Origin: Alphaproteobacteria bacterium
Lineage (GTDB): Bacteria; Pseudomonadota; Alphaproteobacteria; Rs-D84
Reading direction: 5' to 3'
NCBI GenBank assembly: GCA_015062485.1
Contig: SUUO01000003.1
Location: forward strand, 28,026 to 92,025
Length of the DNA: 64,000 bases
The notes below the pieces were generated by a model that saw only the letters and a program-made list of their open reading frames with translations, was not told the DNA's origin and did not search any database. This document shows, one piece after another, positions 1 through 64,000 of the stretch; positions within the stretch are counted from its first letter, which is position 1, and the number at the start of each line of letters is the position of its first letter. The position numbers and the translations under genes are program-made.

Positions 1-260
1 ATTTCATCGCGCAAAACGGCATAGTTTCCACCAAAAAGCACAACCCACACAAACGTCAGCAACGCCACCACAACACCACCACGCGCATTGATATTATCCG
101 GCACCAGTGAAAATTTATCACAAATCATCGGTGCGCATTTCCACACCAAAAACATCAAAGGCAACGACAAAACCGCCCACCACAAAAACGCAGGCGCGAC
201 CAATGCCGCATTATTAAACGCACTAATTGCACTTTGCACAATAACAACATCATTAAACAT
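1..260 (-). CDS. N-terminal part of an integral membrane protein (gene runs off left edge)
   Basis: ATG at 258-260 (rc). The frame is open to position 1. Translation MFNDVVIVQSAISAFNNAALVAPAFLWWAVLSLPLMFLVW... is hydrophobic. Divergent from the next gene. Confidence 0.4.
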   Translation of the reverse strand, partial: MFNDVVIVQSAISAFNNAALVAPAFLWWAVLSLPLMFLVWKCAPMICDKFSLVPDNINARGGVVVALLTFVWVVLFGGNYAVLRDE

Positions 261-298
261 AAACTTGCCTTTTGATTTTGTTGAATTATGATATAGGT

Positions 299-982
299 AT
301 GTCTGAAAAACAAGAAATTTTTACCCTTATGGGGGGACGCGTTCGTATGCGCCGCGGTTTTTACAATCCAACATCTGACGCGGTGTGGCTGGCGGCGTTT
401 GCGCCAACGGGCGCAAAAACCGTGCTGGATGTCGGAATTGGTTCCGGCGGGGTGGGGTTGTGCATACTGGCGCATAATCCAGATATAAAATTAACGGGGA
501 TTGATGTGTCGGATGAAATGCTGAACGCGGCACGCGAAAACGCCGAATTAAATAACCGGGACATAGAACTAATCAACACCGACATTACAAAATGGCGCAC
601 AGACCGCACATTTGATATTGTTGTCACAAATCCACCATACTTTCGTGGCACGCCCGCAAAACATAACGCGCATCATAACGCAGATTTAACCACGTGGATA
701 AAGAAATGCGTCGCCCGCACAAAACCAAATGGATATTGCTGTGTTATAACAGATGCAACAACCGTGGACAAAATAATTGCAGAAATGTCCGTGAATTGTG
801 GTGATATAAATATCTTTCCGTTATTTGGTGCGCGCGACACCGCCGAACGCGTATTGTTGCGTGGGCGCGTGGGCGCACGGGGTGGGGCAACGCTGCATCG
901 CGGGTTGCCTATGAATTGGGACCCGGTATTGCGCGATGGCTTGACTATCGCCGAATCATTGGGTAAACTGTCCAAGATATGA
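299..982 (+). CDS. SAM-dependent methyltransferase with NPPY motif (TrmN6/YfiC-like)
   Basis: VLDVGIGSGGVG SAM motif I and VTNPPYF catalytic motif. ORF 272..982; ATG at 299 preferred. Confidence 0.8.
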   Translation: MSEKQEIFTLMGGRVRMRRGFYNPTSDAVWLAAFAPTGAKTVLDVGIGSGGVGLCILAHNPDIKLTGIDVSDEMLNAARENAELNNRDIELINTDITKWRTDRTFDIVVTNPPYFRGTPAKHNAHHNADLTTWIKKCVARTKPNGYCCVITDATTVDKIIAEMSVNCGDINIFPLFGARDTAERVLLRGRVGARGGATLHRGLPMNWDPVLRDGLTIAESLGKLSKI

Positions 983-2256
983 TAAACTTTATAACGAGAT
1001 ATTTTACATCTTTGTGGGCGTTTATAACGTCACCATTTCGCGCAATTTGGCGCGGAATTGTGCGGTTTTTTCCACCACGCGAATTTACGGTTATGGATAC
1101 ACCGCGTGGTAATGTGTATACTTTCCAGCAAAGCAGTTTTTGGCGTTTTACACGTTTTTGTGGCAAAATAGGGCTGATTATCTGGGCGTCTTGGTCGACC
1201 TATGTATTTGTATATCATCGTCCGTTATTGCAAAAACGCACCCAGCAATTAGAGGAAATTCGTGCCACACACGATCGTCATATGACTGATTTACAGACGT
1301 ATTTGGCAAAATACAACGAATTGGCGCGTAACTTAAATGTTATTGATGATAAAATCTTGAATGACAAGGAACTAAAACAGGACGAAAAAGACAAATTAAT
1401 GAATACGCGTATCAAGACGTGGGGGGAACTGGACTTCTTGCGCACACGCATAAACGAAATGTTCAAAAACGAAGATTTCGCCCCCGAATACACCAAGATG
1501 TCTGAATTATCACTTGAATACGAATTAACACGCGCCGAAAACGAAGAATTAAAGAAACGCAACACCCAAATTATGGAATCAATGGCCGAAATCGCATCGG
1601 CCGACACCCAGATTGTTGATTTGGTCACATCTATGACAACCCAGAACACCGAAGAATTACGCGCCGGAATCAAAAAGATAAAATCCACCGTCAATTCATT
1701 GGGACTAAGCGAACGTGCGCTGGTTACACGTGCAAACAAATTTTCCAGTCCAATTGTCGGTTCGGCATTCAATCCACTTGAATTCGACAAAGAAATGGAT
1801 GAAAAATACAAAAAACTGGCCGATGGTTTGGAATTATGGCACGGCCTGAACCGCTTGAACGAAATGCTGCCAATCGGCGCCCCGGTTGAAAAGGTTCGCA
1901 TCACATCCAACTATGGCAAACGTGCCGATCCATTTACCGGCGAAACCAAGCGTCACAAGGGACTCGATTTTGCGGGTAAAATTGGCACTGAATTATTTGC
2001 CGTTGCCCCTGGTCGCGTGGTTTCCGCCGGCGACAGAATAGGGTACGGCACAACGGTTGAAATCGACCACGGACTGGGCTTTACAACGCTTTATGCACAC
2101 CTGTCCCAGATAATGGTTTCACGTGGTGATTGGGTACGTCCGGGCACGGTTATCGGTCTGGGGGGCTCTTCGGGCCGTTCAACGGGACCGCACTTGCACT
2201 ATGAAATCCGTTACAAGGGCGCCCAGTTTGACCCAACTAAATTTGTAAAGGAATAA
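979..2256 (+). CDS. M23/LytM family peptidoglycan endopeptidase with N-terminal TM and coiled coil
   Basis: C-terminal HKGLDFAG ... DHGLGFTTLYAHL ... GPHLHYEIR motifs. ATGA overlap with the upstream gene. Confidence 0.9.
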   Translation: MINFITRYFTSLWAFITSPFRAIWRGIVRFFPPREFTVMDTPRGNVYTFQQSSFWRFTRFCGKIGLIIWASWSTYVFVYHRPLLQKRTQQLEEIRATHDRHMTDLQTYLAKYNELARNLNVIDDKILNDKELKQDEKDKLMNTRIKTWGELDFLRTRINEMFKNEDFAPEYTKMSELSLEYELTRAENEELKKRNTQIMESMAEIASADTQIVDLVTSMTTQNTEELRAGIKKIKSTVNSLGLSERALVTRANKFSSPIVGSAFNPLEFDKEMDEKYKKLADGLELWHGLNRLNEMLPIGAPVEKVRITSNYGKRADPFTGETKRHKGLDFAGKIGTELFAVAPGRVVSAGDRIGYGTTVEIDHGLGFTTLYAHLSQIMVSRGDWVRPGTVIGLGGSSGRSTGPHLHYEIRYKGAQFDPTKFVKE

Positions 2257-2261
2257 GAAAA

Positions 2262-2612
2262 ATGTTGGCATTTACAAACGCAAAAGAAAAACAATCACCG
2301 ACCATTATTGGCGCGGGTTGCAAATTAACCGGTGACATAAAAACAGATCACAGTGTCCAAATTCACGGCGAAATTATCGGCGATGTAACGGCCGATGTGG
2401 TCGTTATTGGTCGCGGTGGCAGTGTCCAGGGCAAAGTGACGGCATCACACCTGTTCTTGCACGGGACATTGGATGGTCCGGCAACCGTAAACACGGCAAA
2501 TATTTTCAGTGCCGCCCAAATGACCGGCGTGCTGTCTTATCATACATTGAACATCACCGGCAACACGGGCCTGGAATGCAAATTATCAAAACGAAAGGAC
2601 AAGGCAAAATGA
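2262..2612 (+). CDS. bactofilin (polymer-forming cytoskeletal protein)
   Basis: Repetitive beta-helix pattern GDIKTDHSVQIHGEIIGDVTADVVVIGRGGSVQGKVTASHLFLHGTLDG. Sits 5 nt after the M23 gene. Confidence 0.85.
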   Translation: MLAFTNAKEKQSPTIIGAGCKLTGDIKTDHSVQIHGEIIGDVTADVVVIGRGGSVQGKVTASHLFLHGTLDGPATVNTANIFSAAQMTGVLSYHTLNITGNTGLECKLSKRKDKAK

Positions 2613-3055
2613 ACAAAAACGTATCAAAAGTATTTATCGCGGCCGATCATCGTGGCGTTGGATTAAAATTATACTTGATTGAAATGTTGGCGGCGGCGGG
2701 CTATAACGTTGTAAATTTGGGCGTTGACGATCCAAACATATCCGCCGATTATCCAGACGTTGCCGCAACCCTGGCCGATGCAATGGAAAGCGATGAAAAA
2801 TCACGTGGCATCATTATTTGTGGCACGGGCGCGGGCATAATGATTGCGGCAAACCGTTACCGCCATATTCGTGCATCACGTTGTGAACGCCCAGACCAGG
2901 CGCGCGACGATCGTTTTCACGACGACACAAATGTTTTGGCATTGGCGGCCGATGACATTGACATTGAAATGGCGTTCTTGTGTGTTCAGGCATTTTTAGA
3001 AAGCCCATTTGATGCCGTCGAACGTCGCATCCGCCGAATTGAAAAAATATCTTAA
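2609..3055 (+). CDS. rpiB: ribose-5-phosphate isomerase B
   Basis: KVFIAADHRG..., IIICGTGAGIMIAANR, NVLALAA motifs. ATG 2609 overlaps the bactofilin stop (ATGA). Confidence 0.9.
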   Translation: MNKNVSKVFIAADHRGVGLKLYLIEMLAAAGYNVVNLGVDDPNISADYPDVAATLADAMESDEKSRGIIICGTGAGIMIAANRYRHIRASRCERPDQARDDRFHDDTNVLALAADDIDIEMAFLCVQAFLESPFDAVERRIRRIEKIS

Positions 3056-3082
3056 AAAATCCCGCATTATGCGGGATTTTTT
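3054..3082. terminator. bidirectional intrinsic terminator
   Basis: AAAAAAT-CCCGCA tta TGCGGG-ATTTTTT between convergent rpiB and 3082..3834. Confidence 0.85.
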
Positions 3083-3834
3083 CATTCGTTACACGGCGCG
3101 CTGTACAGATATGTACCAACGTCATCAGAATATACATTCCCCGCGCGCGAATAAAGCCAGCACGTCCCCAGGGCAGCATCACTTAGATGCGTTACTTCTT
3201 CGCACGCTGGCGCCGTCCTCAAACTCGTCCTACACGTTCCGTATGACGACGCGTCATAGTCCCTAAAAATCAAGCCCTGGCGTTCAATTGCAAGCCCACC
3301 AAGTCCAGACGGCGCCTCGTCTGGGAACATCTGGTCTTCTATGTCACTGCCACGATATGTCATCCATTTGTTCATTTCTGTAAAAAGATACACACCAAGA
3401 GTTTGCTTCTCTAATATGCTAGCTTTGCACGCATATGCGCAATTATACATACATGAATCCAAATCAGCGCTTGTATCCGCCCCCGTTTTTTCTGGAAACC
3501 ACTGTGTCGCATATGGGCGTATCATTTTACACCAACAATAATTACCCGTTTGTGTGGGCGCCGCAAGATGTTTTGCAAATGTACCCATACTTGTGAATCT
3601 CGTCGACGAACACGCTGAAATTATTCTGGCATCTGTAAGATATGTATTTACAGAACCAGCAACCGTGAAACTATGATGCGACGGCCAAATCAATTCTCCA
3701 ACTGTATAAGTGTCATTTGCCGTCCAACCAAATGCCGTACTCCCAAGAAAATCGGCCCCAATTGACACTTGGGTAATCGATGCCGCAAATGCGGGTTCTA
3801 ATACCAACATATATAATATAAATATTTTCTTCAT
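3082..3834 (-). CDS. secreted Cys-rich protein, fused L-domain + S-domain
   Basis: Signal peptide MKKIFILYMLVLEPAFA. L signature: NYCWCKM..QW..DSCMYNCAYAC. C-terminal S signature: CWLYSRAGNVYSDDVGTYLYSAPC. GGGGGG RBS. 10 Cys in the mature part. Confidence 0.85.
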   Translation of the reverse strand: MKKIFILYMLVLEPAFAASITQVSIGADFLGSTAFGWTANDTYTVGELIWPSHHSFTVAGSVNTYLTDARIISACSSTRFTSMGTFAKHLAAPTQTGNYCWCKMIRPYATQWFPEKTGADTSADLDSCMYNCAYACKASILEKQTLGVYLFTEMNKWMTYRGSDIEDQMFPDEAPSGLGGLAIERQGLIFRDYDASSYGTCRTSLRTAPACEEVTHLSDAALGTCWLYSRAGNVYSDDVGTYLYSAPCNE

Positions 3835-3854
3835 CTTTTATCCCCCCTATATTC

Positions 3855-4331
3855 TTAAAACGCCTCAAACGCACCAAAAATCTTGCCACGAAAATCTGAT
3901 GATGTTACCATATAGCTTGCACAATTAAGCGCACAACTTGTCACACACTCCAACGCCGAAGTATAAACAGTAGTATTAGCCGGCAATCTAACATAACTAG
4001 ATAAAACTGGTTCGGTCATCTGGCACCAACAATACTTATGCACACCACCCATCGCGTTTTTCAATGGTCCCACCGACGGAGACCCCGAAGCCACCGTTGA
4101 ACAATGTCCATACATCATAACCGCAACATTTTCGCCCGTATAGGGCAGTGTGCATACCACCCCATGTTTATACGCGTATTGGCTAAAAGACGAATATGCA
4201 CTTGAATGCACACACGTTGTTTGCGACGCCAGATCTGCTCTGAACGGTGAACAAATATAAGACCGCGTTGGCGTGGCAGCATTCGCAGACAAAACGCCCC
4301 CAATTAAACAAAAACATAAAAATCTTTTCAT
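3855..4331 (-). CDS. secreted Cys-rich L-family protein
   Basis: RBS AGGAGAAAGGAAAATG. Signal peptide MKRFLCFCLIGGVLSANA. KYCWCQM ... ECVTSCALNC. 9 Cys. ORF 3855..4355 trimmed to the ATG at 4331. Confidence 0.85.
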   Translation of the reverse strand: MKRFLCFCLIGGVLSANAATPTRSYICSPFRADLASQTTCVHSSAYSSFSQYAYKHGVVCTLPYTGENVAVMMYGHCSTVASGSPSVGPLKNAMGGVHKYCWCQMTEPVLSSYVRLPANTTVYTSALECVTSCALNCASYMVTSSDFRGKIFGAFEAF

Positions 4332-4628
4332 TTTCCTTTCTCCTGTTGTTATCAATCCAACGCACCCGCGTCAGATAATCAAAAACCACCATTCATCAGG
4401 TGGTCAGGAGGTTGGAAACAATCATCGGAATTGTGTCGCTTATTCAATATATTCGCAACCCTCCTGACGACAAATATCAGGAGTTTAAATTTACCGTCCG
4501 CAAGACAGATATCCATTGCGAACGCCGATGCACGGGTTTCCACACCCCATTATGACAAAAACCGCCATAACAAGTATATTATAGCGAATTCTTTCAACTT
4601 AGGCAAATACTAAGATAAATAAAAATTA
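4332..4628 (-). promoter_or_regulatory. leader module copy 1 (promoter + conserved structured 5' leader, shortened variant)
   Basis: Read on - strand: -35 TTGCCT (4601-4606), 17-nt spacer, -10 TATAAT (4578-4583). A/T motif at 4613-4628. Key 7-mers 4413-4419 (tGGAAac) and 4536-4542 (gtTTCCa). Lacks the internal T1 hairpin. Confidence 0.75.
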
Positions 4629-4677
4629 TGTCCCGAAAAATAAAAAATTTTGTAAATAATCCACCCGGCGGGATTTT

Positions 4678-5592
4678 TTATTCGTCGCCTGCGCGCGGAT
4701 GGGCGTGCGCATATATATTTGAAATATCACTCATATTAACGCGTGTATAAACTTGGGTTGCCGCCAATGATGAATGCCCCAGTAATTCCTGTAAACTTCG
4801 TAAATCCGCACCACCGGCCAATAAAGCCGTCGCAAACGTATGGCGCAATGCGTGCGGTGTCACATAGTCCGGCAACTGTAAATAATTTCGCAGGTTTTCC
4901 ACAACCTTTTCCGCCATACGCGCCGACATCGGCAGGCCCCGCACACTGCGAAACGCAACCTCGTCCGGGACCTTTTCGAACGGGTGGGTCGCCATATATT
5001 TATCCATCGCATCCCAAACCGCCGGCAATACCGGGACCAGGCGTTCCTTGTTCCCTTTACCCACGATACGCAAAACATCGGGGCGGCCCATAACATCCCG
5101 ATTTCGCAGGTTCAAGGCCTCTGATATTCGCAGGCCACACCCAAACAATAACACCACCAACGCCCAATCACGCGCCGCAACCCACGGATTTTTTACATTT
5201 GTCGCACGAATCGCCCCGTGCATATCGGCAACATCCGACACGTTTATCGCCTTGGACAATTTGCGTGGCACCTTTGGCGAAGATACAAGGCCAATTGCAT
5301 CGTTTTTTATATCGTATTTTCGCCCCAAGAACTTGTAAAACCCACGCAACGAAGACAATGCCCGCGCCGTCGATTTATACGCCAGTCCGCGCCGCTGACG
5401 ATCCGCCAAATATGCGCGGAAACAAATCGTATCTGCGCGCGACAAATCCGCGACATCCGCATCCGCACCATTAAATTTGTTAAAAAATTTCAGGAAATCT
5501 AAAACATCCATTTCATACGCATCAATCGTATTCAACGAATACCCCTTGGTATCAGACAAATATTTTAAAAATTCCTGAATAACGTCTTGCAT
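4678..5592 (-). CDS. tyrosine recombinase XerC/XerD family
   Basis: N-terminal SAM-like domain (YLSDTKGYSLNTIDAYEMDV). Catalytic region GLRISEAL, HALRHTFAT, LLGHSSLAATQVYTRV. Confidence 0.9.
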   Translation of the reverse strand: MQDVIQEFLKYLSDTKGYSLNTIDAYEMDVLDFLKFFNKFNGADADVADLSRADTICFRAYLADRQRRGLAYKSTARALSSLRGFYKFLGRKYDIKNDAIGLVSSPKVPRKLSKAINVSDVADMHGAIRATNVKNPWVAARDWALVVLLFGCGLRISEALNLRNRDVMGRPDVLRIVGKGNKERLVPVLPAVWDAMDKYMATHPFEKVPDEVAFRSVRGLPMSARMAEKVVENLRNYLQLPDYVTPHALRHTFATALLAGGADLRSLQELLGHSSLAATQVYTRVNMSDISNIYAHAHPRAGDE

Positions 5593-5595
5593 ATT

Positions 5596-6327
5596 TTACC
5601 GTATTTCAAACACCGCAGACACACCGACCGACACGTCTGTATCACGACTGACGATTGTACCGGCGGCATCCATTGTGGCGGAGACTTCTAATTTTGCCGC
5701 ACGCATTAAATTAGACATCGGACGCACCACATCACTGGTTTGCGTACCATATGACACCGCCAACAATTTTCCCGCACGCTTGCCATCGCCCGCCGCCAGG
5801 GCATCTGCACGCGTACGCGCGTTTTCAACCGCACGCGCCATACAATCTTCGACGATTGGCTTTAAAGCCTCTGGACTGGTGTACATACGCAAATCTTCGG
5901 AAAAGACATTGGTCTGTCCCGCAAACTGGGTCAGAATTTTTTCGATTGTTTCGATATTGTTTGCCGACACATCGACCGCGATTGTTGTTTCGATACCCAA
6001 TGTCACAGATTTTTGTTCATCACGATTCCATTCGGTCTTTTCATAAGAATTAAATTGCGTGGTCTGCATTTGCACATCTTGCGTTTTCAGAAATTCTGTT
6101 ATTTCTGCAACCTTGGCCGTTGCCATTTTCACGGACACCGCCGCCGACTTGTCCAACGTTGTCACACGCAGTGTAATTGCCGTTTTATCACGCGGTGCCG
6201 TCGTCAGGCATTCCCCCGTCGTCGCAATCGTGCGCGGCTCGCTTTTACGTTCCAGCGCCCCAAATATCAGCGCCAACACCGCCGCCGTTCCGATAACTGT
6301 TCCAATCCAGGTTAATGATTTTTTCAT
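5596..6327 (-). CDS. SIMPL domain (DUF541/BP26-like) periplasmic protein
   Basis: Signal/TM anchor, then the typical SIMPL pattern (ITLRVTTLDKSAA...; C-terminal VSVGVSAVFEI). Confidence 0.75.
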   Translation of the reverse strand: MKKSLTWIGTVIGTAAVLALIFGALERKSEPRTIATTGECLTTAPRDKTAITLRVTTLDKSAAVSVKMATAKVAEITEFLKTQDVQMQTTQFNSYEKTEWNRDEQKSVTLGIETTIAVDVSANNIETIEKILTQFAGQTNVFSEDLRMYTSPEALKPIVEDCMARAVENARTRADALAAGDGKRAGKLLAVSYGTQTSDVVRPMSNLMRAAKLEVSATMDAAGTIVSRDTDVSVGVSAVFEIR

Positions 6328-6346
6328 ATTCTCTCTCCTTTGCTAA

Positions 6347-7339
6347 TTATCCCAACATAGCCTTTTTAACACACGCCATTGTTTCGCGTGCAACCACACG
6401 TGCGCGCGCCGCACCCCGTGCCAAGATTTCTTCTATCTCGTCCGGATTTGCCATCAAGCGTTCGTATTCGTTGCGCGCCCCCGCAAGCGCAGAATTGATT
6501 TTTTCAAACAATATTGTTTTTGCCGTACCATATCCCATACCACCCGCACGGAACATTTCCGCAAATTCGGCGATTTCAGCATCCGTCGCAAAATGTTTGT
6601 AAAGTTGATATATGGTCGATGTATCCGGATCTTTGGATTCTTCGGGTGTCTTGGAATCCGTAATAATGCGCATAATTTTCTTTTTCAATTCCTTTTCCGG
6701 GGCAAACAATGCGATTGTGTTATCATAAGACTTGCTCATCTTTCGTCCGTCCAGACCCGGAATCAATCCCGTATCCGACCCGATTACTGGTTCTGGCAAC
6801 TTGAATATTTCGCCATATGTATTGTTGAAATATCCCGCAATATCACGTGCAAATTCAACGTGTTGTTTCTGATCGGCACCAACCGGCACAATATCAGAAT
6901 TATAAAGCAATATATCCGCCGTCATCAGAATAGGGTACGTATAAAGCCCCATATTAACCCCGGCATCTGTATCCAGGCCCGCGGCGATATTTTTATCCAT
7001 TGCCGCCTTGTACGAATGCGCACGGTTCATCAACCCCTTGGGCGTGACATTGGATAACAGCGTGTTTAATTGATAGATTTCATCAATATCCGATTGCCGA
7101 AACAGTACCGCGTTATCTAAATCCAGCCCCAATGCAATCATCAGCGCCGCAATTTCATAGGTATGCTGTTTAATTTGTGCCGCATCGTGAATAGAATTCA
7201 GCGCGTGCAAATCCGCAATAAACATAAACGTTTTATATTCACGTGCACGTTCAATCAGCGGCTTCAACGCACCGATATAGTTGCCCAAATGTGGCATTCC
7301 CGTGGGTTTAATACCCGTTAATACAATTTTATCTGACAT
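6347..7339 (-). CDS. trpS: tryptophan--tRNA ligase
   Basis: Class I motifs PTGMPHLGNY and KMSKS. 330 aa. Confidence 0.95.
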   Translation of the reverse strand: MSDKIVLTGIKPTGMPHLGNYIGALKPLIERAREYKTFMFIADLHALNSIHDAAQIKQHTYEIAALMIALGLDLDNAVLFRQSDIDEIYQLNTLLSNVTPKGLMNRAHSYKAAMDKNIAAGLDTDAGVNMGLYTYPILMTADILLYNSDIVPVGADQKQHVEFARDIAGYFNNTYGEIFKLPEPVIGSDTGLIPGLDGRKMSKSYDNTIALFAPEKELKKKIMRIITDSKTPEESKDPDTSTIYQLYKHFATDAEIAEFAEMFRAGGMGYGTAKTILFEKINSALAGARNEYERLMANPDEIEEILARGAARARVVARETMACVKKAMLG

Positions 7340-7574
7340 AATAATTACCTTTTCCTGTATTTGATTTTAATGAATTTGTTATTGAAATGAAAGCCCAAAA
7401 ATACGCGGGCAGGGTGTAAAAAATCCTTAGGCGGCAATGCGCCAACAAAAAGCACTTGAAAAGATAAATTTATTTGAACTCATACCAATCATTATAATGC
7501 ACAATTATAAAATTTGCAAGTTTTACAAAGATAACTATTTATAGTATCCACCACTAGCCACTTACACTAACCAC

Positions 7575-7604
7575 TAAAAAATCCCGCCAATGGCGGGATT
7601 TTTT
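7575..7604 (-). terminator. intrinsic terminator after leuS
   Basis: ATCCCGCC aat GGCGGGAT flanked by an A6 run and a T run. Abuts the leuS stop codon. Confidence 0.85.
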
Positions 7605-9999
7605 ACTTTTTCACAACAAAATTTACCAATTTCTTTGGGACAACAATTGTCTTGATAATCGTTGCGCCATCTAACTTGGCACCCAATGCACTTTTTGCCA
7701 TTTCAACCAATGCATCTTCGGCCACGTCCGCCGGCGCAACAAATTCCGCACCACGTTTACCGTTAACGGACGCAACAATTGTCATCTCGGTCTCAACCAG
7801 TTTCGCCGCATCAAACGTTGGCCAATCTGACAACGCCAGCATTTCATCGTGTCCCAATTTTTCCCACATTTCTTCGGTCAAATGTGGTGCAAATGGATTT
7901 AACACGCGAACCAGCGTTTCGTACGCCGCCCGCGGCATACCACCCGAAAAGGCATTGATATATTCCATCATCGCAGAAATCGCCGTATTAAATTTCATAT
8001 TTTCAACGCGCTCTGTCACATCTGCGATTAACTTGTGCATCAGGCGTTCCTGGGCCCCGGTCATTGGTACATCTGTCAAATTATCAGACATATTTTCCAC
8101 ACGTTTCAAGAAACGCTGAACCCCGGCCAGTGCACCATCGGTCCATACCGCGTTATTTTCCCACGGCCCCAGTGACAACACCGAAACACGCCCCGCATCG
8201 GCCCCAACAGAATCAACCAAATCCGCCACCATAAAACCATTCCCACGCGACTTGGACATTTTATAGCCATCATTTCCCATCAACAACCCCTGGGCGGTAC
8301 GCTTTGCATATGGCTCTGGCGTATTAACCAATCCCAAATCATACAATGCGTGATGCCAAAAGCGCGAATAAATCAAATGACGTGTGTTATGCTCGTGCCC
8401 ACCGTTATAGTGTGTAACCGGCATCCAATTTTCCATCTGCTGACGCGAACAAAATTCTTTATCATTCTTTGGATCCAGATACCGCAAATAATACCACGAC
8501 GAACCCGCCCATCCCGGCATAGTATCCGTTTCACGTTTTGCAGGCGCCCCACAGTGCGGACACGTTGTATTTACCCAATCGGTTGCACGCGCCAATGGCC
8601 CTTCGCCATCATCGGTTGGTTTATAGTCCACCATATATGGTTGCATAATCGGCAATTCAGATTCATCAACCGGTACCCAGCCACATTTTTCACAATAAAC
8701 CATTGGGATTGGTTCACCCCAATACATCTGGCGCGAAAAACCCCAGTCTTTTAATTTATATTTTGTTGTGCCACGTGCAAAGCCGTGTTCCGTACCGTAT
8801 TTAATCGCCGCGGCAATGGCTTCTTCTTTGCCCATACCGTCCAAGAAAGATGAATTTATATGCGCACCGTCGCCTTCCCAAACCTTGTCTGGTTCACCAC
8901 CGGCTAAAACCGGGATAATTTCCAGACCGAATTTTTTCGCAAAGTCCCAGTCACGACTATCGTGCGCCGGCACCGCCATAATTGTCCCATACGCATAATC
9001 AACCAATACATAGTCCGATGTGAACACCGGGATTTCTTTGCCGGTATATGGATTCAATGCCATTATACCCTCTAAACGCACACCCGTCTTTTCCTTGGTC
9101 GCGTCTGTCCGTTCAATCTCAGATTTTGCGGCAGATTCTTTGATATACGCACGTACCGCATCCGCGTTTTTAATTTTACCTTCGTCCAGCCATTTTGCCA
9201 ACAACTTGTGTTCCGGGGCAATTACACAGAACGTCACACCAAATATAGTATCTACACGCGTTGTATAAACCGTCATAACATCATCCCCAACACGGAAATC
9301 TACATCCGCGCCGTGCGATTTACCAATCAGGTTTACCTCATCTTTTTTAATACGTTCATCAAAATCAACATCTTTTAAGCCGTCTAATAATTTATCGGCA
9401 TACTTAGACAACGCCAAATTCCACTGAACCTTCATTTTCTTTTCGACCGGTCCGTGACAGCGTTCACAACAACCATCTTCTAACTCTTCATTGGTCAGGT
9501 TTGTTTTGCACGCCGGACACCAATTCATCGGCAGGGCAGATTTATACGCCAACCCCGCCTTGTAAAACTGAATAAACATCCATTGTGTCCATTTAACATA
9601 TTCCGGATCAGACGTTGCAACACGTGTTTCCGGACTGACCGACCAACCAACACGATCAATCATTTTTGAATATGCTTCTATCAATTCCTTTGCAACGTCT
9701 GCCGGATGGCGTCCAATCTTGGTGGCATAGTGTTCACCGGCAATCCCCATTGCATCAAAACCCATTGGGAACAAAACATCATATCCACGTGCACGACGAA
9801 ACCGGGCCAAGACATCGATTCCCGAATAATTCATCATATGTCCCGCGTGCATCCCGGCACCGGACAAGAACGGAAATTCCACTAACGTATAAAAACGAGG
9901 CTTCGAACCATCATCTTTCGGTACAAACGCGCGTGCATCGCGCCAGCGTTTTTGCCATTTTGCCTCACGTTCGTGAATTTTTTTGATATCATCTGCCAT
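7603..9999 (-). CDS. leuS: leucine--tRNA ligase
   Basis: GMHAGHMMNY (HIGH-type) and KMSKSRGN motifs, plus CP1 editing region. 798 aa. Confidence 0.95.
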   Translation of the reverse strand: MADDIKKIHEREAKWQKRWRDARAFVPKDDGSKPRFYTLVEFPFLSGAGMHAGHMMNYSGIDVLARFRRARGYDVLFPMGFDAMGIAGEHYATKIGRHPADVAKELIEAYSKMIDRVGWSVSPETRVATSDPEYVKWTQWMFIQFYKAGLAYKSALPMNWCPACKTNLTNEELEDGCCERCHGPVEKKMKVQWNLALSKYADKLLDGLKDVDFDERIKKDEVNLIGKSHGADVDFRVGDDVMTVYTTRVDTIFGVTFCVIAPEHKLLAKWLDEGKIKNADAVRAYIKESAAKSEIERTDATKEKTGVRLEGIMALNPYTGKEIPVFTSDYVLVDYAYGTIMAVPAHDSRDWDFAKKFGLEIIPVLAGGEPDKVWEGDGAHINSSFLDGMGKEEAIAAAIKYGTEHGFARGTTKYKLKDWGFSRQMYWGEPIPMVYCEKCGWVPVDESELPIMQPYMVDYKPTDDGEGPLARATDWVNTTCPHCGAPAKRETDTMPGWAGSSWYYLRYLDPKNDKEFCSRQQMENWMPVTHYNGGHEHNTRHLIYSRFWHHALYDLGLVNTPEPYAKRTAQGLLMGNDGYKMSKSRGNGFMVADLVDSVGADAGRVSVLSLGPWENNAVWTDGALAGVQRFLKRVENMSDNLTDVPMTGAQERLMHKLIADVTERVENMKFNTAISAMMEYINAFSGGMPRAAYETLVRVLNPFAPHLTEEMWEKLGHDEMLALSDWPTFDAAKLVETEMTIVASVNGKRGAEFVAPADVAEDALVEMAKSALGAKLDGATIIKTIVVPKKLVNFVVKK

Positions 10000-10139
10000 A
10001 ATTTCGTCCTATGTGTTATTAAAATTACCTTAACCCCCAGTTTATATTTCACGCGCACATTATTCAAGTTTTTTTATAAAGATACACAAAAAAATCTAGA
10101 CTTTTTTGATTTTTCAATAAATACTTGTTACGGGGTGCA

Positions 10140-10316
10140 CATATGCCCCGGACATAGTGATGTGGCTTTGGCTTAGAACACCAAAACATTGAACGAAATG
10201 GCTATCACTTTATGTCCCGACCAAGCGGTCGGGATGTCGTTGCTCGCAAGACAACGAGGTCATCAATGTTTGACTGTTCTAACTCCCGACCACCACTTGC
10301 TATGGTGGTTTTTTTA
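10140..10316 (+). promoter_or_regulatory. candidate structured leader/attenuator or small RNA upstream of PAP2 gene
   Basis: TCCCGACC (10215-10222) and TCCCGACC (10284-10291) can both pair with GGTCGGGA (10227-10234). The second copy overlaps the terminator stem ACCACCA/TGGTGGT (10289-10309), which is followed by a T-run. Confidence 0.45.
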
Positions 10317-10339
10317 TTACAATCGAAAGGAAAGAAAAT

Positions 10340-10894
10340 ATGTCAAGACTTAGAACTCTTGTCGCGTTTTCTGTTTGCGGGGCATTGACTGCAAATGGCG
10401 CAATTGCGGGTGGACCTTTTTCATTTTCCAACCCAAATAAACTAAGCGATACATTTATGGTGATGACGGTGGCATACGCCCTGGGACTAAGCAGTACCGA
10501 AGATAACTTTGACGGTGCCATTGAATTAGCCACCAGTATTGCCGGTACCCAGATAGTTGCCGAAGGTATCAAGGGCCTTGAACTGGAACGCCGCCCAAAT
10601 GGTTCAGACTGGAAATCGTTCCCCAGTGGTCATTCCGCCGCCGCATTCAGCAGCGCAATGTTCGTCCACCGTCGTTACGGATGGAAACCGGCAATTATAC
10701 CATACGCAATGGCCGCGCTAACTGGTTGGGGCCGGGTACGTGCCGACGCGCACTATTGGCACGACGTCCTGGGCGGGGCGGCGGTATCTGCGCTTTTTAC
10801 ATGGATTGTTGTGGATAAATATGACGTGGCACAAAATATTACAGTTGCCGCCACCCCCAACGATATCCACGTCGGGTTCAAGACAGAATTTTAA
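10340..10894 (+). CDS. PAP2 superfamily (lipid) phosphatase, secreted/membrane
   Basis: Motifs ERRPNG, PSGHS, RVRADAHYWHD. RBS GAAAGGAAAG. Signal peptide present. Confidence 0.85.
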   Translation: MSRLRTLVAFSVCGALTANGAIAGGPFSFSNPNKLSDTFMVMTVAYALGLSSTEDNFDGAIELATSIAGTQIVAEGIKGLELERRPNGSDWKSFPSGHSAAAFSSAMFVHRRYGWKPAIIPYAMAALTGWGRVRADAHYWHDVLGGAAVSALFTWIVVDKYDVAQNITVAATPNDIHVGFKTEF

Positions 10895-11598
10895 TATTTA
10901 AAACACGCCAAGAATTCGGTATTACCACTGCCACCCTGAATAGGGGACGTGGTGATACCACACGATTTAAATCCGCATTTTTCAAACGCATTAACGACAC
11001 GCGCAATTGATTCTTCGTGCAGTTGCGACGACTTGATAACGCCATTATATTTGGCGGCGACTTCGCGCGAAACTTCAAACTGGGGCTTAATCAACGCAAT
11101 CACATATTTTGGCATCCATCGGGGCAGGGATTCCACAATATTCGTCAGCGATATAAACGACACATCAATCACAATTAAATCAACCGTCTCAGTCGGGATA
11201 ACATCGCGAATATCGGTCTGTTCCATCGATATAACACGCGGATTCGTGCGTAACTCATCCGCCAACTGATTTGTCCCAACATCCACTGCATACACGCGTT
11301 TTGCACCACGTCGCAACAAAACATCGGTAAAACCACCGGTACTGGCCCCAATATCCAGACAAAATAAACCATCCGGACTTATACCAAAATAATCCAAGGC
11401 GTGTTCCAATTTCAAACTGCCGCGACCAACAGAATAGGGCAAATCACCCCCAACAATAACGTCGCTTTCCTCGACCGATTGACTGGGCTTCTTGGCGGGC
11501 GCACCATTAACCGTCACCAATCCCGCACGAATGGCCGCCACCGCACGTGCACGCGTTGGATACAAATTCCGCCGAACTAATTCTAAATCCAATCTCAT
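10891..11598 (-). CDS. tlyA: TlyA family rRNA 2'-O-methyltransferase
   Basis: S4 domain (RLDLELVRRNL..RARAVAAIRAGLVTVNG) plus FtsJ-like domain (CLDIGASTGGFTDVLL). ORF trimmed to the ATG at 11598. Confidence 0.9.
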   Translation of the reverse strand: MRLDLELVRRNLYPTRARAVAAIRAGLVTVNGAPAKKPSQSVEESDVIVGGDLPYSVGRGSLKLEHALDYFGISPDGLFCLDIGASTGGFTDVLLRRGAKRVYAVDVGTNQLADELRTNPRVISMEQTDIRDVIPTETVDLIVIDVSFISLTNIVESLPRWMPKYVIALIKPQFEVSREVAAKYNGVIKSSQLHEESIARVVNAFEKCGFKSCGITTSPIQGGSGNTEFLACFKY

Positions 11599-11686
11599 AG
11601 ACGCACTATACCGCCACACACGCCAAAAATCAACTTGACTCTGTTCTTTTTGCACCTATACTAAGAACCCCAAAAGGATAAAATTT

Positions 11687-11938
11687 ATGAGCAAAAAAAT
11701 CACCTGTAACGGTTGCAACAAATGCTGTGCACTTGGTGCTGCACCGATAAAAAACAACTATGTACTGGATATAGAAAAGCAATACTATATCCCAACCATT
11801 AACGGCGAAATTATCACCGCCTATATCGAAAACGGCGAACAGAAAAATATCAATCTGTGCGAAACTGTCGAAAAGGCGATTGAAGCGGCCCAGCGGGTTT
11901 CTTGCTTCTGTTGTTATCATACACAAAATGTGAAATAG
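11687..11938 (+). CDS. hypothetical small Cys-containing protein
   Basis: RBS AAAGGA. 83 aa with CNGCNKCC and CFCC clusters. Followed by hairpin ACACCGCC/GGCGGTGT. Confidence 0.55.
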   Translation: MSKKITCNGCNKCCALGAAPIKNNYVLDIEKQYYIPTINGEIITAYIENGEQKNINLCETVEKAIEAAQRVSCFCCYHTQNVK

Positions 11939-11975
11939 GGGGCCCAGCCCCAAATCCACACCGCCCAACCAGGCG

Positions 11976-12297
11976 GTGTTATTATTTATTTTTATTATTG
12001 TATTTTTTCTCTATACATTTTATAATCACGGTGTCAGCGGGATTTTCCACTGATGGGGTGTCAGAACCCGTGCATAACGCGTTTGGAATCGAAATCCAGC
12101 GCGCCATTGGCGTGTTTTTTCGTGTATTTTCCAAACGATAAACAAAAAAACTCCTGAACACACATAGGTGTCAGGAGGGTTGCGAATATATTGAATAAGC
12201 ACACAATTCGTTATGATTGTTCTGAACCTCCTGACCACTCGTTTATGCGCGGTGGTTTTTGTTTTTTCGCGAAGAACAAAGAAAGGGAGTGATACAT
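11976..12297 (+). promoter_or_regulatory. leader module copy 2 (only + strand copy)
   Basis: -35 TTGTAT 11998-12003, 17-nt spacer, -10 TATAAT 12021-12026. Key 7-mers 12061-12067 (tCAGAac) and 12219-12225 (gtTCTGa). T1 hairpin GCGCC att GGCGTG + T6. Confidence 0.8.
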
Positions 12298-12759
12298 ATG
12301 AAAAAACTTTTAACTTTAACCGCGGTTGGTGCGTTACTTGCCACACCCGCGAATGCAGTCCAAAAATGCGTACAGTTGCCCACAAAAGGCTCAGAGTGTT
12401 CTTTTAGCAACAGCTCTTTCAGCATTGAAATACCCATAAGCTGCAGTGCTGCTGGGATATCTATGAAGGCTATAGCGTTGTGTGCTTCTGCTTATGCTGA
12501 CAAAGGAGGTACGGTATCAGCAGGCTTAGTCGCAAACACAATAGATGGGGAAACTATGTCTTATGGTCCCTACTATTGTTGGTGCAAACTTGTTCAGCCG
12601 GTTGAATCAAAGTGGGTATTGGCTTCTAGTACAAGCGACGACGATTTCAGTTCCTGTTCTTATTCATGCTCCCAAAAATGCGCCAAAGCGATGCGGGCCC
12701 CTAAAGATGTTGAACTTAATATCTGGCCAATAATGCTGGAAAATTTATTAGTTGATTAA
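12298..12759 (+). CDS. secreted Cys-rich L-family protein
   Basis: MKKLLTLTAVGALLATPANA signal peptide. YYCWCKLVQPVESKWVL ... SSCSYSCSQKC. 9 Cys in the mature part. Confidence 0.9.
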   Translation: MKKLLTLTAVGALLATPANAVQKCVQLPTKGSECSFSNSSFSIEIPISCSAAGISMKAIALCASAYADKGGTVSAGLVANTIDGETMSYGPYYCWCKLVQPVESKWVLASSTSDDDFSSCSYSCSQKCAKAMRAPKDVELNIWPIMLENLLVD

Positions 12760-12769
12760 GGTGGCGGAT

Positions 12770-13042
12770 ATGAAACGAATTATATTTTTATTGGTGTGTA
12801 TGCCAGGGTTGGCGCACGCCGCCGCCCCCAGTACCACCTGTCCATCTGGATACATCGCTATAAACGAACCTGCCATTACAATTGCAACCACGTGCCCCAG
12901 TGGCACAACCGCCATTGGCACGGCGGAATCGTGTTTGGAGTCCAGCCCATCTGGGGATTGTATAATGTACGCGCCGGCGGGCGTCAGTTACACCGACAGT
13001 CCCGGCACATATGAATTTACCGAACCGTGTGCGATGCAGTAA
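12770..13042 (+). CDS. secreted Cys-rich S-family protein
   Basis: RBS AAGGTGG. Signal peptide, then AAAPSTTCPSGYIAI ... CIMYAPAGVSYTDSPGTYEFTEPC. 5 Cys in the mature part. Confidence 0.9.
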   Translation: MKRIIFLLVCMPGLAHAAAPSTTCPSGYIAINEPAITIATTCPSGTTAIGTAESCLESSPSGDCIMYAPAGVSYTDSPGTYEFTEPCAMQ

Positions 13043-13067
13043 AAAAACGCCCAATGGGCGTTTTTTT
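13041..13067 (+). terminator. intrinsic terminator
   Basis: A7-CGCCC aat GGGCG-T7. Confidence 0.85.
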
Positions 13068-13834
13068 AATCAGGCAGGAACAGGGCCTATCCCCCCCCTG
13101 AATACAGTATTCTTGTCACATATCTCATTTCTCACAAAAATCCCCCAACCCGGGGGATTTTTTGCAATTTTTACCGCCCCACCGACCGTTTTTCGCCCGC
13201 AAACCCGCAGAAATCCGCCATTTTTTGCATTTTTAGCACCAGAATAGGGGACAAAACCCCAATTTTCGGCCATTTTTGACATTTTCACCATACAAATCCA
13301 CCCACATCCGAATATCAAGAAAAACACAAACCCAGATACAAAAACAGCACTAAAAAAGTACACTTTATAAAAAACACTTAAATTTATTTATAAATCTATA
13401 AACAAAATGATATTTTTATTATTTAATAAATAATTTTAATTTTTTCCGCAACAAAACCGCGCGGCGCACCACAGACAAAAAACAGATCGATTTTCACCGC
13501 ACCGGGCACAGAATTATACGCCATAAAATTTTCATCGCCACCAGAATCAAACAACATAACGCCAGGGCCACACAAACACACCAATCGCGCCACAGGGCGC
13601 AGAATTCCGCCAATCACACAATTATACGTTCATCGCGCTGAAAATCGATTAAGACATACCACCGACACACACCAAGCGGAATAACACCCGCCATAATCAC
13701 AATCATCGGCCCCAGGACAGATATAAATCAGCATAATTATCGGATATTACGCATACACACGCACATTTCCGCTATTCTTCTATACTAAACTATACATAAT
13801 ATAAATTATGCGCCTTTTATATATCTCTGTTCCC

Positions 13835-14008
13835 CTATGATTTTCTGGGCTTCTTTACCCTATTATTTTCAGCACTCAACAAATCTTTTATCTCTTGCAA
13901 ATTTCTGTTAACGGCACGCAATTCAAACGGCATCATCAGCCACGCTATGACAAAGCACACCACCAACACCAGAAACAACAGATACAATATCCCCCAAATC
14001 AAAAACAT
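13835..14008 (-). CDS. small membrane protein (57 aa)
   Basis: Strong RBS AAGGAG 6 nt before the ATG at 14008. One TM (FLIWGILYLLFLVLVVCFVIAWL) and a basic tail. ORF 13835..14155 trimmed. Confidence 0.5.
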   Translation of the reverse strand: MFLIWGILYLLFLVLVVCFVIAWLMMPFELRAVNRNLQEIKDLLSAENNRVKKPRKS

Positions 14009-14158
14009 ACCCCACTCCTTTTTATACAATCCTATTATATCATATTTACCAGCACCAGTCCACCCACCCTGCAAAACTATACATAATTCATAACAAACCC
14101 ACAAAAAAAAGCGGGGCCACAACGCCCCGCCAACAAACCTAAACCATTTTATCACAAA

Positions 14159-14722
14159 TTATTTCTTAGCCTTTGTAATCTTTTTGATTTTTTTGATTTG
14201 GCTGACCGCTAATTTTTTTACATTTTTCAGACTTTTTTCCAAATCACTGTCCTCGGCGGCCGCCGTTTCAACCGGTTCTACATCCGAACAACAGAACGGA
14301 CATTTTGTTGCCGCGTTGCTAATATTCGACTTACAGTATGGACACGCGTGTGTTGTCACCGGCGCCTTGGCACGCGCCTTATTCACCGTACGCACAAACA
14401 AGAATATTGCAAACATAGTAATAAGGAAACTAACAATCGAATTCAAGAACAATCCCAAATTCAACGTTGTTGCGCCCGCCGCCTGGGCCGCCGCAATCGT
14501 TTCATAGTGCGCACCCGCTTCGCCACCACCCAAGACAAAGAACCACTGTGAAAAATCAACACCACCAATCAACAACCCAATCGGTGGCATCAAGACATCT
14601 TTTACCAATGAATTTACAACACTGGTCATAACACTACCGACAATGATACCAACCGCCATATCGATTGCATTGCCACGATGAATAAAAGAACCAAATTCTT
14701 TAACAAGTTTCTTTACTGCCAT
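14159..14722 (-). CDS. mscL: large-conductance mechanosensitive channel with C-terminal CxxC..CxxC extension
   Basis: FIHRGNAIDMAVGIIVG..MPPIG MscL core, followed by ACPYCKSNISNAATKCPFCC and a Lys-rich tail. Terminator at 14103-14138. Confidence 0.9.
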   Translation of the reverse strand: MAVKKLVKEFGSFIHRGNAIDMAVGIIVGSVMTSVVNSLVKDVLMPPIGLLIGGVDFSQWFFVLGGGEAGAHYETIAAAQAAGATTLNLGLFLNSIVSFLITMFAIFLFVRTVNKARAKAPVTTHACPYCKSNISNAATKCPFCCSDVEPVETAAAEDSDLEKSLKNVKKLAVSQIKKIKKITKAKK

Positions 14723-15278
14723 TTTTCTTTCCTTTTGTTATATGTTGTTTTATTGCACAAATCACCTTGTCCAGGGTTTTGCGCAAATTCTCGTCACGGG
14801 TTTCGACCGTAATATCAGCACACGCATACGTCTGATATCGTTCATCGATTAATTGCCCCAAAATTTTACGACTGTCTGCGTGTAATAATTGTGGACGCGT
14901 ATTTCGCGAATTTGTTCTTTTTACAAGCAGTTCCAGGTCAGCCTTCAACCAAATTGTCAACGCATTTTTAAGCAATATTTCACGTACCGCGGGCGTTATA
15001 AAAGCGCCCTCGCCGGTGGATAAAACCTTGACCCGCGGGTCCGTATCCAACAGGCGTTCGATAACACGTTGTTCAACACGACGAAATTCGGCCTCGCCAT
15101 ACATAGAGAAGATATCAACCACACTGCACCCGGCGGCGGCCTCTATTTCTTTGTCCGAATCCACGAACACAACCCCCAGGCGTCGCGCCAACGCACGCCC
15201 AACACTGGTCTTGCCCGCCCCCATTAGGCCAACCATAACAATCGGCCGATCCAACAATTTTACTAAATCTTTATCCAT
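14700..15278 (-). CDS. aroK: shikimate kinase
   Basis: Walker A GLMGAGKTSVGR, DSD motif, and a length typical of AroK. Confidence 0.9.
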   Translation of the reverse strand: MDKDLVKLLDRPIVMVGLMGAGKTSVGRALARRLGVVFVDSDKEIEAAAGCSVVDIFSMYGEAEFRRVEQRVIERLLDTDPRVKVLSTGEGAFITPAVREILLKNALTIWLKADLELLVKRTNSRNTRPQLLHADSRKILGQLIDERYQTYACADITVETRDENLRKTLDKVICAIKQHITKGKKNGSKETC

Positions 15279-15397
15279 AACACGCTTATTTTAGCAAAAA
15301 AAGCCACACACACAATAAAAAATCTTTTTATGTTTTTATTCCGACAAAAAATATGGTATAATTCCCACATAAGTACTTATTAAACGAGAGAATAAAA

Positions 15398-16480
15398 ATG
15401 AAACCATCATATCTTTTAATTGCCGGCTTGTTGGCCACGGTCACATACGGCGCAAACGCATCTCATTTTTATGCAAATGGCATTTCTATGAACAATATTG
15501 CCACAATCCAGGATTCGATTCTGCACACCGCAATGCACACATTTGATCGTGTTCCGGCGGCAAATCTGGGCGACAAAAAAACAATGATGCCCCCCACCCC
15601 TGAAAAAAGCATAAATGAATTATATGGTCATTTCCCGATGTACGGCACAATGTCCATATACGGCGAATACGAAGAATATGAATTCGCCGGGCGCAGTGGT
15701 GGTGACGGCAAAACCCCACTGTTAAAAAACTTGCAATTCACGTGGCAACATTACAGCGACGATGTAAAACTGGATAATTTTGGCCGTGCCGATTCCAGAT
15801 ACGATTTAGCGATGACCGGCATCACCGGCGGTCGCACGGAATTTTTCGACGTAATAACCGGCTGGGCGGCATACGCGGGCTTTATCGACGGCAAACAATC
15901 GACCAGCGCCCTGCAAATCGATCAGCACGGTGGATACGCCGGGATATTTAGTCGTTTTAATTTAAAGCACTTTAATTTATCCGCAACAATCAATGGCGGT
16001 GTTTTAACAAACGATGCGGATTTCGCACTGGGGTCTGATAATTATACAAATATGTGGGCCGGCGCGGCGGCGAACGCATCAATTAACATAATATTGGATG
16101 ATACATTCTCGCTGCAACCGGGGGTCCAGGTTGGATACACCTGGATTGAATCAGACAGTTATGCTTCCGCCACCGGCGACGACGTTTCTAATTCCGACCT
16201 GGGCGTGTTTGAGGTTGCACCCGCCCTGCATGCGATTAAGCATATCGGCAGTGGTTGGTTCGGAACCGCACACGTACGCTATGTCGCAATGATGACGGAC
16301 GGCGGCGATTTATCGGTAAACGCAACTGATTTCGCCACATTGGAATCTGACAATTTTACAGAATATGGCCTGTCACTGGAAAAGACGGTGGGACGCTTGA
16401 ATCTGTCGGGTACACTGGTTCGTCGTGACGGTGGTCGTGACGGCTGGGGTGGCGGTTTGAATGTAAAGTATATATTCTAA
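15398..16480 (+). CDS. outer-membrane beta-barrel protein, autotransporter beta-domain-like
   Basis: Signal peptide. Alternating beta-strand pattern. C-terminal ...GGGLNVKYIF with terminal aromatic residue. Confidence 0.75.
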   Translation: MKPSYLLIAGLLATVTYGANASHFYANGISMNNIATIQDSILHTAMHTFDRVPAANLGDKKTMMPPTPEKSINELYGHFPMYGTMSIYGEYEEYEFAGRSGGDGKTPLLKNLQFTWQHYSDDVKLDNFGRADSRYDLAMTGITGGRTEFFDVITGWAAYAGFIDGKQSTSALQIDQHGGYAGIFSRFNLKHFNLSATINGGVLTNDADFALGSDNYTNMWAGAAANASINIILDDTFSLQPGVQVGYTWIESDSYASATGDDVSNSDLGVFEVAPALHAIKHIGSGWFGTAHVRYVAMMTDGGDLSVNATDFATLESDNFTEYGLSLEKTVGRLNLSGTLVRRDGGRDGWGGGLNVKYIF

Positions 16481-16506
16481 AAAAACGCCCGATTGGGCGT
16501 TTTTTT
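16479..16506. terminator. bidirectional intrinsic terminator
   Basis: A-run-CGCCC gatt GGGCG-T-run between convergent genes. Confidence 0.85.
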
Positions 16507-17242
16507 AATCCAACTTAAAACAGCCTGAACGCAACTCCCTGGCACGACGGCGCAGTTTTCGAAAAATCCGTGTATTGCGCGCCATTTTAAATGCCATTGT
16601 CATCGGGGTTATTGGCTGACTAATCCTGGTATACATACTGGCTTTGCGAATACGCTGTAATGAATCCAGATATGAATCTATAAAATCATACGGTTTGTTG
16701 TGCCGCAATATATAACGACATTGACGCATTATCACACGATAACGCCGATATGCCGCAACACGGATTTGTCGCAATTGATTATCCGGAATTCGCACCGGCG
16801 TCACAATCCACACGTCACGCAACAAAGAATAATGCGAACCATACATACAATCCTTGTGCAGGGGATTACACACATCACGACAATCAACCAGTTTTATATC
16901 AACCCCGCGACCAAATATTGATATATTAAACATACGCATCCACGCCCATTTTAATGCACGCAAAATTGTCCCTTCGTCCCCCGGCATTGTTGCGCGCAAA
17001 CGTGACAAATCCGCCACAATACAGACATCAACATCACTGAATTTATCCCAGTAATAATTTGTTATTGATCCGTGGATAAAAATATCCACAACATCAGATT
17101 TATCAATCGGCAATTTTGCAACCACCGACAAATATCGCACAAATTCCCAAACCGCCATTTGCAACGTCTGGTTAACCAACGGATTTAAATGCACGCGCGA
17201 TTCCCACACCCGCGGCACCAGGGCCCTGTGATACACGAACAT
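16505..17242 (-). CDS. Pol-beta-superfamily nucleotidyltransferase-like protein (paralog 1)
   Basis: IHGSITNYYWDKFSDVDVCIVAD fits the hG[GS]-x(9-13)-DhD NTase signature. About half of residues are identical to 44340..45074. ATG 17242 sits 10 nt after the S-gene stop with a GGGGG RBS. ORF 16505..17515 trimmed. Confidence 0.7.
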   Translation of the reverse strand: MFVYHRALVPRVWESRVHLNPLVNQTLQMAVWEFVRYLSVVAKLPIDKSDVVDIFIHGSITNYYWDKFSDVDVCIVADLSRLRATMPGDEGTILRALKWAWMRMFNISIFGRGVDIKLVDCRDVCNPLHKDCMYGSHYSLLRDVWIVTPVRIPDNQLRQIRVAAYRRYRVIMRQCRYILRHNKPYDFIDSYLDSLQRIRKASMYTRISQPITPMTMAFKMARNTRIFRKLRRRARELRSGCFKLD

Positions 17243-17252
17243 ATTTTGCCCC

Positions 17253-17576
17253 CTATGACGAAGATTCTTCCATTTCACAGGCCTCGGTAAATTCGTACGT
17301 GCCAGACGCATCCGTATAAGATACGCCCGCCGGCGCATACATAAAACAATTTCCCGCAGGATTCGCCACCAGGCACGACGAAACCGTCCCCGCACTAACA
17401 TACCCCGACGGACACGACGTATTTGCCAGGATAACATCCGGCTTGCTGATTGTGATATACCCGGTGGGACATTCCGTTGCCGGCGCGGCGGCATCAGTAT
17501 TATAAATCGGCACAAAATACGACATTATAAATAATAACGTCACCCGCCAATCCGCAAAAAATATTGATTTTTTCAT
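17253..17576 (-). CDS. secreted Cys-rich S-family protein
   Basis: AAAPATECPTGYITI ... CFMYAPAGVSYTDASGTYEFTEAC. 5 Cys in the mature part. Confidence 0.85.
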   Translation of the reverse strand: MKKSIFFADWRVTLLFIMSYFVPIYNTDAAAPATECPTGYITISKPDVILANTSCPSGYVSAGTVSSCLVANPAGNCFMYAPAGVSYTDASGTYEFTEACEMEESSS

Positions 17577-17598
17577 TGTTTGCTCTTTTTTATTGTAA

Positions 17599-18045
17599 TT
17601 AAATTGCATCAACTAAAATTTCATCCATCAAACTCTCCATTTCTAAACCACTAGCACAGCGTTGAGCGCAATATTTTGCACAGCTTAATGAATCGGTAAA
17701 TGTGTGATTTAGCATCCATTTTGATAAAAATGGCGTTAATACACGACACCAACATGCGGTTAAATTCACGCTTGTTGCATCAGCGCTAACAACAAACAAT
17801 TCTTCATCAGAAAGAACATCGAATCGTCCATACCCCTGGTCTTGGGCGCAAACTCCAATGCCTTTTACGGAGATTTCATTGGAGGTATCATAATTACACG
17901 TCGCTCTCCAACCTATTATTGAGTTTTCTCCACCCATACCAGAGCGACATTCAGTGCCAGCCGCCAATCCCACGCATTGCACCACCGCCATTGCGGGGAC
18001 GGTCAAAATTGCACCAACCGCGGTTAAAGTTAAAATTTTTTTCAT
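17599..18045 (-). CDS. secreted Cys-rich L-family protein
   Basis: RBS AAGGAG. MKKILTLTAVGAILTVPAMA signal peptide. ACWCRVLTPFLSKWML ... LSCAKYCAQRC. 9 Cys. ORF 17599..18162 trimmed. Confidence 0.9.
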   Translation of the reverse strand: MKKILTLTAVGAILTVPAMAVVQCVGLAAGTECRSGMGGENSIIGWRATCNYDTSNEISVKGIGVCAQDQGYGRFDVLSDEELFVVSADATSVNLTACWCRVLTPFLSKWMLNHTFTDSLSCAKYCAQRCASGLEMESLMDEILVDAI

Positions 18046-18379
18046 TGTCTTATCTCCTTTCTGCTTTAAAAAAAAACAAAACCACACGTAAAACGGGTGG
18101 TCAGGAGGTTCGAAACAATTATAAGGAATTGTGTGCTTATTTTGTGCGGACACACCGCCCATTATTCACAACCCTCCTGACCTTTTATAGCCAGGAGACA
18201 TTTCATCCAGGACCACAAACGAAAAAACACGCCATATGGCGCGCCCGGTTCGGATATTTCGTTTTGTTCCAGACGCCTTATATCGGGTTTCGACACCCCA
18301 TCACGACCATCGATCGTAACAAGCAAATTATAACCAAATATTTCATCCAACGCAAATACTTAGATAAATAAAAGTTTAT
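18046..18379 (-). promoter_or_regulatory. leader module copy 3
   Basis: Read on - strand: -35 TTGCGT (18350-18355), 17-nt spacer, -10 TATAAT (18327-18332). A/T motif 18362-18379. Key 7-mers 18110-18116 (tCGAAac) and 18287-18293 (gtTTCGa). Confidence 0.8.
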
Positions 18380-18556
18380 CGCAGGAAGTACAAACAGAAT
18401 TTTTTGCAAAAAAAATTCTGTCATCCCGTGGCTTGACCACGGGACCCAGGTCATATTTCCTTTTTATTTGCTTTCACCTGGATTCCGGGGTCAAGCCCCG
18501 GAATGACAAAAACGTAAAACGTTTTTGTTAAATAAACTTTTATTTTTATAAGTATT
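18362..18556. repeat. MITE-like palindromic element (copy M1) bounded by inverted AGATAAATAAAAGTTTA motifs
   Basis: Four consecutive hairpins: CAGAATTTTTTGCAAAAAAAATTCTG, CCCGTGG cttga CCACGGG, ATTCCGGGG tcaag CCCCGGAAT, ACAAAAACG taaaa CGTTTTTGT. Near-identical to 25658..25865 in reverse orientation. Confidence 0.8.
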
Positions 18557-18625
18557 ATGTATTCATTAATTGAACTTTGCACTATGCACTTTGAACTTTA
18601 ATAAAAATCCCCCGTTGGGGGATTT

Positions 18626-18916
18626 TTAACGTTGTTTTTGGATTTTAACAGGCAATTTTTTATTCACACCCAACACCCACCGCCAGGTATCCGCGATAAT
18701 CTTGTCAAATCCACCCTTTTGCTCAAATTCTACAATCCACGATTGAACGTCTGACTGATATCTTTCAAAACTCTCATACGACTGCCAACAATTACGCAAG
18801 GTGCTGCGCTGATATCGCAACCGCTTATCATACTCGGTATACTCAACGGGGGACTTTCCATCCAACACCTTTTCACACAGAGTATAAACCGCCTTGATTG
18901 TTGCCTTGCGACGCAC
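18626..18916 (-). CDS. hypothetical Trp-rich protein, translationally coupled to prfA
   Basis: GTG start 4 nt after the prfA stop, with GGAG upstream. 96 aa. Terminator ATCCCCC gtt GGGGGAT follows at 18603-18628. Confidence 0.45.
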   Translation of the reverse strand: MRRKATIKAVYTLCEKVLDGKSPVEYTEYDKRLRYQRSTLRNCWQSYESFERYQSDVQSWIVEFEQKGGFDKIIADTWRWVLGVNKKLPVKIQKQR

Positions 18917-18920
18917 AAGC

Positions 18921-19985
18921 CTACTCCATATTTGCCAGTTGCTCTAACTGATCCGCCGCAATCAGCGCATCAATCATTTCATCCAATCCGACGCCACCCG
19001 CCAAGATATCATCCAACTTGTACAGGGTTAATTTAATACGATGATCGGTCACACGCTGTTCTGGGAAATTGTATGTACGAATCTTTTCGCTGCGGTCGCC
19101 CGAACCAACCATTGTTTTACGCGATGCGTTGCTGGCCGATTCCTGTTCCATACGCTGTTTTTCATACAGTTTTGAACGCAACACAGACATCGCGGAAATC
19201 TTGTTTTGCAATTGACTGCGTTCATTCTGGCACGTGACAACAATCCCCGTCGGAAAGTGCGTAATACGAATCGCACTGTCGGTTTTGTTAACGTGCTGGC
19301 CACCGGCACCGGACGCACGGAAAATATCGATACGGATATCTTTGTCTTCGATAACGACGTCTATGTCTTTGGCCTCGGGCATAACGGCGACGGATGCGGC
19401 ACTGGTATGAATGCGGCCGCCGGCCTCGGTCTCGGGCACACGCTGAACACGGTGAATTCCCGATTCAAATTTCATACGACCATACGCCCCCGCCCCATCG
19501 ATTTTAAAGACAATTTCTTTGTACCCGCGCAGAGATGTCGCATTTTCTTCGATAACCTCGACTTTCCAGCCCTGGCGCAGGGCGTATGATTTATATTGAT
19601 TATATAAATCCCCCGCAAACAATGCAGATTCTTCGCCACCGACGCCCGCACGAATTTCCATAATCACACTGTTGTCATCAGCATCGTCACGTGGCAACAA
19701 TGCAATTTGCAGACTTTTTTCAATATCCGGCAATTTGTGATTTAATTCATGCAGTTGATCGTTTGCGATTTCACGCAATTCTGGATCATTTAGCATTTCT
19801 TGGGCATCACTAATCCCCGCCACCGTTTGAAAATATTCCGTAATTAACGGCAAAATTTCATTCAGGCGCGAATATTCCTTGGACAGTTTTGTTAATTCAT
19901 CACCAGACGCCGACCCCGAATTCATTTGCGCTTCGATATCTGCGGCACGCGTTTGAATATCGCGTAATTTTTGTTCAATAATCAT
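18921..19985 (-). CDS. prfA: peptide chain release factor 1
   Basis: GGQ motif (SGAGGQHVNKT) and a PxT-type tripeptide (VPETE). 354 aa, no frameshift. Confidence 0.93.
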   Translation of the reverse strand: MIIEQKLRDIQTRAADIEAQMNSGSASGDELTKLSKEYSRLNEILPLITEYFQTVAGISDAQEMLNDPELREIANDQLHELNHKLPDIEKSLQIALLPRDDADDNSVIMEIRAGVGGEESALFAGDLYNQYKSYALRQGWKVEVIEENATSLRGYKEIVFKIDGAGAYGRMKFESGIHRVQRVPETEAGGRIHTSAASVAVMPEAKDIDVVIEDKDIRIDIFRASGAGGQHVNKTDSAIRITHFPTGIVVTCQNERSQLQNKISAMSVLRSKLYEKQRMEQESASNASRKTMVGSGDRSEKIRTYNFPEQRVTDHRIKLTLYKLDDILAGGVGLDEMIDALIAADQLEQLANME

Positions 19986-19990
19986 TTTTA

Positions 19991-21292
19991 TTACGCCCCC
20001 AACACCGTCTTTATCGCATCCGCAACCGACAATAATTGTTGCTCACCGGTTATCATATTTTTCAATGCAACAACTTGATTCTCTTTTTCAGATTCGCCAA
20101 TTATCGCACTGAATTTAGTTTTAATTTTATCAGCATACTCGATTTGATTTTTAAACTTCTTTTCCGCATCCAGATATGCCACCGCCGGTATTTTTGCATC
20201 GCGCAACGCGTTTAAAACAGACACAGCGTACGATAAATTTTCATTCCCCATACACAGCACCGCCACATCCACCGGCGATTCAAATTGCGTCAAATCAATC
20301 GCCCCAGATTCCATCAGCGCAACAAAGATACGCGAAAAACCAATGGCCGCACCGACACCAATAATCTTGGTTTTGCTGAACTTTCCGGCCAAATCCGCAT
20401 AACGACCACCACCGGCCGCCGTTCCCAATTCTGGATGATTTAATAACTTAAATTCAAATACCAAACCGGTATAATATGCCAAACCACGTGTAATCGACAA
20501 ATCAATTTCGGCATTTTTTACCCCGAACAATTCCAGCGTTTTCATAAATTCATTCAATTCTGAAACCGCCGCATCCAACTTGTCAGACTTGTTCAAGAAA
20601 TCAAAATAACCATTTGTAAACACTGATTTGATTTGATTTTCTTTATTTTCATTATTTAACGTATCACGCAACCCTTCGGCAAAGTCTGCGTCGCCCATTT
20701 TATCTTTTTTATCGATTAAAACGAACACATCTTTCTTTTGATTGTCATTCATTTCCAGATAATCAAACAACGCATCCCAGAACGGACGCGAGCCGACACG
20801 AACCGCATTTTCACCGATAAATTCGGATACTGAATTTAACGTACGTTGAATCACAGAAATAATTTCCGCATCATAATTCGTAGACAACGAATTTACGCCC
20901 ATTATATCCATATCCATCTGATAAAATTCGCGATACCGACCACGCTGTGCGCGTTCACCACGATAACGCTTGGAAAACTGACTGGCCCGGAATGGGAACG
21001 TCAAATCGTTCAGGTGCCCCGCCACATATCGCGACAGCCCCACCGTCCCATCATAACGCAGGCCCATTTTTGTATCGCCCTTTTGAAACAAGAACATCTG
21101 GGTTTCAATTTCATCCCAGTTATCTTTGTCCGTCAACACCTCGGCCCGTTCAATGGCCGGCAAATCCAGCATATTAAACCCAGACGTCTTTAACACATCC
21201 AGCATACGCGCCGCGCAAAAATCAAAGCAACGCTGTTGCGCCGGTAATAATTCTATAAAACCTGATAACGGTTTTGTTGGTTTAAGATCCAT
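19991..21292 (-). CDS. hisS: histidine--tRNA ligase
   Basis: Class II motifs (RYRGERAQRGRYREFYQMD; GGGRYADL) plus a C-terminal anticodon-binding domain. Confidence 0.88.
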   Translation of the reverse strand: MDLKPTKPLSGFIELLPAQQRCFDFCAARMLDVLKTSGFNMLDLPAIERAEVLTDKDNWDEIETQMFLFQKGDTKMGLRYDGTVGLSRYVAGHLNDLTFPFRASQFSKRYRGERAQRGRYREFYQMDMDIMGVNSLSTNYDAEIISVIQRTLNSVSEFIGENAVRVGSRPFWDALFDYLEMNDNQKKDVFVLIDKKDKMGDADFAEGLRDTLNNENKENQIKSVFTNGYFDFLNKSDKLDAAVSELNEFMKTLELFGVKNAEIDLSITRGLAYYTGLVFEFKLLNHPELGTAAGGGRYADLAGKFSKTKIIGVGAAIGFSRIFVALMESGAIDLTQFESPVDVAVLCMGNENLSYAVSVLNALRDAKIPAVAYLDAEKKFKNQIEYADKIKTKFSAIIGESEKENQVVALKNMITGEQQLLSVADAIKTVLGA

Positions 21293-21644
21293 TTTTTATT
21301 CCCTATTGTTTTTAATGGAAAAACTTAATGCACAATGTGCACACATTATATCATATAAAAATGCAATATGCTAATATTCGCCCGCGCGGGCGTGATGAAA
21401 AACAGAAAAGATAAACTTATTTTCTTTCATATCACTTTAATTTTAGGACAAATTTTATAATTTTCAAGTAAAAACCGATAAAAAAAGGCGGGACACACGC
21501 CCCGCAACAAACATCCAAATGACGAAAGAAAAGAATTCCTTGCCTTGAACATCCGAACAATTCATCACAGATTTGTGTGTCCCATCAAGATATTTATATT
21601 ATGACACATCGCACTATCCCCCCGCCACAGGTACGTTTTCACAT

Positions 21645-22352
21645 TCAAAACCACTTGTGCAATTCGCCACCATTTTGGGTCAGCCACCGTTTCGCGCGCT
21701 CTACCCCAAATCCATATAATTCACGCACCGTCGCCCAAAATTCCGCCGAATGGTCCATATGTTTTGTATGTGCTAATTCGTGCATCACCACATATCGCAT
21801 AACCGCCAAGGGCGCAAACGCCAATCGCCACGAAAAAGACATTGTGCCCGTTGTTGAACAACTGCCCCAGCGGGTTGTTGTATCACGCACCGCAATCCGC
21901 GCAGGCCAAAATTCACGTGGGGTTGTTCGTATTATTTCCTTTACACGCTTTAAAAATTCAGATTTTATAAAATCACGCACCCGTCGTTCAAACATATCTG
22001 CCCCACCCCCAACAATCAACGTATATGTACCATTATTATTTTGAACAAACGCATTTGACCGACGCGACGTATCGCGAACCAACGCAACACGCAGGTCAAA
22101 AATTAAAATCTCGTCCCCCGGGCCCAAGGCGCATTTTTGCGGACACGTTGCATAAATATTTTCAACCCATTTTCGTTTAGATTCCAAAAAACGCAGCGCC
22201 GCCGAATTTGATGCCAGCCACGGTCGCGACATATGAATTTCACGCACCGGACGTGTTTTTGGCCGCAGGGTAATATTGCGCGCACCACGACGCGTTTGAA
22301 TAATTACTGGGATTTTTTCACCGTTTGATAAAACAAATTCAAATTCGGCCAT
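21645..22352 (-). CDS. YgjP-like (DUF45/M48-type) metal-dependent hydrolase
   Basis: HEXXH motif in VVMHELAHTKHMDHSAEFW. Confidence 0.8.
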   Translation of the reverse strand: MAEFEFVLSNGEKIPVIIQTRRGARNITLRPKTRPVREIHMSRPWLASNSAALRFLESKRKWVENIYATCPQKCALGPGDEILIFDLRVALVRDTSRRSNAFVQNNNGTYTLIVGGGADMFERRVRDFIKSEFLKRVKEIIRTTPREFWPARIAVRDTTTRWGSCSTTGTMSFSWRLAFAPLAVMRYVVMHELAHTKHMDHSAEFWATVRELYGFGVERAKRWLTQNGGELHKWF

Positions 22353-22354
22353 TT

Positions 22355-24136
22355 TTATTTAATTTTCTTTTTTAAATCATTTGCGATTTTATCCGCATCA
22401 AAACCAAAGTGTTTGTAAACTTCATCCCCCGCCCCAGACATACCAAATTCATCTATTCCAACAACCGCATCGGCAAATTCAAACCACGGCGCGGTGGCGC
22501 CCGCCTCTATCACCACAACAAAGCCACGCAATATTTCATTTTTATATTCATCACTTTGGCGCTTGAAATATTCAACCGATGGCATAGACACAACCTGAAT
22601 CCCGGCGCCTAGTTTTTCTGCGACCGCAATGGCCAACGGAACCTCGGCCCCGGTTGCAATAATTGTTGCACGCACACGCGCCGTTGTTGCCGGACGTATT
22701 ACATATGCCCCACGACAAATCTGGGCATCGATTGGCGTCGGAATTTGCTTAAACCGCTGTCGCGACAGGATGATTGACGACGGACTGTTATTATCACGCA
22801 ACGCCATTTGCCAACATACCGCAACCTCGTCTGCGTTACAGGGTCTAAACACATTCATATTTGGAATCAATCGCAATGATGCCAGTTGTTCAATCGGCTG
22901 ATGCGTGGGTCCATCTTCACCAACGGCAATACTGTCGTGTGTCAAAACATAAATCATCGGCAATTTTGACAATGCCGCAATACGCATCGCCGGCCGCATA
23001 TAATCACTAAACACCAAGAACGTTGACGCATACGCACGCAGTCCAACCGATACAACACCATTCATAATCGCCGCCATTGCGTGTTCGCGCACACCAAAGT
23101 TTATATAATTGCCATTAAATTTCCCCGGCAAGATATCACGTGACGCGCCCACACGTACATTCGTACTGGCGCCCAGGTCCGCACTGCCCCCAAAAATTGG
23201 GAACCCGGCACGGATAATTTCATTCAAATAAAGTCCCGACAATTCACGCGTTGAGATAGTGTCCGATACCGCCGGCATTTTTACCGTCGACACATTCATA
23301 GACGGATTAACCATTAACATATCAACACGACGACGCGCCACATCCGACCACAGCATTTCACCCGTCGACGATATGTTTTCTTCAATTAAACGTGACAATT
23401 CATCATCCGTCAGCGCATACCCGTGCGCCCGATTAGAACCCGCCAAACTTGTCCCCAGGCCAATCTTGGTCTTGCATTGAATAAATGTTGGCCTGTCCGC
23501 ATTTTGCGCCATCGACAATGCGCGATTTATTTTTGCCAAATCATTACCCGGCACCGTTATCACATTCCAACCCGCGGCCGTCATACGCATAGACACATCA
23601 ACATCCCCCAACGCGGCACCATCAATCGACACGCCATTATCATCCCACAACAAAACCAGATTATTTAAACCATACCGCCCGGCAAAAGAAATCGATTCGT
23701 TTGCGACCCCTTCCATTAAATCACCATCAGAGCACAAACAATACACCCGCCCATCCGAATTACGCAGTTTTTCCGCCAACGCGACGCCAACCGCATTTCC
23801 AACACCCTGGCCCAGTGGTCCCGTTGTTGCATCAACACCGTCAATACCAAATTCTGGATGCCCCGGCAGGCCACCCATTTTACGAAAAGAATTTAACGAC
23901 CGAATATCATACCCACACAAATTCAAAACCGAATACAATAACGCCGATCCGTGTCCCGCCGACAAAATAAATTTATCCCGGCCGAATCGCAAATAATTTG
24001 CATAAATTACGGTTATAATATCCGCCGCCCCCATCACAATTCCAATATGTCCATTGCCGGCACATTTTAACGCATGCAAGGCCCACGCGCGAACCGCACG
24101 TGACATTTCTTTTAAATCTTTGGAATTGTACGCCAT
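22355..24136 (-). CDS. tkt: transketolase (short form, 593 aa)
   Basis: GHIG, SAGHGSALLYS and GPLGQGVGNAVG TPP-binding motifs, plus Pyr and C-terminal domains. Confidence 0.93.
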   Translation of the reverse strand: MAYNSKDLKEMSRAVRAWALHALKCAGNGHIGIVMGAADIITVIYANYLRFGRDKFILSAGHGSALLYSVLNLCGYDIRSLNSFRKMGGLPGHPEFGIDGVDATTGPLGQGVGNAVGVALAEKLRNSDGRVYCLCSDGDLMEGVANESISFAGRYGLNNLVLLWDDNGVSIDGAALGDVDVSMRMTAAGWNVITVPGNDLAKINRALSMAQNADRPTFIQCKTKIGLGTSLAGSNRAHGYALTDDELSRLIEENISSTGEMLWSDVARRRVDMLMVNPSMNVSTVKMPAVSDTISTRELSGLYLNEIIRAGFPIFGGSADLGASTNVRVGASRDILPGKFNGNYINFGVREHAMAAIMNGVVSVGLRAYASTFLVFSDYMRPAMRIAALSKLPMIYVLTHDSIAVGEDGPTHQPIEQLASLRLIPNMNVFRPCNADEVAVCWQMALRDNNSPSSIILSRQRFKQIPTPIDAQICRGAYVIRPATTARVRATIIATGAEVPLAIAVAEKLGAGIQVVSMPSVEYFKRQSDEYKNEILRGFVVVIEAGATAPWFEFADAVVGIDEFGMSGAGDEVYKHFGFDADKIANDLKKKIK

Positions 24137-24172
24137 ATGTGATATTATATCACAAAAAGGACATAGATAAAA

Positions 24173-24601
24173 ATGTTAAAAATTTGGACAGACGGATCGT
24201 GCCTGGGCAATCCGGGACCCGGCGGATGGGGATTTGTTGCAACCGACGGCAAAAACATTGCCGAACGCAGTGGCGGCGAAAAAGACACAACAAACAATCG
24301 AATGGAATTGATGGCGGTGATATGCGCCCTGACCGCGGCACGCCGACACGACGAATTGGAAATCCACACCGACAGTCAGTATGTAAAAAACGGAATATTA
24401 TCCTGGGTCAAAAATTGGAAGAAAAATAATTGGCGCACCGCCAATAAAAAACCGGTCAAGAACCAAGACCTGTGGATGAAATTGGATGAATTGGCATCGA
24501 CAAAAAAAATTCATTGGTTCTGGGTACGTGGCCACAATGGCGACGAAATGAACGAGCGTGTGGATGTACTTGCCCGCACCGCCGCCGAAAACCTGAAATA
24601 A
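24173..24601 (+). CDS. rnhA: ribonuclease HI
   Basis: TDGSCLGNPGPGGWG, NNRMEL, HTDSQYV, WVRGHNGDEMNERVD motifs. Confidence 0.95.
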   Translation: MLKIWTDGSCLGNPGPGGWGFVATDGKNIAERSGGEKDTTNNRMELMAVICALTAARRHDELEIHTDSQYVKNGILSWVKNWKKNNWRTANKKPVKNQDLWMKLDELASTKKIHWFWVRGHNGDEMNERVDVLARTAAENLK

Positions 24602-24630
24602 AATTCCCCGCCGAATGGCGGGGTTTTATT
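24600..24630. terminator. bidirectional intrinsic terminator
   Basis: CCCCGCC gaat GGCGGGG with flanking A/T runs, between rnhA and the S gene. Confidence 0.8.
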
Positions 24631-24901
24631 ATGACATTGGGCACGCATCGGTGTATTCGTATGTGCCACTGTCATCGGTATACGACATACCCGCCGGCGC
24701 ATACATTATACACGACCCCGCGGGACTGGATACCAAACACGATTCCGCCACGCCTACGGAAATTGTGCCACTGGGACAACTGGTCGCGATTGTAAGATAT
24801 TCTTCATCAATCGCGATATATCCCGCGGGACACGACGTTGACGGCGCGGCGGCACGCGCCACCATTGGCACAAAACAAAATAAAAACATCAATCGTTTCA
24901 T
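24629..24901 (-). CDS. secreted Cys-rich S-family protein
   Basis: RBS AAGGAGG overlapping the L-gene stop. AAAPSTSCPAGYIAI ... CIMYAPAGMSYTDDSGTYEYTDAC. 5 Cys in the mature part. Confidence 0.9.
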   Translation of the reverse strand: MKRLMFLFCFVPMVARAAAPSTSCPAGYIAIDEEYLTIATSCPSGTISVGVAESCLVSSPAGSCIMYAPAGMSYTDDSGTYEYTDACPMS

Positions 24902-24911
24902 TTGTGCCTCC

Positions 24912-25358
24912 TTAATCAGATAAATTCGTAAAAAAAGCGGTTCTGTATGCTTGATAGCTAGAATGAATCAAAGAATCATAACAATAAGACGCGCAAGTTC
25001 GCAGGCAAGAATCACGTGTAAGATCGTCGTCTGCTAACACCCATTTAGATACGGCTGGACTTACCATTTTGCACCAGCAATAATCATTAGAATATGAAGC
25101 ATCACTTGCAGCAGTATAAACAATAGTATCTTTTTGATCTTGAGTTTTGCCTAATGTATCTGCACACACTGCTATAAATTGAACAGGAATCTCTTCATTG
25201 TTAGTGCCATAACATGTTGCGGTTAAAGAAGAAGCATAATCAGCTGGTTCTGTTCCCGTACATGTTTTTGTTGCATCCAATGCCACACATTTTTGTACCG
25301 CCAACGCGGGTGCGGCAAGTAATGCACCAACCGCGGTTAATGTTAAAAGTTTTTTCAT
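24912..25358 (-). CDS. secreted Cys-rich L-family protein
   Basis: ATG 25358 with RBS AAGGAGA. MKKLLTLTAVGALLAAPALA signal peptide. DYCWCKMVSPAVSKWVL ... DSCLRTCASYC. 9 Cys. Confidence 0.9.
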   Translation of the reverse strand: MKKLLTLTAVGALLAAPALAVQKCVALDATKTCTGTEPADYASSLTATCYGTNNEEIPVQFIAVCADTLGKTQDQKDTIVYTAASDASYSNDYCWCKMVSPAVSKWVLADDDLTRDSCLRTCASYCYDSLIHSSYQAYRTAFFTNLSD

Positions 25359-25674
25359 TTTCAATCTCCTTTCTTTTGTTTTATTCGCGAAAAAACAAAA
25401 ACCACACGTTTTTCACGAGTGGTCAGGAGGTTGGAAACAATCAATACGAATTGTGCTGCTTATTCAATATATTCACAGCCCCCCTGACACTAAATGCTCA
25501 GGAGATATTTGTCATTTGGTTTTCACACGAAAAAACACGCCATCGGCGCGTCGGATTTCGTTTCCAAACGCGTATTGCACGGGTTTCCACACCCCATTAT
25601 GACCATCGATCATAACAAACAAATTATAACCAAATATTTCATCCAACGCAACGACGAAGATAAATAAAAGTTTA
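25359..25674 (-). promoter_or_regulatory. leader module copy 4
   Basis: Read on - strand: -35 TTGCGT (25646-25651), 17-nt spacer, -10 TATAAT (25623-25628). A/T motif 25658-25674. Key 7-mers 25432-25438 (tGGAAac) and 25583-25589 (gtTTCCa). Confidence 0.8.
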
Positions 25675-25865
25675 GTGGGGTAATCAGTTTACAAAAACGT
25701 TTAACGTTTTTGTCATTCCGGGGCTTGACCCCGGAATCTAGGTGAAAGCAAATAAAAAAAGAAATATGACCTGGGTCCCGTGGTCAAGCCACGGGATGAC
25801 AGAATTTTTTTGCAAAAAATTCTGTTCGTACTTCCTGCGATAAACTTTTATTTATATAAGTAATT
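25658..25865. repeat. MITE-like palindromic element (copy M2), inverted relative to M1
   Basis: Same four hairpins as 18362..18556 in reverse order. Bounded by AGATAAATAAAAGTTTA (25658-25674) and its inverted copy ATAAACTTTTATTTATATAAGTAATT (25840-25865). Confidence 0.8.
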
Positions 25866-25906
25866 ATGTATTCCTCCACTTACCACTAACCACTTACACT
25901 AATCAC

Positions 25907-25936
25907 TAAAAAATCCCGCCGAATGGCGGGATTTTT
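25907..25936 (-). terminator. intrinsic terminator after rlmE
   Basis: A6-TCCCGCC gaa TGGCGGGA-T6. Confidence 0.85.
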
Positions 25937-26595
25937 TATCCACGGAACCCCAGTGCAACAATAAACATTTCCACACTGTCCTTGCGTGACGATGGTGGTT
26001 TGATATGATGCACAGATTCAAATTTTTCTTTGATTTGTTTTAATAAGTCATTTGTTGTTCCACCGGTAAAGGACTTGCACACAAACGTGCCACCCGGCTT
26101 TAATGCACGTAACGCAAAATCAAACGCATATTCCAATAAAACCATCTGACGAATATGATCCGTCTTTTTATGTCCAACCGTATTCGGCGCCATATCAGAT
26201 ACAATAACATCAGCCGTACCATTACCGGTTTCATCGGGCGACAAGCCCAACTTTTCTTCCAGCCAGCGCAATGCCGCATCAGATGTAAAATCGCCCTGAT
26301 ATGTTTCCACACCAACGATTGGCGATATTTCCAACAAATCCATCGCAAAAACTTTCGATTTCGGATACGTACGCGCAATGTATTGCGACCAGGAACCCGG
26401 TGCCGCACCCAAATCAACAACAACCTGGCCATTGCGCAAGAATTTAAACTTCTCGTTCATTTCAATCAGTTTATATGCCGCACGTGCGCGATAGCCATCC
26501 TTTTGTGCACGTGCAACATATGGATCCGCCGCCTGGCGTTGCAGCCACGCGACCGATGATTTCTTTGCCGCAATTTTCTTATTTGTTATTTTCAT
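25936..26595 (-). CDS. rlmE: 23S rRNA (uridine2552-2'-O)-methyltransferase RlmE/FtsJ
   Basis: WLQRQAADPYV, VVDLGAAPGSWSQ, VSDMAPN motifs. TAATG overlap with the upstream gene. Confidence 0.92.
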   Translation of the reverse strand: MKITNKKIAAKKSSVAWLQRQAADPYVARAQKDGYRARAAYKLIEMNEKFKFLRNGQVVVDLGAAPGSWSQYIARTYPKSKVFAMDLLEISPIVGVETYQGDFTSDAALRWLEEKLGLSPDETGNGTADVIVSDMAPNTVGHKKTDHIRQMVLLEYAFDFALRALKPGGTFVCKSFTGGTTNDLLKQIKEKFESVHHIKPPSSRKDSVEMFIVALGFRG

Positions 26596-27113
26596 TATCG
26601 TGTACGATTCTGCTCTTTGATACGACGTTTGTGCGCATTGTATGCCTCCATAGCAGCCGCCTGGGGACTTACATATGTTGTATACATACGATCATCATCA
26701 GTGCTATAAAATTCGGTATCTTTTCCGTGATGCTTATAGGTCACAACAACATTATACCCGATAACACGCCCGTTTTCTATGACCGCGCGCGGGGATTCAA
26801 CGGATGTCACATCCCAATTAAAAATATGCCGCCAATCTGTTTTCAGTCTCTGCGCCCTTATTCTTTCCAACTCTTGTTGTTTTCCCATTTTACGCAGATG
26901 TTCCTTGTACGATGCCTGGGCCGCATCTTTTGGACCAGCCCACACCTTGTACAAACGCGGTTCATCCAAGCTATAAAACTCCACATCTTGACCGTGATAC
27001 TTATATTCCACGACAACCCGATATCCAACGGTCTTGCCATCTTGCACAACTGCCTCTGGGGCTTTAAGTGCAACGACGTCCCAGTCCAAGATATGCTTCC
27101 AATCTATTTTCAT
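26595..27113 (-). CDS. hypothetical protein with two tandem copies of an unknown ~85-aa domain
   Basis: Internal repeat DW(K/R)HI..WDV....P.AV...G..(V/I)GY.VVV.YK.HG.D.EFYS.D. ATG 27113 is 1 nt after the upstream stop. Confidence 0.7.
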   Translation of the reverse strand: MKIDWKHILDWDVVALKAPEAVVQDGKTVGYRVVVEYKYHGQDVEFYSLDEPRLYKVWAGPKDAAQASYKEHLRKMGKQQELERIRAQRLKTDWRHIFNWDVTSVESPRAVIENGRVIGYNVVVTYKHHGKDTEFYSTDDDRMYTTYVSPQAAAMEAYNAHKRRIKEQNRTR

Positions 27114-27114
27114 A

Positions 27115-27387
27115 CTATCTGCCTTTAATTTTTTGTTGTTTTTCACGATAGAAGTCGAACGCCATTTTTCGTGCCTTGGCACGCGTAATCATACATAACT
27201 TCTCTTCATCATCTGCGAACAGGTATTTCCGTTCACCGTGATATTTATAGTTTACCGTAACCTCGTATCCCAAAAGAACGTGCCCCTTATCACGATAATC
27301 ACGATAAACCTCGACCGGTGCAGACACAGCAACCGGTGTCCAGTCAAACCAAGTTTTTACATCATTTACAATACCACGTAAACTCAT
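27115..27387 (-). CDS. hypothetical protein, single copy of the same ~85-aa domain
   Basis: WFDWTPVAVSAPVEVY...LLGYEVTVNYKYHGERKYLFADD aligns with the repeats of 26595..27113. Confidence 0.65.
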   Translation of the reverse strand: MSLRGIVNDVKTWFDWTPVAVSAPVEVYRDYRDKGHVLLGYEVTVNYKYHGERKYLFADDEEKLCMITRAKARKMAFDFYREKQQKIKGR

Positions 27388-27388
27388 T

Positions 27389-27886
27389 TTAATTTACCCC
27401 CTGTGGTTTTGGTCCCGGTTGTTGCTGCATACGTGCCATAACCGCTTCCATACCACCCATACGCTGAATCATTGCCATTTGTTGTTTCATTTTTGTGTAT
27501 TGCTTTATCATATGTTCAACATCACGTACGGTGCAACCTGCTGTCTCGGCAATACGTGCCTTGGCATTGGCGAAAACTTTTTCTGGGTTTGCGCGTTCTT
27601 CGGCGGTCATCGCTTCCAAGATTTTGATTTGTGCATCGACACTGCCGTCTTTGATTTTTTCTTTCATTGCACCAACGGCATCTTTCATACCCGGCACCAT
27701 TTTCAACAGACCACTGAAATTGCTCATTTTCTTAATCTGCTTTAACTGCGCCAGCATATCATTCATATCGAATTGACCAGACATCATACGCTCGGCCGTT
27801 TCGCGCATACCAGATGGGATTTTTTCCGTCGTTGCTTCGTTTTCTACAACATTTTCTTGTTTTTTCTTTTTACCAAAGCCAAACAT
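27389..27886 (-). CDS. stand-alone SRP54/Ffh M-domain-like protein (no NG GTPase domain)
   Basis: RBS AAGGAG. GQFDMNDMLAQLKQIKKMSNFSGLLKMVPGM ... ILEAMTAEERANPEKV ... ARIAETAGCTVRDVEHMIKQYTKMKQQM aligns by eye with the E. coli Ffh M domain (FDLNDFLEQLRQMKNMGG...LPGM; MT.KER..PEII; RRIA.GSG..VQDVNRLLKQF). Confidence 0.75.
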   Translation of the reverse strand: MFGFGKKKKQENVVENEATTEKIPSGMRETAERMMSGQFDMNDMLAQLKQIKKMSNFSGLLKMVPGMKDAVGAMKEKIKDGSVDAQIKILEAMTAEERANPEKVFANAKARIAETAGCTVRDVEHMIKQYTKMKQQMAMIQRMGGMEAVMARMQQQPGPKPQGVN

Positions 27887-27928
27887 TTCTACTCCTTTTA
27901 ATATTTTTCTATTTTATTGTCTTTTTAT

Positions 27929-30763
27929 CTATTTGTCCAGATACTTCTTTAAATATTTCCCGGTCTGCGATTCAGACACATTTACAATATCTTCGGGTGT
28001 GCCGGTTGCAATGACACGCCCGCCATTTGCGCCACCGGTCGGTCCCAAATCTATAATCCAGTCCGCGGTCTTAATCACTTCCAGATTATGTTCAATAACG
28101 ATAACCGTATTCCCTTGTTCGACCAATTCGTGTAACACAGACAACAACATCTTGATATCTTCAAAATGCAATCCAGTTGTTGGTTCGTCCAAGATATAAA
28201 TTGTTTGTCCCGTACTGCGTGCGGCCAATTCTTTGGATAATTTTATACGCTGGGCCTCGCCCCCGGACAGGTCCAACGAACTTTGCCCCAGTTTGATATA
28301 ATCCAGTCCCACACGCTTTAACAATTCCAGTTTGCGTGCAATCTTGGGCACATTAACAAAGAACCGATACGCCTCTTCGACGGTCATATTCAAGACATCT
28401 GCGATTGATTTACCCTTGTACTTTACCGCCAGTGTTTCTTCGTTATAACGCGTTCCGTGACAACAATCACATTCCACATACACATCAGCCAAGAAATTCA
28501 TTTCTATCTTAATCTGGCCATCACCCTGACAGGCCTCGCACCGGCCACCTTTGACGTTAAATGAAAAACGTCCCGACGTGTATCCGCGCGCCTTGGCCTC
28601 GGGCAGGCCCGCAAAGAAATCACGAATATCGCCAAATACACCGGTATATGTTGCCGGATTACTGCGTGGCGTGCGCCCAATTGGGGATTGATCGATATCA
28701 ACCACCTTGTCCACATTTTCCATACCACGAATAATATCGTGCGCCCCCGTTTCCAGTTTTGAATTATACAGCGCACGCATCAGCGCCGGATACAACGTAT
28801 TTAACAACAGTGTCGATTTCCCAGACCCCGACACACCCGTCAAGGCCACAAATTTACCCAATGGAAATTCAACATCTATGTTTTTAAGGTTATTTCCACG
28901 CGCGCCCGACACAACAATCGATTTTCCATTACCCGCGCGACGCTTTTTCGGTACGGCAATTTTACGTTTACCCGATAAATATTGCCCGGTGATTGAATCT
29001 TTGTTTTTTATAACCTGACCGGGTGTCCCGTGCGCAACAACATTACCACCGTTAATTCCCGCGCCACGTCCAATATCCACCAAATAATCCGCCGCGCGCA
29101 TTGCATCTTCGTCGTGTTCGACAACAATAACCGTGTTATCCTTGTCCCGTAACATTTTCAAGGTTTCCAACAACTTATCATTATCCGCCTGGTGCAGGCC
29201 AATGGATGGTTCGTCCAAGACATACAGAACCCCCGACAGACCACTGCCGATTTGTGATGCCAGGCGAATACGCTGGGCCTCGCCCCCCGACAGGGTGCCC
29301 GCCATACGCGACATTGTTAAATACCCCAACCCAACATTTTGCAAGAAATATAACCTGTCTGTAATTTCACGCAAAACAATTCGTGCGATTTCATTATCTT
29401 TTTGCGACAGATGATTTGGCAAATCACGGAACCATTGCAGGCAATCATCAACCGACATATCACACACATCCATAATATCCGCGCCATTTATCCGCACACA
29501 CAACGCGTGAATATTCAAGCGCTTTCCGTGACACACCGGACACGGTTTTTCAGACTGATATCGCGCCAAATCACTACGTACCGCCTCTGAATCCGATTCG
29601 CGCCACCGGCGTTCCAGATTTGGAATAACCCCTTCGAACGGCTTTTCATACACAAATCCATTCCAGTTAATTTTGATTGGTTTATCACCACTGCCGTACA
29701 GAATTAAATCTTTTTGTTCCGCCGTCAATGTGTGCCACGGTTTTCCAAGTGGGATTTTGAATGCTTTATGCAAGGCTTCGAACAAATGTTCATATTGGCT
29801 AAGCATTCCGCCACGTGACCACGGTGCAATCGCCCCACCCAAAATTGACTTAGATGGATCCGGCACAACCAAATCCGGCGACATATTTAATTGCACACCC
29901 AACCCGTCACAATTCTGACACGCCCCCATCGGCGCATTAAACGAGAACAAGCGCGGCTCTATCTTTGGCACTGTAAAACCACTGACCGGACAGGCATAGT
30001 TTTGCGAATATAAAATATCTTCATTTGTATCCAGGCGACGCACCAACACCGACCCCGGCACCAGACGCAAAGAACCCTCGAACGACGCATACATACGCGA
30101 CCGAATTTCTTCCGTTTCGGCATCTGCATCTGGAATTTGTAATCTATCAACAATAACGAAAATATTATGCTTTTTATTTTTATCTAATGTCGGCACCGCG
30201 GACAAATCAACCAATTCATCATCAATAATCGCGCGCTGATACCCCTGCTTGACCAAGAACGCCAATTCTTTGCGATATTCACCCTTACGCTCGCGTACCA
30301 GTGGCGCCATAATAAATATCTTTGTACCCGCCGGGATTTTCATTGTCCAATCGACCATTTCCGCGACCGTCTGTGACTTAATCGGTTTGCCGGTAACGGG
30401 TGAATGCGGCACACCAATACGCGCCCACAACAGACGCAGATAATCATAAACCTCGGTCACGGTACCAACGGTAGAGCGTGGATTCTTAGACGTTGTTTTC
30501 TGTTCAATGGAAATGGCGGGGGACAGCCCCTCAATCAAATCAACGTCTGGCTTTTTCTGCATATCCAGGAACTGACGTGCATACGACGACAGCGATTCGA
30601 CATATCTGCGCTGGCCCTCGGCATAAATGGTATTAAATGCCAGCGACGATTTCCCAGATCCAGATACGCCGGTAAAGACCACCAATTTATTCTTTGGTAT
30701 GTCCAGGTCGATATTTTTAAGATTATTTTCGCGTGCACCACGAATTTTTATTACATTTGCCAT
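27929..30763 (-). CDS. uvrA: excinuclease ABC subunit A
   Basis: Two ABC ATPase modules ([18 protein letters not shown] x2) and zinc-finger Cys clusters. 944 aa. Confidence 0.97.
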
Positions 30764-30839
30764 AGTGATATAAATATAGATTAAATATTCAAAAATTCAA
30801 TAGAAAGGGGCGAAATTTCTTTCGCCCCGGAATACGTTC

Positions 30840-31709
30840 TTATTTCTTGCCCATCAGATTTTCCGGCGACAAAATAATCCCAGTTTTGCGAACACCGACA
30901 TCACCCACACGTGGTGCCAATTTTCCATTAACCCAAACGTCAATTCCGCCCGCGTTACCAAATGTCGCCTTGTACTTATCCCCCAATGGCACATAGTAAA
31001 CATCGCCCGTCACCAACACACGACTAAATTCGGTATTGCCACGTGCATCTTCTACCTTGACCCAGGATTCCTGGGTTGCCTGTAAAATTACATTTGATTT
31101 CTTGCGATTCTCGGTTCCAAAACGTTCACGCACCGTCAGTTTATATTCAGGCTCGGAACTTTCAACCACCGCAACGGTTTCTGGTACAACGGGCGCGACC
31201 TCTTCTGCGTTACCACCACCCAGTAACGACGCAACAACAATCGCCAATATAATCGCCGCCAACGCACCCGCAAACCAAATCCAGTGTTGATAAACAAACT
31301 GATACGCACGCACAAAGAATTCCTTGGTCGGATTTTCAACCTTTAAACTGGGACGTGCACAGGTCGGTCCCTCTTCGTCTGCATTATCGCCCGACGTTGA
31401 ACAGGCACCCGGAATAACACCCATTTCCTGTTTAATTTTGGTTACAATTTCATCCGGATTCAAACCCAATTCCATTGCATAATTACGCGCAAACCCCAGA
31501 ATATAAACCGTCTCTGGGATGAATGTATAGTTGCCCTCTTCCAGTGCTTGCAAAAATTCTTCACGAATGCACAACTGTTTTGCAATGGTTGAAATTTCAC
31601 GCTTTCTGCGACCAGTCGTACGTGCATTACGCAACATTTCACCCGCGGTTAATTCAGCCGGCGTTTCGACAACATCAACATTTTCGGTATTTTCATTCAT
31701 AATAAACAT
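30840..31709 (-). CDS. rodZ: RodZ-like cytoskeleton protein (HTH + TM + DUF4115)
   Basis: XRE-type HTH (AGEMLRNARTTGRRKREISTIAKQLCIREEFLQALEEG), a central TM, and a C-terminal VILQATQESWVKVED...VWVNGK domain. The start may instead be ATG 31700. Confidence 0.75.
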   Translation of the reverse strand: MFIMNENTENVDVVETPAELTAGEMLRNARTTGRRKREISTIAKQLCIREEFLQALEEGNYTFIPETVYILGFARNYAMELGLNPDEIVTKIKQEMGVIPGACSTSGDNADEEGPTCARPSLKVENPTKEFFVRAYQFVYQHWIWFAGALAAIILAIVVASLLGGGNAEEVAPVVPETVAVVESSEPEYKLTVRERFGTENRKKSNVILQATQESWVKVEDARGNTEFSRVLVTGDVYYVPLGDKYKATFGNAGGIDVWVNGKLAPRVGDVGVRKTGIILSPENLMGKK

Positions 31710-31733
31710 CCCATCGTTAATAGCATTGTTCGC

Positions 31734-32645
31734 CTAAATCATACCCCAAAATTCGCGAATTGCAACCTTTAAGACATCGGCATCATCAATTTGATTTACA
31801 CGGATTCTGAATTCAGATGAATTTGGCATTCCCGCACTGTACCACGCGGCGTGCTTACGAAACATCGGCACAGCGGTCTTTTCACCATAGTATTCAATCG
31901 CATATTCCAAATGTCGCAACACAACATCCCCAATATTTTCCGGATCGCGCCCACCAATCATTTGATTTAAAATCCACGGTCGTCCCATCAGACCACGCCC
32001 AATCATCGCCCCCGCATAACCCAATGTATCCAGCCCCTTTAAATCATCCGCCGATTTAATATCGCCATTTGCAATAATCGGAATTGGGCACGCCGACACA
32101 TCTGGATGCACCGCCACCCCCAGGTATAATTGCGCACGTGTTCGCCCGTGCAGCGCCGCGAACCGTACGCCACAATCCGCCGCTATATTGATTAAATCGC
32201 GCCAATCCATATGCGCTTCATCCCACCCCAGGCGCGTTTTTATAGACACCGGAATTTGTACCGCATTTACAACCGCCGCCATTATTTTACCGGCCTGCCT
32301 ATGATCGCGCATCAAATGCGCCCCGGCATTGGCACGTGTTGCAACCTTTGGCACGGGACACCCCATATTAATATCAATCCATTTAGCACCCGCATCCTGT
32401 AAAATACGCGCCGCATCCGCCATCAGGTTTACATCCGCCCCAAATATCTGGGCACCGACAGAACCCTCGTCCGCATAGTTATCAAAATTACGCAGGCAAT
32501 TCTTATGCGCCCCAACAATCGAATGACACGAAATCATTTCGGTCACCATTGGCGCATTTGGTGAAAATTCACGCACAACACGACGAAACGGGCGATCTGT
32601 AACCCCGGCAAGTGGCGCAGCAAAAATTTGATTATCACATAACAT
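31734..32645 (-). CDS. dusB: tRNA-dihydrouridine synthase
   Basis: APLAGVTDRPFRRVV, DINMGCP and HGRTR motifs. ORF 31734..32882 trimmed to the ATG at 32645. Confidence 0.85.
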   Translation of the reverse strand: MLCDNQIFAAPLAGVTDRPFRRVVREFSPNAPMVTEMISCHSIVGAHKNCLRNFDNYADEGSVGAQIFGADVNLMADAARILQDAGAKWIDINMGCPVPKVATRANAGAHLMRDHRQAGKIMAAVVNAVQIPVSIKTRLGWDEAHMDWRDLINIAADCGVRFAALHGRTRAQLYLGVAVHPDVSACPIPIIANGDIKSADDLKGLDTLGYAGAMIGRGLMGRPWILNQMIGGRDPENIGDVVLRHLEYAIEYYGEKTAVPMFRKHAAWYSAGMPNSSEFRIRVNQIDDADVLKVAIREFWGMI

Positions 32646-32655
32646 TTGTGATATA

Positions 32656-32991
32656 ATGCCACCGATGAAGGAAAAAATCAAAAATTTATTTGCATTTATT
32701 GGTCGCGCCTGGTCGGGCGGGATTCGCGGAAAATTTGGCGTTTTGGCGTGTATGTTTGCACTGTTTATGTTCGTTCGTATATTCTGGGGCGATGTAAACG
32801 TCCAGAATTTTGTCATTAACATATGGCGCCTGAACGGGGAACAGGAAACACTGCGCACAGAACGCGCAAAACTGGACGCCATTAACCGTCACATAGATTT
32901 ATTAAAATCATACAGTCCTGATTACGTTTCTGAAATCGGCTTAAAATACCTGAACATTGGTGATGATAAATACAAGATTTTAAAGATATAA
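32656..32991 (+). CDS. ftsB: FtsB/DivIC-family septum formation initiator
   Basis: N-terminal TM plus coiled coil (NIWRLNGEQETLRTERAKLDAINRHIDLLK..SPDYVSEIGLKYLN). Confidence 0.7.
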   Translation: MPPMKEKIKNLFAFIGRAWSGGIRGKFGVLACMFALFMFVRIFWGDVNVQNFVINIWRLNGEQETLRTERAKLDAINRHIDLLKSYSPDYVSEIGLKYLNIGDDKYKILKI

Positions 32992-33057
32992 AAATCCCCC
33001 ATCCGGGCCCCGCGCAAACGAAAGTTTGCGTGGATGGACATTCGGGGGATTTTTTTA
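32990..33057. terminator. long compound bidirectional terminator hairpin
   Basis: ATCCCCC ... GGGGGAT outer stem enclosing CGCAAAC gaaa GTTTGCG, flanked by A and T runs, between ftsB and tspO. Confidence 0.7.
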
Positions 33058-33528
33058 ATTCAAAAACAAGATTGACGCATTTAAATATGTCGCGAACAGC
33101 ATCCATATCACATACGGCCATACCAGATATGATGCCAGTTTGCTGATTGGCTTGAACGCGGCCGCCATCCATATTGCAATTATAATCAACGCAATCAGAA
33201 CAACCAACGCCGCCCCAACCATATGCAGACCAAAATACAAATACGTCCACGCAAAATTCAACACCATTTGCGCCAAAAACAGCCAGTACGCACGCGCCTT
33301 GCTAAGTCTGGTTTTCTCGTTGCTGATAATCAGATACAACGCCCAGCCCAACAGCGCATACAAAATCGTCCACGCCACACTGAACACCCAGCCATCCGGC
33401 GTCAGCACAGATTTATTCAATGCATTAAACCAGGCATCCGAACCATTATGCGGTGTAAACATCACCCCGAATATTCCCGGGATAAAAGATATAACCATCG
33501 CGATGATAAATTGAAAAAACTTTTTCAT
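33055..33528 (-). CDS. tspO: TspO/MBR tryptophan-rich sensory protein
   Basis: Five TM helices. WFNALNKSVLTPDGWVFSVAWTILYALLG pattern. Confidence 0.88.
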   Translation of the reverse strand: MKKFFQFIIAMVISFIPGIFGVMFTPHNGSDAWFNALNKSVLTPDGWVFSVAWTILYALLGWALYLIISNEKTRLSKARAYWLFLAQMVLNFAWTYLYFGLHMVGAALVVLIALIIIAIWMAAAFKPISKLASYLVWPYVIWMLFATYLNASILFLN

Positions 33529-33664
33529 CTTTTTTCTCTCCTTTATACTCTGGGGAACATTATACCACGTGTTTCACCACCCCGACACAGGAACGATTTC
33601 ACACGCCCCTTGACAAAACAACCCCGGATTTGCTATCCATTCAAGTATTCAAGGAGTAAAATTA

Positions 33665-34099
33665 ATGAAAAACGAAGATATTTTCTTAAAAATCGTTAAA
33701 CAAAACCCATCTATTTATCAATATGTAGAATTCAAAACCGGCACCCCATACATCAGCGCATTTGACACAAACGGCCGTCGTACTGCCAAGCACGTAACCT
33801 ATGATGATAAACATCGTGCCCTGGAACCGGCCATACGCACCAAGGCCCCAACCCTGTCATACGACAACGGTGTTTATTGTTGGGCAGACGGTACAAATGT
33901 TTATCTATTTGTTGAACCAGACCTGGCGCGCGCCCTGTGGCCAAATCGCGAACCATTACAGAACGGATATGTACCAATGGCAAATGGCGAAACATTACTG
34001 ACATTTCCATCATTGATGCACCTGCGCAATACATCATATCATCATCAGAAACAAAAACTGATGAACGCGGCCCAACGCACCACACAGCACACAATATAA
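33665..34099 (+). CDS. hypothetical protein
   Basis: RBS AAGGAG. 144 aa. Terminator ATCGCCCC aaaa TGGGGCGAT follows. No recognisable motif. Confidence 0.55.
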   Translation: MKNEDIFLKIVKQNPSIYQYVEFKTGTPYISAFDTNGRRTAKHVTYDDKHRALEPAIRTKAPTLSYDNGVYCWADGTNVYLFVEPDLARALWPNREPLQNGYVPMANGETLLTFPSLMHLRNTSYHHQKQKLMNAAQRTTQHTI

Positions 34100-34164
34100 A
34101 ACCATCGCCCCAAAATGGGGCGATTTGAATTTCTGGTTTACCATACGAAGCATTTTGCGAAGTA

Positions 34165-34241
34165 TGGCACGCCCTACAGGATTCGAACCTGTGACCTGCA
34201 GATTAGAAATCTGATGCTCTATCCAGCTGAGCTAAGGGCGC
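34165..34241 (-). tRNA. tRNA-Arg (anticodon TCT)
   Basis: rc reads GCGCCCTTAGCTCAGCTGGATAGAGC...CAGA-TTTCTAA-TCTG...GGTTCGAATCCTGTAGGGCGTGCCA. Cloverleaf with encoded CCA. Confidence 0.95.
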
Positions 34242-34305
34242 ACGATGCACATTTTATATTAAATTTATCCAGAATTCAAGTCCCCCAACAAAAAATGCCC
34301 AAAGT

Positions 34306-34557
34306 TTGCAAAACACAACTATTTTGTGTATAATAAGCATTGAATCCGATGGGAATTGGATTCGGGGCTTTCAAACCCCATAGGACGCGGTGCGTTTGCA
34401 TCGTAAAACTGTTTATGGTGCATCGCACCGTTATTGCCTGACTATGTTGGTCGGGTGTCTGTTGTTATATAATAGGGGTCTCCCAAAAGCAACAGGGTCA
34501 TTCGTCTTATGATTTTGAAAGCACCCGACCGCCAATTCCACGGCGGTCTATTTTTTT
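34306..34557 (+). ncRNA. candidate structured RNA / riboswitch-like leader with own promoter and terminator
   Basis: TTGCAA (34306-34311), 17 nt, TATAAT (34329-34334). Hairpins GAATCC/GGATTC, GGGG/CCCC, CGGTGCG/CGCACCG. 9-bp helix GGTCGGGTG (34449-57)/CACCCGACC (34522-30) overlaps terminator GACCGCC aattccac GGCGGTC + T7 (34527-34557). Confidence 0.5.
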
Positions 34558-34573
34558 ACGGAGACAAATATCA

Positions 34574-35515
34574 ATGGACAATAACACCAAAACAGATTAC
34601 AAAATCTTAACTGATTTTTTGCGTTTAGCCACACACCGCAAAAAAATTGATGATATTAGTACCAGAAAATATATCAAATACTACTGCGATATACATATTG
34701 ACCACGTCATACATAATTTTCTACCTGCAAAAATGTTCAACGATATAACAGGAGGAAGACACGACTGGAGTATAACAAAAAATATGATTTTGGGTGAAGT
34801 AATCAAGAATCTTCAAACAGCCAACAAACATTTAACCGTTGGTGATTTTTATAAGGATATATTTTTAATGACTGCACCATTTGGATTAAACGAATCAGAA
34901 TTACCTAAAATTCGCCCAAGCGAAGCAAACAAACAAATTTTATCAGACCTATGCAATCCACAACTTGTCGCAAAATGCTTTGACGACAATCAATCAGACA
35001 TACTATACCAAGACAAATTCCCCTTGTCCACGTTGCTTTGGTCTACGGGACTTGGTGGTTTTGCCGTATTTGCAGCATCACAAACAGAATTTATAAACGA
35101 CATAACGACATACCAAGAATTACTCAAAATGTCCGCACAAAATGCATTGTTAGCAACATTTATTATTTGTGCAATCGTCTACCTACCCATGTACATTGCC
35201 TGGAAACGTAACACAAAAAACAAGCACACTGTGTACACACTGTCTTTTATTAGTGGAATATTTGGAATTATGCCTTTATTTACAGTTTTTGCGCTTGTTT
35301 TAGCACTTACTGGCACGCAAAGGAGCACACCTCCCCGCAATCGAGGTGTACGAAGACTATGTGTGTTTACAAGTATTGTACTTGGTACAATTGTCGCATT
35401 ATACACAGATTGGGACCAGGACCTCAGTATTTTATACCTAACACTAGCATTTATCGCACCATTTATACTGACCAAAATTATTGAATATATTGTTGATGGA
35501 TTCAAACAAAAATAA
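34574..35515 (+). CDS. hypothetical membrane protein (soluble N-terminal domain + C-terminal TM helices)
   Basis: RBS GGAGA. A+T-rich codon usage. C-terminal YLPMYIAWKRNTKNKHTVYTL segment weakly resembles the Imm superinfection-immunity motif. Confidence 0.6.
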   Translation: MDNNTKTDYKILTDFLRLATHRKKIDDISTRKYIKYYCDIHIDHVIHNFLPAKMFNDITGGRHDWSITKNMILGEVIKNLQTANKHLTVGDFYKDIFLMTAPFGLNESELPKIRPSEANKQILSDLCNPQLVAKCFDDNQSDILYQDKFPLSTLLWSTGLGGFAVFAASQTEFINDITTYQELLKMSAQNALLATFIICAIVYLPMYIAWKRNTKNKHTVYTLSFISGIFGIMPLFTVFALVLALTGTQRSTPPRNRGVRRLCVFTSIVLGTIVALYTDWDQDLSILYLTLAFIAPFILTKIIEYIVDGFKQK

Positions 35516-35524
35516 GGACGCTTA

Positions 35525-35827
35525 ATGACATATCTATTTACAATAAACTGGACGTTATTAGCACTTGCAACGTTTTTGCCAATGACACACAGTTTTTACC
35601 TACTGCTACGAATTGTAGTGTGTTTCACAATAATACTCTATGCAATCAAAGCAAAGAAAGCCCATAAAATATATGACCCTATGGAATATATACTCCTTGG
35701 ACTATACATTGTTATCTATAACCCCATATTCCCTCTTCACAGAGATGCTGAATTCTGGCAAACAATAAATATTTCAACCGCTCTTTTACTGGGGCACATG
35801 AGACAAAACTTAAAGGACACAAAATGA
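35525..35827 (+). CDS. small multi-pass membrane protein
   Basis: RBS AAGGA. 100 aa, 3 predicted TM segments. Confidence 0.55.
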   Translation: MTYLFTINWTLLALATFLPMTHSFYLLLRIVVCFTIILYAIKAKKAHKIYDPMEYILLGLYIVIYNPIFPLHRDAEFWQTINISTALLLGHMRQNLKDTK

Positions 35828-36258
35828 GCAAATTAAAACATATAGGCTTATTGATAATTATTGGCGTATTGAGCGCATGTGTAGACTCTGCTATAGAATA
35901 CAACAAAATGTGTAGCACGTGGCTAGGCGCACCCGAATATGCTCTTATTCAGGGTTGGGGGACACCTATAAGGACGTATGATATTGAAGATATAAAATAC
36001 ATAACATTCAGCGATTCAAGAATCGTATCGCTTCCTGGCACATCTCCATCATATCATACAACTTTTACAGGATATTCAGCACACACAACAGCAGTTGGAG
36101 GCACATCGCCCACAACTTTGCAACTATGGTGCGAAACAACATTTACAATTCACAACCACACAGTTATAGATTATCGTTTTGATGGCAACAATTGTGTGGC
36201 ACCGATTGAAGAATCGCCAGATTACACCCCAATGAGTGTAGCTTCCGAAGTATTTTAA
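35824..36258 (+). CDS. putative lipoprotein
   Basis: ATGA overlap with the upstream gene. Lipobox LIIIGVLSAC. Confidence 0.6.
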   Translation: MSKLKHIGLLIIIGVLSACVDSAIEYNKMCSTWLGAPEYALIQGWGTPIRTYDIEDIKYITFSDSRIVSLPGTSPSYHTTFTGYSAHTTAVGGTSPTTLQLWCETTFTIHNHTVIDYRFDGNNCVAPIEESPDYTPMSVASEVF

Positions 36259-36361
36259 GTGACACAAAAAAATCCATATTTATACCGTGGGACAATAAAA
36301 AAAATTAATTACATTGACAACAGTTATATCGATGATAAATTGACCATAAAAGGAGTTTATT

Positions 36362-37156
36362 ATGTGGGGCGCAATTATTGGCGATATTGCCGGGTCCAGA
36401 TTTGAAGGCAAAGATATGCGAAGCAAACAATTCGCATTATTTCACGGCGACTGCAGATTCACAGACGACAGTGTAATGACCGTCGCAGTTGCACGTGCCG
36501 TTATGGAACATAAATCTAATGGCGCAGATTTATCCACAGAAGCGATTAAATTAATGCAGTGGTTTGGACGTATGTATCAACATCGTGGATACGGCGGAAA
36601 CTTTATAGATTGGATTTGGTCCGACAATCCCGCGCCATATAATAGTATGGGGAACGGTGCAGCAATGCGTGTTAGTGCCTGTGGATTTGCAGCAGAAACA
36701 CTTGTTGAAGCCAAAGAAATGGCATATGCCGTTACAGCAGTATCACACAATCACCCAGAAGGAATACGCGGTGCACAAGCGGTGGCATCGGCCATATTTA
36801 TGGCACGTACTGGTGCCGGCAAAGATGATATACGCCAATATATAACCGATAATTTTTACAAAATAGATTTTGAAATAGACGATTTGCGTGAATATTATCA
36901 AACAGACGTTTCGTGCCAAGGCAGCGTTCCACAAGCAATTGCAAGTTTTCTGGAATCTCAGTCATTTGAAGATGCCATTCGCAACGCAATTTCAATCGGT
37001 GGTGACAGTGATACAATCGCCGCAATTGCGGGCAGTATTGCTGATGCGTATTATGGTGTTCCACAGGAATTTATAAATCGCGCCAGGCATTATGTAAGTT
37101 TTGCAATGGGCGACATAATTAACAGATTTGAACAAATGTTCCCACAGAATAAATAA
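36362..37156 (+). CDS. ADP-ribosylglycohydrolase family protein
   Basis: GAIIGDIAGSRFE, TDDSVMT, GNGAAMRVS and GGDSDTIAAIAGSIADAYYG motifs. RBS AAAGGAG. Confidence 0.88.
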   Translation: MWGAIIGDIAGSRFEGKDMRSKQFALFHGDCRFTDDSVMTVAVARAVMEHKSNGADLSTEAIKLMQWFGRMYQHRGYGGNFIDWIWSDNPAPYNSMGNGAAMRVSACGFAAETLVEAKEMAYAVTAVSHNHPEGIRGAQAVASAIFMARTGAGKDDIRQYITDNFYKIDFEIDDLREYYQTDVSCQGSVPQAIASFLESQSFEDAIRNAISIGGDSDTIAAIAGSIADAYYGVPQEFINRARHYVSFAMGDIINRFEQMFPQNK

Positions 37157-37211
37157 TTTCCCAAAATCCCATAAGAAAATATCAAAACCGCCCCGATGGG
37201 GCGGTGTTATT

Positions 37212-37844
37212 TTAATCATCAACGGCTTTCTTTAACTGGCGCAGTTCTATAAACATATAGACGTCCGCCGCCGCATAAAACAGCATTGTTATCGCCAACC
37301 AATACACAACTGCGACCGCACCCGCCATCGGCCAGAACAGCAACGCAATCGCCAGCGCACATAACGCCAACGCCACAATCAAATCAAAAACCCAATGTCC
37401 AAAACGCGCACGCGCCATATTTATTGCAAAAATCAATGCACGCAGTGCCTTGAACAAGAACAAGACCAAGAACACATACAACAACGCAATCATTGACCCC
37501 GCCGGATAAACCAGGAACAACACCCCCAACACAACATTCGCCAATCCAAAAATAACATCAACCCAGCCACCACCATATGGGCGCGCCACAACAAAACCGG
37601 CAATGGCACGATAAAGACCAAACAATATCAAGCCACACCCCAGCACAAACATCAAAGTCGTCAAAACCGCCAACGGTTTAAAAGCCATAAACAGCGCAAT
37701 TATCCCCAGTAATAAAGCCTCGCCCAACAGCAAGGGCGCGCTTTTATTATATAATCTTTCAACCGATGCGGCGATCGCATCACGCGCATTGCCACGCGTC
37801 ATTTTTTTCGTATTTTTTGATACTGTGTTTTTACTTTTTACCAT
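37212..37844 (-). CDS. HdeD/DUF308 family membrane protein
   Basis: Six TM segments with repeated G..L..G..A......P pattern. GGGGGG RBS before the ATG at 37844. Confidence 0.7.
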   Translation of the reverse strand: MVKSKNTVSKNTKKMTRGNARDAIAASVERLYNKSAPLLLGEALLLGIIALFMAFKPLAVLTTLMFVLGCGLILFGLYRAIAGFVVARPYGGGWVDVIFGLANVVLGVLFLVYPAGSMIALLYVFLVLFLFKALRALIFAINMARARFGHWVFDLIVALALCALAIALLFWPMAGAVAVVYWLAITMLFYAAADVYMFIELRQLKKAVDD

Positions 37845-37910
37845 AAAATCCCCCCTATTGTTTATATATGGGTGATTATACAACAAACATCCTAAATATC
37901 CAAGGGACTA

Positions 37911-38279
37911 TTATTCCCACCGGCCAAAGAACACAAACAACCACACACACACAACCGTGATAATGGTTAATAATACAATCGCACTGCCAATATCTTTGGC
38001 GCGACCGGACAATTCGTGATATTCGGGCCCTATTCTGTCAACGATATTTTCAATCGCAGTATTAATCAATTCCACAACCAGCACACACACCATTGACACC
38101 GCCAACACAATCCGTTCCACCATTGACAGATTTGCCACAAACATCACAACCACACCAATTAGGCATACAAACAATTCCTGGCGGAATGCGGCCTCGTTTC
38201 GGGCGACCGCCCGTAATCCATTCCACGAATTTTTAAATGCGGCCATAATTCGATTCAAGCCCTTTTTTTTATTCGTCAT
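37911..38279 (-). CDS. dgkA: diacylglycerol kinase
   Basis: NEAAFRQE, VVELINTAIENIVDRIGPEYHELSGRAKDIGSA. ATG 38279 overlaps the upstream gene end. Confidence 0.9.
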   Translation of the reverse strand: MTNKKKGLNRIMAAFKNSWNGLRAVARNEAAFRQELFVCLIGVVVMFVANLSMVERIVLAVSMVCVLVVELINTAIENIVDRIGPEYHELSGRAKDIGSAIVLLTIITVVCVWLFVFFGRWE

Positions 38280-39699
38280 TTGTCTCACCCCCAACTGACA
38301 GTTTGTAATACAAATCATTTTTCTGTTCCATCAATTCCTGCAATGACATATCGCCATACTTCTCGCGCAGGGTTTTAACCCCCGCACAACGCGCACTCAT
38401 CGCCGTCCCCAGGCCCAACCGGCATCCCGGAACAATACCACCGGCGGCCTCTATGACCGTTGGAAAGAAATCAAATGCCGCCACTGGACGATTTTTATCA
38501 ACACCCCGGAACACATCGTCTGCATTGATAAATACATTATTCAGCGCACGCGACCCCAATGGACTTAATTTTTTCATAATATCCCCCGAATGCTGCATAT
38601 GATCGTTTACCAGGATAACAACCGCGGTTGGATCTTGGGCACGAAACCATTTAACAAAATCTGCGATAATTTTATCCTCGCATTTGGCGATATCTTCCAT
38701 ATTTTCCTGTTTAAAGCCCAAATCACGACAATACTGGGTATAGTACCCCTTGCAATGCGTATTTATCGTTTCCATAAAGATAAAATAAGGTTGACCAGAT
38801 TTTATAATATCCGCAATCATTGGACGCGTCATTTCAAACAAAGTTCCATCATCTATGCCCTCGAACGGAATAACGTCCAGTTCATAATCCAACATTGCGC
38901 GCAACCGCACCCCATCGAATATATTTTCAAATCCCATACGTCGCAAGAAATTTTCTTTTAGCGAAAATTTTCCACTGGCCGGGAAAAAGGACCAGGTTTG
39001 ATATCCATTCTTTACAAAGATATTTCCAATACCGCTGGCCCCCAGCATTTTTTCAATGCTTTTATAACTCGAAAAGAACAACGGCAACCCAGTCACCATC
39101 CCCGTTATCGCGGCAATAGTATGCGACAGCCCAGACAACACCCGATAATCTTCGAACGACACATTATCGCGTTCCATTTGCGTGATATGCGGTGTCAAAC
39201 CACCCGCCCCGAACAGATTTTCATCCGCATATGGTTTTTCCATACTTTCCAAAGCAATCATCAAGACATTGCGTTTATTTTTAAATGTAATCTTTGTATT
39301 CTCGGGAAAGACATATTCACGTTCATAAAAATCCGAAACCGTTGTGTTAAAGAAACTGCCGAACTGTATATTTGCATCAACAATCCGCATTCCCAACACA
39401 ACAACCAAACCAACATACACCAAAATTGGTACAATTTTATATTTTCTAAGCAGACCACACACCACCGTCAAAATCACAGACCACAATGCGGAACGTAAAA
39501 TAACCTTGCGAATAAAAGACCAAAATATCTCCGCATCAACGCCACCCATACCAACCTGTAACATCAGTGACACTTCATCCATATTGATGCGCCCGAACAG
39601 GTCCCCAATCCACTTAATCGTGCATTCCAACAACAATATAAACAACACACACGACCACAAAACAAATAACTTTTTATCAAAATTAAATTTAAAAGACAT
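38269..39699 (-). CDS. LTA synthase/sulfatase-family phosphoglycerol(ethanolamine) transferase
   Basis: N-terminal TM helices plus alkaline-phosphatase-like domain (VLMIALESME ... INTHCKGYY). Confidence 0.75.
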   Translation of the reverse strand: MSFKFNFDKKLFVLWSCVLFILLLECTIKWIGDLFGRINMDEVSLMLQVGMGGVDAEIFWSFIRKVILRSALWSVILTVVCGLLRKYKIVPILVYVGLVVVLGMRIVDANIQFGSFFNTTVSDFYEREYVFPENTKITFKNKRNVLMIALESMEKPYADENLFGAGGLTPHITQMERDNVSFEDYRVLSGLSHTIAAITGMVTGLPLFFSSYKSIEKMLGASGIGNIFVKNGYQTWSFFPASGKFSLKENFLRRMGFENIFDGVRLRAMLDYELDVIPFEGIDDGTLFEMTRPMIADIIKSGQPYFIFMETINTHCKGYYTQYCRDLGFKQENMEDIAKCEDKIIADFVKWFRAQDPTAVVILVNDHMQHSGDIMKKLSPLGSRALNNVFINADDVFRGVDKNRPVAAFDFFPTVIEAAGGIVPGCRLGLGTAMSARCAGVKTLREKYGDMSLQELMEQKNDLYYKLSVGGETNDE

Positions 39700-39790
39700 A
39701 ATGCCCCCGGTGCTACGCTAAGAAATATATCATACGCAACACCATATTTCCATTTGAAAAAAGACAATAATTATAACGAATTATAACGGG

Positions 39791-40120
39791 CTATTCCGCC
39801 AGATATTTATTTGCCAACGAAATCAATTTAATCAAAGATTCAAATTTTTTTATGCCCATTTTTTGGGATAAATCCGATAAAAAACGCTGATTGGCCGTTA
39901 TGTATTCCGAATATAATTTACGCCCCCTTTTTGTTGGCAAAATTATAACACTGCGCCCATCATCGGGCGACACTACACGCGATACATATCCCAAATCCGC
40001 CAACATCATCGGCGTATGCGGCCCCGGCGTTGTGCACAAGATTTCCAACACCAACATCTGGCTGTGCCTAATCGGCACCGTCGGACACGCACGCATATAC
40101 GCCCGACAAAACAAATCCAA
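39791..40120 (-). CDS. MarR-like winged-helix protein, apparently shortened
   Basis: LEILCTTPGPHTPMMLADL..GYVSRVVSPDDGRSVIILPTKRGRKL resembles the MarR wHTH, but the recognition-helix region looks deleted. 109 aa. Confidence 0.45.
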   Translation of the reverse strand: MDLFCRAYMRACPTVPIRHSQMLVLEILCTTPGPHTPMMLADLGYVSRVVSPDDGRSVIILPTKRGRKLYSEYITANQRFLSDLSQKMGIKKFESLIKLISLANKYLAE

Positions 40121-40255
40121 CTCTTAATTTCCAGAACCCATAATAATTCACCCCGGTTAATTAGTATAGTTATATCTATATTAACTAAATCGATAAAAAA
40201 TTACAACAAAAAAAGACGGTCATACAACCGTCTAAAACGATTATGTTTATACGCA

Positions 40256-41947
40256 TTACATTGATTCTGGGACACGCAATCCCATCAAATCAATTGCACG
40301 CAACAATGTTTCACGCGCAACATTCACGATATGCAGACGCGCCGCCTTTACCCCATCCACTACATCATCACGCAAAATCGGACAATGGTGATAGAATGTA
40401 TTTATATCCTGGGCCAAATCGTATGTATAGTTTGCCAACAAATCGGTTGCACGACGCGCAAAAGCATTTTCAAGCACACGTTCAAAATCCATCACACGCA
40501 ATAACAAATTGCGTTCTTCGGCCTGTAATGCGCCGGCATCAGCCATCGCAACAACGCCCATATCGGCTGCCTTTTTTGCAACCGCATTCAAACGCACCGC
40601 CGTGTATAAAATGTATGGACCGGTACGCCCCTCGAACTGGGTGACCGAATCAACATCAAATACATAGTCTGATTTTACATCGTGCATCAAATCATTAAAC
40701 TTCAACGCGGCCAACGCAATCATTTCAACCGTTTCATCAGATAATTCTTTGCCCGATTCGGTCGCGCGCGCCCGCACAGAATCCGCAACCATATCCATCA
40801 TCTGGGCCAAACTTGGCACATCACCATCACGTGTTTTAAATGGCTTGCCATCGGCACCGGTTATTGTACCGAATCCAATATGTTGCAAATTCGCAGAATC
40901 CATACCCGCCATTTTTGCCGCACGAAATACCTGGGTAAAGTGTAAATTCTGACGACTGTCGGTGAAATAGACAATATCATTTGGATTGTCGGTCGTTGTA
41001 CGATAATAAATCGCCGCCAAATCCGCCGCCGCATACGTCTGGGCACCGGTGCTGGATCGCCACATAACCGGCGGCATTGGCGCGGTATCCGTATCCAATT
41101 TTACCGGAATAACGTCGGCACCATCGTCGTGCACAATCAGGTTCTTTTCATCCAATATTTTCTGAACCGCCGGAACATATTCCGCAACCAGGCGTTCACC
41201 CTTGTTTTCATCAAACGGCAATATATTCAAGCGCACCAAAATATCCGATATCTGCGACAAAGACATTGGCGCAAATTTATTATAAATATCCAAGTATTCA
41301 GCATTACCATTTTGCAATTCAACCGTGACACGCTGTGCACGTTCCAGCCATTCTTTATCTTCTTTGGCGCGTGCGGACGATGCCGGATATATCACGTTAA
41401 TATCATCTGCATTCTTTGGCATACCGTGCTCCAAAATCCACGCAATAATCAGCCCCATAGGACGCCCCCAGTCGCCCATATGATTATAAGACTTGGTTTT
41501 ATGCCCCAACGCACGCGCAATGCGATTAAACGTATCGCCAACAACCGTCGTACGCAAATGCCCAATATGCAGGGCTTTGCCGATATTATAACTGCCGTAA
41601 TCCATATCGATGGTCAAGGGCGCGGCCTTTTCACTTGCGACGTTATATTTTTCTGGGGCCACCAAGAAATCATTCTTCAATGTGATATTAATGAAGCCCG
41701 GCCCCGCAATCGTTGCATTTTCTACGAATGGAATTTCACAAATTTTGGGTAAAATCATTTCTGCGATGTCACGTGGCGACTTCTTTAATGGTCGCGCCAG
41801 AATCATTGCAACATTTGTCGAAAAATCCCCAAAATCACGGATTTTTGGTGTTTCAATCGCAACGTCTGTTGGCAAAGAATCCGCCAAACCATCAATTTCC
41901 ATTAACTTGGATTTTACATTCTCAGAAATAATTTTATAGACATTCAT
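40256..41947 (-). CDS. argS: arginine--tRNA ligase
   Basis: NIGKALHIGHLR (HIGH) and a DALR anticodon-binding domain. ORF 40256..42049 trimmed to ATG 41947 because the extension overlaps tRNA-Pro. Confidence 0.93.
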   Translation of the reverse strand: MNVYKIISENVKSKLMEIDGLADSLPTDVAIETPKIRDFGDFSTNVAMILARPLKKSPRDIAEMILPKICEIPFVENATIAGPGFINITLKNDFLVAPEKYNVASEKAAPLTIDMDYGSYNIGKALHIGHLRTTVVGDTFNRIARALGHKTKSYNHMGDWGRPMGLIIAWILEHGMPKNADDINVIYPASSARAKEDKEWLERAQRVTVELQNGNAEYLDIYNKFAPMSLSQISDILVRLNILPFDENKGERLVAEYVPAVQKILDEKNLIVHDDGADVIPVKLDTDTAPMPPVMWRSSTGAQTYAAADLAAIYYRTTTDNPNDIVYFTDSRQNLHFTQVFRAAKMAGMDSANLQHIGFGTITGADGKPFKTRDGDVPSLAQMMDMVADSVRARATESGKELSDETVEMIALAALKFNDLMHDVKSDYVFDVDSVTQFEGRTGPYILYTAVRLNAVAKKAADMGVVAMADAGALQAEERNLLLRVMDFERVLENAFARRATDLLANYTYDLAQDINTFYHHCPILRDDVVDGVKAARLHIVNVARETLLRAIDLMGLRVPESM

Positions 41948-42016
41948 AACAAACCTCACATTTATTAGCGCATTTAATAAAAATACCGCATTGAATGCGG
42001 TGTTTTTATTTATCTC

Positions 42017-42093
42017 TGGTCGGGGCGAAAGGATTCGAACCTTCGACATCTTGGTCCCAAACCAAGCACTCTACCAGACTGAGCTACACCCCG
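42017..42093 (-). tRNA. tRNA-Pro (anticodon TGG)
   Basis: rc reads CGGGGTGTAGCTCAGTCTGGTAGAGTGCTTGG-TTTGGGA-CCAAG...GGTTCGAATCCTTTCGCCCCGACCA. Confidence 0.95.
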
Positions 42094-42190
42094 AAACGAG
42101 TCCCATTATAACAGTATTTTTTCAAAATGCAAATTTTATATTTAATTTTGTGCTTGTCTGAATTTACGAAAATTTCTATGATATAGATAT

Positions 42191-43156
42191 ATGAACAAGT
42201 ACGTGCATTTTTTGGGTTTATTACTGGCAATTACGACCACGTCTGCATCGGCGGTGGCGGTATCAACCACACCACGCGCAACGTCCCAGTATATCAAGCG
42301 TGACACATATAACTATATGTACCCATATATGAACAATCAAATGCGTACAGACCTGAACCCTGGTGTCACGGTATCACAATCCACCAACCCAATGGACGTC
42401 GTGGTAAAGACCAAACCATTATCAAATTCAACATCCTCACGTCGTGTCGTACCACGCGGCAACGCGCAGACAACCGCGCGCGCAGCCACGGCAAACACGG
42501 CGCAACCCGCCACGCAACAAACGAATCGTCGCGTGGTTGCCCGGCGTGCGACAAACACGAGCGCAATGCCCACAATCGCACGTGGCAATCGCCGCACCAG
42601 TCCGGTTATCACAAACGAACGAAACGCATCATCAACAACAATGACCAGCGCAAAAGAGCCCGTATCAACCGCGCGCTGTATGGCGGACTATACTGAATGT
42701 ATGAACCGATATTGTGAACGCGCGGATACCGAATATAACCGCTGTTATTGCAGTGCAAAACTGTCCCAAATCGATGCAAAATACCAACCAGAAATTCAAA
42801 ATTTAATTAACAAGATTTTAACGGCAAAATCGACCAACAAATGGTCTGATGCCGAAATGAACGAATATTGGATGAATACCGTCGGCGGTTATACGGGCGG
42901 TGATAATTCCTGGGCCAATCTGGACAACGCCTTGAACATTGATTGGGCGGGTCTGGAAAGCACCGTACGCGGTCAAAACGCATTCACGATGGGACACGAA
43001 TATTGTGTTCAGCATTTAAACAATTGCTACTATATGTCATCAAATTTGCGTGACGCGTACCGATCGGAAATATCACGTGATTGCGCAATATACGAGCAAT
43101 CCCTGCAACGTATCAAGACCGCCGCCGAAAGTTTATTGGAGTATTATGATGATTGA
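42191..43156 (+). CDS. secreted protein with Arg/Thr/Ala-rich low-complexity region and Cys-rich helical C-terminal domain
   Basis: Signal peptide MNKYVHFLGLLLAITTTSASAVA. C-terminal CMADYTECMNRYCERADTEYNRCYC ... No family recognised. Confidence 0.65.
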   Translation: MNKYVHFLGLLLAITTTSASAVAVSTTPRATSQYIKRDTYNYMYPYMNNQMRTDLNPGVTVSQSTNPMDVVVKTKPLSNSTSSRRVVPRGNAQTTARAATANTAQPATQQTNRRVVARRATNTSAMPTIARGNRRTSPVITNERNASSTTMTSAKEPVSTARCMADYTECMNRYCERADTEYNRCYCSAKLSQIDAKYQPEIQNLINKILTAKSTNKWSDAEMNEYWMNTVGGYTGGDNSWANLDNALNIDWAGLESTVRGQNAFTMGHEYCVQHLNNCYYMSSNLRDAYRSEISRDCAIYEQSLQRIKTAAESLLEYYDD

Positions 43157-43985
43157 ATTTATGGGCGTTGAATATGCCCGTGGCGCAACGGCAACAATTC
43201 GCAACGATGGCCCCGCAATGGCACCACGCGCGGTTCAACAAATGTTCCCAGACACAGATTGGATAATGATTGCCGCCGACAACGTTTCACCAACGGTCGC
43301 GGCCCAGGACCGATTCGGTGATGCGTTTAATATTCACAAGCGTGTCTATGCCGCCACACCACGCGGTCGACATATTATGATTGGTGGCGATCATTCTGTA
43401 AACTTTGGACATTTCGCGGCCATACGTGACGGATTCCCGGATGAAGATTTGTGCCTGGTCTATATCGATGCGCACCTGGATATTCATACACCCGAATCAT
43501 CACGGCTTCAGGCATCCGGCGCACCACACGGCACAAATGTGCGTGCATTATTGGGCGATGGTGATGAACGCTGGCTGGGGCTGATAAAAAACAAGCCCGC
43601 GTTAAAACCACAAAACTTATTTTACATTGGCACACGCGCGTTCGAGCCCGCCGAAATAGAATTCGCCCGCGCCCAAAACATACATATTCGCAGCGCATCT
43701 GAATTACAAAACGAATCGGATTGGACGGACACCGTCCGCGAAATTCGCCGAAAAATCGGCACACGCCCATTTGTTATATCTTTTGATTTTGATGTAATCG
43801 ATCCAACCGTGTTTCGTGACGTCTGGGTACCGGAACCAAACGGCATATCATTGGATGCCGCCAAATACTTTGTATCGGAATTTAGTGACGCAGACGGCTT
43901 TGAATTTGTGGAATACGCCCCCAGTGGCGACGAAAAATCCGCACAAATCGTGCACGATTTAATATCTATGGTTGCGAACGATTGA
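43146..43985 (+). CDS. ureohydrolase (arginase/agmatinase/formiminoglutamase family)
   Basis: Mn-binding motifs GGDHSV, IDAHLDIH, SFDFDVIDP. The start (43146 or 43161) overlaps the upstream gene end. Confidence 0.85.
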   Translation: MMIEFMGVEYARGATATIRNDGPAMAPRAVQQMFPDTDWIMIAADNVSPTVAAQDRFGDAFNIHKRVYAATPRGRHIMIGGDHSVNFGHFAAIRDGFPDEDLCLVYIDAHLDIHTPESSRLQASGAPHGTNVRALLGDGDERWLGLIKNKPALKPQNLFYIGTRAFEPAEIEFARAQNIHIRSASELQNESDWTDTVREIRRKIGTRPFVISFDFDVIDPTVFRDVWVPEPNGISLDAAKYFVSEFSDADGFEFVEYAPSGDEKSAQIVHDLISMVAND

Positions 43986-44172
43986 TTTGTTCACACGTAC
44001 GATTATGCCGATAAATATTGCGTGCTAAATCATCACTGATAACATCCCAATCCGTCGCCCGCCCATAAATTGGATTACATACCATTGGTGCACAGGCATT
44101 ATTCGGCAATGGTGTATTTTTCGTGCAAGACACCACGAATATCAGCCACCCCACGTTTAAGAGTTTCCACAT
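43966..44172 (-). CDS. small lipoprotein, o-spanin (Rz1)-like
   Basis: RBS GGGGA. Lipobox LIFVVSC. Pattern C..P......D....SD...R.I..HNR.C. Starts inside the upstream ORF in another frame. Confidence 0.45.
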   Translation of the reverse strand: MWKLLNVGWLIFVVSCTKNTPLPNNACAPMVCNPIYGRATDWDVISDDLARNIYRHNRTCEQINRSQP

Positions 44173-44329
44173 TTACATCCCCTATGATTTTAATTGTTTC
44201 ACTTTGCACATATCCACTTTGCTGTGCCGCGTCGGCACGACATTGCTGTCGCCCCAGACGCACCCCCGCGACATAAGAAAAAAATATGGCGGTCACCCCC
44301 GCCATAAAAACAAATAAATAAGTTTTCAT
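44099..44329 (-). CDS. small N-terminally anchored protein, i-spanin (Rz)-like
   Basis: One N-terminal TM (YLFVFMAGVTAIFFSYVAG) followed by a charged helical region. Overlaps the lipoprotein gene by 74 nt. Confidence 0.4.
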   Translation of the reverse strand: MKTYLFVFMAGVTAIFFSYVAGVRLGRQQCRADAAQQSGYVQSETIKIIGDVNVETLKRGVADIRGVLHEKYTIAE

Positions 44330-44339
44330 ATTAGTCACA

Positions 44340-45074
44340 CTACTTTAATTGAAATTTTCTACTGCGTTGTTCTTTGGACAATCGTCGCAATCGCCGCAAA
44401 ATACCAGTATTACGAACCATTTTAAATGCCATAGACAATGATGTTATCGGCTGTTTATACTGCGTATACATACTTTGCGTACGAATTTTTTGCAAGTTTA
44501 CCAAATACGTATCTATATATTCCGGCAACATCTTCTGGCGCAACATAGCGTAACATTGGCGCATTATTGCGCGCTTTTTTACATATGCCGCCCGACGTAT
44601 TGTACGCAATTCCGATGCACTTAATCGAACAGGCGTATTAACCCAACAATCATTCACCAAAGAATACGATGGCCCAACACATTTATATCTTTCATCAAAA
44701 CCGTCATTGATATCGACTATACTTAAATCGACGCTACGACCATACAGCGAAAACCAAAACGTACGTTTCCACGTATGTTTTAGTGAATTTGTTATTACCG
44801 TAACATCTGTCCCATTCAGCATACTGCGCACACGCGACAAATCCGCAACAATACGTAAATCAATATCACTGTATTTATCCCAATAATAGTTAGTTATCGA
44901 CCCATGCACCAACGCATCTTGAATATCAGATGGCGAAATTGGCAATTTGACAACATCACCCAGATACCGCACAAATTCCCCCGCAATCATCATCAGTGAT
45001 TGTCGCACCAATGGATTTATTTTTGTCGGACTGTCCCAAACACGTGGCGCCAGCGTTTTATGATACCGAAACAT
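44340..45074 (-). CDS. Pol-beta-superfamily nucleotidyltransferase-like protein (paralog 2)
   Basis: VHGSITNYYWDKYSDIDLRIVAD. Collinear with 16505..17242. ATG is 11 nt after the upstream stop. Confidence 0.7.
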   Translation of the reverse strand: MFRYHKTLAPRVWDSPTKINPLVRQSLMMIAGEFVRYLGDVVKLPISPSDIQDALVHGSITNYYWDKYSDIDLRIVADLSRVRSMLNGTDVTVITNSLKHTWKRTFWFSLYGRSVDLSIVDINDGFDERYKCVGPSYSLVNDCWVNTPVRLSASELRTIRRAAYVKKRAIMRQCYAMLRQKMLPEYIDTYLVNLQKIRTQSMYTQYKQPITSLSMAFKMVRNTGILRRLRRLSKEQRSRKFQLK

Positions 45075-45085
45075 CCCATCCGCCC

Positions 45086-45631
45086 CTATTCTGTTGTTGT
45101 GGTTGAAGACGCTTCCTCTTCACCAGCGTAGGTCTTATAACTATTTTCTACGGGCGAAGATGTTGCGCCATCATAATAACAATTATCGGTAAAAATAAAT
45201 GTTCCCGTTTCATCAGAACGCTCAACATCTGCTTTCTTATAACATTCGTTTGCACTGACCGCACCTGTATCACTAGTATATTGAGCAGGGCAACTGGAAC
45301 AACTTCCGCCATTATTATACTGCCCACTATCACACGGCCGGCAAGAGTCGTGATACCATCTAAACAGATACCGTCCATTTGCCCAATATGATTGACATGT
45401 AGATTTTCTTAATTTTGTCGGATCATCTGGACAAAGACAATCGATATATCCGTTTGTACCCGTATAAAAATCTTCTGTCCTTGTTGCGCTAATGCAGTAT
45501 GAATCAGCATAAATTGCGGTGTCCCCTTCCCAACATCTAATTTTTACCGTCGTTGTTTCAAACGCGAAAGACTTTGAATATCCCAATGTCATCATCGCCG
45601 TAAAACCCGCCACGAAATAAGTTTTATTCAT
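45086..45631 (-). CDS. secreted Cys-rich protein with GCC2_GCC3/ephrin-receptor-like Cys repeat and S-type C-terminal motif
   Basis: Signal peptide. CRPCDSGQYNNGGSCSSCPAQYTSDTGAVSANEC. ...DETGTFIFTDNCYY. Acidic/Ser-Thr tail. Confidence 0.8.
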   Translation of the reverse strand: MNKTYFVAGFTAMMTLGYSKSFAFETTTVKIRCWEGDTAIYADSYCISATRTEDFYTGTNGYIDCLCPDDPTKLRKSTCQSYWANGRYLFRWYHDSCRPCDSGQYNNGGSCSSCPAQYTSDTGAVSANECYKKADVERSDETGTFIFTDNCYYDGATSSPVENSYKTYAGEEEASSTTTTE

Positions 45632-45934
45632 ATTTCAATCTCCTGTTTGTTAAAAACAAAACCACGCGTTTTTCACGAGTGGTCAGGAGGTTGGAAACAA
45701 TCAAGAAGTATTGTGCTGCTTATTCAATATATTCACAGCCCCCCTGACACTAAATGCTCAGGAGATATTTGTCATTTGGTTTTCACACGAAAAAACACGC
45801 CATTGGCGCGTCGGATTTCGTTTCCAAACGCTTCTTGCACGGGTTTCCACACCCCATTATGGCAAACCACCATAACAAGTATATTATAACTGAATGTTTT
45901 TCTTTGTTCAATACTTAGATAAATAAAAGTTTAT
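45632..45934 (-). promoter_or_regulatory. leader module copy 5
   Basis: Read on - strand: -35 TTGAAC (45906-45911), 17-nt spacer, -10 TATAAT (45883-45888). A/T motif 45917-45934. Key 7-mers 45692-45698 (tGGAAac) and 45843-45849 (gtTTCCa). Differs from copy 4 at only about ten positions over ~190 nt by eye. Confidence 0.8.
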
Positions 45935-45935
45935 G

Positions 45936-46030
45936 TTAGTGGTTAGTGTAAGTGATTAGTGATGGCACTATGATGTGCGGCATTTGCCACACACAAACAC
46001 TATCCACTAGCCACTCACACTAATCACTAA
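45936..46030. repeat. inverted pair of TTAGTG-type short-period repeats next to the rho terminator
   Basis: TTAGTGGTTAGTGTAAGTGATTAGTGATGG (45936-45965) versus CCACTAGCCACTCACACTAATCACTAA (46004-46030). The same tail occurs at 7548-7577, 25875-25908 and 49242-49270. Confidence 0.7.
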
Positions 46031-46057
46031 AAAATCCCGCGTAATGCGGGATTTTTA
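46029..46057 (-). terminator. intrinsic terminator after rho
   Basis: A6-TCCCGC gtaa TGCGGGA-T5. Confidence 0.85.
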
Positions 46058-47326
46058 TTACTGATTCATAGACGCAAAGAAATCATCATTCGTTTTCGTC
46101 ACACGTAATTTATCCAACAGGAATTCCATTGCCTCTAACGTGCCCATCGGATTAATTATGCGACGCAACACATATGTCTTGGCCAGTTGTTCTTTGCCCA
46201 CCAACAGGTCTTCCTTGCGTGTGCCGGACTTGGTAATATCAATCGCCGGATAAACACGTTTATCAGACAATTTTCTGTCCAAGATGATTTCACTGTTACC
46301 GGTACCCTTGAATTCTTCGAAAATAACTTCATCCATCTTGGACCCCGTATCAACCAATGCCGTCGCAATAATGGTCAGTGATCCACCGCCCTCGATATTA
46401 CGTGCCGCACCAAAGAAACGTTTTGGACGCTGCAACGCGTACGCATCAACACCACCGGTTAAAACCTTGCCACTGGATGGAACACAGGTATTATACGCGC
46501 GACCCAAACGTGTAATAGAATCCAACAAGATAACAACGTCTTGTCCGGCCTCTACCAAACGTTTTGCTTTTTCAATAACCATTTCTGCGACCTGAATATG
46601 ACGTGCCGCCGGTTCATCAAATGTCGAAGAAATAACCTCTCCCTTGACACTGCGTTGCATATCGGTCACCTCTTCGGGACGTTCATCAATCAGCAAAACG
46701 ATTAACTTAACATCCGGATAGTTTGTCGCAATAGAATGCGCAATATTTTGCAGCATAACCGTCTTACCGGTACGTGGCGGTGCAACGATTAACGAACGCT
46801 GTCCCTTACCCGTTGGGGAAATCAGGTCAATAACACGCGCAGACAGATTACGTCCTTTGTCTGTGTCGGTTGGGACCTCCATCTGTAACTTCTCGTCCGG
46901 GTACAGTGGCGTCATATCATCAAACGACACACGATGTTTCAGTTTTTCAGGATTGTCGCCATTAACGCGTTCAATCGTTTCCAACGCGAAATAGCGTTCG
47001 GTTTCCGCCGCCGGGGCTTGAATTTGCCCCTCGACATAATCACCGGTTTTCAAGCCGTATTTTTTAATTAAATTTGGCGACACATACAAATCATCCGGCC
47101 CCGCCAGATAGTTTGATTCCGGCGCACGCAAGAAACCAAATCCATCCTGCATCCGTTCCAGAACACCATCACCAATCAACGTCACCTTTTTATCCGCGGC
47201 GAACACACGCATAACCGCAAAACGCAGTTGCTGTACATTCAGTTGCGCTGGATTTTCAATTCCCATATCTTCTGCCATTTTCAGCAGTTGCTGGGGCGAT
47301 TTCGCCTTTAACTCATTAATATGCAT
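46058..47326 (-). CDS. rho: transcription termination factor Rho
   Basis: N-terminal RNA-binding domain, Walker A APPRTGKT, and the RecA-like ATPase. 422 aa. Confidence 0.97.
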
Positions 47327-47488
47327 AAATCATCCTTTTGGAAAGTTTCGCACAGAACCGTGCTAATTTGATACGACTATTATAATACAATTTGACAAAA
47401 AAGTCAAGTTTTGCTTTTTTTCTTGCATTTTACCTATATTATTGCTCAAATCAGAACATATAAGTAATAAATAAAAAAGGAAGCGAAA

Positions 47489-47941
47489 ATGGCAGGCAGC
47501 ATAAATAAAGTTATCCTGGTCGGCAATATCGGCCAAGAACCCCAGGTCCGCACAATGAACAGCGGTCAAAAGGTGGTCAGTTTTTCATTAGCCACATCTG
47601 AACGTTGGCGTGATCGCGCCAGTGGCGAACAGAAAGAACAAACCGAATGGCATCGTGTTGTAATCTTTAACCCAAATCTGGTAGAGGTTGCCGAACGTAT
47701 GTTGCAAAAAGGCACAAAATTGTACCTGGAAGGATCCTTGAAAACACGCAAATGGCAAAATCAACAGGGTGTTGACGTTTACACGACAGAGGTTGTCTTG
47801 AACCCATTCGCGGGTCAAATGGTAATCCTGTCGGGTGCCAAGGCAATGGGTGACGGTGACTTTGGTGGCGGCGCCCCCGCGGCCCCGGCCCCACGCGAAG
47901 AAATCTCTGTGGCCGACATCGGCGACGATATTCCATTTTAA
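47489..47941 (+). CDS. ssb: single-stranded DNA-binding protein
   Basis: [17 protein letters not shown]..., TEWHRVVIF, and a C-terminal DDIPF tail. Confidence 0.96.
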
Positions 47942-47957
47942 GTTTTGATAACTTAAA

Positions 47958-47987
47958 CAAAAAAATCCCCCATTTGGGGGATTTTTT
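47958..47987. terminator. bidirectional intrinsic terminator
   Basis: A8-ATCCCCC attt GGGGGAT-T6 between ssb and 47986..48912. Confidence 0.85.
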
Positions 47988-48912
47988 AATCAATAGTGTA
48001 ATGACACATTCCACCGCCCGATATATATGTACCATATTCATCTTTAAATGTACCAGATTCCCCACCGCCAACATCAACATAACAATCGGTTGGATTTATT
48101 GCACCGGGTGCACTGGTCGCATTTTCCGGCGAAACATCGTGATCACCCGGTAATGCATTGCACGCCATATTACCACCAGAAACAGTCATCGTTTCCACAT
48201 CCACCCTAACTTTGATTCCACCTGGGCAATAATCACCAGGTACACATTGCTCTTCCAATAGTTCCCCCGTATTCGTATCAATAGTTACATAATATCCAGA
48301 ATTAGAATATCCATAACAATCGCTTATCTCTGTGCGCGCACCATCAGAATGTATCAAAATTGGATGAAGCTCGTCGCACGGCACCACAATCCCATACATA
48401 TAAATATAACCATCTGGCAGACCTCCTGAAAAATCTGCACAAACATTCAATGCTTCGTCCATTGTTTCAAACCACATTCCGTTTTCAAATTCATCCTCTG
48501 TCGCGGGGATCCGTACAAGCACATAACCTTCATTACATTCCCCCATTGCTCTAAAACCAATAATCTGGCCATTAGTATCAAAATACGTAACAACATAATA
48601 GTTTCCTTTCTCGTCATAAAAATAACGAGACAAAGTAAGATCTTGACACTGTTCCAAACTTGTTAGCCCATTATTCACAAAGACATCACACGCGAATTGC
48701 CCATAATCAACATCACAAGAATCTTGATATTGCGTATTATCCTCGGGACACGGCTTGCATTCTGTTGCATCAGGCACATCATTATACGTATGTCCCGGAC
48801 ACGGCTCACACACACCAGACGACGTAACATAATAACCAACACCACATATTTCGGCATATCCTGGTGCGGTAAAAGCAAATAATAATAAAACCGTAAAACA
48901 AATCTTTTTCAT
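47986..48912 (-). CDS. secreted Cys-rich protein with ephrin-receptor-like Cys repeats and S-type C-terminal motif
   Basis: Signal peptide MKKICFTVLLLFAFTAPGYA. CGVGYYVTSSGVCEPCPGHTYNDVPDATECKPCPEDN. C-terminal GTFKDEYGTYISGGGMCHY. Confidence 0.8.
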   Translation of the reverse strand: MKKICFTVLLLFAFTAPGYAEICGVGYYVTSSGVCEPCPGHTYNDVPDATECKPCPEDNTQYQDSCDVDYGQFACDVFVNNGLTSLEQCQDLTLSRYFYDEKGNYYVVTYFDTNGQIIGFRAMGECNEGYVLVRIPATEDEFENGMWFETMDEALNVCADFSGGLPDGYIYMYGIVVPCDELHPILIHSDGARTEISDCYGYSNSGYYVTIDTNTGELLEEQCVPGDYCPGGIKVRVDVETMTVSGGNMACNALPGDHDVSPENATSAPGAINPTDCYVDVGGGESGTFKDEYGTYISGGGMCHYTID

Positions 48913-49226
48913 TTTTGTCTTTCTCCTGTTTGTTATAAAAAACAAAACCACCGCGCATAAACGAAGTGGTCAGGAGGTTCAGAACAATCAAGAAGAATTG
49001 TGTGCTTATTCAATATATTCGCAACCCTCCTGACACCTATGTGTTCAGGAGTTTTTATTTATCGTTTGGAAAGTACACGAAAAAACACGCCACCGGCGTG
49101 CCGGATTTCGATTCCAAACGCTTCTTGCACGGGTTCTGACACCCCATTATGGCAAAACCACCATAACATACTAATTATAACCGATTGTTTCCATTTGCGC
49201 AAATACTTATAGAAATAAAAGTTTAT
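48913..49226 (-). promoter_or_regulatory. leader module copy 6
   Basis: Read on - strand: -35 TTGCGC (49197-49202), 17-nt spacer, -10 TATAAT (49174-49179). A/T motif 49209-49226. Key 7-mers 48979-48985 (tCAGAac) and 49133-49139 (gtTCTGa). T1 hairpin CACGCC ggt GGCGTG + U6 at 49080-49100. Confidence 0.8.
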
Positions 49227-49268
49227 CCTAGTGCTTCTACTCTACACTAACCACTTACACTAATCACT

Positions 49269-49298
49269 AAAAAACCCGCCGGATGGCGGGATTTTTTT
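49269..49298 (-). terminator. intrinsic terminator after autotransporter gene
   Basis: CCCGCC ggat GGCGGG with flanking A5/T7 runs. Confidence 0.85.
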
Positions 49299-52200
49299 AG
49301 AACCTATACGATCCAGAAACCTTGATATTATGCAACTGCATATCATTATTGTACTGATATCTGTAATCAATACCAAATTGCAGGCCATTTGCAGACAAGA
49401 ATTCAAATCCACCACCAATATTTGCCCACAATGGATCGATTTCTATGTCATATTCGCTGAACACGTTGGCCGATGCAAATTTATATTTCGCAAAATCTGG
49501 CGCACCCAACACATCATATTCAACACCAATTGTCGCATATGGTCTAATCTGGAACCAAGCCGACGGATAAATACGTTTCTGGGCGGTCAAAGAATACCCC
49601 GGCGTCAACATCAAATATCCATCGGATTCAAAATCCATATAATTTTCACCGGCGGCCTTTTCCGTCACATCAAAGCCAAAGTTATAACCCGCGCGCGCAT
49701 ACAAGTTACCAACGACATACTGATTTAACCAATCGTGCATCAGGCCCCATTCCGTCGTCAATGCAAACGCAGTACCCGTTCCATCAATCGTATCCATAAA
49801 TGTCATATGGCGCGTTGTATCAATAAAGTGCATATCCATAAACGCATTACCATACAGGCGGAACTTATGCCCCAACGTCTTCATCAAATATGCCCCCAGG
49901 CCAACATTCGTATCCGCCACATCCACAGATACATTGCCGACAATATTCTGGCCCGGTAAATAGCCCAAATCCATATCATCCGCGTTATCTGATGACATAT
50001 GCGACACACGTCCCGTCAGCCCCAGAATCAATGTATCAGATGACTGCCAATCAAAACCACCCGACAATTCAAAGCGATTACCATACACACGCTTGTCATC
50101 GGTGACATTCTGGCTAAACATACCGAAATCAAAATCCGCCCAGGCTTTCTTTAAATTCCGGTTACGATTCCAGATAAATTCATCAAACATTCTGTCTTCG
50201 AAATTACGGAACGATGTATGTTCATTCAACGCGATTGCGCCCGCAATTTGTTCAATTTCACGTGGCTGAACCAGGCGACTGAACGGCACAAACGCAGCAC
50301 CATTTGCCGTTTCAACGTAATGTTCCATACGGTTGTAAAGTTCCGTCATCAGCGTTTCAACATTTGTACCCTCAAAAATCGCCGGTATAACTTCTATTGG
50401 TGATTTATTAAAGAATCCCATATTCAACAACTGCCCCGCGATAAGGTTATCCAGTGCACCGGCGGCGACATATTCGCCCGCGGTGTATTCTGGCTGGCGT
50501 GCGACAATTGGCTGAATCCGATTATCTTCAATCAAAACCGGCCCACCAAAGCGCGGATCAAACACGACGTAAAGGCTGTCTGCGGCACCACTGTTATCTG
50601 TATCACGCGTTGTGATATAAGCCCCCAAATTGTCCGGATTTAGCGCAACGCACGTCGTATTACCCGCATTACAGAACAACACATTCAAATTACGGATTTT
50701 TTCAATATCACTAAATTCAGATAACCCCTGCTCTGCCTTTAATAACCATATCGCCGTTTCCGCGGATACATTGGACACATCCGTAAAACGCAATCCAATT
50801 TGGCCATCGGCCAAAACATCCGAATTCAGCGCCAACGCACTATATTCCGTCCCAGACATAAACTTGCCATTAACCTGAATCAACGCCGCACCATCGGTCG
50901 CATTTGTAATTTGCCCCAATGTCGCATCATTATTCAAACTGACCGACGACCAATAATTGCGCGTGGTCGAATTAAGGCCCGGCGTTACATTATATGGTAA
51001 TATCGCCGCCAATAACTGACTGTTTGCATCAAATATATAATCACCATCAACCGCCATTTGTTCCAGATTCCAAATCTTGGTTCCGCCAGAGATATTTCCA
51101 TTAACCTCTAAATCCAACCAATTTGTATCCGGATTTGCGGCAATTGTTAAATCCGTCGCATTTATATCGCCATTAACCGTAACATCACTGCTTAAAATCT
51201 GCATAGCGCCAGATGTCTGATTGATTCCCGCGACCGTAACATTCGATGCCGTAATCGTATAATCATCGGCGGTGATTCCGATATCATTATCACGCAAAGT
51301 TCCCGTATAATTCTGATATAAATTGCCGTCCGTTGTTAATTCAGAATCCAATGTCCAGCCCGCGCCATATAACTGAATTGTGCCGCCATCCACAACCAAT
51401 CCAGCCATATCAACAATGTCATCCCCCGAATCCAGGGACACAGAGCCACTATTGCTAAGTGTCGCCATTGTGATGCCGTGCGCGGCATCCAATACCAATG
51501 CACCACTGTTTATAATATTATCAAATGATACTGCATCCGAACTGTCTAACTTGAACGCGGCATAATTGCGGAAAGTATACAAATTATCCACGTCCCCACT
51601 AATGTTATTAAATGTTTCACCAATGAAATTAACCGTCGCCAGTGATACAGATGTGCCAACCGTCATATCGCCATCAATTGTAATATCCCCAGAAATATCA
51701 TACGTTCCAACATTCGAATCGGCAACGAATCCACCGGCGGTCAATCCCGTGGAACTAAATACAACCTCGTCCGACAGTATGTTTAACATCCCCGTCTTGC
51801 CCGTTCCCTGGTTCAAGACGCCCGCAACATTAACCGCGCCACCAAATGTTGCCCCATTCAAAGCATTTAAATTAAATGTACCACCGGTAATATCCATACC
51901 ATATTGCACATCCAACAGATTCGCATCTATATCCGTCAATGCACCCGCAGATTCAATCGCCGTCGCATAAACATCGCCAACCGCATCGATATCTAATTCA
52001 TACGCGGTCGCACCATTTTTCAAAATACCAATATTGATATCATCCCCAGAATTTAAAATAACATACCCATTATTTGTGACATCGGCCAAATCAATCCCGG
52101 CGGCCTTAATATCAAGCCACCCCGCAACAGTCATATCATCAACGATATCAACGTCACCGACCGCGTCTATATCCAAATATCCATTTGGCGCAACCGCCCC

Positions 52201-54627
52201 AGTAATTTGAATATTACGTCCAGAATTCAAATTCAAACGATTACTTTGCCCCAAATTAATCCCACCAAAGATATCTATATCCTTGTCCGTCGCCTGGGAC
52301 ACCAATGAAAACTCAGACGTTCCACCAACAATCAGTCCCCGATTCGCATCATCGGTATCATCAAATGTGATACCACTTTGAATCGATACCCCACCCGTGG
52401 CAACATCCACATTAACCGCATTAACCGTATTAGAATCATTACCATAGACATAAATTGTCCCATTATCCTCGGTCAGGGAATCCACCGACACATCCGTACT
52501 GTGAATTTCAACAGTACCACCTTCCGACGCCAACAAATCCCCACCAATTGTCAAATCGGCCGTTCCCGCCGCATCATTGACAAGGGACAATGGCGTTGGA
52601 AGCGGCCGCCCCTGAAAAACAATGCGATTGGCCGCGCCAGTCGCCGTAACATCACCACCAATATTGAATGATGTTGCCATAAAATTCAACGTACGCGCCG
52701 TTGTCCCCGCGGTGGTTGCCAAAACATCACCACCAACATTTACCGCACCATTTACATCAAATTGGAAGCCCATCGGTCCATATGCCGTTACATAAATATC
52801 CCCATCACCGGTGGTCGCACCTGTGGCGTTTGCCACAACATCACCGCCCACATTCATCACATATCCGTTATTATCGGCCGGTCCACCAACTGTCAAACTG
52901 TGCGTACCAGAACCAATATTTAAAACACCACCGGTAACATTTAATGTACCCGTACCAAATGTATTTTCATCAACCATACTCTGTGCGATATCAATTCCCA
53001 ACAAGCCATTCAGATACGCCGTACCCCCGGCAACATTCACACCGCCCAGTTTAATAGAACTGCCCTGAAAATCAGAACCATCGATTGTTAAATCACTATA
53101 ATTATTTGTAACATTGCCAACAATATTTATCTGACGGCCCGATATGTCTATATCACTGATGATATTCTGATTATTTCCATCAGTAATATCGCCATTAACC
53201 GTCACCAGGCCCGTTGTACCACTGGTGGCCAAGACATCCAATGTTCCACCATTTCCAACAATACCACCGACAGCAACCTGTTGCCCCTGTAATGTCATTG
53301 TACCGCTTGCCACAACATTACCCTCAACATTAACCGCACCCGATGCAATTAAATTTGTCGTTGCACTCGCCGCATCGACCACACCACTTGCGACCAAATT
53401 AGTTGTGGCCCCCAATGCCTCCAACCGCATTGTACCGGCATTATTTTTTACATTTCCAACCGTCAACCCATTCGCCGCCAAATACATATTCGCATTTGCG
53501 TTTAATGTACCATTGCTAACATCACCCGTTGAAAACGCCGAACTATCAACAACTACATCAAAGTTATTTAGATTATTCGCAAAGAATGCCGATGTATTCC
53601 CGCCCAGAACCAAGCTTCCCGTCGTTAACGAGAACGCATTGCCCCAGTCATCTTCGCTATCCACCACCAGATTAAATCCATTTGCCAGGTTCGTTTCACC
53701 CGCCACATCAATTGTTAAAATCCCCCCATTTACAAACGACGCATTATTCGCATCCCCACCATTAACCGTCAATGAATTGGCATTAACGACCATCTGACCG
53801 GCATCATTTTTCATTGTGCCATCAACAACAATATCCGCATCCGATGCATTAATCCTCATCAAGTTACCAGAATTTTCAACATTCCCCGTCGCGTTCAAGT
53901 TGCCGGCAACACCAATATCAAGTGTACCCGCCCCAGTATGAGATATATCTCCAACCTTAATATTTGTTGCGGCAATATCGATTTCTGCGCCCCCGCCCCA
54001 GATATTATTCAACTGTGCAATATTCAATGTATTCGTCGCATTCAGCACAACGGCACTGCCCGTATCTACCGTAACCGCCCCAACATTAATATTATTTGCC
54101 TGTACAGACAACGCACCCGACGTATCAATTGCCCCCGCCAGGAATTCACCATCCGTATTTGTTGTTCCCACAACAAAATTATTAACATCCGTTACGTTAA
54201 ATGTACCCGTATTGTTAATTGTAGACACCGATACATCAAATGTCGCATCATCTGTATAGTTTGAAATATTAAACGTACGCCCACCCGCAATCGTCAATGT
54301 GCCACCAATATCAACATCACCATCAGCCTGTAACGAAAACGTATCAGATACCGCATCACTGATAAACAATGTTCCGCCGGCCTGCTGTGGGATTGGCGTC
54401 ACAAACACACGCATATCACCCGCCACATCCAAAGCCACACCATCGGTCAAGCCGGCCCCATATATCTGCAACGCATTACCAGACTGTACCGCCTTAATCT
54501 CGTCCTCTGATACCGTCACCGTTGTGGCATTAACATTTGGCACATCCGTTACCGGTATATTTTCCGTCGCAGCAAATGCGCCAAACGGCACAAAACCGCA
54601 TATAAAAGCAAGTAATTTCTTTAACAT
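49297..54627 (-). CDS. giant autotransporter (1776 aa): repetitive beta-helical passenger + C-terminal beta-barrel
   Basis: Signal peptide MLKKLLAFICGFVPFGAFA. Long Gly/Asn/Thr/Val-rich degenerate repeats. C-terminal barrel ending ...KVSGSYRF. Confidence 0.9.
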   Translation of the reverse strand: MLKKLLAFICGFVPFGAFAATENIPVTDVPNVNATTVTVSEDEIKAVQSGNALQIYGAGLTDGVALDVAGDMRVFVTPIPQQAGGTLFISDAVSDTFSLQADGDVDIGGTLTIAGGRTFNISNYTDDATFDVSVSTINNTGTFNVTDVNNFVVGTTNTDGEFLAGAIDTSGALSVQANNINVGAVTVDTGSAVVLNATNTLNIAQLNNIWGGGAEIDIAATNIKVGDISHTGAGTLDIGVAGNLNATGNVENSGNLMRINASDADIVVDGTMKNDAGQMVVNANSLTVNGGDANNASFVNGGILTIDVAGETNLANGFNLVVDSEDDWGNAFSLTTGSLVLGGNTSAFFANNLNNFDVVVDSSAFSTGDVSNGTLNANANMYLAANGLTVGNVKNNAGTMRLEALGATTNLVASGVVDAASATTNLIASGAVNVEGNVVASGTMTLQGQQVAVGGIVGNGGTLDVLATSGTTGLVTVNGDITDGNNQNIISDIDISGRQINIVGNVTNNYSDLTIDGSDFQGSSIKLGGVNVAGGTAYLNGLLGIDIAQSMVDENTFGTGTLNVTGGVLNIGSGTHSLTVGGPADNNGYVMNVGGDVVANATGATTGDGDIYVTAYGPMGFQFDVNGAVNVGGDVLATTAGTTARTLNFMATSFNIGGDVTATGAANRIVFQGRPLPTPLSLVNDAAGTADLTIGGDLLASEGGTVEIHSTDVSVDSLTEDNGTIYVYGNDSNTVNAVNVDVATGGVSIQSGITFDDTDDANRGLIVGGTSEFSLVSQATDKDIDIFGGINLGQSNRLNLNSGRNIQITGAVAPNGYLDIDAVGDVDIVDDMTVAGWLDIKAAGIDLADVTNNGYVILNSGDDINIGILKNGATAYELDIDAVGDVYATAIESAGALTDIDANLLDVQYGMDITGGTFNLNALNGATFGGAVNVAGVLNQGTGKTGMLNILSDEVVFSSTGLTAGGFVADSNVGTYDISGDITIDGDMTVGTSVSLATVNFIGETFNNISGDVDNLYTFRNYAAFKLDSSDAVSFDNIINSGALVLDAAHGITMATLSNSGSVSLDSGDDIVDMAGLVVDGGTIQLYGAGWTLDSELTTDGNLYQNYTGTLRDNDIGITADDYTITASNVTVAGINQTSGAMQILSSDVTVNGDINATDLTIAANPDTNWLDLEVNGNISGGTKIWNLEQMAVDGDYIFDANSQLLAAILPYNVTPGLNSTTRNYWSSVSLNNDATLGQITNATDGAALIQVNGKFMSGTEYSALALNSDVLADGQIGLRFTDVSNVSAETAIWLLKAEQGLSEFSDIEKIRNLNVLFCNAGNTTCVALNPDNLGAYITTRDTDNSGAADSLYVVFDPRFGGPVLIEDNRIQPIVARQPEYTAGEYVAAGALDNLIAGQLLNMGFFNKSPIEVIPAIFEGTNVETLMTELYNRMEHYVETANGAAFVPFSRLVQPREIEQIAGAIALNEHTSFRNFEDRMFDEFIWNRNRNLKKAWADFDFGMFSQNVTDDKRVYGNRFELSGGFDWQSSDTLILGLTGRVSHMSSDNADDMDLGYLPGQNIVGNVSVDVADTNVGLGAYLMKTLGHKFRLYGNAFMDMHFIDTTRHMTFMDTIDGTGTAFALTTEWGLMHDWLNQYVVGNLYARAGYNFGFDVTEKAAGENYMDFESDGYLMLTPGYSLTAQKRIYPSAWFQIRPYATIGVEYDVLGAPDFAKYKFASANVFSEYDIEIDPLWANIGGGFEFLSANGLQFGIDYRYQYNNDMQLHNIKVSGSYRF

Positions 54628-54717
54628 ATTATTTTTCTATTTCTTTTTCCCGTATATTTATGATTATATTATTGCACAAATCTAGAAATCAAGGCAACAT
54701 TAAACTGCACATAATAA

Positions 54718-55992
<1,275 letters not shown>

Positions 55993-56057
55993 TCAAGCCG
56001 ACAAATGTATGGGGGGGACACGCAAAAGCGTATCCCCCATTTCTTTATAGAACGACA

Positions 56058-56264
56058 ATGATAAACACGGCGATAATTGTTTTAATTATTAAATATATGG
56101 TGGCAATATCCATATTTATTGGTATTGTATGCGCCCCCGCGTGGTTTGCCCGCCAAACCGACAAAAGCAAACAAGATATGTGTCTGGTACGCCTGGGGTC
56201 GTGGTTATTCGGTTGGTCAATTGTTGGATGGTTTTATGCCCTGGTTATTGGCACAAAAAAATAA
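56058..56264 (+). CDS. small membrane protein, superinfection-immunity (Imm)-like
   Basis: APAWFARQT...LGSWLFGWSIVGWFYALVIG resembles the LP..IA..R...N....GWT..GW..AL motif. No clear RBS. Confidence 0.4.
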   Translation: MINTAIIVLIIKYMVAISIFIGIVCAPAWFARQTDKSKQDMCLVRLGSWLFGWSIVGWFYALVIGTKK

Positions 56265-56316
56265 CCCCGCCCCCCACGCAAACAACTGTTTACGTGGGTG
56301 GGTATCCGACGATTTT

Positions 56317-56586
56317 TTAGGTCAGCGGACACGATGCGGTATATTCATACGTTCCTTTTTCGTCTGTAAAACTCATACCGGCGGGAACATACATCCAACA
56401 CCCATTTGTCGCATTGGTCAAACACGATGTTAGTGTACCGGTCGAAACATAGCCAGCAGAACAGGCATCCGATAAAATAAAATCAGAACGCGTAACCGCG
56501 ACATACCCCGACGGACACGATGTCGACGGCGCCGCAGCGTATGCACACATAGGTATAAACGCAATTATAATTGCTATTTTTTTCAT
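56317..56586 (-). CDS. secreted Cys-rich S-family protein
   Basis: ATG 56586 with RBS AGGGGTG. AAAPSTSCPSGYVAV ... CWMYVPAGMSFTDEKGTYEYTASC. 5 Cys in the mature part. Confidence 0.88.
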   Translation of the reverse strand: MKKIAIIIAFIPMCAYAAAPSTSCPSGYVAVTRSDFILSDACSAGYVSTGTLTSCLTNATNGCWMYVPAGMSFTDEKGTYEYTASCPLT

Positions 56587-56596
56587 CACAACACCC

Positions 56597-57037
56597 CTAA
56601 TACGATAATAAGTTATCTAACATATACACTAAACCATATTGCGCATAATCTGCACTAGTACCGGCTAATCCTTCAAAATCCACACAACGAAAGGCACAAT
56701 TTCCGCTACAATATTGCCCATAATTCCACCCCGTAAACACCCATTTAGACACTGCCGGAGTCAGCAAACGACACCAACAATACCCAACAGGGTTATCACC
56801 GTCATCTTGTTGCAAATTTTCTGCCGTCTCTCCTGTATAATCACCCCCTTGTTTCGAACAAAAATAAGTACCGCGATACGTATCTGTACCACACTTTATG
56901 GTCCAATCAGAATCGTTATAGTCCGTTCCCCCGCTACAACTAGTTTGATTTGTAACATTTTTTACGCATTGGGTTGCGGCATTCGCAGACGCGGCCATTA
57001 TTGCACCGACCGCGGTTAATGTTAAAAGTTTTTTCAT
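56597..57037 (-). CDS. secreted Cys-rich L-family protein
   Basis: RBS AAGGAG. MKKLLTLTAVGAIMAASANA signal peptide. GYCWCRLLTPAVSKWVF ... QYCSGNCAFRC. 9 Cys. ORF 56597..57088 trimmed. Confidence 0.9.
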   Translation of the reverse strand: MKKLLTLTAVGAIMAASANAATQCVKNVTNQTSCSGGTDYNDSDWTIKCGTDTYRGTYFCSKQGGDYTGETAENLQQDDGDNPVGYCWCRLLTPAVSKWVFTGWNYGQYCSGNCAFRCVDFEGLAGTSADYAQYGLVYMLDNLLSY

Positions 57038-57356
57038 TTGTTTACTCCTTTTCTTGTTTTTCGCGAAAAAACAAAAACCACCGCGCAAAACGAAGTGGTC
57101 AGGAGGTTAGTAACAATCTCTAAGTATTGTGTGCTTATTCAATATATTCGCAACCCTCCTGACCAGTAAGATTCAGGAGTTTTTTTATTTAACGTTCGGG
57201 TTCAGATACGAAAAAACACGCCATCGGCGCGCCGGATTTCGCTTCCAAACGCTTAGAGCACGGGTTACTACACCCCATTATGGCAAACCGCCATAACACA
57301 CGTATTATAACCGATTGTTTCCATTTGCGCAATTGCAATGATAAATAAAAGTTTAT
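57038..57356 (-). promoter_or_regulatory. leader module copy 7
   Basis: Read on - strand: -35 TTGCGC (57327-57332), 17-nt spacer, -10 TATAAT (57304-57309). A/T motif 57340-57356. Key 7-mers 57108-57114 (tAGTAac) and 57264-57270 (gtTACTa). Confidence 0.8.
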
Positions 57357-57389
57357 CTAAGTGATTAATAGTATCCGACACTCACCACT

Positions 57390-57416
57390 AAAAAATCCCC
57401 CATTCGGGGGATTTTT
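57390..57416 (-). terminator. intrinsic terminator after carD
   Basis: A6-TCCCCC attc GGGGGA-T5. Confidence 0.85.
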
Positions 57417-57999
57417 AATTATCTTCTTCTATATCTTCTTCATCAACCTCAACCGCGTTCAGATCAATTTCCTTTGGAATGCCCAAGATATCTTCAATCT
57501 TATCAGATGCCGCATCCAAATCCATTTTATGCAAAACGGCAAATTCCTGGGCCATACGTTCCAGGGCGCGCAAATATAACTGACGTGCGGAAAACGTCAT
57601 CGTATCCGCCGCACTGCGTCGTTGCAGATCACGTACAACCTCGGCCAATTTCATTGGATCACCCGAGTTAATATTTTCTTCGTACTGGGCGGCACGTCGT
57701 GCCCAAATCATACGTTTTGCGCCGGCTTTGCCTTTGGCGGACGCGATGGCTTCGTCCATTTGTTTTGCAGATGATAATGGACGCAAGCCCGAAATCTCGG
57801 CCCGTTCCAGTGGCACACGCAACGTCATATGATTACGTTCAAAATCGATTACCATCATTTTTATTTTTTGACCGGCGATTGTTTGTTCTTCTACACGCAC
57901 TAATTTTCCAACACCCTGGGTTGGGTAAACAACATACTGTCCGGCTTTGAAATCTAACTTTTTACTTGGCATTTTTACACTCTTTATCGGTTTTGCCAT
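57415..57999 (-). CDS. carD: CarD/CdnL family transcriptional regulator
   Basis: FKAGQYVVYPTQGVGKLVRVEEQTIAG (Tudor-like RNAP-interacting domain). Acidic C-terminal tail. ORF trimmed to ATG 57999. Confidence 0.88.
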   Translation of the reverse strand: MAKPIKSVKMPSKKLDFKAGQYVVYPTQGVGKLVRVEEQTIAGQKIKMMVIDFERNHMTLRVPLERAEISGLRPLSSAKQMDEAIASAKGKAGAKRMIWARRAAQYEENINSGDPMKLAEVVRDLQRRSAADTMTFSARQLYLRALERMAQEFAVLHKMDLDAASDKIEDILGIPKEIDLNAVEVDEEDIEEDN

Positions 58000-58097
58000 T
58001 CTCTCTGTCTCGGACATTATATCATAAAAAAGCCAAAAAACAAATAACTGAAACAAAAAATAAATAAAAAGCCCCCAAAAGGGGCATTTTATCACAA

Positions 58098-58643
58098 TTA
58101 TCTTATTATACGTCGCGGTGCACTGGTACGACGTATTGCAGAACCACGAACCTGTTCCACGGTCTTTTTCTCTTCACGGCAATCCCAAACGCCATCCGCG
58201 CCCAAGAACGCCGTCTGTCCCGCGGGGCACGTATGCTCTTCCACACGCCACGTAAAACAAGACCCCTTTTGATATGATTGATATGCGCTTTCTGGGTTAT
58301 ACGTGCCACGCACATAGATTCCGTGTTCCGCATCCCAGGTACCCGGCACCTGACCCGCGCACCACTTTCGTTCACCCCAACAGGTCACAGATTTTCCGCC
58401 AACCTCTAATTCATACGCCACGGACGTTGCCTTGTACCCACTGTTTGGGGTGTCGCCCCGCCCCATTGGTTTACCCGTTTCCAAATCAACGCACCATAAT
58501 TTCTGGCATTCGGCCGCATCCAGACCATCTATTTTTTTATGAGATGCCAAGACATAACCCGGCCCACACGTAAATTCCGCCGCGAACGCATCAACGGTAA
58601 ACAAACATAAAATCAGTAAAAACATTCTCTTCATATCAAACAT
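58098..58643 (-). CDS. secreted Cys-rich protein (distinct subtype, CGPGY start)
   Basis: Signal peptide, then AEFTCGPGYVL..., WCVD, CWGERKWC, CPAGQTAF. Terminator GCCCC/GGGGC at 58066-58090. No leader module upstream. Confidence 0.7.
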   Translation of the reverse strand: MFDMKRMFLLILCLFTVDAFAAEFTCGPGYVLASHKKIDGLDAAECQKLWCVDLETGKPMGRGDTPNSGYKATSVAYELEVGGKSVTCWGERKWCAGQVPGTWDAEHGIYVRGTYNPESAYQSYQKGSCFTWRVEEHTCPAGQTAFLGADGVWDCREEKKTVEQVRGSAIRRTSAPRRIIR

Positions 58644-58679
58644 TTTACACTTTTTTTCAATGTTTTACAAATATATATT

Positions 58680-59132
58680 TTATTGCCCCAGGCCCGCCGG
58701 ACTGAAACGCCCGATATTGTTAAACAATTCTTCGATTGCATTCAGTTCAATCGCCGCTGGAATCTGGGTTTCGCCTTCTGCGATAACAACATCTGGCAAG
58801 TCCGCATCGTGCAAGATTGCCGTCTTTACGACACGCTTTCCCTTGACCCAGGCCAACAGAACCGTTTCATTTGTGTACGTCTGTTTCAATGGGCCACGAT
58901 AATTCTCGTCGGCACCAAAATAAATCCAGACTGTATCGCCGTGAATAGTTTTCACCTGGGGGGCACCAATTTTTTCTTGTAATTGGTCTGTTGTTTTAAT
59001 ATCCGCCACGACCGCATCCAGATTTTCCGGGAAAACATAGCCACGGTGTTTGGTCTGGAATGTGCACGCCGCTATGGCAACACAACAAATCAACGCCAAC
59101 GCGATTTTACAAAAGAATCTTTGCGCTTTCAT
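58680..59132 (-). CDS. bamE: outer membrane assembly lipoprotein BamE (SmpA/OmlA)
   Basis: Lipobox VAIAAC. HRGYVFPE...L..G....QV...G.P pattern. TAATG overlap with the nifJ stop. Confidence 0.8.
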   Translation of the reverse strand: MKAQRFFCKIALALICCVAIAACTFQTKHRGYVFPENLDAVVADIKTTDQLQEKIGAPQVKTIHGDTVWIYFGADENYRGPLKQTYTNETVLLAWVKGKRVVKTAILHDADLPDVVIAEGETQIPAAIELNAIEELFNNIGRFSPAGLGQ

Positions 59133-62100
59133 TACCCTTCTCCATTTTCTTTGATACACGGCTTGTTAATCATTGCAAAATCCGCAATATGCTTTTTCAG
59201 TTCGCTTTTATAAGCATTATTTGCCTTGGCCAAATCAACAAGTTTATTAAATTGTGGATTTGCCGCGCGCGCCGCCGCGAATCGGGACTCTGTTTTCAAG
59301 AACTCTTCCAATGGCAATGGATTATCAACCGACGAATCCATCGTCAATGGATTGTGTCCATCTGCAATCAAGCGCGGATCGAATCGGAACAACGGCCACG
59401 CCCCCGTTTGTACCATCTGGGTCTGGTGTTCAACCCCGTTTTGCAGGGCAAATCCGTGCGCAATACACGGCGCATACGCCAATATGATTGATGGACCGTT
59501 AAAAGATTCTGCCTCGCGGAATGCGCGGATTGCCTGGGCCTGGTTTGCACCCATCGCAATTTGTGCGACATATGCGCCCGACATCATTGCGATTAAGCCC
59601 AAATCTTTCTTGGCGTGGTCTTTACCACCAATGGCGAACTTCATACTGGCACCAAATGGCGTAGATTTAGACTGTTGCCCACCAGTGTTCGAATAACCCT
59701 CGGTATCCAGAACCAGTATATTTACATTTTCACCACTGTGCAGGATATGATCAACGCCACCATAACCAATATCATACGCCCATCCGTCACCACCGATAAT
59801 CCAGACAGACTTGTCAACGATTTCGCCAATTAAACTTTCCGCCAGGCGCGCACGTTCACCCGATACAGTGGCCAATTTTGCACGCAATTGTTCCTCTATC
59901 TCGCGCTGTTTGGTCGGATCTGTTTCATCAAATATTTCTTCGACGTTTTCAATTCCAACCTCGAACAATAATGATTTCAGATTTTCGCGTTTCTGATTCA
60001 GGGCCAAACGCATTCCCAAACCATATTCTGCATTATCTTCGAACAACGAATTAGACCACGCCGGCCCACGACCATTGCGGTCTTTGGTCCACGGCGTTGT
60101 CGGCAAATTCGCCCCATAAATAGATGAACACCCCGTCGCATTTGCAACAACCATTCTGTCCCCGAATAAATGCGCCAGCATTTTAACATATGGTGTTTCG
60201 CCACATCCAGCACACGCCCCCGGGAATTCAAAATAATGTGGCAACAATTCAACGTGTTTTGGAATATTCAGATTTAATTTTTCGCGTTCCACATCTGGCA
60301 ACTTTTCCGCTGCATTAAACGCCGCCTGATTTTTTTCCATAACATCCGCCGCATTCGCCATAGATAACGCCTTGACCGGACAGTTTTTAACACAAACATT
60401 GCACCCCGTACAATCCGCCGGCGAAATATTCAATGTATAATACATATTCGCCCCCAGTTCTGGTGTCTTCATTGGGACAACGATTACACCCTGGCTGCGT
60501 GCTTGTTCGGCCTGCTCTTCTGTCATAACCTTGATACGAATTGCCGCGTGTGGACACAGCATAGAACACTTTCCACACTGGATACATTTTTCCAAATCCA
60601 CCGTTGCAACACGTGGCGACACGGCACGCTTTTCATATTTTGACGTACCAACCGGATATTGCCCACCACCAAATTCACCATCAACACGGAACCGCGACAC
60701 GGGTATTGCATCACCACGTTGTGCCGCCATTTCACCCAAGGTGCCGGCAATTTCCGCCGGCGTATCCAGCGTCATTGCCGGCACAAAGTCCGGTGCGAAA
60801 TTAGATACCGAAGACGGCAACTGATATTCACGCAGATATTCTGCGGCCTTGTCCACCGCGGCCCAGTTTGCCTCTACAATTTCCATACCCTTTTTCTTGT
60901 ATGTTTTTTCAATTGCAACCTTGGCGCTTTGTGCGGCAACCGCCGGATCAATAACACGTGTTAAATTAAAGAAATTCAGCATAATAAACGTGTTAATACG
61001 ATTCCCCAGGCCCAATTCCGCCGCCGCCGTATTCGCATCCAAGAAGAACACACGCGCACGAATCCGCATCAGATGTTCTTGGACATCACGCGGCAGGTTT
61101 GCAAACGCCACATCCGGCGCCATTGATGTGTTAATCATTACCGTACCACCCGCGCGCAGACCACGGAATACATCAAAACGCTGTGCAATCATAAAGTTTG
61201 AAACACTGATAAAATCAGCCACCTCTACCAAATATTGGCTTTTGATTGGCGCATCTGAAAATCTGATATGCGACGCGGTCAATCCGCCGGATTTTTTAGA
61301 ATCATACACCGCATAAGACTGGGGATATAAATCAGAATTTTCCCCAACAATTTTAACGATATTTTTCACCGCGCCGACGGTACCGTCACTGCCGATACCA
61401 TATAATATGGCGGTTTTGAAATTTGGATCTTCGACCGAGAACGCCGGATCCGTCTTTAACGACAGGCCCGTTAAATCATCATCAATTCCAACGGTAAAGT
61501 TATGCTTTAATTCACCACGCATCATATTTTCATAAATCGCCTTGACATCACGTGGCTTGAATTCTTTGGACCCCAGGCCATAACGCCCACCAAAGACATT
61601 TGCCGCATCACCCACCACAGATTTCACATCTAAATACAGTGGTTCGCCCAATGCCCCCGGTTCCTTTGTACGGTCCAAAACCGCAATATTCTTGACAGAT
61701 TTTGGCAATGCCCCCCGCAACGCATCAACCGGGAACGGGCGATACAAATGCACCTTGACCAATCCTAATCCCGCCGGCAAATGCGCCAGTGTTTCTTCAA
61801 TTGTCTCGCACGCACTGCCCATTGCGACGATTACGTGTTCGGCGTTTTCATCACCAACATATTCCACCAATTTATAGTTACGCCCGGTCAATTTCCCAAA
61901 TTCATCCATACATTCCTGAACAATCTCAGGGGTTTTGTTATAAAGCGGATTTGCCGCCTCGCGTCCCTGGAAATAGACGTCTGGATTTTGCGCCGTACCA
62001 CGAATGGTTGGCTTGTCCGGGGTCATACCACGGGAACGGTTTGCCAACACCAACGAATCCGGAATCATTTTACGCAACACATCGTCGTCAATACGTGTCA

Positions 62101-62641
62101 GGCGGGATTCTTCGTGACTGGTGCGGAACCCATCAAAGAAATGCAAGAACGGCACGCGCGACCGCAATGTTGCCGCGTGCGCGATTGCCGCCATATCGTG
62201 CGCCTGTTGAACATTATGCGACGACAGCATCGCAAACCCCGTCGACCGCACAGACATAACATCACTGTGATCACCAAAGATAGACAGTGCGTGTGTCGCC
62301 AACGCGCGTGCCGCCACGTGCATAACAAACGGCGTCTGTTCACCGGCAATTTTATACATATTCGGAATCATCAGTAACAATCCCTGGGACGCGGTAAACG
62401 TCGTGGCCAACGACCCCATCTGCAACGCACCGTGCATAGCACCGGCGGCACCCGCTTCGGATTGCATTTCGATAATTTGTGGGATTGCACCCCAAATATT
62501 CTTTTTATGCTGAAACGACCATTCATCGGCCAATTCGCCCATAGTACTGCTGGGGGTGATTGGATAAATTGCCGCGAAATCAACACATCTGTACGCGACA
62601 TCGGCCGCCGCCCAGTTTCCATCAACAATCAATTTAGACAT
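59132..62641 (-). CDS. nifJ: pyruvate:ferredoxin (flavodoxin) oxidoreductase
   Basis: ~1170-aa single-chain PFOR. N-terminal DGNWAAADVAYR..YPITPSS. Two 4Fe-4S ferredoxin motifs (CIQCGKCSMLCPH, CTGCNVCVKNCP). TPP domain GGDGWAYDIGYGG. RBS AAGGAAG before ATG 62641. Confidence 0.96.
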   Translation of the reverse strand: MSKLIVDGNWAAADVAYRCVDFAAIYPITPSSTMGELADEWSFQHKKNIWGAIPQIIEMQSEAGAAGAMHGALQMGSLATTFTASQGLLLMIPNMYKIAGEQTPFVMHVAARALATHALSIFGDHSDVMSVRSTGFAMLSSHNVQQAHDMAAIAHAATLRSRVPFLHFFDGFRTSHEESRLTRIDDDVLRKMIPDSLVLANRSRGMTPDKPTIRGTAQNPDVYFQGREAANPLYNKTPEIVQECMDEFGKLTGRNYKLVEYVGDENAEHVIVAMGSACETIEETLAHLPAGLGLVKVHLYRPFPVDALRGALPKSVKNIAVLDRTKEPGALGEPLYLDVKSVVGDAANVFGGRYGLGSKEFKPRDVKAIYENMMRGELKHNFTVGIDDDLTGLSLKTDPAFSVEDPNFKTAILYGIGSDGTVGAVKNIVKIVGENSDLYPQSYAVYDSKKSGGLTASHIRFSDAPIKSQYLVEVADFISVSNFMIAQRFDVFRGLRAGGTVMINTSMAPDVAFANLPRDVQEHLMRIRARVFFLDANTAAAELGLGNRINTFIMLNFFNLTRVIDPAVAAQSAKVAIEKTYKKKGMEIVEANWAAVDKAAEYLREYQLPSSVSNFAPDFVPAMTLDTPAEIAGTLGEMAAQRGDAIPVSRFRVDGEFGGGQYPVGTSKYEKRAVSPRVATVDLEKCIQCGKCSMLCPHAAIRIKVMTEEQAEQARSQGVIVVPMKTPELGANMYYTLNISPADCTGCNVCVKNCPVKALSMANAADVMEKNQAAFNAAEKLPDVEREKLNLNIPKHVELLPHYFEFPGACAGCGETPYVKMLAHLFGDRMVVANATGCSSIYGANLPTTPWTKDRNGRGPAWSNSLFEDNAEYGLGMRLALNQKRENLKSLLFEVGIENVEEIFDETDPTKQREIEEQLRAKLATVSGERARLAESLIGEIVDKSVWIIGGDGWAYDIGYGGVDHILHSGENVNILVLDTEGYSNTGGQQSKSTPFGASMKFAIGGKDHAKKDLGLIAMMSGAYVAQIAMGANQAQAIRAFREAESFNGPSIILAYAPCIAHGFALQNGVEHQTQMVQTGAWPLFRFDPRLIADGHNPLTMDSSVDNPLPLEEFLKTESRFAAARAANPQFNKLVDLAKANNAYKSELKKHIADFAMINKPCIKENGEG

Positions 62642-62716
62642 ACTTTCTTCCTTACCTGAATTTAACATCGGTCCAATGATAGCCCCATTTAAAACCCAAG
62701 GCAAGATTTATCGTAA

Positions 62717-62746
62717 ATAAAATCCCCCATTTGGGGGGGATTTTTA
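62717..62746 (-). terminator. intrinsic terminator
   Basis: ATCCCCC attt GGGGGGGAT with flanking A/T runs, downstream of 62744..63721. Confidence 0.8.
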
Positions 62747-63721
62747 TAACAACGGGTTGATAACATTACACTCTAATGCGTTATATAGCCCGGTTCCAAT
62801 TCGAAAATTTGATGAACAGTCACTGGCACAATTGTTGTTGCAGTTTGCAATCATTGTTGCGTCGGTGGAGCTCCAATAATAAAACGTTTCCAAATACGCG
62901 CATTTTCCACCCGTACAGCACCAACAATAATAACCCTCGGTCGAACTGGGGGTACCCTGGGTATTTACTGTCCCACTGGTTTCGGAGCATAGGCCGGTCA
63001 CGGTATTACTACTGCAGCCCTTGAAGTTGCAGACACCAGCGTGCCTATATGTACCAGAAGTATCATTAAAAGCTCGGGCAGGTTTAAGGAAACAATCGTT
63101 TTCATTGTTTCCATTGCCGGCCCCCAATTCACCGCGTCTCCCCTCGCTATCATCGGGACACGCTGTGCAACCACTGCATCCCACAGACACTCTATCAGAA
63201 CACGTAGCAGTACCATAATACTGATAATCACACTTATATGTAGTACTTGTACTGCACAGACCTGTTGCTGTATTACAGGTATGTGTTACTGACTTTACAT
63301 ACCCCTGTGCCGGACTGGAGGTCGTATTTTCGCCACAGTCACTATCACTGGTACACCCAGTCGGGTTTACAGGTCCAATGACGCTACTACCACAAGTTTG
63401 ATATGTAATTGTGCCACAACCATACGCACTGGCGTCTATTGTTGTATCAGTTAGCGTAAAACCAGCCTTGCACCCGGTACAATATCCAACATAAAATGGG
63501 TCTTGTCCCGTCTTGGTTGGCGAAAACATAACATAACCTCGTGCCGTACAAATCGTGGATGCGGGCAACGTGGTAATACTTGTCGCGCCCGATGGCAAAG
63601 ATATATATGGCCCCCCCACGGCACACAGACCCGTCGAAGACGGTATTGCCGCCACGGCAGATACGGATATAAACAGCCCCATCACCACCGCCGCAACCAA
63701 ACCGACGTTTAGATTCGGCAC
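62744..63721 (-). CDS. secreted Cys-rich protein, S-like region followed by L-domain (reverse-order fusion)
   Basis: Hydrophobic N-terminus. ...FNDTSGTYRHAGVC..., then GYYCWCC ... W ... ANCNNNCASDC (C-x3-C-x3-C). GTG start as in the ORF track; the true start is uncertain. Confidence 0.7.
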   Translation of the reverse strand: MPNLNVGLVAAVVMGLFISVSAVAAIPSSTGLCAVGGPYISLPSGATSITTLPASTICTARGYVMFSPTKTGQDPFYVGYCTGCKAGFTLTDTTIDASAYGCGTITYQTCGSSVIGPVNPTGCTSDSDCGENTTSSPAQGYVKSVTHTCNTATGLCSTSTTYKCDYQYYGTATCSDRVSVGCSGCTACPDDSEGRRGELGAGNGNNENDCFLKPARAFNDTSGTYRHAGVCNFKGCSSNTVTGLCSETSGTVNTQGTPSSTEGYYCWCCTGGKCAYLETFYYWSSTDATMIANCNNNCASDCSSNFRIGTGLYNALECNVINPLL

Positions 63722-63889
63722 AAAAACGGGGGATAAAATATGCAGAAATCAGGGTTTTTTAATTGCGAATTTATGCCAAGGAAAAACGTCCCATTGGATT
63801 CGGCATATGTTTTTCGTCTCTATGCCACGTATTATAACGCTTTGCGCGATTTTAGGCAAGCACGAAATTCATAGATAAATAAAAGTTTA
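63722..63889 (-). promoter_or_regulatory. family-type promoter (A/T motif + TTGCCT-17-TATAAT) with a short, unrelated leader
   Basis: Read on - strand: -35 TTGCCT (63854-63859), -10 TATAAT (63831-63836). AGATAAATAAAAGTTTA at 63873-63889. The ~100-nt leader lacks the conserved blocks and carries hairpin GGCATA..TATGCC. Confidence 0.65.
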
Positions 63890-63932
63890 GCGAAGTATTT
63901 TCATATCACATATCTCTTGTCTCATATCTCAT

Positions 63933-63965
63933 AAAAAAAAACCGCCGTATGGCGGGGATTTTTTA
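63933..63965 (-). terminator. intrinsic terminator of a gene ending at the right edge
   Basis: A9-CCGCC gtat GGCGG-GGATTTTTT. An open - strand frame (...FISELARQVQR stop at 63963-63965) enters from the right edge. Confidence 0.6.
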
Positions 63966-64000
63966 TCTTTGTACCTGACGGGCCAATTCAGAAATAAATG

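Follow-up and report, generated by a model that had tools for sequence, protein, structure and literature searches.

The same folded RNA, a probable switch for stopping transcription, precedes many secreted-protein genes in a gut bacterium of very small genome

In the immI region of phages P1 and P7 (RF01695, RF03163), an anti-repressor control module, an a1 segment in a hairpin loop, a b1 segment and a terminator-like hairpin are followed by a three-way-junction RNA, the antisense RNA C4, which is released by RNase P processing. In C4, the second hairpin carries b' in its loop and the junction carries a', both complementary to the upstream a1 and b1, and C4 blocks icd translation at the targets a2 and b2, after which Rho-dependent termination follows. 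Citron and Schuster reportedly found in 1990 that the a and b sequences set specificity and underlie the heteroimmunity of P1 and P7. Another RNA, sRNA-Xcc1 (RF02221), precedes symE in integron cassettes of Xanthomonas and, in E. coli and APSE prophages, anti-repressor-like ORF6N genes. Its position ahead of symE in Xanthomonas is documented (10.1101/2025.06.18.660453), as are multi-copy arrays in Xylella (PMC12189769). The third system is IsrK, which precedes orf45 and anrP in the Salmonella prophage Gifsy-1 (Hershko-Shalev et al. 2016; PMC4825925). Transcribed from its own promoter, it consists of a 5' hairpin, a middle hairpin and a Rho-independent terminator, and gives rise to a short and a read-through RNA (PMC4825925). 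In its structure A the middle part pairs with a downstream stretch of ~30 nt, whereas in structure B it folds locally and the Shine-Dalgarno (SD) segment pairs with a downstream strand (PMC4825925). The CI RNA of phage P4 is cited as a structural homologue of IsrK (PMC4825925).

Here, we describe an element that, as judged from its sequence, is a distant relative of these phage and prophage anti-repressor control RNAs, diverged and chromosomally multiplied. It was studied in a 64-kb window, the whole stretch of DNA analysed, and in related MAGs; a search for literature on RNA elements of Enterousia or Rs-D84 returned none. We consider it fairly probable that each copy of this phage-module relative comprises a promoter and a ~220-nt cis-acting RNA with two mutually exclusive folds, which decides whether transcription stops at a terminator, T2, ahead of a gene for a secreted or surface protein.

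The seven copies that an earlier note had read from the DNA all proved to be in place and aligned block by block from the promoter through the RBS. A covariance model of the leader, trimmed to 226 positions from the 265-position leader, scored them at 168-255 bits (E 1e-47 to 1e-72, where the E-values of all models built here are rough, with calibration shortened). We also found an eighth, divergent copy that was absent from the earlier list; the window thus holds one copy per ~8 kb. The copies, the promoter of the focal copy c4 and a related promoter are as follows:

4378..4628, minus strand: c1, promoter and leader; gene 3855-4334; 168.1 bits
10125..10316, plus strand: eighth copy, ahead of a PAP2-family gene (10340-10894); 19.6 bits, z -5.4
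11976..12263, plus strand: c2, promoter and leader; gene 12298-12759; 246.8 bits
18074..18377, minus strand: c3; gene 17599-18048; 185.4 bits
25390..25673, minus strand: c4, the focal copy, promoter and leader; 250.6 bits
25659-25673, 25646-25651 and 25623-25628, minus strand: UP-like motif, -35 and -10 of the c4 promoter
25617 down to 25390, minus strand: c4 leader RNA
45654..45932, minus strand: c5; gene 45086-45631, an unrelated Cys-rich protein; 249.4 bits
48941..49224, minus strand: c6; gene 47986-48915, with an Ephrin_rec_like repeat; 254.7 bits
57070..57354, minus strand: c7; gene 56597-57040; 243.5 bits
63831..63888, minus strand: same promoter type and UP-like motif, 5' UTR different, leader RNA absent

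As had been proposed, a promoter of the form TTGnnn-17-TATAAT was present in all seven copies and at 63831-63859, with a spacer of exactly 17 nt in each; it is of the sigma-70 type, and in every copy TATAAT ends 5 nt ahead of the first base of the 5' hairpin P0. The promoter without a leader precedes a gene for a 325-aa Cys-rich secreted protein. Upstream lies an UP-like motif, AAACTTTTATTTATC (the reverse complement of the string given earlier), which is exact in c3, c4, c5, c7 and at 63874-63888. Since c1 and c6 each carry two mismatches and c2 lacks the motif, the earlier count of six copies out of seven is valid only if two mismatches are tolerated. At this tolerance, the motif occurs 10 times in the window, against 0.48 expected.

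The leaders of c4 and c5 are nearly identical, with 14 of 224 positions differing (94% identity), and stand before unrelated coding sequences (52% identical), in agreement with the earlier observation. Across all pairs of the seven copies, identity amounted to 60-94% in the leader (~220 nt) and 39-58% in the coding region. Because the likeness stops short of the coding sequences, a segmental duplication extending equally into them is excluded. The leader RNA is divided into the following segments, given in the coordinates of c4:

25596..25616, minus strand: P0, 5' hairpin; compensatory changes in 9 of 10 pairs (119 copies)
25581..25595, minus strand: S1 (a1), 5' strand of the long-range helix P1, GGGGUGU-NNN-AAC
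25571..25577, minus strand: b1, 5' strand of helix P2 and main barcode; 77 versions among 119 copies
25513..25570, minus strand: P3/P4 arm, including T1 (25530-25552), an internal terminator-like hairpin with a U-run
25498..25504, minus strand: S2, CUCCUGA, partner of S3 in helix P5 (closed fold)
25479..25488, minus strand: S3, GUCAGGGGGG, partner of S2 or of S4 (antiterminator); three-way covariation
25456..25478, minus strand: P6 hairpin, with the near-invariant loop GAAUAUAUUGAAUAAGC
25437..25455, minus strand: Halt, alternative hairpin CACAAU...AUUGU
25442-25448, minus strand: b', the loop of Halt and 3' strand of P2
25421..25438, minus strand: a' (25427-25438), 3' strand of P1, running into S4
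25421-25430, minus strand: S4, CCUCCUGACC
25390..25424, minus strand: T2, 3' intrinsic terminator, GACCAC...GUGGUUUUUGUUUUUU
24912..25371, minus strand: SD (25366-25371) and controlled gene, encoding a 148-aa Cys-rich protein with a signal peptide

These segments make up a structured RNA. RNAalifold applied to the seven window copies alone recovered P0, P1, P2, P4, P5, P6 and T2, together with 18 compensatory pairs. Across 119 copies taken from other MAGs, pairing reached 95.0% of cells (76.8% in shuffles), double, compensatory changes occurred in 50 of 57 pairs, and the covariation score was 0.464, compared with 0.147 for shuffled alignments and ~0.05 for slid partners. A structure-free alignment (MAFFT and alifold, 54 sequences) gave the same fold, and the top mutual-information pairs all lay within this structure or the alternative helices. 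Compensatory changes both among the seven paralogues and among the 119 copies of other species thus lend strong support to the earlier suggestion of selection on an RNA or regulatory element. The variable triplet of S1 covaried with its partner in 56-57 of the 119 copies, and a T1-like hairpin with a U-run was present in 97 of them; in the window, T1 of c1 has no U-run, and c3 carries inserts in P3 and in the P6 loop. Two unpaired stretches, the P6 loop and an A-rich linker (GAAAAA), are near-invariant, the former even in distant phage copies. In every window copy, the minimum free energy belongs to this closed fold together with T2, which is favoured over the open fold by 5-13 kcal/mol.

The leader is predicted to be a terminator/antiterminator switch, in which S3 pairs either with S2 or with S4, the two pairings being mutually exclusive, and S4 overlaps T2, with 4 nt in common with its 5' arm. 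S2, S3 and S4 co-vary as four sequence types:

Type 1: S2 CUCCUGA, S3 UCAGGAGG, S4 CCUCCUGA
Type 2: S2 CUCCAAC, S3 GUUGGAG, S4 CUCCAACC
Type 3: S2 UCCCGAC, S3 UCGGGA, S4 UCCCGACC
Type 4: S2 CACCAUA, S3 UAUGGUGGUG, S4 CACCACC

The S3:S4 helix is 98.3% paired, with double changes in 4 of 8 pairs, and Halt is 98.5% paired, with double changes in 3 of 5. Pairing in Halt is maintained across subtypes despite a complete change of sequence (CUAU/AUAG, GUCA/UGAC, CUCG/CGAG and CCUG/CAGG); the eighth copy has a GUCA...UGAC stem, with UCCCGACC, GGUCGGGA and CUCCCGACC as S2, S3 and S4. These alternative helices vary in few lineages, and the 33 double-change cells represent ~4-6 independent events. S1:S2 pairing in the open fold is 92% paired and shows almost no covariation. 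When the open fold was forced, S1 formed a local GGGG...CCC hairpin that shows the variable triplet in its loop. Covariation thus speaks for either conformer, a kind of support that computational findings seldom have.

The position of T2 bears on how the genes could be expressed. Its U-run is present in 116 of the 119 copies, and, downstream of ~90% of the copies, an SD and a same-strand ORF lie within 20-35 nt. The predicted end of T2 lies ~20-35 nt from the SD, which leaves no room for another promoter, and the genes would therefore depend on read-through. The products of the controlled genes, in the window as in the MAGs, are secreted or surface proteins; signal-peptide-like N-termini were found in 87 of 98 downstream ORFs, compared with 153 of 499 background ORFs. 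Pfam searches of the controlled proteins found almost nothing. The AlphaFold model of the c4 protein was confident (pLDDT 82.5) and matched no PDB fold (best E 0.7), and homologues of this protein are confined to the same Alphaproteobacteria MAGs.

More than 130 leader copies were among the matches listed in gut Alphaproteobacteria MAGs (Candidatus Enterousia, order Rs-D84), whose genome is smaller than 1 Mb (PMC12306168); 119 of these form the set analysed above. In a divergent clade, 12 phage contigs carry a member ahead of an Ant gene (PHROG 130, 5e-31), with a2 and b2 present (CUCAAAA and UACUAAG). A blastn search of the RNA of this clade against 50,697 annotated phages gave no match. In the Enterousia copies, a2 and b2 are absent, the longest shared word being 4.74 nt against 4.63 nt in shuffles.

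In our working model, the decision point would be a stop of the polymerase at T2, ~25-35 nt before the RBS. In the closed fold, helices P1 and P2 would arise from pairing of a1 and b1, over ~20 nt, with a' and b' close to the 3' end; S3 would be held by the decoy S2, and T2 would form and stop transcription. In the open fold, S3:S4 would close a three-way junction with the hairpins P6 and Halt, and S4 would occupy 4 nt of the T2 5' arm, so that T2 could not form and the gene would be transcribed. The 5' half would represent IsrK and c4-a1b1, with a hairpin, an a1-displaying hairpin, b1 and its own terminator T1, and the open fold of the 3' half would be the counterpart of sRNA-Xcc1 and C4; unlike the phage versions, the leader would work without downstream a2/b2 targets, its output being the terminator. 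By analogy with IsrK, C4 and P4 CI, RNA-RNA pairing may set the balance between the folds, acting in cis and perhaps also in trans; the trans partners would then come from the same copy, as short RNAs ending at T1 or as processed 3' modules, and the variable a/b helices would give each copy a private barcode. The analysis shows the two folds, their overlap with the terminator, the association with genes and the kinship with Xcc1; that termination is the regulated step, and what flips the switch, we infer. Several points speak against the model: the closed fold is far more stable, and the open fold might rarely form without an extra factor (a small molecule or protein); the leader lacks a2/b2, the targets by which the phage mechanism is defined; the matches to Rfam families stay below gathering scores; and the independent changes in the alternative helices are few.

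The stability of the closed fold is compatible with a sensor. The five-way junction of the closed fold, made up of P2, P3, P5, P6 and the A-rich linker, could be an aptamer that binds a small molecule, an ion or an RNA-binding protein and thereby sets T2, with the phage likeness reflecting ancestry only. A large covarying multi-stem fold with near-invariant unpaired nucleotides, a P6 loop conserved into distant phage copies, a classical terminator/antiterminator platform and a default state that seems to need an effector would all suit a riboswitch. Rfam riboswitch models gave no match. We regard a sensor as unlikely: alternative pairings explain most of the conserved unpaired nucleotides, the regulon consists almost entirely of unannotated secreted proteins and offers no metabolic clue, so many copies in a genome below 1 Mb would be unusual, and the characterised relatives IsrK, C4 and P4 CI act by RNA-RNA pairing without a ligand (PMC4825925). 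That IsrK and sRNA-Xcc1 have been described as trans-acting sRNAs (PMC4825925, PMC12189769) raises the question of whether the copies are primarily sRNA genes, producing short, T1-terminated IsrK-like and/or processed Xcc1-like RNAs for unlinked targets, with their position before genes being secondary. A strong promoter and a pair of predicted terminators belong to every copy, and a few copies stand without an adjacent ORF or in tandem (L055:1952-2123, L075:1383-1598 and L038:1739-1969). We consider such a primary role very unlikely, since it leaves aside that ~90% of copies run into an SD and ORF with no promoter room, that the S4-T2 overlap and the three-way covariation bind the fold to the terminator, and that no recurrent second target sites were found downstream.

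The earlier note had also entertained a mobile or gene-converted promoter cassette. Were the leader such a MITE-like unit, its conservation would reflect recent spread and not RNA function. Some exchange between copies is indeed visible: c5 is a mosaic, with P0 and P2 helices as in c6 and the remainder c4-like, the similar leaders of c4 and c5 precede unrelated genes, and one copy is carried by a phage contig (L113). A mere cassette does not, however, account for the compensatory changes in 50 of 57 pairs; the c4/c5 differences lie mostly in stems and preserve pairing, orthologous copies in separate MAGs retain the same barcodes, position and orientation are fixed relative to the start codon, and terminal repeats or target duplications were not seen. 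This explanation is barely credible. Equally little probability attaches to a leader-peptide attenuator, in which the terminator would be governed by translation of a short reading frame, begun at the invariant AUG within AUGGGGUGU or downstream of the SD-like S3. Although AUGGGGUGU is nearly invariant, S3 (AGGAGG) resembles a Shine-Dalgarno sequence and the corresponding Gifsy-1 sequence is the RBS of orf45 (PMC4825925), we reject this control: the ORF from the conserved AUG varies from 7 to 110 codons and lacks both a conserved sequence and a preceding SD, each of the three positions of the variable triplet changes, in covariation with the strand it pairs with, and the UUG that follows S3 in the window copies is not kept across the family. 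Kissing-loop dimerisation via the P6 palindrome AAUAUAUU was likewise rejected, as the palindrome is not conserved in the family.

If the terminator/antiterminator reading is true, a large share of the secreted and surface proteins of a genome below 1 Mb would be under RNA-level control by one element, and a relative of a phage anti-repressor RNA module would have been domesticated and reused regulon-wide. Covariation for both conformers makes the mechanism directly testable by mutagenesis. It would also join isrK, c4-a1b1 and sRNA-Xcc1, each described on its own, into one two-state architecture, suggesting a role for the poorly understood sRNA-Xcc1 in prophages and integron cassettes, and the a/b barcodes would constitute a natural set of orthogonal RNA switches. 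A bolder extension, which we hold to be distinctly unlikely, is that every secreted or surface gene of these reduced-genome gut symbionts has its own barcoded switch derived from phage immunity, and that short RNAs ending at T1 or processed Xcc1-like RNAs act in trans only on transcripts of the same barcode; this would create private feedback, bistable like a lysogeny switch, and RNA-based ON/OFF heterogeneity of the cell surface without DNA rearrangement, and sRNA-Xcc1 and isrK/c4-a1b1 would each be half of a single conformational switch with a wide distribution among prophages and integron cassettes.

Scanned with Rfam models at their gathering thresholds, the 64-kb window yielded two tRNAs and nothing else, and at E up to 10 there were sub-threshold matches only; SRP-RNA or tRNA/T-box-like identities were without Rfam support. 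The earlier view that the element belongs to no described family therefore stands at Rfam thresholds, but it has to be qualified by a distant relationship to sRNA-Xcc1, isrK and c4-a1b1. The sRNA-Xcc1 model matched leader L017 at 34.9 bits (E 1.2e-4; gathering score 53 not reached) and the phage copy L138 at 25.3 bits, again below the gathering score, with no match to c4 itself at E up to 10; it aligns end to end with S3-P6-Halt-a'-S4-ACC. A model built solely from the 3' modules in the open fold (R2) found the bona fide E. coli Xcc1, which scores 79.6 bits with the Rfam model and lies ahead of ORF6N, at exactly 2486-2564 (29.8 bits, E 2.5e-7, a rough value; next match 9.1 bits), with filters off; default filters gave none in E. 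coli or P1. In the 5' half, matches were weak but full-length: isrK (RF01394) reached 19.5 bits on copy c4 against a gathering score of 50, and c4-a1b1 (RF03163; gathering score 46.7) reached 19.7 bits with L005 and 13.2 bits with L017. The isrK alignment places P0, GGGGUGUGGAAACCC and T1 on the three isrK hairpins, so that P0 corresponds to hairpin 1 and T1 to the terminator of IsrK. On P1, the isrK model matched the a1b1 leader just upstream of C4. The C4 model (RF01695) matched none of the leader copies searched with Rfam, and neither the full-length model R1 on the P1 immI region (7.2 bits) nor R2 on P1 C4 (5.0 bits) was significant; the link to C4 is therefore topological only.

Part for part, the element maps onto the anti-repressor control modules of phage P1 c4 and Gifsy-1 IsrK. 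It shares with isrK and c4-a1b1 the layout of hairpin 1, hairpin 2 with a1 in its loop, b1 spacer and Rho-independent terminator, and with IsrK its own promoter. Structures A and B of IsrK find their equivalents one to one in P1 with P2, P5 (S2:S3), the GGGG...CCC hairpin and S3:S4, as seen from the P1/P2 covariation and the GGGG...CCC hairpin, and the short and read-through RNAs of IsrK also fit this predicted architecture. In contrast, the output of IsrK is translation of orf45 and of the coupled anrP from a single prophage locus ahead of an anti-repressor; here, it is a predicted intrinsic terminator with no conserved small ORF, in many chromosomal copies ahead of secreted-protein genes. 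The sRNA-Xcc1 fold, a three-way junction with a closing stem, hairpin 1 with AAUA...AAUA, hairpin 2, a U-rich junction and an ACC tail, is seen in the open fold of the leader, where the S3:S4 antiterminator is the closing stem and P6, Halt, a' and ACC supply the other parts. Both occupy a 5' leader position with their own promoter and a same-strand gene just downstream. They differ in that sRNA-Xcc1 is described as a stand-alone 87-nt trans-acting sRNA and here appears as one conformer of a 220-nt switch, and in that the E. coli locus has a2 in the following hairpin loop and b2 at the SD, whereas the Enterousia copies have neither and carry the terminator there instead.

The order of a1, b1, terminator-like hairpin and three-way junction in P1 and P7 is also that of the leader, in which pairing of a' and b' with a1 and b1 corresponds to P1 and P2 with their compensatory changes, and the ACC/ACU tail 3' of S4 resembles that of C4 and Xcc1. 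A position ahead of ant is found only in the 12-contig phage clade; the window and MAG copies precede secreted or surface genes and not anti-repressors. The leader further differs from P1 and P7 in its extra decoy segment S2 and in having, in place of a2/b2, an intrinsic terminator that overlaps the closing stem. By published descriptions, it resembles the P4 CI RNA (seqA, seqC), an immunity RNA of antisense type that is processed from the same leader transcript and causes premature termination via up- and downstream complementary segments. As in the pyr, trp and riboswitch platforms, S3 can pair with either of two partners, S2 or S4, and which of them it takes would decide an intrinsic terminator; here, however, an antisense-like duplex of long range and copy-specific sequence appears to be tied to this decision.

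The seven promoter-leader copies (c1-c7) described in the earlier note lie at the positions it gave and can be aligned block by block all the way from promoter to ribosome-binding site, which confirms that observation. In each, TTGnnn and TATAAT are exactly 17 nt apart, and the first base of the 5' hairpin follows the end of TATAAT by 5 nt in every window copy. The upstream motif AAACTTTTATTTATC, reported for six of the seven copies, is exact in four and reaches six when 2 mismatches are counted in two copies; as had been stated, c2 lacks it. It is also exact at a promoter at 63874-63888, and with at most 2 mismatches it occurs 10 times in the window (0.48 expected). Leaders are indeed more conserved than coding sequences (60-94% identity between paralogue leaders, compared with 39-58%). 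The focal copy c4 and c5 do precede unrelated genes, while the "about ten" differences between them become 14 of 224 leader positions. The copy density in the window is one per ~8 kb.

Window features at the leader copies and their promoters
10125-10316, plus strand: eighth, divergent copy, upstream of a PAP2-family gene
25876-25909, 45936-45963, 49243-49268, 18570-18599, 63901-63933 and 7550-7577: tandem heptamer repeats
24912-25358, minus strand: c4-type small secreted protein, with paralogues at 12298-12759, 17599-18048 and 56597-57040

The promoter within 63722-63889 (minus strand) has the same UP-like motif and -35/-10 geometry, is followed by a different ~105-nt 5' UTR without the leader RNA, and precedes a gene for a 325-aa Cys-rich secreted protein. 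The heptamers (units CCACTAA, TTAGTGA, TTGAACT, TCATATC and ACCACTA; 4-5 copies) lie immediately upstream of leader promoters, and similar CACTAA-like runs precede leader copies in other MAGs. GC-rich palindromes of the GTCATCCCGTGGCTTGACCACGGGAC and TCCGGGGTCAAGCCCCGGAATGAC type recur in intergenic DNA, at 25690-25800 (minus strand) in the window and upstream of several other loci (e.g. L082, L016, L102 and L055) and appear to form a REP-like repeat family of their own.

Our first structure prediction came from RNAalifold on the seven window copies alone.

Leader helices predicted from the seven copies
P0: 5' hairpin
P1 and P2: long-range helices between the 5' end and a region ~150 nt downstream
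P3/P4: internal arm that contains a terminator-like hairpin with a U-run (T1)
P5 and P6: hairpins
T2: 3' hairpin with a U-run

Across the seven copies, the triplet of GGGGUGU-NNN-AAC (GGA, CAG, CGA or AGT) has its counterpart, UCC, CUG, UCG or ACU, in GUU-NNN-AACCUCC, and P2 shows compensatory changes in four to five of them. This closed structure is the minimum-free-energy state of each single window copy (z = -3.9 for c4). In an alignment of 119 rows fitted to R1, a covariance model of the seven copies, paired cells made up 95.0% (76.8% in shuffles), 50 of 57 pairs had changes on both sides, and the covariation score was 0.464, against 0.147 when shuffled and ~0.05 with partners slid by 1-3 columns. 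Because these rows had been fitted to the model, the test was repeated with MAFFT and RNAalifold on 54 diverse sequences, which recovered the same helices; in a mutual-information scan, all top pairs fall within the structure. That the leader is a real structured RNA is strongly supported.

The closed fold competes with a second one. The switch segments S2, S3 and S4 are related sequences that vary in concert across four sequence types, and S3 can pair with S2 (P5, closed fold) or with S4.

Switch segments of the four types
Main type: S2 CUCCUGA, S3 GGUCAGGAGG, S4 CCUCCUGACC
Minor subtype: S2 CUCCAAC, S3 GUUGGAG, S4 CUCCAACC
L076 and window 10216-10294: S2 UCCCGAC, S3 UCGGGA, S4 UCCCGACC
Phage clade: S2 CACCAUA, S3 UAUGGUGGUG, S4 CACCACC

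Since S4 shares 4 nt with the P1 3' strand and 4 nt with the T2 5' arm, S3:S4 pairing excludes both P1 and the terminator. In the 119-row alignment S3:S4 is 98.3% paired, with double changes in 4 of 8 pairs. A second alternative hairpin, Halt (CACAAU...AUUGU), whose loop encloses the P2 3' strand, is 98.5% paired there, with double changes in 3 of 5 pairs, and its pairing is kept despite full sequence replacement (CUAU/AUAG, GUCA/UGAC, CUCG/CGAG and CCUG/CAGG). The resulting open fold is a three-way junction closed by S3:S4 and holding P6 and Halt, in which the GGGG of S1 is free to pair locally with a conserved CCC. Our data thus show two mutually exclusive folds supported by covariation, the open one overlapping T2. 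With T2, the closed fold is favoured over the best open fold by 5-13 kcal/mol, also at the transcript length of the decision point, which makes termination the thermodynamic default.

The earlier note had left two explanations for the conservation. Selection on an RNA or regulatory element is borne out by the compensatory changes in the seven copies and the 119 rows; a mobile or gene-converted cassette, in its purely mobile form, is contradicted by the same covariation. For the structured leader, we propose that pairing of the 5' segments a1b1 with their 3' partners a'b' would dissolve the open, Xcc1-like fold and hand S3 to S2, so that T2 forms and the gene is off, while the Xcc1-like fold would block T2 and leave the gene on. 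RNA-RNA pairing in cis would set the balance, possibly with input in trans from short T1 RNAs or processed 3' modules, in line with the phage relatives. The main rival to such pairing is a small-molecule or protein effector that sets the fold; control of the leader terminator by a leader peptide is unlikely.

Downstream of the T2 U-run, a Shine-Dalgarno sequence and a same-strand ORF follow within ~20-35 nt. A signal-peptide-like N-terminus was found in 87 of 98 such ORFs, compared with 153 of 499 background ORFs. The genes encode several small Cys-rich protein families, a porin-like beta-barrel, fibre-like and autotransporter-like proteins and an ABC exporter; XRE-type HTH proteins follow two variant leader copies. 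Pfam recognised almost none of the leader-controlled proteins. The c4-type family, with its invariant Cys framework CWC...P..S.W, has homologues restricted to gut Alphaproteobacteria MAGs of this lineage, and because a PDB fold search with the confident AlphaFold model of the c4 protein (pLDDT 82.5) gave no match, it may represent a new fold.

Directly downstream of the c3- and c5-controlled genes lie genes for two paralogues, each a weak match to the nucleotidyltransferase fold (NTP_transf_2, Polbeta; 16505-17200 and 44340-45074, both minus strand). At 27389-27886 (minus strand), a 165-aa protein matches the SRP54/Ffh M domain only (PF02978, 2.4e-23); its ORF starts 43 nt after the uvrA stop codon (27929), leaving no room for an upstream NG domain, and its predicted product is a stand-alone signal-peptide- and RNA-binding domain. 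In the genome that encodes it, the leader regulon is made up of signal-peptide proteins.

With one genome per species, a degenerate pattern scan yielded at least 110 loci. All those listed come from MAGs of gut Alphaproteobacteria, many of which bear the name Candidatus Enterousia; the few with other taxon labels are probably mis-binned. Genomes of the order Rs-D84 lineage are mostly <1 Mb (PMC12306168). R1 matched 119 times in 100 loci and another 13 times in the other listed loci, and a sigma-70-type promoter stands at the same distance from every copy found in every species. The b strand has 77 different versions in the 119 copies, (a, b) pairs are unique among all sampled copies within each MAG, and they are kept between orthologous copies in different MAGs. 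We infer that the a and b helices serve as barcodes in Enterousia copies; with this diversity of b types, chance alone predicts that pairs are unique within a MAG, and their uniqueness is consistent with insulation between copies without proving it. At L055 (1713-2123, minus strand), a tandem pair of minor-subtype copies is present, each copy having its own promoter; no ORF goes with the first, and the second precedes an XRE-type HTH gene.

The earlier note did not recognise the element as a described RNA family. This holds by threshold, since a search of Rfam gave no match at the gathering score; the sub-threshold matches are consistent and identify the leader as a diverged relative of the sRNA-Xcc1 and isrK/c4-a1b1 modules. 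An end-to-end alignment of the c4 5' part with isrK (19.5 bits) has P0 as hairpin 1, GGGGUGUGGAAACCC as hairpin 2 and T1 as the terminator, and the 5' parts of L005 and L017 match c4-a1b1 (19.7 and 13.2 bits), all sub-threshold. The L017 3' part aligns end to end with sRNA-Xcc1 (34.9 bits, E 1.2e-4, below gathering score): the closing stem is S3:S4, hairpins 1 and 2 are P6 and Halt, the U-rich junction is the P1 3' strand, and an ACC tail follows S4. The Xcc1-aligned structure is the open fold derived independently from covariation. Reciprocally, R2, a model of the 3' modules only in the open fold, run with filters off, finds the bona fide E. coli sRNA-Xcc1 (79.6 bits to Rfam) at exactly 2486-2564 (29.8 bits, E 2.5e-7; next match 9.1 bits). 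These searches show the leader-Xcc1 relationship; on phage P1, R2 gave no significant match to C4 and R1 none to the leader.

Viral contigs were scanned for the invariant P6 loop and then searched with R1. A divergent member with the full architecture is present in 12 related AT-rich phage contigs, the ten with a listed length being 33.5-60 kb.

Viral and prophage loci
L138 (7690-7960), L118, L121, L125, L128, L134, L139, L140, L143, L146, L147 and L152: phage-clade contigs
L113 (IMG/VR), 9872-10592: full main-type leader, 118 bits
L158, 2360-2610: Xcc1 region of the E. coli E2855 prophage, intergenic, no RNA in the annotated record

The gene whose leader contains the phage-clade RNA encodes an anti-repressor (Ant, PHROG 130, 5e-31). 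The P6 loop of this RNA is identical to that of Enterousia copies, and its 3' hairpin, without a U-run, holds a2 (CUCAAAA) in the loop while b2 (UACUAAG) overlaps the SD. The L113 leader precedes a 162-aa Cys-rich signal-peptide protein; this contig also encodes a DnaB-like helicase, as read from the sequence, and a transcriptional repressor (PHROG match).

We consider the leader of interest for the covariation evidence for both conformers, for what looks like the reuse of a phage immunity switch across a whole regulon of a reduced genome, and for the link drawn between separately described RNAs (sRNA-Xcc1 and isrK/c4-a1b1). In P1 immI, a hairpin with a1 in its loop comes first, followed by b1 and a terminator-like hairpin, a stretch that the isrK model matches as a whole at 35 bits; then come C4, a2 and b2, which lie at the ribosome-binding site of icd, and ant. 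C4 is a three-way junction whose second hairpin has b' in its loop, a' being part of the junction. The same plan is found at the E. coli Xcc1 locus: behind a promoter, CUCAAAA (a1) is displayed by a hairpin and followed by CAAGUAG (b1), a terminator bearing eight U and then Xcc1, which holds CUACUUG (b') and UUUUGAG (a'); downstream, CUCAAAA lies in a hairpin loop (a2), and an ORF6N anti-repressor-like gene has CAAGUAGG (b2) at its SD. With a1/b1 upstream and a2/b2 downstream, sRNA-Xcc1 appears to be the counterpart of c4 in an immI-type module. In L158, the upstream a1/b1 hairpin and terminator are unannotated, and the ORF6N gene adjoins an icd-like gene.

The Enterousia leader corresponds to this plan one to one: a1 is S1 with its triplet, b1 the P2 5' strand, b' the P2 3' strand in the Halt loop and a' the P1 3' strand in the junction. 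Its architecture also matches the published isoforms and structures of IsrK, which exists as a short terminated RNA and a read-through RNA; in inactive structure A the middle pairs with ~30 nt downstream and an RBS hairpin forms, and in active structure B a local hairpin and an alternative RBS helix form (PMC4825925). P4 CI/seqA/seqC, which acts by premature termination, is named there as a structural relative of IsrK (PMC4825925). Enterousia copies differ from the phage modules in lacking a2/b2 (the longest word that the a1b1 region has in common with the sequence downstream of S4 is 4.74 nt, compared with 4.63 nt in shuffles), in a 3' hairpin that is an intrinsic terminator overlapping the closing stem, and in the decoy segment S2. 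They control chromosomal secreted-protein genes, whereas the P1 and E. coli modules precede anti-repressor or anti-repressor-like genes.

Follow-up and report, generated by a model that had tools for sequence, protein, structure and literature searches.

The bacterial genus Enterousia and five other genera of the family Rs-D84 encode the M domain of the signal recognition particle (SRP) protein Ffh as a free-standing protein, in genomes that have lost both SRP GTPases and, with them, the SRP RNA. The gene analysed here lies in a window of 64,000 nucleotides (nt), the whole stretch of DNA that was examined, within a source genome of 941,769 bp (17 contigs, 96.7% complete). By locus and phylogeny, it is the ortholog of ffh; the gene has shrunk where it stands, and what is left runs from the NG/M hinge to the C-terminus.

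The source organism belongs to the GTDB order and family Rs-D84, whose genomes are ~0.9 Mb in size (PMC12306168). Related loci come from metagenome-assembled genomes (MAGs) named Candidatus Enterousia or "Alphaproteobacteria bacterium", obtained from the rumen, colon and faeces of ruminants, horses, chickens and humans. All genomes compared are of uncultured organisms, mostly MAGs with a completeness of 64-100%.

An Ffh M domain encoded on its own

The open reading frame (ORF) at 27389 to 27886 begins with an ATG and encodes 165 amino acids (aa) on the minus strand; an earlier note on this DNA had given no strand. The features of the gene and of its surroundings are as follows.

27389 to 27886, minus strand: M-only gene, encoding an Ffh M domain of 165 aa; stop codon at 27389-27391
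27892 to 27897, minus strand: ribosome-binding site (RBS) AAGGAG, read from the sequence, 5 nt before the ATG; AAGGAG or AGGAG at this spacing recurs in the other M-only genomes displayed
27911 to 27939, minus strand: promoter-like site, TGGACA-17 nt-TAAAAT, over the last codons of uvrA; weak, with 10/12 consensus positions
27863 to 27886, minus strand: N-terminal motif MFGFGKKK (codons 1-8), conserved across M-only proteins
27815 to 27862, minus strand: variable polar/acidic linker (codons 9-24), predicted to be disordered; dN/dS 0.40
27467 to 27814, minus strand: putative signal-sequence-binding core (codons 25-140) with GM-linker helix, helices M1 to M5 and finger loop; dN/dS 0.033
27536 to 27568, minus strand: decayed SRP-RNA-binding motif NAKARIAETAG (codons 107-117), equivalent in alignments to E. 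coli S397-G407
27392 to 27466, minus strand: Met-rich C-terminal tail (codons 141-165), equivalent to helix M6, with conserved MGGMEAVM; dN/dS 0.10
27929 to 30763, minus strand: uvrA, conserved upstream neighbour (78/80 loci) that marks the ancestral ffh locus
26595 to 27387, minus strand: two tightly packed small ORFs (90 and 195 aa) with three copies of an ~85-aa domain; variable passengers
25936 to 26595, minus strand: rlmE (FtsJ-type methyltransferase; PF01728, E 1.4e-58), conserved downstream neighbour (77/80 loci)

The earlier note had read this ORF as an M-domain gene with no NG domain encoded nearby, and profile searches bear this out. The M domain family PF02978 (SRP_SPB) matches residues 38-137 over its full profile (positions 1-91 of 91; E 2.4e-23, 82.8 bits against a cut-off of 27); the next four Pfam families, BORCS7, DUF4878, FRB_dom and Alkyl_sulf_dimr, follow at E 0.0015-0.03. 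The equivalog model for full-length Ffh (NCBIfam TIGR00959, model positions 1-428) is matched only at positions 314-427, with 85.2 bits against a cut-off of 473.2. The protein thus belongs to the SRP_SPB family and falls short of full-length Ffh. A whole-genome profile search found this ORF to be the sole SRP_SPB gene of the source genome. Its family comprises 897 clusters at 90% identity, which are unnamed or are called "hypothetical protein" or "SRP54".

The closest relatives of solved structure are the E. coli Ffh M domains 5aka_5, 2xxa_A and 1dul_A (E ~1e-15), and 6z1p_AT, the signal peptide-binding domain protein of the Tetrahymena mitoribosome, is also matched by sequence (E 3.4e-4). An AlphaFold model from a 32-row alignment (pLDDT 70, pTM 0.57) is all-helical from residue 25 onwards, with predicted helices at 25-36, 41-56, 68-79, 82-92, 106-116 and 120-142 and a tail helix at 146-155; residues 1-23 are predicted to be disordered (pLDDT <50). 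When this model was compared with the PDB by Foldseek, the matches at ranks 1-40 (to E ~3) were solely SRP54/Ffh M domains or the mitoribosomal protein mL105, with 4xco_C among the top matches (TMq 0.57). The strong RBS described in the earlier note is the AAGGAG listed above. The promoter-like site is of a kind that shows no excess in the region, where 9 such sites were found and 10.9 are expected from shuffled sequence.

Both SRP GTPases are missing

The earlier note had left room for a full-length ffh or an NG-only gene elsewhere in the genome; searches with PF00448 and PF02978 found neither. The SRP54-type GTPase family PF00448 has no match over the cut-off in the source genome, and its sole weak match (19 bits) is Der/EngA. 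Since PF00448 is absent, both the Ffh NG domain and FtsY are missing. The same family is absent from 24/24 relatives within the genus, and from the closed circular chromosome OZ007020.1 (G041; 958,618 bp) and two further genomes. With no SRP54-type GTPase domain anywhere in the source genome or its closed relatives, the split ffh that the earlier note had considered falls away. A frameshifted NG-coding region directly upstream, which that note had allowed for, is likewise absent: uvrA, correctly named there as the upstream neighbour, ends only 42 nt before the M-only gene and so leaves no space for an NG remnant.

Outside this group the complete system is the norm. An Ffh of 440-489 aa was found in 15/16 genomes from five other families of the order, and 14 of these 15 also have a second SRP-type GTPase of FtsY size (mostly ~295 aa). 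We took a census of 301 genomes of the order with TIGR00959. A single match, confined to positions ~314-427, was obtained in 228/232 Enterousia genomes, and the same M-only pattern in five other genera of the family (g13, g16, g18, g19 and g23). Full Ffh (1-428) is present in nearly all matching genomes of the genera g11, g12, g14, g15, g17, g20-g22, g24 and g25 and in nearly all matching genomes of families f2-f6; most of the genomes with full Ffh give a second, FtsY-like match. Genus g26 has no TIGR00959 match. Further M-only lineages were sought among matches of 120-290 aa in a representative library, but most of these carry the canonical RNA motif and are pieces of ordinary Ffh.

The SRP RNA is lost together with the GTPases

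The Rfam model RF00169 has no match in the source genome at E <= 1, and it matches 0/25 Enterousia genomes compared with 13/16 genomes drawn from the order's other families. Among Rs-D84 genera with full Ffh, RF00169 finds 6/15 genomes, none over the gathering score. In five of these six weak matches the RNA is a short variant of SRP RNA, whose core, GGUCAGGGGGAAACCAGCAGCC, is intact and lies between CGGAC and GGGUCG; the sixth, L169, looks like a false positive. Because the full-Ffh genera carry this short variant, RF00169 is unsafe here as the only test for SRP RNA. We therefore built a lineage covariance model, R1, from 11 SRP RNAs of the order and searched it against 36 genomes. It recovers an SRP RNA in 18/20 full-Ffh genomes of the family at E <= 1.6e-4 (17 of them at E <= 1e-12; 13 of the 18 lie outside the training set), and in 0/16 M-only genomes does it find anything better than E 0.3 (<=16 bits). 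The negative set includes the source genome, the closed genome and two single-contig genomes. Similarly, the invariant core pattern GTCAGG-N(4-12)-AGCAGC has no match in the source genome. These data demonstrate that loss of the SRP RNA goes together with loss of the GTPases.

The gene occupies the ancestral ffh locus

Among 80 Enterousia loci the order uvrA then M-only gene holds in 78, which answers the question of synteny in relatives raised by the earlier note. Where genera of the family have full Ffh, the complete ffh gene comes after uvrA on the same strand; the two are immediate neighbours in G053 and G091, and 0.65-2.1 kb separates them in G090, G219, G063, G101, G136 and G285. In a sister family (L114), rlmE comes directly after full ffh. 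The M-only gene stands at this ancestral locus and is therefore an ortholog of ffh. The earlier note had suggested an SRP-RNA- and signal-peptide-binding paralog; as the only SRP_SPB gene of its genome, in the place of ffh, it is no paralog. The two small ORFs that lie between it and rlmE match no Pfam or NCBIfam family. Copies of their ~85-aa domain, searched for with tblastn, number 0 in 50/80 loci and 1-3 in 30/80, and within the source genome they occur only at this locus. We had considered these ORFs as obligate partners of the M-only protein and rejected the idea, since they are absent from 50/80 loci.

The start of the gene suggests how the reduction probably came about. The motif LGMGD is the known hinge between NG domain and GM linker (PMC4468861). 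In MAFFT alignments MFGFGKKK falls on the (I)LGMGD(V/I) of full-length relatives, with G3 invariant and G5 nearly so. From LGMGD to the C-terminus the Ffh proteins of sister genera measure 152-169 aa, and M-only proteins are 155-178 aa long. Full-length ffh genes begin ATG TTT GAT (MFD...), M-only genes ATG TTT GGC TTT GGT AAA, with a similar RBS. The hinge alignment, the lengths, the start codons and the RBS would all be explained if a single in-frame deletion had removed everything between roughly codon 3 and the hinge and spared the native RBS and start (ATG TTT G..). The M domain would then have become independent of RNA through a burst of substitutions.

We also built trees. In a tree of the hinge-to-end region, all 15 M-only sequences, which include genus g19 and the divergent metagenomic protein P0128, form one clade (SH-aLRT 98) nested inside the Ffh of the family. 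The M-only stem measures 0.46 + 0.44 substitutions per site, compared with 0.05-0.28 for the terminal branches of the eight closest full-length family Ffh. The GM-linker residues of E. coli Ffh were used only as outgroup. P0128 (47% identity) starts MGLFGKKK... and lies directly after uvrA on one ENA contig; it was not found in the genome contigs searched. In a tree of uvrA, 11/12 M-only genomes fall into a single clade (SH-aLRT 99) whose sister group is the full-Ffh genera g14 and g22. The M-only genus g19 falls outside this main clade, in a polytomy of that single-gene tree, and an AU test does not reject one M-only clade (p 0.33). Based on these trees, a single loss event appears to be the simplest reading.

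The signal-binding groove is conserved and the RNA-binding face has decayed

We estimated dN/dS by the method of Nei and Gojobori for 400 random pairs among 80 Enterousia coding sequences. The ratio is 0.071 for the whole gene, 0.033 for residues 25-140 (dS ~1.9), 0.077 for the N-terminal motif, 0.40 for the linker and 0.10 for the C-terminal tail. The M-only protein is thus intact and under strong purifying selection.

In the structure from M. jannaschii the signal-binding groove is formed by the GM-linker helix, M1, the finger loop, M5 and the C-terminal helix M6 (PMC4468861). By alignment and predicted helices, all five elements are present and conserved in the M-only protein. Met makes up 11.3% of the core, compared with 9.6% in the M domains of full-length relatives and 3.1% over the genome as a whole. 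Helix M1 and the finger loop retain the hydrophobic positions of full Ffh.

The RNA-binding motif reads SRKRRIAAGSG in E. coli (S397-G407) and S/G-R-K-x-R-I-A-K-G-S/A-G in the full Ffh of the order. M-only proteins have N-A-K-A/T-R-I-A-E-T/S-A-G in its place. All 22 full Ffh of the order in the comparison have the Arg that corresponds to E. coli R398, whereas 98% of M-only proteins have Ala at this position. The net charge of the core is +4.5 in M-only proteins and +8.4 in full Ffh. Most fixed changes lie on the RNA-binding face and not in the groove, and the new residues are invariant across the M-only clade. The role of the S397-G407 residues in binding SRP RNA is known from the 1DUL structure. 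As judged by these alignments, the arginines and the GSG turn that hold the SRP RNA are lost from the M-only protein. Of the two binding activities that the earlier note had proposed, binding of SRP RNA does not fit the absence of the RNA and the decay of the motif, and binding of signal peptides remains plausible.

The N-terminal motif MFGFGKKK is identical in 72/87 M-only proteins, and the others have near variants. The linker that follows is 6-29 aa long, has a predicted disordered structure and carries a mean net charge of -2.1. In sister genera, FtsY begins with sequences that are similar to the motif (MGIFSKISSLF, MGLFSR, MFGLGKKLSIFGKK).

What the M-only protein may do

In the canonical SRP cycle, binding of a signal is followed by GTP-dependent docking of the NG domain to FtsY on the tetraloop of the RNA, and then by hand-over. 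With the Ffh NG domain, FtsY and the SRP RNA lost, neither an SRP GTPase cycle nor docking to the receptor is possible. The remaining machinery for export and insertion is present: SecY, SecA and trigger factor (Tig) were identified by Pfam and SecD and LepB by motif, and YidC is found in all relatives. As a possible compensation we looked for a ribosome-binding C-terminal tail on YidC and found none, the protein ending two residues after the Pfam domain. YidC is of similar length in the M-only and full-Ffh groups, and there is no second YidC with such a tail. By a crude hydropathy count, 107 of ~996 ORFs have at least two transmembrane (TM) segments and 50 have at least four.

As the complete signal-binding module is what selection preserves, we think it probable that hydrophobic signal or TM segments are still bound by the M-only protein, with no need of GTP or RNA. 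The protein would capture hydrophobic signal peptides or first TM segments of new membrane and secreted proteins and shield them until SecYEG/SecA or YidC, all retained in the genome, take over. It could act at the ribosome exit, in the manner of mL105, or free in the cytosol as a soluble holdase, and MFGFGKKK on its flexible acidic linker might serve as a tether to the membrane or the ribosome. A role as soluble holdase fits as well as one at the ribosome exit. The earlier note had drawn attention to a conserved signal peptide on proteins of this genome segment; this peptide, carried by neighbouring secreted Cys-rich proteins, is common to only 4-6 ORFs, and the tests made gave no support for a link with the M-only gene. 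That note had also suggested a regulator competing with Ffh, and in this genome there is no Ffh to compete with. Several points speak against the signal-binding reading, among them the loss of the N domain and the lack of an added ribosome-binding tail on YidC. So do two older biochemical results: Zopf et al. (1993) reportedly found that SRP containing only SRP54M bound signal sequences less well and that targeting failed, and according to Zheng and Gierasch (1997) the M domain of E. coli reportedly folds poorly when 4.5S RNA is lacking.

The signal-binding reading can be made more specific, in a form which we regard as possible but doubtful, as that of a permanent or semi-permanent factor at the ribosome exit, a counterpart of mL105/MAP67. 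Its C-terminal helix would sit near uL23, emerging TM segments would be caught there, and the ribosome would be bridged to the membrane or to YidC/SecY with MFGFGKKK as tether. The precedent is mL105, an M-only derivative of Ffh that works at the ribosome exit and contacts the insertase (PMC7326499; PMC9576764). The sequence and fold matches to 6z1p_AT and to chains of the Toxoplasma mitoribosome, the conservation of the C-terminal helix and an FtsY-like layout (basic-aromatic N-terminus, acidic disordered linker, domain) point the same way, although the resemblance of the motif to the N-termini of sister FtsY extends over 4-7 residues only. However, the protein lacks the N domain, through which SRP54/Ffh mainly docks on the ribosome, and the positive charge of the core is approximately halved, which argues against stronger binding to rRNA. 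Moreover, mL105 of Polytomella is held by new extensions of bL24m and uL29m (PMC9576764), whereas uL29 here has an ordinary length of 64 aa. Laboratory bypass of SRP also weakens the case. Bacteria are reported to be viable without SRP if translation slows or mRNAs are targeted (PMC7844537; bioRxiv 10.1101/2022.11.21.517368); SRP being dispensable under those conditions, its targeting function need not have been replaced at all.

Use of the groove for a job outside membrane biogenesis, by a specific partner such as a regulator or as a general protein-protein adaptor, seems to us improbable. The burst of substitutions after truncation, ~0.9 per site on the stem, and the new residues fixed across the clade would suit such a change, and a new ligand is an equally good explanation of the long stem branch. 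There is also a precedent in E. coli, where sigma-32 is reported to be localised to the membrane by SRP (PMC3866087). A sigma factor of RpoH-like size (308 aa) is present here, rpoH having been looked for by motif only. Against this reading, most fixed changes are on the RNA face, M1 and the finger loop retain their hydrophobic positions, Met-richness is preserved, and the operon holds no conserved partner gene, the small ORFs being found in 30/80 loci only. Still less can be said for a functionless relic of ffh that is decaying and open by chance. Ongoing genome reduction in these bacteria (PMC12306168) and disappearance of the rest of the SRP system might lead one to expect such a relic, but a dN/dS of 0.03-0.07 with synonymous sites near saturation already contradicts it, as do the intact frame in 228/232 species genomes and five more genera and the conserved start and RBS; no sign was seen of an overlapping constraint at the nucleotide level behind this conservation. 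An artefact, with NG domain, FtsY and SRP RNA left on unbinned contigs of incomplete MAGs or with ffh split, is hardly credible. Incompleteness among the MAGs would favour it, but the same pattern occurs in the closed G041 chromosome and in the single-contig genomes G078 and G204, the absences are consistent in >240 genomes, and sister genera binned alike have all three parts.

Relation to known systems

The nearest relatives of the M-only protein are the full-length Ffh of sister genera of Rs-D84, which are orthologous, follow uvrA and enclose the M-only clade in the tree. Their M domains are 35-44% identical to it, and GM-linker helix, finger loop, Met-rich groove and C-terminal helix are common to both. 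It differs from bacterial Ffh (TIGR00959, COG0541) in that the N and G domains, the GTPase, the FtsY partner and the SRP RNA are missing, the RNA motif is decayed and MFGFGKKK is new.

In architecture, the closest parallel is MAP67/mL105 of the mitoribosomes of Tetrahymena (6Z1P chain AT), Polytomella and Toxoplasma, which likewise consists of an M domain with no N or G domain, works without SRP RNA or FtsY, and is linked to the M-only protein by the weak sequence match and the fold match given above. It has been proposed to have arisen by deletion of N and G from an Ffh of alphaproteobacterial type (PMC8321541). In contrast, the M-only protein originated independently and much more recently, inside Rs-D84, where its clade is nested in the tree, and it is far nearer to bacterial Ffh (E 1e-15) than to 6z1p_AT; its gene is bacterial and chromosomal, and it has 165 aa compared with ~300 aa. 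Binding to the ribosome has been shown for mL105 (PMC7326499, PMC9576764), whereas the M-only protein is known here from its sequence and predicted structure.

The chloroplast SRP54 of seed plants also works without the SRP RNA, which was lost in evolution (PMC5115805); unlike the M-only protein, cpSRP54 keeps its NG domain and its receptor cpFtsY and has gained cpSRP43. Membrane insertion without an SRP cycle is reported for Streptococcus mutans lacking ffh, ftsY or scRNA (PMC8546722) and for E. coli with SRP-bypass suppressors or mRNA targeting (PMC7844537; bioRxiv 10.1101/2022.11.21.517368). Those cases are laboratory deletions or bypasses with a fitness cost, whereas the loss in Rs-D84 occurred in nature, is old and extends over the whole clade, and selection has retained the M domain. 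Finally, the GM linker-M construct of 4XCO has nearly the same boundaries, from hinge to C-terminus, and was crystallised with a bound signal sequence (PMC4468861). That fragment and the E. coli fragment 1DUL were studied bound to RNA, whereas the natural M-only protein must fold and work without it.

Implications

Most bacteria cannot live without the SRP and its two GTPases, a system regarded as all but universal. To our knowledge, natural losses of it are otherwise known mainly from extreme endosymbionts and organelles. Here Ffh-NG, FtsY and 4.5S RNA have been dropped together by a widespread and abundant gut and rumen clade of six genera, with >230 species-level genomes of ~0.9 Mb and ~100 multi-spanning membrane proteins each, and the signal-binding half has been kept. 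A full-text search of the literature on Enterousia, Rs-D84 and the loss of Ffh/FtsY in reduced genomes found no description of an M-only protein, and a genomic description of these bacteria makes no mention of SRP, ffh or ftsY (PMC12306168). For annotation, "SRP54" calls on the 165-aa proteins are misleading in this clade, and so are completeness markers based on ffh and ftsY.

These genomes appear to offer a natural system in which the binding function of SRP has been separated from its delivery function, and, for biochemistry, an M domain that is probably independent of RNA by nature. We tentatively speculate, at odds clearly below even, that Enterousia and the five other genera run a minimal SRP that is free of GTP and RNA, in which the M domain docks at the exit of the ribosome, with MFGFGKKK and its linker as a tether to the membrane or an insertase. 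If this were true, these bacteria would be present-day alphaproteobacterial analogs of the step that gave rise to mL105/MAP67 as the mitochondrial system evolved from bacterial SRP, and they would provide a model for the possible replacement of SRP in mitochondria by an M domain bound to the ribosome.

Age and setting of the M-only gene

P0128, a divergent M-only protein (identity 47%) with the N-terminus MGLFGKKK, forms a basal branch of the M-only clade, the proteins that consist of the Ffh M domain alone. Its gene sits immediately 3′ of the uvrA 3′ end, with rpsP downstream on the opposite strand; because P0128 is basal in this clade, the truncation is older than the sampled genera. Separately, the gap from uvrA to the M-only gene is ~600 nt in G204 (L138/L191, G204:C1:207500-209100), a genome of genus g16 of Rs-D84 assembled as a single contig, as against ~40-60 nt in most other genomes.

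Features discussed here

ENA contig ERZ23486243, scaffold_68627, 259-675 (L133): P0128, divergent M-only protein, 138 aa
Window 26595-27387, minus strand: a pair of small ORFs (90 aa and 195 aa), end-to-end, immediately after the M-only gene
Window 24629-25364, minus strand, plus other contigs: small secreted Cys-rich proteins with a near-identical signal peptide

Three copies of an uncharacterised domain of ~85 aa (W..W(D/T)V....P.AV..G..IGY.V.V.YK.HG...) are spread across the 90- and 195-aa ORFs; it matched no family in Pfam or NCBIfam. Within the source genome the domain is confined to the M-only locus; across 80 Candidatus Enterousia loci, each has between 0 and 3 copies. The Cys-rich proteins have in common the signal peptide MKKLLTLTAVGALLAAPALA...QKC, which only 4-6 ORFs genome-wide closely share, and the tests run revealed no tie between these proteins and the M-only gene.

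SRP GTPase and SRP RNA

The only match to PF00448 in the source genome, a weak one outside the window (G000:C14:2715-4085), was rejected as an SRP GTPase: with two MMR_HSR1 GTPase domains and a KH-like domain, it is Der/EngA. Among genomes of g14, a sister genus with full-length Ffh, one (G219) has an ffh (G219:C8:15178-16434, L184) that carries an in-frame TAG within the G domain and still matches the whole model; the stop may reflect a sequencing error or early decay.

Rs-D84 genera with full-length Ffh possess a short variant SRP RNA (L164-L168, in G091, G230, G090, G101 and G186) of the pattern GGGCGGACG...GGGUCAGGGGGAAACCAGCAGCCC...UCGGGUCGCCC. Rfam RF00169 scores it at 20-40 bits, under the gathering threshold; our lineage model, a covariance model built from 11 SRP RNAs of the order, detects it in 18 of the 20 full-Ffh genomes. 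Standard annotation would mislabel full-Ffh Rs-D84 genomes as SRP-RNA-free.

Follow-up and report, generated by a model that had tools for sequence, protein, structure and literature searches.

The closest described arrangement to the one reported here is the Brt/Trp (XRE) system of Bartonella, in which nine clustered and abundant structured RNAs of approximately 200 nt (Brt1-9) each precede an XRE gene (PMC5387305). A terminator/riboswitch model was proposed for these RNAs, which were reported to be specific to the genus Bartonella (PMC5387305). SreA and SreB of Listeria, which that paper cites, are riboswitch-terminated RNAs acting in trans. The DNA analyzed here, a stretch of 64,000 nt referred to as the window, belongs to a gut MAG, that of Candidatus Enterousia or one of its close relatives. 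When set against the published description of Brt, from which the comparison is made, its leaders are likewise from an alphaproteobacterium, are clustered and similar to one another, and have a terminator-like end before a small gene. One of them, the leader of copy 6, was analyzed together with its relatives with respect to a mid-leader hairpin and U run, termed T1.

The seven copies listed for the window in the initial annotation were all found to be leaders, each within a promoter-plus-leader cassette of approximately 300 bp (alignment A1), and were 65-94% identical over the leader. The list was one short, as an eighth, divergent leader was also present (Table 1), giving at least eight copies within 64 kb. 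When the window and related loci were searched with a profile, 45 full leaders were recovered, of which the 39 distinct ones were aligned (A2; L numbers below), and a promoter-plus-GGGGUGU pattern was found at 32 loci, all in Enterousia or alphaproteobacterial gut MAGs (human, sheep, goat and deer). The leaders form an apparently undescribed family of structured RNAs, approximately 235 nt in length, in front of many secreted-protein genes, and the long-range helices and alternative folds of this family are a more notable result than T1 itself. At the Rfam gathering threshold the whole window matched only two tRNAs, and at E values up to 10 no meaningful riboswitch match was obtained for copy 6, copy 3 or the second leader class. 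Positions 18092-18181, the second half of copy 3, matched sRNA-Xcc1 (RF02221) with 32.9 bits and an E value of 1.6e-4, below the gathering threshold of 53 bits; copy 6, class 2, L013, L023 and L026 gave no match to this model.

Table 1. Features of the copy 6 leader and of the other leaders of the window, by position in the window (minus strand features of copy 6 in gene order)
Feature	Position	Strand	Sequence and remarks
Promoter of copy 6	49174-49224	minus	AT-rich upstream element AAACTTTTATTT, weak -35, TATAAT, fixed 33-nt distance; conserved
TATAAT	49174-49179	minus	conserved; predicted start near 49166
P1 hairpin, predicted 5' end	49147-49166	minus	7/7 pairs change on both sides
Pa 5' strand	49133-49138	minus	CAGAAC; pairs GUUCUG at 48980-48985
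Pb 5' strand	49121-49127	minus	CAAGAAG; pairs CUUCUUG at 48989-48995, loop of hairpin H3
X	49112-49121	minus	GCGUUUGGAA; 5' strand of early competing hairpin and of late arm-base helix
Early-hairpin loop	49106-49111	minus	UCGAAA; in full arm CGAAA pairs UUUCG (49076-49082), including end of U run
X'1	49095-49105	minus	UCCGGCACGCC; local partner of X; shares 6 nt with T1 5' arm
T1 of copy 6, hairpin and U run	49080-49102	minus	gene sense; from sequence and terminator scan
T1 hairpin of copy 6	49084-49102	minus	GGCACGCC-GGU-GGCGUGUU, then UUUUCG
U run of copy 6 T1	49080-49085	minus	
X'2	49063-49071	minus	UUCCAAACG; distal partner of X, past T1; arm base, 9 bp
Second half of copy 6 leader	48969-49051	minus	e1, e2, H4, H3, Pa 3' strand, e3
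e1	49045-49051	minus	CUCCUGA
e2	49023-49034	minus	GUCAGGAGGGUU; pairs e1 or e3
H4	49003-49023	minus	
H3	48984-49001	minus	carries Pb 3' strand
Pa 3' strand	48980-48985	minus	
e3	48969-48979	minus	AACCUCCUGAC
T2	48937-48969	minus	CCAC...GUGG then U4-5GU6; directly before SD (48923-48927) and ATG (48910-48912)
Copy 1, full leader without T1	4317-4629	minus	arm is a plain extended hairpin, GCGUUCGCAAUGGAUAUCUGUCUUGCGGACG
Eighth, divergent leader	about 10100-10342	plus	T2 present, T1 absent; e-triplet UCCCGACC / GGUCGGGA / UCCCGACC; Pa UAGAAC/GUUCUA, Pb ACAUUGA/UCAAUGU (all read by eye)
T1 of copy 2	12098-12120	plus	leader 11985-12314
T1 of copy 3	18222-18245	minus	leader 18029-18382
T1 of copy 4	25530-25552	minus	leader 25343-25677
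T1 of copy 5	45790-45812	minus	leader 45620-45934
T1 of copy 7	57211-57233	minus	leader 57022-57358

Two long-range helices join the halves of the leader. Pa (6 bp) pairs the variable nucleotides which follow GGGGUGU with the six nucleotides 5' of AACCUCCUGAC; it was perfectly complementary in 42/43 leaders and occurred in 13 different sequences. What had been taken for a variable tetranucleotide loop is actually one strand of this helix. Pb (7 bp) pairs the segment after CCGUG with the loop of H3, and hairpin A pairs CUCCUGA with UCAGGAG. In the docked fold, which comprises P1, Pa, Pb, the variable arm, hairpin A, H4 and T2, 90% of alignment cells were paired; column shuffles gave 77% and sliding of the pairing partners 41-52%. 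Changes on both sides were seen for 38 pairs, a result which none of 500 shuffles reached. Frequent G-U pairs indicate that the RNA is the gene-sense strand, and for this reason a DNA-level inverted repeat or inverton is disfavored. A second fold, made up of P2 (GGGU:ACCC), H3 and hairpin B (GUCAGGAGG:CCUCCUGAC), was conserved to the same degree, being 99.6% paired and showing class-level double changes. P2 overlaps Pa, H3 overlaps both long-range helices, and hairpins A and B compete with each other, so that the leader has two global folds as alternatives, and the family provides unusually clean comparative evidence for them.

In minimum-energy predictions for 28 leaders the docked fold was optimal, or lay no more than 2.6 kcal/mol above the optimum, in 27, and where both folds could be forced the hairpin-B fold lay 0.6-10.7 kcal/mol above the docked fold in 26/27, the single exception being L010, in which it was 2.6 kcal/mol below. 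The second half of the leader offers alternative hairpins among CUCCUGA, UCAGGAGG and CCUCCUGA, and sequestration of the SD by e3 was considered as a candidate on/off read-out; constrained folding of 28 leaders gave several states within a few kcal/mol, the SD being able to pair whichever of e1 and e3 is free. Junction sequences conserved in the leader are AUGGGGUGU, CCGUG and GAAUAUAUUGAAUAA. A second terminator, T2, adjoins the SD in every family member and lies about 115 nt past T1. Two candidate antiterminators for T2 were set aside. The P1 5' strand GGUGGUUUUG equals the T2 3' arm in copy 6, and the idea was dropped because P1 varies (at least three types) and the T2 5' arm is constant; in L029 and copy 7 hairpin B can be extended so as to take in the T2 5' arm, but not in copies 4 and 6, and this is not a general device.

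With respect to T1, the GC hairpin and U run which the initial annotation had placed in the middle of the leader are present in copy 6 and were called terminator-like by a terminator scan, with a stem of eight pairs (five G-C), a loop of 3 and a following T run. The same call (eight pairs, five G-C, loop 3) was returned at 45794-45812 and 57215-57233. The stem is of the kind expected for an intrinsic terminator (G+C-rich, approximately 5-12 bp, short loop), a run of U6-7 lies directly 3' of it in the six window copies which carry it, with a shorter run of U5 in L036 and L033, and the design of A-tract, GC stem and U-tract is shared with the gene-end terminators of the window. By sequence T1 matches an intrinsic terminator in every feature, and the hairpin with its U run looks like a guarded transcription terminator. 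Its position, annotated as about 90 nt past the predicted transcription start, was also borne out, the U run ending about 86 nt after that start; because TATAAT puts the start near 49166, the T1-terminated RNA would be about 84-88 nt (~86 nt) in length. Two of the quoted example sequences need amendment: the copy 5 loop is AAU and the copy 7 5' arm is GGCGCGCC.

The presence of the hairpin in six of the seven listed copies was reproduced by pattern search and regex, which matched six modules in the window where none was expected by chance, and the loss of the hairpin from copy 1 was likewise found, a plain hairpin with no U run standing in its place. Since the module is confined to leaders in a pattern search of the window, a dispersed palindromic repeat was ruled out. 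Across the family T1, defined as a GGCGUG-U5+ module, occurred in 16/39 distinct leaders, and L025 has an unrelated GC hairpin, GGGCGCAAUUGCGCC-AUUUUUU, in the same place. In the remaining leaders the arm carries a plain hairpin or different inserts, without a U run. The module is near-invariant in the 16 leaders, which represent roughly 10 MAGs, and also in two divergent leaders of metagenomic origin; a metagenome scan for T1-bearing leaders returned five loci, of which two were real members. Its stem was 98.5% paired across 17 leaders with no pair changed on both sides, that is, without covariation. T1 is missing from a majority of the 39 distinct leaders, including leaders upstream of the same protein family, so T1 is not essential to leader function.

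The existence of an upstream helix which excludes T1 by sharing nucleotides of its 5' arm was confirmed. When the copy 6 nascent RNA was folded as stopped before the T1 3' arm, its minimum-energy structure paired GCGUUUGGA with UCCGG-CACGC, taking up 6/8 nt of the T1 5' arm. More generally, X (GCGUYNN) pairs a local segment, X'1, ending in (G/A)CGC, which covers 5-6/8 nt of that arm, and this pairing was the minimum-energy fold in 16/16 T1-bearing nascent transcripts ending at the same point, with duplex energies of -10 to -15.7 kcal/mol. The leader therefore has an alternative helix which shares T1 5'-arm nucleotides and is transcribed first, as is required of an attenuator. With the T1 3' arm added, leaders of the short-arm type (copies 2, 4, 5, 6 and 7) had T1 as their minimum-energy structure; in copy 3, L010, L013, L019 and L023, X:X'1 stayed the minimum-energy fold. 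Forced-structure energies favored T1, with E(T1) minus E(anti) at -1.4 to -7.0 kcal/mol. No sequence complementary to X was found upstream of X.

The X:X'1 hairpin was kept across seven X sequence types, two of them metagenomic. Given as X with its X'1, these are GCGUUUGGA with UCCGRCGC, GCGUCUGUGGA with UCCA..GGCGC, GCGUCUGG(A) with (U)CCGGGCGC, GCGUCUGGAAA with UUUCAGGCGC, GCGUCCAUGU with ACAUGACGC, GCGUCUU with AAGACGC and GCGUCAA with UUGAUGC. Complementary variable parts are UUUGGA/UCCGR, CAUGU/ACAUG, CUU/AAG, CAA/UUG and CUGGAAA/UUUCAG. On alignment A3, 87.5% of cells were paired, compared with 81% in shuffles (0/500 reached the observed value) and 29-68% when slid, and 4/8 pairs changed on both sides, in six cells. 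Against dinucleotide shuffles, nine representatives of the hairpin gave z values of -1.3 to -3.9. The copy 6 hairpin was no better than chance (z of -1.33, with 21/200 shuffles folding as well), so support for it in this copy comes from the family. Swapping X'1 between types lowered mean stability from -11.8 to -9.9 kcal/mol and the cognate partner was best in only 3/9 rows; the average cost is about 2 kcal/mol because the GCG:CGC core dominates, and swapping was set aside as a covariation test since it discriminates weakly. Taken together, the covariation of the X:X'1 hairpin in these alignments is suggestive, not decisive.

X also has a third partner. In the full-length arm X pairs X'2 (GCGUUUGGAA:UUCCAAACG), forming an arm base in which 8/9 pairs changed on both sides across the family, and the arm folds as one rod in which X:X'2, CGAAA:UUUCG and the T1 stem coexist. 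The order of modules in T1-bearing arms is X, CGAAA, X'1/T1 5' arm, loop, T1 3' arm, U6, CG and X'2. The CGAAA:UUUCG helix takes part of the T1 U run, and the final rod can use all six U, two in G-U pairs, one as a bulge and three in this helix. The tip of this arm, which is variable within a conserved leader of approximately 235 nt, is T1, an optional insert.

On balance we lean towards T1 being a conditional add-on attenuator module at the tip of this arm of the conserved Enterousia leader. X would pair X'1 first, sequester 5-6 nt belonging to the T1 5' arm and so act as an antiterminator. As the T1 3' arm emerges, T1, more stable by only 1.4-7 kcal/mol, could form solely by displacing X, and would have to do so in the time that the polymerase spends on the U run. 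A fraction of transcripts would then stop at the U run, giving an RNA of about 86 nt, the release of which is possible; the rest would read through. After read-through X would re-pair with X'2, CGAAA would pair UUUCG and T1 would become the harmless tip of a rod. Anything occupying X or slowing the polymerase would raise termination at T1, and T1 would set or tune the share of transcripts which reach the second control point, formed by e1/e2/e3, T2 and the SD. If this mechanism is true, changing X from GCGUUUGGA to GCGAAACCA should give more termination at T1.

The suggestion that this region has the architecture of a riboswitch or attenuator expression platform held in part. The mutually exclusive helices are there; T2 is universal and T1 optional, and no Rfam aptamer was matched. 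With T1 in 16-17/39 leaders and T2 in all of them, T1 is not the main expression platform of the leader. No aptamer or ligand could be assigned to the sequence upstream of T1, where there was no Rfam riboswitch match.

The most serious rival, which we consider rather unlikely, is that T1 is a structural extension of the arm and nothing else, with X:X'1 masking an accidental terminator, read-through constant and no regulation. The full arm is indeed one continuous rod which uses every U of the run, so that the U run could be structural, and the antiterminator comes first in every case. The strong covariation of the arm-base helix fits as well, as does L038, in which the middle helix changes coherently (CAUAUAAA with UUUGUAUAUG, read by eye). 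The arm is, moreover, variable in the family, with unrelated inserts in L012, L017, L022, L024 and L032. An arm of this kind would not, however, require an unbroken U5-7 immediately 3' of a GC-rich stem, and one is easily avoided, yet 18 leaders keep the arrangement and L025 has it anew on another stem. The two states are also close to equal in energy, which looks like tuning and not like a safe mask.

We regard as improbable the reading in which T1 terminates efficiently and mainly yields an sRNA of about 86 nt, acting in trans by docking on matching Pa/Pb 3' strands of read-through leaders; the leader would then have two functions, in the manner of SreA/SreB or of the Brt1 model. When folded, the 91-nt T1-terminated RNA has the Pa 5' strand in the P2 hexaloop and the Pb 5' strand and X unpaired, each of the seven window copies has a unique combination of Pa and Pb, and for the Bartonella Brt RNAs action in cis as well as in trans was proposed (PMC5387305). 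Pa/Pb complementarity is, however, equally strict in leaders which lack T1 and from which the 5' domain is not releasable, a cis partner is always present, and the antiterminator is kinetically favored; stand-alone 5'-domain genes were not found in 310 kb of related DNA. A split lock-and-key version, in which T1 yields a 'key' of about 86 nt whose Pa/Pb 5' strands address a 'lock' made of the H3 loop and the Pa 3' strand, seems slightly less probable again. Were it true, a combinatorial RNA-RNA code would pick which members of a repertoire of secreted Cys-rich proteins are expressed.

That T1 is functionless and conserved by recent duplication alone is very unlikely. The 65-94% identity of the window copies over the leader and the absence of covariation in the T1 stem are what recent duplication would leave, but the module was kept in MAGs of human, sheep, goat, roe deer and water deer, as well as in metagenomic leaders which are divergent and differ in the flanking arm sequence, while the adjacent segments (arm base, Pa, Pb and loops) diverged freely. 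Leader-peptide attenuation of the trp type, in which a ribosome translating an AUG-GGG-UGU frame would cover X, free X'1 and let T1 form, is scarcely credible and was rejected: an AUG (GUG in class 2) is conserved before GGGUGU in all leaders and the frame crosses X and T1 in copies 2, 4, 5, 6 and 7, but 42/43 leaders have no SD-like sequence, the start codon lies directly after the P1 3' strand and within a few nucleotides of the P1 helix, the frame varies from 6 to 78 codons and in three T1-bearing copies (copy 3, L010 and L019) stops before X, 38-53 nt ahead of the T1 3' arm, the peptide is not conserved past MGC-x-(N/D)-P, and codons 4-5 follow the RNA pairing partner and not synonymous change.

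Enterousia belongs to the order Rs-D84, with genomes mostly below 1 Mb, and has lost most of its metabolism (PMC12306168). The Rho protein of the window occurs again on a contig of GCA_054276835.1 and on contigs of ENA gut metagenomes. The genes downstream of the leaders encode small secreted Cys-rich proteins, partly eukaryote-like, for which Pfam and NCBIfam gave no family; ephrin-receptor/TNFR-like Cys repeats are present in two of these proteins, and a second class of leaders lies upstream of XRE helix-turn-helix proteins of 76 aa. The genes under control are probably host- or partner-interaction genes. To keep at least eight leaders in a genome of less than 1 Mb is to invest heavily in control by RNA. 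On its own, a terminator that has a competing helix is a device of a familiar kind; a three-partner terminator switch which is present in some and absent from other, equivalent leaders offers a natural system for the gain of an attenuator module.

T1 resembles the classical attenuators (transcriptional riboswitches and the trp, pyr and T-box leaders) in its GC hairpin and U run within a 5' leader, in a terminator 5' arm common to a mutually exclusive upstream helix which is made first, and in states that differ by a few kcal/mol. It differs from them in that no sensing domain, ligand, tRNA, protein site or leader peptide is assignable, in the third, downstream partner for X and the persistence of the terminator hairpin in the mature fold, and in being an optional module with a second, universal terminator about 115 nt further on. 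With sRNA-Xcc1 the Enterousia leaders share a multi-copy occurrence upstream of small genes, and the second half of copy 3, to which the whole model aligned, shares a 9-bp outer stem whose arms are GGAGG/CCUCC-like, a pair of inner hairpins and a linker of 6 nt; sRNA-Xcc1 is, however, a stand-alone RNA of 88 nt, and the match in copy 3 leaves out the T1 region. SreA and SreB differ from the T1 leaders in being SAM riboswitches whose ligand is known. As with these RNAs, the product of premature termination in a T1 leader could itself regulate. With respect to Brt, no mid-leader terminator like that of the T1-bearing leaders is described (PMC5387305), and most Enterousia leaders precede secreted Cys-rich proteins and not XRE genes; the class of Enterousia leaders in front of the 76-aa XRE proteins shares with Brt its position before XRE genes.

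A conserved signal peptide is common to the genes downstream of the leaders (listed in the table below), and these RNAs thus head a paralogous family of secreted Cys-rich proteins of ~150 aa. No match to this family was found in Pfam or NCBIfam. The locus between a 1776-aa autotransporter-like gene and ssb was compared across window 47986-49227, L002 1814-2385 and L003 1793-2386. While the related strains (L002, L003) carry at this locus a class-2 leader, the type found before XRE genes, with a 76-aa XRE HTH gene, the window has leader copy 6 and a 308-aa Cys-rich protein instead. Leader and gene units behave like exchangeable cassettes.

Features located in the window
Feature	Window coordinates	Strand	Description
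Conserved signal peptide	17964-18049, 25277-25362, 56956-57041		MKKLLTLTAVGA...; 5' ends of genes after leaders
Divergent eighth leader	10100-10342	+	absent from the initial annotation
Conserved ~40-nt segment	7543-7606, 25875-25938, 45996-46059, 49236-49299		CACTAA/TAGTG-type repeats, ACCACTTACACTAATCACTAAAAAA

The eighth leader was recovered only in part by the profile search. Its three-way element, in which e2 can pair with e1 or e3, reads UCCCGACC / GGUCGGGA / UCCCGACC as compared with CUCCUGA / UCAGGAGG / CCUCCUGA otherwise. The long-range helices Pa (UAGAAC/GUUCUA) and Pb (ACAUUGA/UCAAUGU) are retained, and the terminator before the SD (T2) is present while the optional mid-leader hairpin (T1) is absent. 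The e3 of this leader does not match its weak SD, which speaks against the idea that e3:SD pairing is universal. Leader L017 (1054-1390, -) was the only one with mismatched Pa strands (CAGAAC versus GUAGUC, 3/6); its Pb pairing is intact, and it looks like a recombinant of two leaders. In copy 6, the hairpin P1 at the predicted 5' end (49147-49166, -) has a 5' strand and loop, GGUGGUUUUG, with exactly the sequence of the T2 3' arm and first part of the U run (48937-48950, -), an identity not retained in copies with different P1 types.

AUG-GGG-UGU was invariant in all leaders (GUG in class 2; 49139-49146, -, in copy 6) and opens a mini-ORF of 6-78 codons whose peptide begins MGC-x-(N/D)-P. No Shine-Dalgarno sequence for this mini-ORF was observed in 42 of 43 leaders, and conservation of the motif probably acts at the RNA level.

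The conserved repeat-rich segment could be a regulator-binding site. Bidirectional terminators lie immediately beside it, and at least three of its four occurrences have a leader promoter just downstream.

With respect to known RNAs, the second half of copy 3 (18092-18181, -) aligned with sRNA-Xcc1 (Rfam RF02221) over the full length of the model. At 32.9 bits (E 1.6e-4), the alignment falls short of the gathering score. In copy 3 the loop of hairpin H4 carries an additional hairpin. Both RNAs have two hairpins inside an outer GGAGG/CCUCC-like stem.

Follow-up and report, generated by a model that had tools for sequence, protein, structure and literature searches.

What does the RNA upstream of a gene for a Cys-rich secreted protein do when its segments can pair in more than one way? 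This question is raised by copy 6 of a leader that recurs in the window, the whole 64,000-nucleotide stretch of DNA analysed here. A preliminary description of seven copies pointed to a Shine-Dalgarno (SD) look-alike (segment B) between two anti-SD-like segments (A and C), followed by a hairpin with a U tract just before the ribosome-binding site (RBS), and proposed gating of translation and/or transcription by alternative folds. The blocks named there, CUCCUGA, (G)UCAGGAGG, CCUCCUGAC, the CCAC..GUGG hairpin and the U tract, were found again at the same positions in 7/7 copies. In copies 4 and 5 the middle segment is indeed GUCAGGGGGG, with both pairings kept through G.U, and the hairpin interiors are compensated as described (CGU/ACG in copies 3-5, CG/CG in copies 2, 6 and 7, CCACC/GGUGG in copy 1). 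What had been missed is that the element begins ~120 nt further upstream, at the TATAAT box at 49179-49174, that it contains a second terminator-like hairpin (49102-49084), and that C, in the fold preferred by thermodynamics, is joined to the 5' GGGGU segment in a long-range helix. The 3' half noted earlier is part of a family of cis-acting structured leader RNAs of 215-270 nt. The parts of copy 6 are the following.

49174..49179, minus strand: TATAAT -10 box, invariant in the 7 copies; the transcript probably starts ~7 nt downstream of it, at the P1 foot
49146..49167, minus strand: P1 hairpin GUUAUGG...CCAUAAU; 7/7 pairs compensated, 98.6% of cells paired
49131..49145, minus strand: 5' segment GGGGUGU-CAG-AACCC, as local hairpin H5 (GGGU:ACCC) or as 5' strand of long-range P2a
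49145-49141, minus strand: GGGGU run, further partner of segment C and ~170 nt upstream of it
49121..49127, minus strand: variable 7-mer CAAGAAG, 5' strand of long-range P2b; 7/7 pairs covary
49063..49120, minus strand: P3 stem, CGUUUGGAA (49120-49112) with UUCCAAACG (49071-49063); covaries and encloses T1/P4 and a U tract
49102-49084, minus strand: T1/P4, a hairpin inside the leader called terminator-like
49045..49051, minus strand: segment A, CUCCUGA; A:B helix 99.7% paired
49025..49034, minus strand: segment B, GUCAGGAGGG (core (G)UCAGGAGG); pairs with A (state 1) or C (state 2)
49003..49023, minus strand: P6 hairpin UGC...GCA with conserved A/U-rich loop GAAUAUAUUGAAUAA; fits both states
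48984..49001, minus strand: J hairpin, ACAAU (49001-48997) with AUUGU (48988-48984); its loop contains 7-mer'
48995-48989, minus strand: 7-mer' CUUCUUG, 3' strand of P2b, in the J loop
48969..48985, minus strand: GUUCUGA-ACCUC, 3' strand of P2a, overlapping segment C
48977-48969, minus strand: segment C, CCUCCUGAC, overlapping the P2a 3' strand
48935..48969, minus strand: T2, intrinsic-terminator-like hairpin CCAC..GUGG (48969-48948) with U-rich tract (U4-G-U6 at 48947-48937)
48910..48928, minus strand: RBS CAGGAG (48928-48923) and start codon (48912-48910) of the downstream gene
47986..48912, minus strand: downstream gene for a 308-aa Cys-rich protein with signal peptide and Ephrin_rec_like repeat

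The sequence CCTCCTGAC occurs 12 times in the window, counting both strands, against 0.07 expected from shuffles. A covariance-model scan recovers seven full leaders (all on the minus strand except copy 2) and two short variants, in which the layout of A, B, C and terminator is kept (10209-10333 and 34431-34571).

4361..4576, minus strand: leader copy 1, 176 bits in the covariance model, without T1
12028..12280, plus strand: leader copy 2, 199 bits
18057..18325, minus strand: leader copy 3, 145 bits, with an additional hairpin inserted in the P6 loop
25377..25621, minus strand: leader copy 4, 202 bits
45637..45881, minus strand: leader copy 5, 200 bits
57053..57302, minus strand: leader copy 7, 198 bits
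10173..10333, plus strand: divergent short variant before a PAP2 phosphatase gene, 27.8 bits; its 5' strand UUAGAACA (10173-80) pairs with UGUUCUAA (10275-82), and A UCCCGACC (10215-22), B GGUCGGGA (10227-34) and C UCCCGACC (10284-91) are followed by T2
34364..34571, plus strand: second divergent short variant, 23.5 bits, with 5' hairpin GGGGCUUUCAAACCCC (34364-79) whose GCUUUCAAA pairs with UUUGAAAGC (34514-22); A GCCUGAC (34436-42), B GGUCGGGUG (34449-57) and C CACCCGACC (34522-30) are followed by T2

More than 200 relatives were found in metagenome-assembled genomes (MAGs) of gut and rumen Alphaproteobacteria (Candidatus Enterousia, order Rs-D84, genomes <1 Mb). At least 110 loci lie in genome contigs, almost all from gut Alphaproteobacteria or Ca. 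Enterousia MAGs, and at least 120 further loci, of the CUCCAAC subfamily, come from metagenomes. When the whole window was compared with the 4227 models of Rfam 15, gathering thresholds gave two tRNAs and nothing else, the leader matching no family; at E <=10 over 48880-49260 there were chance matches only, the top one being mir-737 with 20.9 bits against a gathering score of 60. Work on Enterousia, on Rs-D84 and surveys of structured RNAs yielded no description of the leader RNA. It is a new RNA family, absent from Rfam and from the literature searched.

The pattern used to collect the main-family alignment set (A3) fixed GGGGTGT, AACCC and ACCTCCTGA, so the invariance of these blocks in that set is partly built in; variation within them comes solely from ~20 hits of the covariance model that the pattern did not match, together with the metagenome set. 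The pattern also left out leaders whose spacing is unusual, such as copy 1. Every leader has its own TATAAT box, as in a sigma-70-type promoter (invariant in 7/7 window copies, with a TATAAT-like box at the matching place in most relatives inspected), and T2 is then followed by 40-130 nt to the start codon. Another candidate promoter, inside the leader (TTGCGA-16-CACAAT), was rejected, as its -35 part covaries as the P6 stem (CUCGCG..CGCGG, UGCC..GGCA).

Two folds can be drawn for this RNA. In state 1, GGGGU-G-UNNNAAC and the variable 7-mer pair with 7-mer'-AUU-GUUNNNA-ACCUC across ~150-190 nt, and the resulting long-range helix closes a four-way junction with P3, the A:B hairpin and P6. The helix buries segment C by half and leaves the segment's 3' end free for the T2 base; the CUGAC of C is invariant although unpaired. 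State 1 is the predicted minimum-energy fold of copy 6 (z = -5.15), is recovered by RNAalifold from the 7 window copies alone, and is the minimum-energy fold in 98/113 leaders, with a mean advantage of 9.4 kcal/mol over the best state-2 fold. Across 97 sequences, 96.6% of its cells are paired and 43/49 pairs have changed on both sides (808 cells), values reached by 0/500 shuffles; slid controls are 35-49% paired. In 107/107 leaders the triplet, of which there are nine types, is a perfect complement of its 3' partner, and P6 covaries from UA (49) to CG (23), UG (9) and GC (4), with the stem variants CGCG:CGCG, UGCC:GGCA and CGUU:AACG. G.U pairs are conserved too, column 56/409 being G.U in 88/92 sequences and P3 having 27 G.U, which fixes the strand of the RNA. 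For the CUCCAAC subfamily, a longest-helix test of the long-range helix gave no discrimination, G.U-tolerant 7-mers being common by chance. With 43/49 pairs compensated, state 1 is a conserved, covarying and aptamer-like fold in a 5' leader, a generic property of riboswitches.

In state 2, the 5' segment is folded on itself (GGGU:ACCC), ACAAU and AUUGU form J, and B moves from A to C, while P1, P3 and P6 are common to both folds. Because the same nucleotides of B form both helices, A:B and B:C cannot coexist; J and P2b, in turn, may coexist as a pseudoknot instead of being strict alternatives. The cells of state 2 are 97.4% paired and 10/17 pairs have changed on both sides (0/500 shuffles reach the observed values, and slid controls are 28-54% paired). 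J is found in 98/101 main-family and 71/80 CUCCAAC-subfamily leaders, where a shifted control gives 0 and 4. It is present in 169/181 leaders overall, with swaps from A-U to U-A in ~20 and compensated variants such as ACUAU:AUAGU, GCUAU:AUAGU and ACAUU:AAUGU. Likewise, H5 occurs as GAGGU:ACCUC, GGAAU:AUUCC and CGAGAAU:AUUCUCG.

Across three subfamilies (CUCCUGA, CUCCAAC and UCCCGAC) A, B and C change together, as CUCCUGA/UCAGGAG/CUCCUGA, CUCCAAC/GUUGGAG/CUCCAAC and UCCCGACC/GGUCGGGA/UCCCGACC. B is complementary to both flanking segments in every subfamily, and in L017, L051 and L065 matched insertions are found in B (GGUUCAGG) and C (CCUGAACC). The idea of gating by alternative folds is supported by this complementarity and concerted change. 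SD mimicry, by comparison, finds no support as the defining property, since B of the short variants is GGUCGGGA or GGUCGGGUG and not SD-like. Comparison of the sequences supports a leader RNA that can take two mutually exclusive folds, both maintained by evolution. Nucleotides with two partners are nearly invariant and those with one (the triplet and the 7-mers) covary freely, which in such an alignment is the signature of a switch.

How could such a switch reach the gene? By its sequence, T2 qualifies as a candidate intrinsic terminator, a G+C-containing hairpin directly before a U tract. The four base pairs of its foot are 99.7% paired across 97 relatives, three of them changed on both sides, and the stem has a median of 7 bp with a median of 7 U among the next 9 nt. 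A strict scan for perfect stems under-called T2 (30/115), its stems carrying mismatches, and folding energies were used instead. C abuts T2 in every subfamily: the first C of T2 is the last base of segment C, and the second (48968) is also within B's reach. CC follows C in 110/115 leaders and GG precedes B in 85/115, copy 6 having GU just 5' of its UCAGGAGG core, and B:C reaches 2-4 nt into the T2 arm in 85/114, the overlap spanning just 1-4 nt. With the two 5' C blocked, the median hairpin energy goes from -7.9 to -2.6 kcal/mol, a loss of ~70% of the stability. When B:C was forced in folding, CC paired upstream and not in T2 in 84/113 leaders, and about a quarter of the leaders still formed a complete T2. 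The two folds and the overlap of B:C with T2 amount to two exclusive structures coupled to an expression platform, which is again a generic property of riboswitches.

On balance, we consider it probable that the leader is a two-fold cis RNA acting by attenuation at T2 before secreted-protein genes, in response to some signal. As B usually begins with GG and CC follows C, B:C takes two G-C pairs at the weak foot of T2 and would therefore act as an antiterminator, with A:B and the long-range helix as anti-antiterminators. State 1 would then lead to termination with the gene off, and state 2 to read-through with the gene on. Since state 1 is the more stable by ~9 kcal/mol and A:B already forms while C has yet to be transcribed, state 2 needs a trigger; with state 1 as the thermodynamic default, some signal must favour state 2. 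Candidates for this signal range from a metabolite, a protein or another RNA to a kinetic event in the course of transcription, and the gene context (secreted proteins, function not known) suggests no ligand. A T1-like hairpin is present in 89/115 main-family leaders and absent from copy 1 and most CUCCAAC-subfamily leaders inspected; the internal T1 of most main-family leaders is not accounted for by the model of attenuation at T2.

The preliminary description also held that both flanking segments are complementary to the true RBS. This would allow gating of translation, which could act alongside attenuation: a free anti-SD-like segment, either C when it is held neither by the long-range helix nor by B:C, or A in state 2, would pair with the RBS and block initiation, and a fold burying both A and C would free it. 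At genes behind leaders this holds in part. CAGGAG, whose six bases are complementary to CUCCUG, occurs at 25/35 leader-associated genes versus 8/40 other genes in the same contigs (Fisher p = 8.6e-6), CA stands before the SD core in 36/110 main-family leaders, and when the 3' half of copy 6 is folded alone, CCUG of C pairs with CAGG of the RBS across T2. The RBS does not follow the leader in the CUCCAAC subfamily, however, where a dedicated metagenome scan found AAGGAG 21 times, the predicted UUGGAG only twice and CAGGAG once; nor do the short variants with C as UCCCGACC have a matching RBS. The RBS is located outside, downstream of, all covarying helices, and the enrichment of CAGGAG could have arisen if leader and RBS were inherited together as a unit. 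We consider gating of translation an unlikely account of the leader.

A structured RNA that does not switch at all is, in our view, quite unlikely. Such an RNA would be either a stable sRNA-like product ending at T2 or T1 or a processive antiterminator of the put/EAR type that causes RNA polymerase to ignore both, and the second set of pairings would represent folding intermediates. The strong thermodynamic preference for state 1, the two terminator-like hairpins in series, as expected after a processive antiterminator, and the presence of P1, P3 and P6 in both folds would all agree with it. Yet H5, J and B:C, the helices of state 2, have themselves undergone compensatory changes, it would be hard to see why A, B and C change in concert across subfamilies if there were never a B:C helix, and the CUGAC of C is invariant despite being unpaired in state 1. 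A and C might instead be two binding sites of a trans factor, an RNA-binding protein or a B-like sRNA, whose binding would free B and mask the T2 base as TRAP, PyrR and BglG-type antiterminator proteins do. In every subfamily the two are direct repeats of 7-9 nt, nearly identical to each other; A is preceded by an A-rich linker, and the factor would provide the missing trigger. Single genomes, however, have at least two repeat specificities (CUCCUGAC and UCCCGACC in the window, CUCCUGAC and CUCCAACC in L043, L078 and L095), so several factors would be needed, while the cis-encoded B, being complementary to the repeats, accounts for every one. With no candidate factor identified either, we regard this reading as very unlikely. 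Finally, the many copies, the long-range inverted repeats with variable cores that match within each copy and the one copy on a phage-like contig could recall a repeat acting at the level of DNA (a MITE, an attC-like site or an invertible segment). This is hardly credible and was rejected. In DNA the conserved G.U pairs would count as mismatches. The leaders keep one orientation and a set distance to the start codon that follows, and a promoter lies just ahead of them, with the two arms both behind it; conserved asymmetric loops break up the helices, the copies sit among housekeeping genes, and neither empty sites nor target-site duplications came to notice in passing.

Among the known systems close to the leader RNA are riboswitches whose expression platform is of the terminator/antiterminator kind, such as the purine, TPP and SAM-I classes of Firmicutes. 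Like them, the leader has a multi-helix junction, a closing helix that has its 3' strand in common with the expression platform, two folds that exclude each other, an intrinsic terminator immediately downstream, and invariant two-partner bases beside covarying one-partner bases. Unlike them, it has no assigned ligand and no match among the 4227 Rfam models, its antiterminator strand B is an arm of a hairpin within the sensor, its closing helix spans ~150-190 nt, and each sub-megabase genome has tens of copies, which precede genes for unrelated secreted proteins and not a metabolic pathway. The 1:2 / 2:3 / 3:4 logic of leader-peptide attenuators (trp, his, pheA) is found in A:B, B:C and C plus T2, but the leader has an extra long-range lock and no conserved ORF, with indels that break the frame. 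A leader peptide was looked for after the GGAGG of B and from the AUG in AUGGGGUGU, and was rejected for lack of a conserved start, frame or length. A start codon lies 4-13 nt after the GGAGG in just 70/115 leaders, with ORFs of 5 to 40 codons, several members have ACG or AUU in place of the AUG, and both P6 and the 7-mer region contain indels.

T-box leaders are similar in being 200-300 nt long, in occurring in many copies before functionally related genes and in choosing between antiterminator and terminator. The present leader has no T-box or Specifier architecture and no Rfam T-box match, its variable triplet pairs with its own complement in cis (107/107) and not with a tRNA, and its targets are not aminoacyl-tRNA synthetases or amino-acid genes. 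RAT/BglG-SacY, ANTAR, PyrR and TRAP leaders are also repeated before a regulon and have direct repeats and a few-base overlap of antiterminator and terminator; here there is no RAT hairpin, dual-hexaloop motif or identified cognate protein, and several repeat specificities occur per genome. SD-sequestering switches and thermometers (ROSE, fourU) have anti-SD-like CUCCU segments complementary to the RBS, but in this family the RBS is downstream of all conserved helices, B is not SD-like in the UCCCGACC variants and the RBS complementarity is not kept in the CUCCAAC subfamily. The processive antitermination RNAs HK022 put and Bacillus EAR also consist of a structured 5' leader before terminators; they act as a single fold on RNA polymerase, whereas the second fold of the leader is conserved and touches the terminator.

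ORFs were recovered for 111 of the 115 main-family leaders, all directly downstream on the leader's strand, the other four having no called ORF. The products of the genes behind the leaders are diverse, mostly Cys-rich secreted proteins of at least 18 unrelated families. Pfam and NCBIfam searches with the seven downstream proteins of the window gave the Ephrin_rec_like repeat only, with copy 6 above the Pfam cutoff and copy 5 below it. The neighbours of the copies are housekeeping genes, those for LeuRS, ArgRS, UvrA, transketolase, PFOR and Rho. One leader copy lies on a phage-like contig. If the leader acts as we propose, a gut symbiont with a reduced genome would have tens of unrelated secreted proteins, mostly rich in Cys, under a single control. 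More tentatively, since we doubt it somewhat more than we believe it, the leader could be a true sensor, a riboswitch or a single-factor receptor, through which Rs-D84/Ca. Enterousia bacteria would switch a large part of their secretome, as by a master switch, and which their phages would have borrowed; this same tentative claim would entail, by density, ~30-130 copies per <1 Mb genome, possibly up to about a tenth of all genes.

Bacteria of the Rs-D84/Enterousia group are uncultured gut residents with genomes of <1 Mb and no respiratory chain, and to our knowledge almost nothing is known about their regulation. They appear to be dependent on partners (PMC12306168). One conserved RNA switch before at least 18 unrelated secreted families suggests that the interface with host or partner cells is under single-point control. 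The family also offers hundreds of natural sequences of a nested four-segment switch (5' segment:C and A:B versus B:C), with both conformers visible by covariation and an antiterminator that would need just two stolen base pairs. The covariance model can be used to flag candidate secretome and effector genes in Rs-D84/Enterousia MAGs. Should the leader prove to be a sensor, it would be among the highest-copy structured cis-regulatory RNAs per genome, and would provide a handle on when an uncultured, metabolically dependent gut symbiont displays its surface and secreted proteins.

Against an expectation of 0.07, the window holds 12 occurrences of the 9-mer CCTCCTGAC. They point to seven homologous leaders (minus strand, six; plus strand, one), which can be aligned from an invariant TATAAT box through to the start codon. 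Copy 6 has the following features, of which segments A, B and C, the last hairpin, the U tract and the RBS were read where the preliminary description had placed them:

49102-49084, minus strand: T1, a strong internal terminator-like hairpin (GGCACGCC-GGU-GGCGUGUU plus a U run) inside stem P3
49051-49045, minus strand: segment A, CUCCUGA
49034-49025, minus strand: segment B, GUCAGGAGGG
48977-48969, minus strand: segment C, CCUCCUGAC
48969-48948, minus strand: T2, the final terminator-like hairpin CCAC..GUGG, followed by a U4-G-U6 tract
48928-48923, minus strand: RBS, CAGGAG
48912, minus strand: ATG start codon

Two further details of that description hold as well: GUCAGGGGGG in copies 4 and 5, which keeps the pairing through G.U, and the compensated interior of the last hairpin. 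The element is larger than was reported, and the alignment of the seven copies gives the following order downstream of the promoter:

P1, a covarying hairpin
invariant AUGGGGUGU-NNN-AACCCG
variable 7-mer
stem P3, with T1 inside it in six of the seven copies
A-rich linker, then A, then B
P6, a small hairpin with an A/U-rich loop
CACAAUU and a second variable 7-mer
AUU-GUU-NNN-AACCUCCUGAC, whose 3' end is segment C
T2 and its U tract, the last part of the leader

The leader matched no family in an Rfam search. Directly upstream of copy 6 lies a 1776-aa ORF (49297-54627, minus strand), for which a Pfam search at E up to 0.001 gave nothing; at 49275-49290 it ends in a strong terminator that looks bidirectional.

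In the minimum-energy fold of the whole copy 6 leader (-86.8 kcal/mol, z = -5.15), the 5' GGGGUGUCAGAAC and CAAGAAG have their partners roughly 125-170 nt downstream, in CUUCUUG and GUUCUGAACCUC. RNAalifold on the seven copies alone returns the same long-range helix, in which the triplet and the 7-mers vary in a compensatory way. This first fold, state 1, consists of P1, the long-range helices P2a and P2b, P3, A:B, P6 and T2. Across 97 sequences, in an alignment fitted to a covariance model that itself favours the state-1 structure, 96.6% of cells are paired and both-sided changes occur at 43 of 49 pairs (808 cells); none of 500 shuffles reached these values, and slid controls pair only 35-49%. 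The main alignment was gathered with a pattern that fixed three blocks. Independent of the model-fitted alignment are a MAFFT-based RNAalifold run and the variable triplets, which are perfectly complementary in 107/107 leaders and take nine different forms. Because the state-1 helices contain conserved G.U pairs, the transcribed strand is the gene-sense strand. For 98 of 113 leaders the minimum-energy fold is state 1, with a mean advantage of 9.4 kcal/mol over the best state-2 fold.

State 2 comprises three helices, each sharing nucleotides with state 1: the local hairpin H5 (GGGU:ACCC) takes the 5' strand of P2a, the J hairpin (ACAAU:AUUGU) takes the GU of the P2a 3' strand and holds the complementary 7-mer in its loop, and B:C draws on the whole of B and on the CCUC of C. 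In the same 97-sequence alignment 97.4% of the state-2 cells are paired, with both-sided changes at 10 of 17 pairs, matched by 0 of 500 shuffles. The counts for J, H5 and A/B/C were anchored, outside the model alignment: J is present in 98/101 main-family (CUCCUGA-type) and 71/80 subfamily (CUCCAAC-type) leaders, with 0 and 4 in the shifted control, and has the compensated variants ACUAU:AUAGU, GCUAU:AUAGU and ACAUU:AAUGU. In divergent members H5 reads GAGGU:ACCUC, GGAAU:AUUCC or CGAGAAU:AUUCUCG. Segments A, B and C read CUCCUGA/UCAGGAG/CUCCUGA in the main family, CUCCAAC/GUUGGAG/CUCCAAC in the second subfamily and UCCCGACC/GGUCGGGA/UCCCGACC in short variants, with other matched forms such as ACUCC..GGAGU and paired insertions of GGUUCAGG with CCUGAACC. 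As the three change together, A and C are direct repeats and B is their complement. Positions with two partners are almost invariant, and those with a single partner, namely the triplet and the 7-mers, change freely and are compensated, which is the pattern expected of a bistable RNA. Both folds are under selection. J and P2b may coexist as a pseudoknot.

What the two folds would control is suggested by the junction with T2, which C abuts in every subfamily. CC directly follows C in 110/115 leaders and GG directly precedes B in 85/115 (at least one G in 111), so that B:C could reach into the 5' arm of T2, over 2-4 nt in 85 of 114 leaders and over 3-4 nt in several of the divergent members. The T2 hairpin is weak, with a median of -7.9 kcal/mol, which drops to -2.6 kcal/mol when both 5' C residues are blocked, and a median of 7 of the 9 bases after it are U. 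When B:C was forced, the CC of 84 of 113 leaders found its partner upstream and not within T2. All functional statements on the leader are inferred from sequence. In state 1, T2 would form and the gene would be off; in state 2, T2 would be weakened and the gene on. The antiterminator strand would be locked by both A:B and the long-range helix, and state 2 would be reached only with a trigger. The rho gene (46058-47326, minus strand) lies immediately upstream of copy 5, so Rho-dependent termination is available in this organism.

Translational gating, in which A or C would pair with the true RBS as proposed in the preliminary description, is a secondary possibility. CAGGAG is strongly enriched at leader-associated genes (25/35 vs 8/40 others, p = 8.6e-6), and C pairs with the RBS when the 3' half is folded alone; however, where C is CUCCAAC the RBS is a generic AAGGAG in 21 cases and UUGGAG in only 2. 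The Shine-Dalgarno likeness of B holds in the main family and the CUCCAAC subfamily but not in the short variants of the window (GGUCGGGA, GGUCGGGUG); the conserved property is complementarity and not mimicry. A leader peptide is excluded, as there is no conserved leader ORF.

T1 occupies the same position in copies 2-5 and 7 and occurs in 89/115 main-family leaders; copy 1 lacks it, as do most of the CUCCAAC-subfamily leaders inspected. Should T1 terminate, an RNA of about 90 nt carrying P1, the 5' segment and the 7-mer would be released, complementary to the 3' portion of the full-length leader from which it derives. The window also holds two short divergent leaders:

10173-10333, plus strand: before a PAP2 phosphatase gene
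34364-34571, plus strand: before a 313-aa protein without Pfam match

In both, a 5' hairpin loop pairs just upstream of C, followed by the A:B hairpin, C and a terminator, with UCCCGACC or CACCCGACC as repeats; they follow the same logic with a different interior. A conserved AUAGGGG-UCU-CCCAAAAG element in the second recurs in the fetched locus L061. Two tRNA genes (Rfam tRNA) lie on the minus strand at 34168-34241 (67.9 bits), just upstream of this leader, and at 42020-42093 (66.9 bits).

A search of species-representative genomes with a pattern that covered the two strands of the long-range helix matched at least 110 loci. Gut MAGs make up nearly all of the matches listed; they carry the labels Alphaproteobacteria, Candidatus Enterousia or uncultured Rickettsiales, and their hosts are human, sheep, goat, deer, horse, rabbit, yak and buffalo. 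Ca. Enterousia is a member of the order Rs-D84, whose genomes are mostly <1 Mb and lack the TCA cycle and respiratory chains (PMC12306168). A few matches labelled Bacteroides fragilis and Muribaculaceae have typical leaders and are probably mis-binned contigs, and L013 (Paenarthrobacter) and L105 are chance matches. The covariance model, built on 108 sequences, gave the seven window copies scores of 145-202 bits and also retrieved two weak, shorter window variants (10209-10333 and 34431-34571) and about 20 further divergent copies in fetched loci. A sheep colon locus (L054; JAFVSL010000005.1, MAG RGIG5353) has family copies at 5783-5907 and 7603-7850; it carries the 10209 short variant, one base different in the stretches compared and also at 27.8 bits, and a leader whose aligned 5' portion equals copy 2 save one base. 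Metagenomes yielded at least 120 more loci of the CUCCAAC subfamily, 81 of the 120 passing simple checks. Five scan hits (L112, L113, L120, L135, L139) were false positives: tandem GGTTGGAG/CTCCAACC-type repeats from sediment and other metagenomes, forming long inverted repeats unrelated to the leader.

Downstream ORFs lay on the leader's strand in 111/111 cases recovered, usually 40-130 nt after C. Signal-peptide-like N-termini were found in 96/106 of those of at least 60 aa, which have a median Cys content of 5.9%, vs 1.1% in the window's other long ORFs, and fall into at least 18 BLAST-unrelated clusters. The seven window proteins matched no Pfam family save the Ephrin_rec_like repeat, above the cutoff for copy 6 and below it for copy 5. 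Twelve proteins are not Cys-rich (L003, L014, L017, L020, L045, L055, L059, L069, L070, L072, L075, L076) and have in common an N-terminal motif, (D)I(A/P)S(T)xYV(D/Q), which lies behind the signal peptide and frequently precedes SSKVDTSASANQTMAGTYTV; they appear to be a distinct secreted family under the same leader. A full leader (158 bits) also stands on a phage-like contig:

L111 10367-10596, minus strand: IMGVR_UViG_3300010163_000459

It precedes a 162-aa Cys-rich protein with a signal peptide. Other genes of the contig specify a tail protein, a DnaB-like helicase, a repressor, a head-tail adaptor and a terminase; apparently, a phage of this lineage has brought a cargo gene under the control of a host-type leader.

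In its switch logic the leader resembles terminator-type riboswitches and attenuators, from which it differs in having neither an Rfam match nor a leader ORF, and the features of T-box, RAT and ANTAR systems are absent. None of the papers searched describes it, though it may sit unnamed in a large survey's supplementary list. The leader can be classed as a new RNA family, whose switch is of a known kind but unusual in form. Its nested four-segment design, in which the antiterminator strand is part of the sensor, is unusual, as is the predicted hold of two base pairs on the terminator. Leaders are scattered among housekeeping genes (LeuRS, ArgRS, UvrA, transketolase, PFOR, Rho) at nine per 64 kb in the window and, in the sequence flanking the fetched loci, about one additional copy every 33 kb, a density that suggests, by extrapolation, tens to >100 copies per genome. 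Equally unusual is this very high copy number ahead of an apparent secretome regulon in a reduced genome.
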